From assembly GCA_048884785.1 (NCBI GenBank), contig JBHLQM010000082.1, positions 1 to 11,060 of the forward strand: a stretch of DNA of 11,060 nt, read 5' to 3'. Positions 1-11,060 of this stretch are shown here, piece by piece. The notes beneath the pieces are model-generated. The model did not search any database. It saw only the letters and a list, made by a program, of their open reading frames with translations, and was not told where the DNA came from. The position numbers were made by a program, and so were the translations under genes. Positions within the stretch are counted from its first letter, which is position 1. The number at the start of each line of letters is the position of its first letter. The stretch is from Candidatus Thorarchaeota archaeon (GTDB lineage Archaea; Asgardarchaeota; Thorarchaeia; Thorarchaeales; Thorarchaeaceae).

Positions 1-282
1 GTCGCCTCTGCTGTTCTGAATTTTGCATATCATATTCCCATACCCCTTGTTGATGGCAATACTATCCATCTGATGTCTAGAGTGTTTGGATTGGCATTTA
101 CAGGTCCAAATGATGATAGAGCCTGGGATTTCATAGGGTCTTTTAACCTAGGAAACCAAAGCAGGACTTTTTACTGGGGCGTCATAGATTTAGTTGCATT
201 AATCTGTCTTCGAAAATCTCCTCGTTGCAATATCTGTCCCCTTCAGGATGTTTGCAAGTGGAATCATGATACTACTCATTGA
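1..282 (+). CDS. HhH-GPD DNA glycosylase with [4Fe-4S] cluster, MutY/MIG-like (5'-truncated by the window edge)
   Basis: Frame 1 is open from base 1: VASAVLNFAYHIPYPLVDGNTIHLMSRVFG... VDGN is the MutY-type catalytic Asp motif (endonuclease III has VDTH). The C-terminal C-LRKSPR-C-NI-C-PLQDV-C fits the CX6CX2CX5C FeS motif. Confidence 0.88.
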   Translation, partial: VASAVLNFAYHIPIPLVDGNTIHLMSRVFGLAFTGPNDDRAWDFIGSFNLGNQSRTFYWGVIDLVALICLRKSPRCNICPLQDVCKWNHDTTH

Positions 283-345
283 GTCGAAATATCTACTCTC
301 TTCAACCTCTAATTTCTTGATGATACACCCACTCATCTATGACTT

Positions 346-723
346 TCAATCTAAATCTGGGATAGCAATTTCTACTGCAAAACGTTCTCCGCATGGACAG
401 CCCGCATTAATCGGATACTTATCAGGTGTATCTATTTCTATGACTGCGCCTTGCAAAGCAGCTTTGTCAATCATCGTCTGCATGTTATGAACCATGTATT
501 TTGCGAATCCAATTACAAGGTCTGGGATTGATATATCATCAATCCAGTAAATGAATCGTGAGCAACTTGGACAATGGCTTAGGATGACTCTTGTACCATC
601 CCCACAATTTCTACACTGCAAATTTGAATAGTGATAGTCTGGAGCAGTTGGACATGGCAGTGCGCATTGATTCTTCGCGCCACATCTATAGCAATAGTAT
701 TCGAAATTGACATTTTCACTCAT
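346..723 (-). CDS. Cys-rich, probable multi-zinc-ribbon protein of unknown function (125 aa)
   Basis: ATG start, 10 Cys including CYRC, CRNC, CPSC and a distal CPCG. The ORF fills the gap between neighbouring genes. Confidence 0.8.
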   Translation of the reverse strand: MSENVNFEYYCYRCGAKNQCALPCPTAPDYHYSNLQCRNCGDGTRVILSHCPSCSRFIYWIDDISIPDLVIGFAKYMVHNMQTMIDKAALQGAVIEIDTPDKYPINAGCPCGERFAVEIAIPDLD

Positions 724-850
724 AATGAATCAATTTCGGCACCCTGTTGCACAATAAATCTCTTTGTTGCACTGCTGACTTTTTGATGAAGATTAGTTGT
801 TGTGGAGCTAATAAGGCAAATCGATGATTATACTTAGGAAGTGTCCTTTA

Positions 851-1048
851 ATGCTGATCGAACGATCTGATATCAAACTATTATCCCTTCTACTTGTATT
901 CCTTAGTGAGAACTATTCGACTAGTCATAATCAGTGCGATAGCTGTGGCACAACTACTCCACGATTTGACAAGTCCTTTTTTATCAGTGGAGAATGGGTC
1001 TGTGTCAGTTGTGTTTTACAGCGGATTCGAACTCGAGCCTGCAAGTGA
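851..1048 (+). CDS. Small putative zinc-finger protein (CxxC-x18-CxxC); start uncertain (ATG 824 or 851)
   Basis: CDSCG...ISGEWVCVSC followed by a basic helix (VLQRIRTR), typical of small archaeal CxxC proteins. It competes with an overlapping ORF at 894..1079. Confidence 0.55.
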   Translation: MLIERSDIKLLSLLLVFLSENYSTSHNQCDSCGTTTPRFDKSFFISGEWVCVSCVLQRIRTRACK

Positions 1049-1099
1049 AAAACTACTAAAACCGAAGAGTGAAAAGTAAGTGTGGGAAATTGAAAGACA

Positions 1100-1876
1100 A
1101 TGGTGAATCCCTTGAAGAAAAGAGTTCAACCGCATCTAAGAGTTGGAGAAGGCGATGTTGAGAAGGTCGTCATTATTACTGGCAATCCCGATAGAGTACC
1201 TGTGATTGCGTCAAAAATGAAAGATCCCGAAGAACGCGCCCGATATAGAGGGCTGGTGACATACCACGCATATACCCCGAAGGGAAACCCTGTAACAATA
1301 TCCGGTACAGGGATGGGAGTTGCATCTACTCATATTTGCATAGAAGAACTTGCAAAGCTTGATGCAAAAGCGATAATCCGGCTTGGTAGTTGCGGTGGAA
1401 TAGATCCAACGGTCATAACAGGCAATGTAGTCGTTCCAACGGGCTGTGTGAGAGATGAACGAGCTAGTCTGAACTACGCTCCGATTGAGTATCCCGCTGT
1501 GGCCTCGCCGGTATGGTTTACGGCTCTTTTCGATGAGGTATCCAAGCTTCTCCCCTCAAATCGTGTGCATGCAGGAATATGTTTGACAACAGATATTTAC
1601 TACACAAACCCAATCTATGACAGGTTGGATTTATGGACTCGTGCAAAGGTCAAATGCGTGGAGATGGAGAGTTCACTTGTATTCACTTTTGCACAGACAC
1701 GAGGGCTAGATGCTGCATCAATTCTGTCCTGTGACGGCAATCTCCATGGCGCTCAAAAGGGAGAGCAGAAGGACGAAACGGAACAGACCGGAGAACAAGA
1801 TCCACTCATAATTGAAGCCATAGAAAAGACAGTGCAGGCAACTATTGCATCCATTGATAGAGTCTTAGACACATGA
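1100..1876 (+). CDS. Nucleoside phosphorylase, NP-I family (uridine phosphorylase/DeoD-like; specificity undetermined)
   Basis: Motifs QPHL, ITGNPDRV, TGMG, IEEL, IIRLGSCGG, TTDIYY and VEMES. Confidence 0.93.
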   Translation: MVNPLKKRVQPHLRVGEGDVEKVVIITGNPDRVPVIASKMKDPEERARYRGLVTYHAYTPKGNPVTISGTGMGVASTHICIEELAKLDAKAIIRLGSCGGIDPTVITGNVVVPTGCVRDERASLNYAPIEYPAVASPVWFTALFDEVSKLLPSNRVHAGICLTTDIYYTNPIYDRLDLWTRAKVKCVEMESSLVFTFAQTRGLDAASILSCDGNLHGAQKGEQKDETEQTGEQDPLIIEAIEKTVQATIASIDRVLDT

Positions 1877-1994
1877 TTTCAGAAAAAACAACACATTGTT
1901 ATCAAGGCAGTACTCTGCTCTTGCAGGGACATATCTAATGGCCTCTAAAAACATCGAGCTGCATAATAAATCAGAATCAAGGTCATACTTGATA

Positions 1995-2585
1995 ATGAAA
2001 GCGGAAGCAAAAGAAGCCTTGGAGTTGGCAGAGCAAAGGTGGGCTGATAAAGAAACTCCGAGCTATATCGATATACAACAGCTTGACATGATGGAAATCG
2101 AGTCTTTTGTTGACTTTTATAATCGCTGTTTTATCGCCTCACCAGATCCTTTTTGTCCACTGACCTACGAGGATGCAAGAAAACTCAGTCCCGATGGAAT
2201 CTTTGTGGCTAAACTTGCCGAAGAACAAGCTGGATTCATTGCCTGTTTCATCGAAAAAGAGGAGGAATCTAGCTATGGTGAAATTACAGGGATAGGAGTC
2301 CTTCCCAACCGGAGAAGAAGAGGAGTTGCAACCGCGCTCATCAAAAGGGCTACGACTTTTTTCCTCGAATCTGGCGTTGACGATGTATACTGCGAAGTAT
2401 ACGAAGCGAACATTCCTTCACAGATGTTGATTAAGGCTTACGGATTCAGGGAAGTTGGTCGGAGGAACATTCCCGTTCAGGTGTCAACGCCAACTCACTC
2501 AACAGATGAACTGCCGGGTGGAAAAATAATGCGTCGGTTAGGTTTGCGGCCGAGAGCAGGATGTGAAGCCTGCAGGGACATCTAA
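1995..2585 (+). CDS. GNAT-family N-acetyltransferase with a C-terminal CxxC tail
   Basis: Motif A: IGVLPNRRRRGVATALI. Motif B: VYEANIPSQMLIKAYGF. In-frame ATG 1995 (MKAEAKE) is preferred over TTG 1896. Confidence 0.9.
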   Translation: MKAEAKEALELAEQRWADKETPSYIDIQQLDMMEIESFVDFYNRCFIASPDPFCPLTYEDARKLSPDGIFVAKLAEEQAGFIACFIEKEEESSYGEITGIGVLPNRRRRGVATALIKRATTFFLESGVDDVYCEVYEANIPSQMLIKAYGFREVGRRNIPVQVSTPTHSTDELPGGKIMRRLGLRPRAGCEACRDI

Positions 2586-2625
2586 CAACAGACTGGACAG
2601 CTTATTAGCCAGATATCACCATTCT

Positions 2626-3729
2626 ATGAATGCAATGAATGAATCTGAGGTTGAGAAGGCTCATTGGTTTCCAAGAAAGATTAGCCTCAGGTATTTTGAG
2701 AAAGTGAATAATCCACGATCGATCCATGGAATCTATCCCTACAGGGGTAAGATGTCCGCTATTGATGCAGCACATGTAATTTCACAACTAATCCCGAATT
2801 CAAGATTGCTTGACCCCTTCTGCGGAACTGGTACTATCGTTTATGAGGCGCAATTGCGAGGGCATCAGGTCACAGGAGTTGATAACAATCCTTTGGCTTG
2901 TATTATTGCGCGTGGAAAGACAGAACCAATTGACAAAGAATTCACACTCTCCCATCTTGAACATTCTATAGAGAAAGCTCGATCTCTGACTTCTGTATCT
3001 CCAATGCCTGCAGCTCCTGCTGAGTATTTTCATGAAACTACCGCAGAGCAGATTATGAGAATATTAACTGTTTCAAAGAGCTTCTCTCCTTTCCTTCTTG
3101 CGTGTTTCTATGGCGCAATAAGCCTTGCCGCAAGAGCCTGCAATGGATGGCTATGGACATCAACATCGATTGGAAAAATCAACCTGCCTCTTCGAGAGAT
3201 TGATTTCTTCTCCACACTTCTTCGAAAGGTGAGAAAACATATTGATTTCGTACAGGGAACACCGCCTGTCAAAATTCATTCACATGACGTACGAGCTATC
3301 AATGAGATTGTCCCCTCAAATTCCATCGATGTTGTGTATACAAGCCCTCCTTACTTTGATGCTCTGGATTATACTGGGTACTATACAAAACTAGTGATGG
3401 AAATATTAGGAATCGATAGAAACCAAATCCGTGATGGCTTAATCCAGCGTTACTCAACTTATGAGAGCGATATGCGAGAAGCTCTATTCGCCCTCGATCA
3501 AGTAGTACATGACAAGTCAATCATTATCTTTATTGTTGGGAATCGAATGGTCCATGGGAAATTAGTACGTGGTTCCGATTTCTTTTCCAAAATAGCTCCT
3601 TGGGCTGAACCTTACGTAGTAGAACGAGAGTACACAAAGACTGCAAGTGGGCTTTGGGATAGGATAAATGCAACTACAAGAAAGGAGCAAGTGGTTGTGT
3701 GGGACCTGAAACTTGGAGGGCGAAAATAG
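2626..3729 (+). CDS. Amino-DNA methyltransferase, alpha-class motif order, probably N4-cytosine
   Basis: IHGIYPYRGKM, then the SAM-binding motif LLDPFCGTGT and GVDNNPLA near the N-terminus, and the catalytic motif DVVYTSPPY near the C-terminus. ATG 2626 or 2635 avoids overlap with the GNAT gene. Confidence 0.88.
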   Translation: MNAMNESEVEKAHWFPRKISLRYFEKVNNPRSIHGIYPYRGKMSAIDAAHVISQLIPNSRLLDPFCGTGTIVYEAQLRGHQVTGVDNNPLACIIARGKTEPIDKEFTLSHLEHSIEKARSLTSVSPMPAAPAEYFHETTAEQIMRILTVSKSFSPFLLACFYGAISLAARACNGWLWTSTSIGKINLPLREIDFFSTLLRKVRKHIDFVQGTPPVKIHSHDVRAINEIVPSNSIDVVYTSPPYFDALDYTGYYTKLVMEILGIDRNQIRDGLIQRYSTYESDMREALFALDQVVHDKSIIIFIVGNRMVHGKLVRGSDFFSKIAPWAEPYVVEREYTKTASGLWDRINATTRKEQVVVWDLKLGGRK

Positions 3730-3730
3730 A

Positions 3731-4555
3731 GTGACTAGCCATCTTGTCGTGATGGGGGATAGCCGGCATATGGATATGGTTTCCGATGAATCTGTACATT
3801 TGATTGTTACGTCTCCTCCATACTGGCAACTCAAGGACTATGGTCATGCGAATGCCATTGGCCAATCTTCTTCGACCTATGACGAGTATCTCGAGTCACT
3901 CTGTGAAGTCTTTCAAGAATGTGTAAGAACCCTTGTACCAGATGGTAAGCTCATAGTAGATATCATGCCAATACTTCTTCCAAGAACAGCATCGAAATTC
4001 AATCGTAGGATCACGAAGACAGTATTAACAGATTTAGAGGCATTCATGAGTTCTCTAGGCAATATGTACTTTCATTCTCTCTATATTTGGGATAAACGAA
4101 AGGCTGTACGATTTAGTTCGTGGGGATCATACCCCTACCCTCCTAACCTTTTGGCTACATATCCATATGAATGGATTATCGTCTTTTCCAAGAGAGGTAA
4201 ACGCCCCCCTGTGGATAAAAAGAAGAAAGCGATGTCCGCGATTACTCATGACGAATTTACAAACTGGGTTCAGAATTCCATCTGGGACTTTCAACCTGTT
4301 TCAGCAAAGAAGGAACAGCATCCTGCACCATTTCCTGAAGAACTTCCGCGTAGATGTATTCGTCTTTACTCATTTGTGGGTGATACAGTTCTTGACCCCT
4401 TTGCTGGCAGCGGAACTACCCTTAGAGTCGCGCGAGAGTTGGGACGGAATTCAATTGGGTATGAGATCAATCCTGATTTCGAACCGATTATACGAAAGAA
4501 ACTTGGCGCTAGTGACAAAGAAACTACTGATTCCTTCAATTTCATCAGAAACTGA
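3731..4555 (+). CDS. Amino-DNA methyltransferase, beta-class (N6_N4_Mtase), probably N4-cytosine
   Basis: GDSR...SVHLIVTSPPYW near the N-terminus; HPAPFPEEL, VLDPFAGSGTT and IGYEIN near the C-terminus. GTG 3731 lies 1 nt after the upstream TAG, with GGAGG at 3715-3719. Confidence 0.93.
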   Translation: MTSHLVVMGDSRHMDMVSDESVHLIVTSPPYWQLKDYGHANAIGQSSSTYDEYLESLCEVFQECVRTLVPDGKLIVDIMPILLPRTASKFNRRITKTVLTDLEAFMSSLGNMYFHSLYIWDKRKAVRFSSWGSYPYPPNLLATYPYEWIIVFSKRGKRPPVDKKKKAMSAITHDEFTNWVQNSIWDFQPVSAKKEQHPAPFPEELPRRCIRLYSFVGDTVLDPFAGSGTTLRVARELGRNSIGYEINPDFEPIIRKKLGASDKETTDSFNFIRN

Positions 4556-4575
4556 TGCTAAGACTAATTAGTATT

Positions 4576-4587
4576 CAAGATTTATAA
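4576..4587 (+). promoter_or_regulatory. Putative BRE/TATA promoter for the GGR-M28 pair
   Basis: CAAGA-TTTATAA in an AT-rich intergenic region; SD GGAGGT at 4641-4646. Confidence 0.45.
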
Positions 4588-4657
4588 TTCAAAATTGTGT
4601 AATTTAGGACACCTCTTTTGTTAGAAAGAGTTGCCGTATAGGAGGTTGTTATGTCAC

Positions 4658-5878
4658 TTGACATACGACGTGATAATCGTCGGAGCTGGACCTGCAGGTT
4701 CTATAGCTGCATACGAATGCGCAAAGCATGGGCTTACTACTTTATGTCTAGAGAAGAGTCCCATTCCACGAGAAAAGCCCTGCGGAGGCGCAGTAATGTA
4801 TCGTGGACTCCGCATTCTTGGAGGCAGACTCCCACGTTCGCTTGTAGAGCAGAAAATCTATGGTTTGAGATTCTCGCTCCCCAATGGTGCAACATCTGAA
4901 TTTATCTCCGACAAGATGATTGGAATTACTGTCTTCCGAGACAGATTCGATGAACATCTAACAAAAAGAGCAGTTAATGCAGGTTCAGATTTGATGGAAA
5001 ACACGCCTGTGATACACGCCAGCACTTCAAAAGAGTCAGCAAAGGTGCGTTTGAAAGATGGTCGAGAATTCAGGTCCAAATTCATCATTGGTGCTGATGG
5101 TGTAAATTCCATTGTTAGCCGATCTCTTGGACTTCGCCCACAAAGAAAAGACTTGACAAAAGTGGGACTTGGAATGGAATCAGATTTCTATGTAGGCACA
5201 GAAGGAGTAAATCACGCCATGAATGGCAATCCCTCGGTCCTTGAAATAATTCCTGCTGATGATAGAATCAGTTATGGCTGGGTATTTCCAAAACGGGAAC
5301 ACCTGGCTATTGGAGTCGCAGGTTCAGCAGTCCACATGCGTGCTCTTCGCCCGACCTTTGATCAGTTCTATAAGAGCATAGAGAAAAAAATAGGAATTCC
5401 TCTTACACTTGAGAAGAGACGAACATGTTTCCTTGGTGGAGATGGATTGGTCAGTGCGAATGTTGTAGATAGAGCCATTCTCGTTGGAGATGCTGCAGGA
5501 TTCGTGGACCCTATGATGGGTGAAGGTATTGCATATGCCATGCAATCGGGCATCTTTGCGGCAGACGTAATCATCAAAGCGATTGAGGAAGGCAAGCATG
5601 ACTCGGCTCAGCTTTCTGAGTATCATACACTATGCAAGAAGGAGTTCTCTGCGAATTTTCAAATGGCTGCTTGGGCCGGATCGAAAGGAACTTCGTTTGC
5701 CGAGAGAGTACTTCCCAGCGTCAATGGATTCAAATTAGCATCAGATGTTATGGCAATGATCGCCCGGGGAGAGATAGGATACGCAGATATCCCCTATGTA
5801 GTCTTGAAGAATCTTCCAAGGCAGATCCCTCACATCATCCAGCAAGCTATTCAGTCGAGGATACTCTCATCACACTGA
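4658..5878 (+). CDS. Geranylgeranyl reductase family FAD-dependent oxidoreductase
   Basis: YDVIIVGAGPAG, EKPCGG, IGADGVNS, YGWVFP and LVGDAAGFVDPMMGEGIAYAMQSG. The likely start is in-frame TTG 4658, downstream of GGAGGT. Confidence 0.93.
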   Translation: MTYDVIIVGAGPAGSIAAYECAKHGLTTLCLEKSPIPREKPCGGAVMYRGLRILGGRLPRSLVEQKIYGLRFSLPNGATSEFISDKMIGITVFRDRFDEHLTKRAVNAGSDLMENTPVIHASTSKESAKVRLKDGREFRSKFIIGADGVNSIVSRSLGLRPQRKDLTKVGLGMESDFYVGTEGVNHAMNGNPSVLEIIPADDRISYGWVFPKREHLAIGVAGSAVHMRALRPTFDQFYKSIEKKIGIPLTLEKRRTCFLGGDGLVSANVVDRAILVGDAAGFVDPMMGEGIAYAMQSGIFAADVIIKAIEEGKHDSAQLSEYHTLCKKEFSANFQMAAWAGSKGTSFAERVLPSVNGFKLASDVMAMIARGEIGYADIPYVVLKNLPRQIPHIIQQAIQSRILSSH

Positions 5879-5894
5879 AAACCTTCTTAGGTAG

Positions 5895-6917
5895 GTGAAC
5901 AAGTCAGTGGTCCAAATGAGAGCCTTTGGATTTACCATAGTGGTCATTATCCTACTGTCTGGATTCACAATACATGGAACTGCCCAAATCTCTCATGTAC
6001 CGATATTTAGCGGGGATGATGCCTACGACTTTCTCCTTGGTCAAGTTTCTTTTGGACCAAGGCCACCAGGTTCTGAAAATCTAACTCTATGCAACCTCTA
6101 TATTCAAGATACACTTCGATCGTTCGGTTGGAATGTTACACTCCAGAACTTTACGTATAGAGAAACACTATGTACAAACATTATTGCTACATGGAATTCC
6201 TCGACAAACGCAGCAATTGTCCTGGGAGCGCACTACGATACACGTCCTGAGGCTTCTGCAGATCCAGATCCACTAAATAGGACCAAACCGGTTCTTGGAG
6301 CAAATGATGGAGGAAGTGGAACTGCAGTTCTTATGGAATTAGCACATATTCTCCCCATTTCTGTTCGTTCTACAGTTGAACTCGTGTTTTTTGATGCCGA
6401 AGACTCGGGCGGGATTGATGGCTGGGATTGGATTCAAGGTTCTACATATTATGTGTCCGCCCTCAATATCGCTAGAAGGCAATCGATTCGTGCGATGATT
6501 TTAGTCGATATGGTAGGAGATTCTAATCTTGTTATACCTCGTGAAAGTAGCTCAACATCATCATTGCAGAATGCTATATGGTCAATAGCTAGCCAGATGG
6601 GCTACAATGATACTTTCCTTGATATTGCAGGTGCTAGTATCACTGATGATCATAGACCATTCCTTGATGCTGGCATCCCTGCAGTGGATTTGATTCATTA
6701 TCCTTTTCCAGAGTCATGGCATACTCTTGCAGACACTCCTGACAAGTGTAGTGCTGAGAGTCTACAGATTGTTGGTCGAGTCCTAGAAACATTCATTGTC
6801 GAGCAGGATGCTGGAAACATCACTTATCCTTTAGATACACAATATCTATTCTATGCGGCTTTCATCATTATTCCCTTGATTATCATAGCTGTGGTCTATC
6901 TGCGCTGGAAAAAATAG
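5895..6917 (+). CDS. Exported, C-terminally membrane-anchored M28 family metallopeptidase (glutaminyl-cyclase-like)
   Basis: N-terminal hydrophobic signal; GAHYDTRP, GANDGGSG, FFDAED, DMVG, DDHRPF and WHTLADT; C-terminal TM helix followed by RWKK. Confidence 0.9.
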   Translation: MNKSVVQMRAFGFTIVVIILLSGFTIHGTAQISHVPIFSGDDAYDFLLGQVSFGPRPPGSENLTLCNLYIQDTLRSFGWNVTLQNFTYRETLCTNIIATWNSSTNAAIVLGAHYDTRPEASADPDPLNRTKPVLGANDGGSGTAVLMELAHILPISVRSTVELVFFDAEDSGGIDGWDWIQGSTYYVSALNIARRQSIRAMILVDMVGDSNLVIPRESSSTSSLQNAIWSIASQMGYNDTFLDIAGASITDDHRPFLDAGIPAVDLIHYPFPESWHTLADTPDKCSAESLQIVGRVLETFIVEQDAGNITYPLDTQYLFYAAFIIIPLIIIAVVYLRWKK

Positions 6918-6927
6918 CATGATGTTA

Positions 6928-6940
6928 CAAGCTTTTAAAC
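6928..6940 (+). promoter_or_regulatory. Putative BRE/TATA promoter of the WD40 gene
   Basis: CAAGCTTTTAAAC shares the AAGCTTT core with the two rRNA promoters; SD GGTGA at 6978-6982 precedes TTG 6988. Confidence 0.55.
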
Positions 6941-6987
6941 AGCGGCTGTCTATATTCCAACAGACGGCTCTTTACTGGTGATTCGGA

Positions 6988-7869
6988 TTGGAGAAGACAG
7001 TTCTATTCAGACAAGAAAATGGTATGTTATCTCCACTCACTTGTCTCTCCATTGACTCAAAGGGTCGGTATGTTGTGTTTGGCAACGCTGACGCAATCAT
7101 CACAATTGTTGATACCAAATCTGGGAAGATTAAGAACACCATAGCGGGTCATGAAGGAACAATCTCTGCAACATTCTTCATTGGTGATAGAAACAAAGTG
7201 CTCTCATGTAGCTGGGATAATTCTACTCGACTATGGGATAATAAGAATATAGAGGAGTTCACTATCCTCAAACACAGCTCCGAAGTTAAAGCTCTAGCAG
7301 TCACCCCTGACCAAGGAAAAGGGGCTGCAGGATCCCGCGATGGCGAAGTCAAGGTGTTCTCTCTGAGCACGCTAAAGTCGATGAGAAATCTTCAAGCTCA
7401 TGGAACTGATGTCACAGGTCTTACTTTCATCAAAGATGGAACAAAACTTGTAACTGCCTCCTTGGATGGTGAATGTAAAATCTGGGATTTGAGTTCTTAT
7501 GAAGTAGATTTTCAGTTGAATCGTATTCCTGATAATATACGTGCTATTGCTACGAACAATGATGGCTCTAAACTCGTTCTAGGTCTACGTAGTGGTAAAA
7601 TTCTCTCAATAGACGTCGATAATCCTTCAAAGATTGATGAATTAGTCGGTCATACGGACGTCGTCAGTGCACTCTCGATAGATTCTACAGGCGAGAGACT
7701 AGCCTCTGGAAGTTGGGACCGCACAATTCGTATTTGGTCGCTTAATAGTCTAAAGGAAATATCCTCTGGTTCTCTTTTGACTGGTATTAATGCAGTCCAA
7801 TGGGATCCAAAGAATGAGATTGTGTTCTCTGCTGATTTTGCAGGAACTGTGACTTCTTGGAGTATATAA
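6988..7869 (+). CDS. Stand-alone WD40-repeat protein, about 7 blades
   Basis: Repeats include GHEGTI...SCSWDNSTRLWD, AHGTDV...TASLDGECKIWD and GHTDVV...SGSWDRTIRIWS. Seven ~41-aa units fill the 293 aa. Confidence 0.93.
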   Translation: MEKTVLFRQENGMLSPLTCLSIDSKGRYVVFGNADAIITIVDTKSGKIKNTIAGHEGTISATFFIGDRNKVLSCSWDNSTRLWDNKNIEEFTILKHSSEVKALAVTPDQGKGAAGSRDGEVKVFSLSTLKSMRNLQAHGTDVTGLTFIKDGTKLVTASLDGECKIWDLSSYEVDFQLNRIPDNIRAIATNNDGSKLVLGLRSGKILSIDVDNPSKIDELVGHTDVVSALSIDSTGERLASGSWDRTIRIWSLNSLKEISSGSLLTGINAVQWDPKNEIVFSADFAGTVTSWSI

Positions 7870-7877
7870 TCTAGAAT

Positions 7878-8486
7878 CTATCTGTATGCATCATCATCCG
7901 AAAAGATGGCTCTGATGTCAATGTCAATAAATCCCTCATTATTCCATGAAAGTCGAACGCGTTCATATCTCTTGTTTTGTTGTATAATACCCGAATTATC
8001 AGGCAATCTTGGTTCTCCGCTAAGAATGGCATCTATTGCAGTAGCAAGGCGATTTCTACTCCGTTTATCATACGGTATTGCAACTTCGGTTCGATCTCGT
8101 AATTTGAGTACAACCGCTTTATCTCCTACCTTGATAATGGGTTGCGATAGAATTATTTTTCCAGGTCTGAAATATGGAGTTTTATCCCTCATACTTCTTA
8201 TAGTCATTGCCAACTTGTTATGTCGAGCTATCTCTGCGCGCGCAGATGTTATGACATTCTCAAGATAGACTGGTCTATTATCATACTCCAGTTCAAAAGC
8301 TTCCTCTATTGCCTCTTTTATTTTTGAGCGCCCACTTAATCGGTTTTTGAGAATGGTCTTGATGACCCAATTTGTTGCGTCTGTGTATCGCTTAAATTCC
8401 TCCTTTAGCACACTCTGCTTATCTCTTGTGAGAGTGACGCTGAGAAGTTTAAGAATCTCAATCCTATCTTCAGGCATGAAGACCAC
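7878..8486 (-). CDS. Hypothetical protein resembling the N-terminal WED/REC lobe of TnpB/Cas12f, lacking RuvC (start GTG 8486 or ATG 8477)
   Basis: Intact ~200-aa ORF. The pattern LT.DKQ.VLKE.F.RY.DATNWVI, helical region, KTPYF, IIL, VVLKL...VAIP, VRLSWNNEGFIDIDI parallels the first half of IS200/IS605/IS607 TnpB. No RuvC-I GxDxG motif and no CxxC finger. Confidence 0.7.
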   Translation of the reverse strand: MVFMPEDRIEILKLLSVTLTRDKQSVLKEEFKRYTDATNWVIKTILKNRLSGRSKIKEAIEEAFELEYDNRPVYLENVITSARAEIARHNKLAMTIRSMRDKTPYFRPGKIILSQPIIKVGDKAVVLKLRDRTEVAIPYDKRSRNRLATAIDAILSGEPRLPDNSGIIQQNKRYERVRLSWNNEGFIDIDIRAIFSDDDAYR

Positions 8487-8541
8487 TGATTAGCAATCAC
8501 ATTTTTGAATCTAATCAATCTAACCGTTTCTCAATCTCCAG

Positions 8542-9633
8542 TCATATACGGTGTGCGAGAAACTCGGCTTCATTAATAATCCGGCTTATTTCTGCGGGTT
8601 GAATGTCGTAGGCTCCGTATTCGACTAGAATCTGATTGAAGAATTCCATCTCTGAATCCCTAAGGTTGTCAATGAAACCTGTTTTTTCAGGGCTGAATTC
8701 GCCTTTGAGAACTACCATGGCTTTCCCAAGTGTATTGGCTGCTTCTCTCATCTCCAAAGCGGCCAGCTCGTAATCCCCTCCGTACGTAAGATTGAGGGAT
8801 CCATGATATTGTCTCTGTGCTTGCGCAAGTAGTCTTGTAGCCTGTGTAGTGAGACTAGTATCCTCGGATTCTTCAAGTCGTGTTTCAGCTCTCTCAATCC
8901 ATGTTCTTAATTTTTCAAGAATTACAAGAAGTTTGGATTCGTCTAGTCCTCTAAGTTTGTATGTTCGAAGGAAGAGTTGATATGTTATAGGATCGAGCAT
9001 CCGAATTTCTGTTAACACCTCAGCCGGTCTAAGTACAGTGAAGATGTTATTTGACATCAAAATCAATCGACCGAATTGGAAGAGTCCCTCACGCATCTCG
9101 TATATTGCACTAGCATAGTCATCTTCGGCAACAAACCTTTTGGCACGAGATAAGGGCTCAAGCGCGGCTTTCTTCATTTCATTGATTGTTCCAACTGGCC
9201 ACGAATACTCTATCGCGCTTTTCTGCCACTTCTTTAGCATGCCCTTTGGATCATGTATGATGTGTGAAGTCCGAAATCTATTGACGACCTCTGACACTTT
9301 GAGTACATCACTAGTAGTGTGAGAGAAGACATCTTCGATCTCTCCAATTGTCATGAAGACCATATCAAGACGGACTTCTTTATGAGTAGACATGAGTCGT
9401 ACTGGCGCCTCGGCAGCATCCCAAATTATAGAGATGTCCAAGTCCGAATCTGCAGTGGCTGTTCCTTTTGCAAATGAACCGTAGACGAAAATCCCTTTTG
9501 CTTTCTCATGATTCTTCCATTCTTTTACTGTGTCATCTAGCGCTGCTTTGAAGCGATTTTGGATATCTCTCATGCTAGAACTGATCCTCCGGGTTTCAAT
9601 AATTAGGTCCTCTACATATTTTGATGGACTCAT
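8542..9633 (-). CDS. Pol-beta-superfamily nucleotidyltransferase (MNT/KNTase-like) fused to two tandem HEPN-like helical repeats
   Basis: IFVYGSFAKGTATADSDLDI (hGS...DxD) and a third Asp in RLDM. Repeats DDYASAIYEMRE (9088-9123) and GDYELAALEMRE (8743-8778). Start is ATG 9633 or TTG 9639. Confidence 0.85.
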   Translation of the reverse strand: MSPSKYVEDLIIETRRISSSMRDIQNRFKAALDDTVKEWKNHEKAKGIFVYGSFAKGTATADSDLDISIIWDAAEAPVRLMSTHKEVRLDMVFMTIGEIEDVFSHTTSDVLKVSEVVNRFRTSHIIHDPKGMLKKWQKSAIEYSWPVGTINEMKKAALEPLSRAKRFVAEDDYASAIYEMREGLFQFGRLILMSNNIFTVLRPAEVLTEIRMLDPITYQLFLRTYKLRGLDESKLLVILEKLRTWIERAETRLEESEDTSLTTQATRLLAQAQRQYHGSLNLTYGGDYELAALEMREAANTLGKAMVVLKGEFSPEKTGFIDNLRDSEMEFFNQILVEYGAYDIQPAEISRIINEAEFLAHRI

Positions 9634-9709
9634 ACTCAAAAAAGGTATCTGCTATGTTGCCCGACACTAATTAATACTCGATTTCCACCACAAACAAAGA
9701 GGTCGTGAG

Positions 9710-10417
9710 ATGTCCCGAGCCGATGGAAGAACAAATGAAGCACTCCGACCTGTTGAGTTCAAGCGAGGATATCTCAAACATCCTGAAGGTTCAGTATTGA
9801 TTACCACTGGAGAAACAAAGGTAATCTGTACTGCCACCCTCGAACTAGGAGTTCCTGGTTGGCTCAATGGCAGTGGTCAAGGTTGGATCACTGCAGAGTA
9901 TGGAATGCTTCCAAGGTCAACAAATGAACGCATGAATCGATACAAGGTAAGTGGAAGAACACAAGAGATACAGCGGCTTGTAGGTCGTTCATTGCGTGCT
10001 GCAGTTGACCTGAAAAGCATGGGCGAGAACACAATCAAAATAGACTGTGATGTTATTCAAGCCGATGGTGGTACAAGAACAGCGTCAATTACAGGCGCAT
10101 TTGTAGCTCTCTGTGACGCATTGGACTACATGGTTAACCTTGGGCTCATCTCAAAGAAACCAATAATTGGTAATGTCGCAGCAGTCAGTGTGGGAATCGT
10201 AAAGAATGAAACTCTCCTTGATCTTTGCTATCTTGAGGATTCGCAAGCTGATGTTGACATGAATATCGTTATGCGAGATAACGAATTTGTTGAGGTACAG
10301 GGGACTGGTGAAGGCAGTACTTTCAAACGAGCAGTATTAGATGAAATGCTGGATTTGGCCTCCAAAGGAATTTCTAAGCTGGTTGATCTCCAAAATCAGG
10401 TATTATCCTCTCCTTAG
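9710..10417 (+). CDS. rph: Ribonuclease PH, bacterial type
   Basis: R.DGR...[48 protein letters not shown], signature [26 protein letters not shown] and EVQGTGE. SD GAGGT at 9699-9703. Confidence 0.96.
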
Positions 10418-10461
10418 GCCTTTAGATGCTTCTAGACTCCTCTCTAAACCTTTGTATATGT

Positions 10462-10475
10462 CGGAAGCTTTATAC
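10462..10475 (+). promoter_or_regulatory. Putative distal promoter P1 (BRE + TATA) of the rRNA/ncRNA transcript
   Basis: CGGAAGC-TTTATAC, with the TATA box at 10469-10474. Confidence 0.6.
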
Positions 10476-10593
10476 GGAAATTCTGGCATTTTAGTGTGCA
10501 TTTGTCGAGCAGAGATAGTATTGTCCGGCGGCTATGAAAGGGTTGCCGAAGACTGATTCTGGCAGACTGGTAACAGAAATGCCCTCGACGGAT

Positions 10594-10607
10594 AGCAAGC
10601 TTTAAAT
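10594..10607 (+). promoter_or_regulatory. Putative proximal promoter P2 (BRE + TATA) of the 23S rRNA transcript
   Basis: AGCAAGC-TTTAAAT, with the TATA box at 10601-10606. It shares AAGCTTTA with P1, 132 nt upstream. Confidence 0.6.
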
Positions 10608-10624
10608 CGTCAGCCAAACAGGCT

Positions 10625-10956
10625 GCCGGAGCGCTCACTGAAATTCAGTGAAGAGCTAAGTTAGGTCCGGAGTTCAGTAGTTTCTAATCACTGAATGAAG
10701 GCTCATCGGGACCAGGCTATCAAATCGGTGCCATTCCTGATGAAGGACCGTCAATGCACTAGCTTTGGTGCCGTGCACCGATAGAAGCTAATGCAGTGAT
10801 TGCAGAGGATGGAAGTACACTGACCGAGAACGTAGGATATACACCTAACGTTAAAAGAAGTTATTACAAAACTCCTTGGCATGATTGGAATACAATCAAT
10901 CATGTTCACAGATTTGTGGACAACAGGTAATACTGTGTCAACACATGACTAGGTCC
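10625..10956 (+). other. Structured 5' leader (external transcribed spacer) of the pre-23S rRNA
   Basis: No credible ORF. Consecutive hairpins: TCACTGAA/TTCAGTGA (10635-10651), TTCAGT/ACTGAA (10673-10695), a long stem at 10750-10800, AACGTAGG/CCTAACGTT (10829-10852) and CATGATTG/CAATCATG (10880-10904). Confidence 0.65.
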
Positions 10957-10957
10957 G

Positions 10958-11060
10958 CAATTTCGCTATACGGCCAGTGGTGGATGACTAGGTTGGCTAG
11001 CTGAAGAAGGGCGTGACAAGCTGCGATATGCCGCGGGTAGACGCATGAAGTCTTTGATCC
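10958..11060 (+). rRNA. rrl: 23S ribosomal RNA, 5' end (continues beyond the window; first nucleotide approximate)
   Basis: GCTATACGGCCAGTGGTGGATG...GAAGAAGGGCGTGACAAGCTGCGATATGCC...GGTAGACGCATG matches conserved LSU domain I blocks (GGTGGATG, GA.GAAGG.CG, CAAGCTGCGATA) of archaeal style. Confidence 0.93.

What the first reader, a model, noticed from the sequence alone, without database searches (positions are those of the whole stretch)
7878..8486. Intact half-TnpB: candidate domesticated WED/REC-only protein with the entire RuvC lobe missing
Seen: an uninterrupted ~200-aa ORF whose residue pattern follows the first half of TnpB/Cas12f (first WED strand, 'LT..KQ..L.E....Y..A.N' helix, REC helices, K-P-x-F linker, remaining WED strands). 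It stops a few residues after the putative last WED strand. Reading past the TAG gives ILDYILQEVTVPAK..., which is the antisense of the WD40 gene, so no RuvC remnant follows in frame. I saw no tnpA or IS ends, and only 8 bp separate the convergent stops, leaving no free space for a downstream omegaRNA. Established: the TnpB WED/REC lobe recognises the TAM and binds guide RNA, and known domesticated TldR repressors keep a catalytically dead RuvC. Inference: a clean cut at the domain boundary in a housekeeping context suggests a different domestication route, such as a nucleic-acid-binding regulator, a protein using a trans-encoded RNA, or an inhibitor of full-length TnpB/Cas12f.
Basis: partly seen in the sequence, partly recalled or inferred. 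Interest (0 to 1): 0.82.

Follow-up and report, generated by a model that had tools for sequence, protein, structure and literature searches.

The report
Nuclease-less TnpB half kept by Thorarchaeota
This small basic gene encodes only the DNA/RNA-recognition half (WED+REC lobe) of a transposon RNA-guided nuclease of the TnpB/Cas12f type, with the cutting half gone; one family of Asgard archaea keeps it as a selected, single-copy, fixed-position host gene, a way of re-using such a nuclease that I found described in no paper.

Summary
Window 7878-8486 (-) is an intact ORF of 202 aa from GTG, more likely 199 aa from the ATG at 8477. It ends in TAG, 8 bp from the convergent WD40 gene.

The AlphaFold2 model is confident (pLDDT 90.9). 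It shows one strand, four helices, then six strands and a flanking helix. In two independent structure searches it matches only the N-terminal 180-210 residues of TnpB, Cas12f, Cas12k and Fanzor (Z up to 12.6). The alignment stops at the WED/RuvC boundary.

By sequence the family is an orphan: no Pfam, NCBIfam, PDB-profile or hhalign signal.

It occurs in 79 of 85 genomes of one Thorarchaeota family and in none of 314 other Asgard genomes. It is single-copy and always sits directly after the same nucleotidyltransferase gene. dN/dS is about 0.14. It is therefore a domesticated gene, not a decaying fragment.

Genomes without any full-length TnpB still keep it, which argues against a TnpB-inhibitor role.

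Function is inferred only: a non-catalytic nucleic-acid binder, most likely guide-less DNA binding through the TAM-reading cleft.

New here is a 15-nt element, GGTTAGATTGATTAG, conserved 31-35 nt upstream of its start and found at no other locus.

The scan had already reached the same reading of this family on other DNA (e1-5584120).

The parts
7878..8477 (-). Coding sequence of the WED+REC-only protein: 199 aa from the ATG at 8477, stop TAG at 7878-7880. The longest ORF starts at GTG 8486 and gives 202 aa.
   Evidence: ORF listing and translation. Start inferred from 108 homologues that begin MPE/MS... Purifying selection, dN/dS median 0.14.
8439..8465 (-). WED strand beta-1 (residues 8-16 in the 202-aa numbering), with invariant L14 and S16.
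   Evidence: AF2 secondary structure. Invariant columns. The topology matches that described for ISDra2 TnpB: WED residues 1-12 plus 117-176, with REC inserted after beta-1 (PMC10097598).
8187..8426 (-). REC-like four-helix insertion (residues 21-100; helices 21-48, 53-67, 72-95, 97-100). Invariant K23, Q24, E30, Y34, N39, D69, Y74, A82, R100.
7899..8177 (-). Rest of the WED OB-type barrel (residues 104-196): six strands plus a flanking helix. It carries the K-T-P-x-F linker motif, the invariant basic motif P-[FY]-D-K-R-S-R-N-R (138-146), and R176 and R178. The protein ends a few residues after the last strand.
   Evidence: The structural alignments end at residue 180 of ISDra2 TnpB (8h1j_A) and at residue 211 of AsCas12f (8dzj_A).
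8511..8525 (-). Conserved 15-nt element GGTTAGATTGATTAG, 31-35 nt upstream of the ATG. Probably the gene's own BRE/TATA-type core promoter, and possibly also an operator.
   Evidence: A core of the form ATT[G/C]AT[T/A][A/T][G/A] lies at that distance in about 40 of 48 distinct orthologous loci. It is not enriched genome-wide. In 86 genomes the 15-mer with at most 1 mismatch hits the HALF locus about 36 times and hits elsewhere only at the control rate. Genome-wide, TATA-like A/T 6-mers peak at the same distance from start codons.
8484..8488 (-). Conserved CAGTG at -11..-7 from the ATG, a Shine-Dalgarno-like site.
   Evidence: Highest information content in the upstream alignment. It coincides with the genome-wide G/C-rich dip at -13..-8.
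8542..9639 (-). Upstream co-oriented neighbour: a kanamycin-nucleotidyltransferase-like Pol-beta NTase with a large helical (HEPN-like) tail. It is the constant neighbour of the gene. A functional link is not shown.
   Evidence: Pfam. AF2 model pLDDT 88.9 and Foldseek hits to ANT(4')/KNTase. Adjacent in all 20 loci and in the most divergent members.

Best explanation
The gene encodes an exapted recognition lobe of a TnpB/Cas12f-type RNA-guided nuclease. It is a WED OB-barrel with a four-helix REC insertion, and the RuvC and zinc-ribbon (TNB) lobe has been lost cleanly at the domain boundary.

Shown:
- the fold;
- the absence of any nuclease part;
- restriction to one Thorarchaeota family;
- single copy and fixed position after the same NTase gene;
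- purifying selection;
- a probable promoter of its own.

Inferred:
- It arose at the base of this family from a TnpB-like gene and diverged beyond sequence recognition.
- It now acts as a non-catalytic, basic (pI 9.6) nucleic-acid-binding protein.

My preferred mechanism is guide-independent binding of double-stranded DNA in the WED-REC cleft, the surface that reads the TAM/PAM in TnpB and Cas12. That would make it a protein-only DNA-binding regulator. The strictly conserved 15-nt element in its own promoter is a candidate target (autoregulation). A role in binding a structured RNA is the close second.
For: Fold:
- The AF2 model has pLDDT 90.9 and pTM 0.85. Its order is strand, four helices, six strands plus a helix.
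- Foldseek against the PDB gives 24 hits at E<=1e-3. The first 41 ranks are all Cas12f, TnpB or other Cas12 effector chains (Cas12k, CasLambda, Cas12h, Cas12n); the best is 9i8y_A at E 5e-6.
- The Foldseek-independent search gives Z 12.6 for AsCas12f residues 0-211, Z 11.4 for ISDra2 TnpB 1-180 and Z 11.0 for Fanzor2. The top 31 are all in this superfamily, with 158-187 of 202 residues aligned.
- ESM-Atlas TM is 0.70-0.74 to clusters carrying PF07282/PF01385.
- The nearest clusters by language-model features are 'transposase (fragment)' families (SSO2105_N, Aq_aa04, MJ0013), score 0.96.
- The topology equals the published TnpB description: a seven-stranded WED barrel plus helix, REC of four helices inserted after beta-1, RuvC starting at residue 185 (PMC10097598).

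Domestication:
- 108 homologues of 179-236 aa.
- Present in 79/85 genomes of the family and 0/314 other Asgard genomes, one copy each.
- The six genomes without it also lack a proper orthologue of the adjacent NTase, so the locus was probably not assembled.
- The order RNase PH / NTase / this gene / M28 peptidase is kept in 20 loci from 12 genera and in the most divergent members.
- The sister family has the NTase but not this gene.
- dN/dS is 0.06-0.26.

Nucleic-acid binding:
- pI 9.6, with invariant K/R/N/Q residues including the D-K-R-S-R-N-R motif in WED.

Own control region:
-.
Against: - No sequence-level homology to TnpB could be shown. Pfam PF01385, PF07282 and PF12323 are all negative for all 33 members. 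The PDB profile search is negative. hhalign against resident Thorarchaeota TnpBs gives probability below 1%. Descent from TnpB is therefore inferred from fold and parsimony.
- No DNA- or RNA-binding test was possible.
- The 15-nt element lies exactly where ordinary TATA boxes lie in this genome, so it may be no more than a well-kept promoter.
- No second genomic site carries it, so there is no regulon to support a transcription-factor role beyond autoregulation.
- In TnpB the TAM cleft works in the context of the whole ribonucleoprotein. Whether the isolated lobe binds DNA specifically is unknown.
Confidence: 0.55

Rival explanations
1. RNA-binding adaptor. The lobe binds a structured cellular RNA through the WED surface, which holds the guide scaffold in TnpB/Cas12f. 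It would work in RNA 3'-end metabolism together with the neighbouring nucleotidyltransferase and the bacterial-type RNase PH next to the rRNA operon.
For: - The NTase-then-this-gene adjacency is constant and co-oriented in all loci.
- RNase PH is divergent from the NTase in 19 of 20 loci.
- 23S rRNA follows RNase PH in the window, in two other genera and in the sister family.
- In TnpB the WED domain contributes to scaffold-RNA binding (PMC10097598).
- The WED motif is basic.
Against: - The whole 10-kb block is syntenic, so adjacency alone is weak evidence.
- The gene has its own promoter-like element directly after the NTase stop.
- The NTase is older than this gene and exists without it in the sister family.
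- The NTase fold is closest to aminoglycoside/KNTase-type transferases, not RNA-tailing enzymes.
- The NTase catalytic carboxylates are substituted in 8 of 51 loci from three genera, so a conserved tailing activity is doubtful.
- rRNA adjacency is not conserved in several genera.
Confidence: 0.2
2. Guide-RNA-dependent DNA-binding factor. Like TldR repressors or Cas12k, it would use a trans-encoded omega-like RNA to find targets, with the RNA encoded elsewhere in the genome.
For: - Every characterised member of the fold superfamily is RNA-guided (PDB hits).
- Exapted nuclease-dead TnpBs act as RNA-guided regulators (PMC10705468; PMC10691335).
Against: - In TnpB the scaffold RNA is held by WED together with RuvC, and the heteroduplex channel is formed with RuvC (PMC10097598). 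Both are absent here.
- Known TldRs keep the RuvC fold.
- The downstream gap is -26 to 61 bp in 18 of 19 loci and overlaps a convergent gene.
- There is no Rfam hit and no conserved RNA structure around the gene.
Confidence: 0.08
3. Modulator of resident full-length TnpB elements: a dominant-negative or TAM-site competitor that tames IS200/IS605-type elements.
For: - Full-length TnpB genes are common in the same family: PF07282 hits in 65 of 86 genomes, up to 43 copies.
Against: - The gene is retained in genomes with no TnpB hit, including a single-contig genome (G320) and the window's own assembly.
- It shows no sequence similarity to the resident TnpBs.
- It is one fixed copy while TnpB load varies from 0 to 43.
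- The 5 nt upstream of the left end of one resident TnpB element family are not TTGAT-like.
Confidence: 0.05
4. Not derived from TnpB. It would be an independent or ancestral stand-alone WED-REC-like module, or a convergent OB-barrel with a helical insertion, that merely looks like the TnpB lobe.
For: - There is no detectable sequence homology.
- OB barrels and helical bundles are common building blocks.
Against: - The composite topology is matched over 158-187 residues by the whole Cas12/TnpB/Fanzor superfamily and by nothing else above Z 6.1. That topology is a helical domain inserted after the first barrel strand, a flanking helix, and an end at the RuvC linker.
- Language-model neighbours are TnpB N-terminal fragment families.
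- The family is confined to one archaeal family and its sister lacks it, so it is young relative to TnpB.
- By-eye motif likeness at invariant positions (Q after beta-1; [YT]-N-W in helix 1; P-x-F-K at the REC-to-WED turn) matches the resident TnpB consensus. This has no statistical support.
Confidence: 0.1
5. Neutrally decaying fragment of an IS element.
For: - Short 'transposase (fragment)' ORFs with this fold are common in databases.
- An earlier first-reader note on another genome read it this way (e1-1493179).
Against: - The frame is intact in about 80 genomes.
- dN/dS is 0.14.
- There are 24 invariant columns at 31-92% identity.
- Synteny is fixed.
- The promoter and SD are conserved.
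Confidence: 0.02

Closest known systems
TnpB of IS200/IS605 elements (ISDra2 TnpB, PDB 8h1j/8exa; ISFba1 TnpB 8iaz)
   Same: Same WED barrel with a four-helix REC inserted after beta-1. The model's residues 6-202 align to TnpB residues 1-180 (Z 11.4) and 4-182 (Z 8.9). Both are basic proteins.
   Different: No RuvC, no TNB zinc ribbon, no C-terminal domain. No omega-RNA locus, no tnpA or transposon ends, single copy, immobile. No detectable sequence similarity.
Miniature Cas12f (AsCas12f 8dzj/8j12, SpCas12f1 9i8y, RhCas12f 9nzp)
   Same: Best structural matches: Z 12.6, Foldseek E 5e-6, TM 0.6 by query. These cover the first ~200 residues.
   Different: No CRISPR array, no nuclease lobe, and no zinc finger in the REC/WED region (the protein has no cysteine). 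Whether it dimerises as Cas12f does is untested.
TldR (TnpB-like nuclease-dead repressors) and other exapted TnpBs (Sigma-, SpoIIE-, Flagellin-, DppD-, RHH-TnpB)
   Same: A TnpB-type scaffold immobilised in a conserved host context and under selection, presumably for binding rather than cutting (PMC10705468, PMC10691335).
   Different: Those keep the RuvC fold. At most they have mutated catalytic residues or lose RuvC-III/ZnF at the C-terminus, and they keep an adjacent guide RNA. They are bacterial apart from one euryarchaeal RHH clade. Here the entire nuclease lobe and the cis guide locus are gone, and the host is an Asgard archaeon.
'Transposase (fragment)' N-terminal TnpB families of Pfam 38 (PF27234 MJ0013, PF27229 SSO2105_N, PF27142 Aq_aa04)
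   Same: Similar length (157-262 aa) and the same predicted fold (TM 0.70-0.73). They are the nearest language-model neighbours.
   Different: Those models are not in the Pfam copy I could search, so membership was not tested. Their clusters also include full-length TnpBs and look like IS-derived pieces. No evidence is known to me that they are syntenic, single-copy host genes.

Membership tests
TnpB/Cas12 superfamily (IS200/IS605 OrfB) | WED OB-type beta-barrel with a helical REC domain inserted between beta-1 and beta-2 | tested here: met
   AF2 model. Foldseek and VIA-align hits are exclusively to this superfamily, over 158-187 residues, Z up to 12.6. Atlas TM 0.70-0.74.
TnpB/Cas12 superfamily (IS200/IS605 OrfB) | RuvC (RNase H-fold) nuclease domain with a D-E-D triad | tested here: not met
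   The protein ends at the WED/RuvC linker. PF01385 finds nothing in the protein or in the assembly. The sequence downstream is the antisense of the WD40 gene.
TnpB/Cas12 superfamily (IS200/IS605 OrfB) | TNB zinc-ribbon domain (PF07282) | tested here: not met
   No PF07282 hit. The translated protein contains no cysteine.
TnpB/Cas12 superfamily (IS200/IS605 OrfB) | Sequence-profile membership (PF12323 HTH_OrfB_IS605, PF01385, PDB profiles, hhalign to TnpB) | tested here: not met
   Searches are all negative. A resident TnpB scores PF12323 at 8.8e-17 as a positive control.
TnpB/Cas12 superfamily (IS200/IS605 OrfB) | Guide (omega) RNA encoded at or after the 3' end of the gene | tested here: not met
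   8 bp to the convergent gene here, and -26 to 61 bp in 18 of 19 loci. No Rfam family. No conserved structure detected near the gene. A trans-encoded RNA cannot be excluded.
TnpB/Cas12 superfamily (IS200/IS605 OrfB) | Mobile-element context (tnpA or another transposase, LE/RE ends, multiple copies) | tested here: not met
   One copy per genome and fixed synteny. The neighbours are host genes.
TldR (TnpB-like nuclease-dead repressor) | Retains the TnpB fold, including a degenerate RuvC domain | tested here: not met
   No RuvC domain at all. TldR definition from PMC10705468.
TldR (TnpB-like nuclease-dead repressor) | Adjacent guide RNA complementary to a promoter target | tested here: not met
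   No room and no RNA signal.
TldR (TnpB-like nuclease-dead repressor) | Immobilised, conserved genomic association and purifying selection | tested here: met
Pfam 38 N-terminal TnpB-fragment families (MJ0013 / SSO2105_N / Aq_aa04) | Match to the family HMM | not testable with these tools
   PF27234 is not in the held Pfam copy. Only fold and language-model likeness to clusters carrying these families is available.

The most novel reading that the evidence does not exclude
The recognition lobe of an RNA-guided nuclease has become a free-standing, guide-less, sequence-specific DNA-binding protein. It would be a 'TAM reader' turned transcription factor in Asgard archaea, binding the GGTTAGATTGATTAG element in its own promoter and perhaps other sites. 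This would be a third route of TnpB exaptation, beside CRISPR effectors and nuclease-dead RNA-guided repressors. It would also be a natural minimal PAM/TAM-reading module.
Probability: 0.3. Interest if true: 0.85.

Novelty: new variant of a known kind. Interest (0 to 1): 0.72.

Why it matters
Domestication of TnpB is known to give CRISPR-Cas12 effectors and nuclease-dead RNA-guided regulators. All of these keep the bilobed architecture. Here the nuclease lobe has been removed entirely, and the remaining lobe has been a core gene of an Asgard archaeal family across 16 genera.

If the lobe works alone, three things follow:
- The WED-REC module is an autonomous folding and binding unit.
- It is a natural ~190-residue scaffold for studying or engineering TAM/PAM reading.
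- It adds a transposon-derived host gene to the lineage closest to eukaryotes.

It also shows that remote, structure-only relatives of RNA-guided nucleases are missed by the sequence censuses used so far.

Tried and rejected
- Sequence routes to TnpB all failed: Pfam and NCBIfam on the protein, Pfam on all 33 aligned members, profile against PDB sequences, hhalign against resident TnpBs as a whole alignment and as trimmed N-terminal halves in local and global modes, and a word-index search for longer relatives. My first TnpB alignment, A2, contained three non-TnpB neighbour ORFs. One search repeated the test with a clean but shallow set of 7 sequences.
- Complex prediction of the NTase with this protein gave no verdict (score 0.00, below the mark). 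I count it neither for nor against binding.
- PADLOC gave no defence-system match for the protein and only generic NTase-domain hits for the neighbour.
- A conserved RNA structure in the -40..+20 region was not found: alifold gave none and the mean z was -0.4.
- Regulon search for the 15-nt element found extra hits only at the control rate.
- I tested whether the element's TTGAT core reflects the TAM of resident Thorarchaeota TnpBs. The bases upstream of the left end of one resident element family are not TTGAT-like, so I dropped the idea.
- Split-gene idea (a separate RuvC half elsewhere): no PF01385 or PF07282 match over cut-off in the window's assembly, and no PF07282 hit in a single-contig genome that has the gene.
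- Residue-level mapping of TnpB's TAM-contacting residues (Y52, S56, K76, F77, Q80, T123) onto this protein was not possible. The tools return aligned ranges only, and model coordinates are not exposed to scripts.

Full report
**1. The observation**

The minus strand of the window carries an uninterrupted ORF at 7878-8486, giving 202 aa from GTG. Homologues begin at the equivalent of the ATG at 8477, so the product is most likely 199 aa. The stop is TAG at 7878-7880. The convergent WD40-repeat gene ends at 7869, which leaves 8 bp.

The neighbours are host genes:
- a Pol-beta nucleotidyltransferase (NTase) with a helical tail, 8542-9639, same strand, upstream;
- RNase PH, 9710-10417, divergent;
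- an M28 peptidase;
- a geranylgeranyl-reductase-like flavoprotein;
- two DNA methyltransferases.

Rfam finds only the 5' end of the 23S rRNA at 10956. There is no transposase, RuvC or zinc-ribbon sequence.

**2. What the protein is**

Sequence methods say nothing:
- Pfam and NCBIfam give no family for this protein or for any of 33 aligned relatives.
- A family profile finds nothing among PDB sequences.
- hhalign against TnpB proteins taken from the same archaeal family gives probability below 1%. One of those TnpBs scores normally for PF12323, PF01385 and PF07282, which serves as a positive control.

Structure is unambiguous. The AlphaFold2 model built on the family alignment has mean pLDDT 90.9 and pTM 0.85. 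It consists of one strand (8-16), four helices (21-100), then six strands with a flanking helix (110-195).
- Foldseek against the PDB returns Cas12f, TnpB and other Cas12 effector chains (Cas12k, CasLambda, Cas12h, Cas12n) for the first 41 ranks; Fanzor2 follows at rank 43. The best hit has E 5e-6 and TM 0.61 by query.
- A search that does not rely on Foldseek, against 48,161 PDB representatives, puts 31 Cas12/TnpB/Fanzor chains on top. Z is 12.6 for AsCas12f residues 0-211, 11.4 for ISDra2 TnpB residues 1-180 and 8.9 for ISFba1 TnpB residues 4-182. The first unrelated chain has Z 6.1.

The published description of ISDra2 TnpB gives a WED domain at residues 1-12 plus 117-176, forming a seven-stranded barrel with a flanking helix. 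REC is at residues 13-116, four helices inserted after beta-1, and RuvC starts at 185 (PMC10097598). This is the same topology, and the alignment ends at the same boundary.

Two further lines agree:
- ESM-Atlas structure neighbours (TM 0.70-0.74) are TnpB clusters.
- Language-model neighbours are 'transposase (fragment)' families.

By eye, invariant positions of the family echo the consensus of resident TnpBs. These are Q after beta-1, [YT]-N-W in the first helix, and P-x-F-K at the REC-to-WED turn. This likeness has no statistical support, and I use it only as a lead.

**3. It is a host gene, not debris**

- The word-index search finds 108 relatives of 179-236 aa at 92-31% identity. All the named ones come from Thorarchaeota-type MAGs.
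- The exhaustive search of 1.8 billion representatives finds only 21 clusters, none with a nuclease part.
- Across 400 Asgard genomes the gene is present in 79 of 85 genomes of the window's GTDB family, covering all 16 genera. It is absent from all 314 genomes of the other families. It occurs as one copy per genome.
- The six family members without it also lack a proper orthologue of the adjacent NTase, so the locus was probably not assembled.
- In 20 loci from 12 genera the order NTase, this gene, then M28 peptidase and the rest is kept. The convergent WD40 gene is present in 18 of the 20.
- The most divergent members sit in the same place. One of them (377 aa) carries helical repeats where RuvC would be.
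- The single genome of the sister family has the NTase, RNase PH and 23S rRNA, but only a small membrane ORF after the NTase. The gene therefore entered this position at the base of the family.
- Pairwise dN/dS over 24 unsaturated pairs is 0.06-0.26, median 0.14.

**4. Relation to active TnpBs**

Full-length TnpB genes are common in the family: 65 of 86 genomes, with 0 to 43 copies. The half-gene is also kept where none is found, including a single-contig genome and the window's own assembly. This argues against a role that depends on resident TnpBs. It also argues against a split enzyme with a separate RuvC half.

**5. Control region (new here)**

A 15-nt element, GGTTAGATTGATTAG (8511-8525, minus strand), lies 31-35 nt upstream of the ATG in about 40 of 48 distinct loci. 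It is identical between genera whose synonymous sites are saturated. A CAGTG lies at -11..-7.

The 9-mer core is not enriched in the genome: 40 observed against 48 expected. In 86 genomes the 15-mer with at most one mismatch occurs at this locus and otherwise only at the control rate.

Genome-wide, A/T-only hexamers peak at -46..-37, and a G/C-rich Shine-Dalgarno dip lies at -13..-8. The element therefore sits where TATA boxes sit, and CAGTG is the ribosome-binding site. I read this as the gene's own promoter, directly after the NTase stop. Its unusual conservation leaves room for an overlapping operator.

**6. The neighbour**

The NTase model (pLDDT 88.9) is closest to kanamycin/ANT(4') nucleotidyltransferases: a Pol-beta domain plus a helical domain. 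Its G-S...D-x-D...D signature is intact in 43 of 51 loci and substituted in 8 loci from three genera. A conserved catalytic role, such as RNA tailing, is therefore doubtful.

**7. Mechanism**

Shown:
- a WED-REC fold;
- no nuclease;
- a basic protein (pI 9.6) with invariant K/R/N/Q residues, notably D-K-R-S-R-N-R in the WED part;
- selection;
- an own promoter.

Inferred: a non-catalytic nucleic-acid binder.

I prefer guide-less dsDNA binding in the WED-REC cleft, the TAM/PAM-reading surface (PMC10097598), possibly at its own promoter. The reason is that in TnpB the parts that hold the guide scaffold and the heteroduplex need RuvC, which is absent here. The RNA-adaptor reading is second. The guided, inhibitor, convergent-fold and debris readings follow, with the odds given in the rival entries.

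**8. Comparison and novelty**

Known exapted TnpBs all retain a RuvC fold, at most truncated at RuvC-III/ZnF, and usually an adjacent guide. These are the TldR, Sigma-, SpoIIE-, Flagellin-, DppD- and RHH-TnpB groups (PMC10691335, PMC10705468).

Six full-text searches found no description of a natural WED/REC-only derivative, and no paper linking TnpB with Thorarchaeota. The gene fails the membership tests for TnpB proper and for TldR, but it shares their recognition lobe. I class it as a new variant of a known kind.

The scan had already met this family on other DNA. An earlier follow-up (e1-5584120) reached the same reading, and several first-reader notes flagged orthologues. My tests were run independently on this window.

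Noticed in passing
window 8511-8525 (-) and 8484-8488 (-): The 15-nt element GGTTAGATTGATTAG and a CAGTG Shine-Dalgarno-like site are conserved upstream of the gene across genera. The 15-mer is unique to this locus in 86 genomes. It is more conserved than synonymous sites of the coding sequence.
   Followed up: yes
window 8542-9639 (-); loci L007-L009, L030, L032, L033, L035, L051: The neighbouring KNTase-like nucleotidyltransferase has lost one or two of its three catalytic carboxylates in 8 of 51 orthologous loci. The signatures there are GSDNN, GSDND, GATDD and GAVDS instead of GSDDD, in three genera. The rest of the protein stays conserved, so it may be a pseudo-enzyme in part of the family.
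   Followed up: partly
whole window (G000:C82) versus G000:C67 (L045): The assembly holds two complete copies of the ~10-kb syntenic block. The window copy is 84-87% identical in its NTase to genomes of another genus (g11). The C67 copy resembles the assembly's own genus (g1, long-form protein). The window contig is probably a mis-binned contig of a second Thorarchaeota organism (contamination estimate 5.4%), not a paralogue.
   Followed up: partly
L068:6001-7134 (P0124, 377 aa): One divergent orthologue, in the same synteny, carries a ~190-aa C-terminal extension of four helical repeats with no Pfam match, at the place where RuvC would be.
   Followed up: partly
L045:6995-7708, L039, L040, L043, L052 (long forms, 230-257 aa): Five or more genera have a ~40-residue insertion between the second and third REC helices, giving two length classes of the family.
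   Followed up: no
window 9710-10417 and 10956-11060; L036, L038, L053: A bacterial-type RNase PH lies divergent from the NTase. It is followed by the 23S rRNA gene in the window, in two other genera and in the sister family, but not within 7 kb in three other loci.
   Followed up: partly
window 2563-4555: A pair of DNA methyltransferase genes (N6/N4 type) is present in only some genomes of the otherwise conserved block (7 of 20 loci show one or both). It looks like a variable islet inside the syntenic region.
   Followed up: no
L045:8953-9870 (-): In the assembly's own genus a 305-aa ORF with a cysteine-rich C-terminus is inserted between the NTase and RNase PH genes.
   Followed up: no
family-wide: Full-length TnpB load varies from 0 to 43 PF07282 hits per genome within one archaeal family. 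A ~710-740-aa class of proteins carrying PF07282 also recurs in several genera.
   Followed up: no
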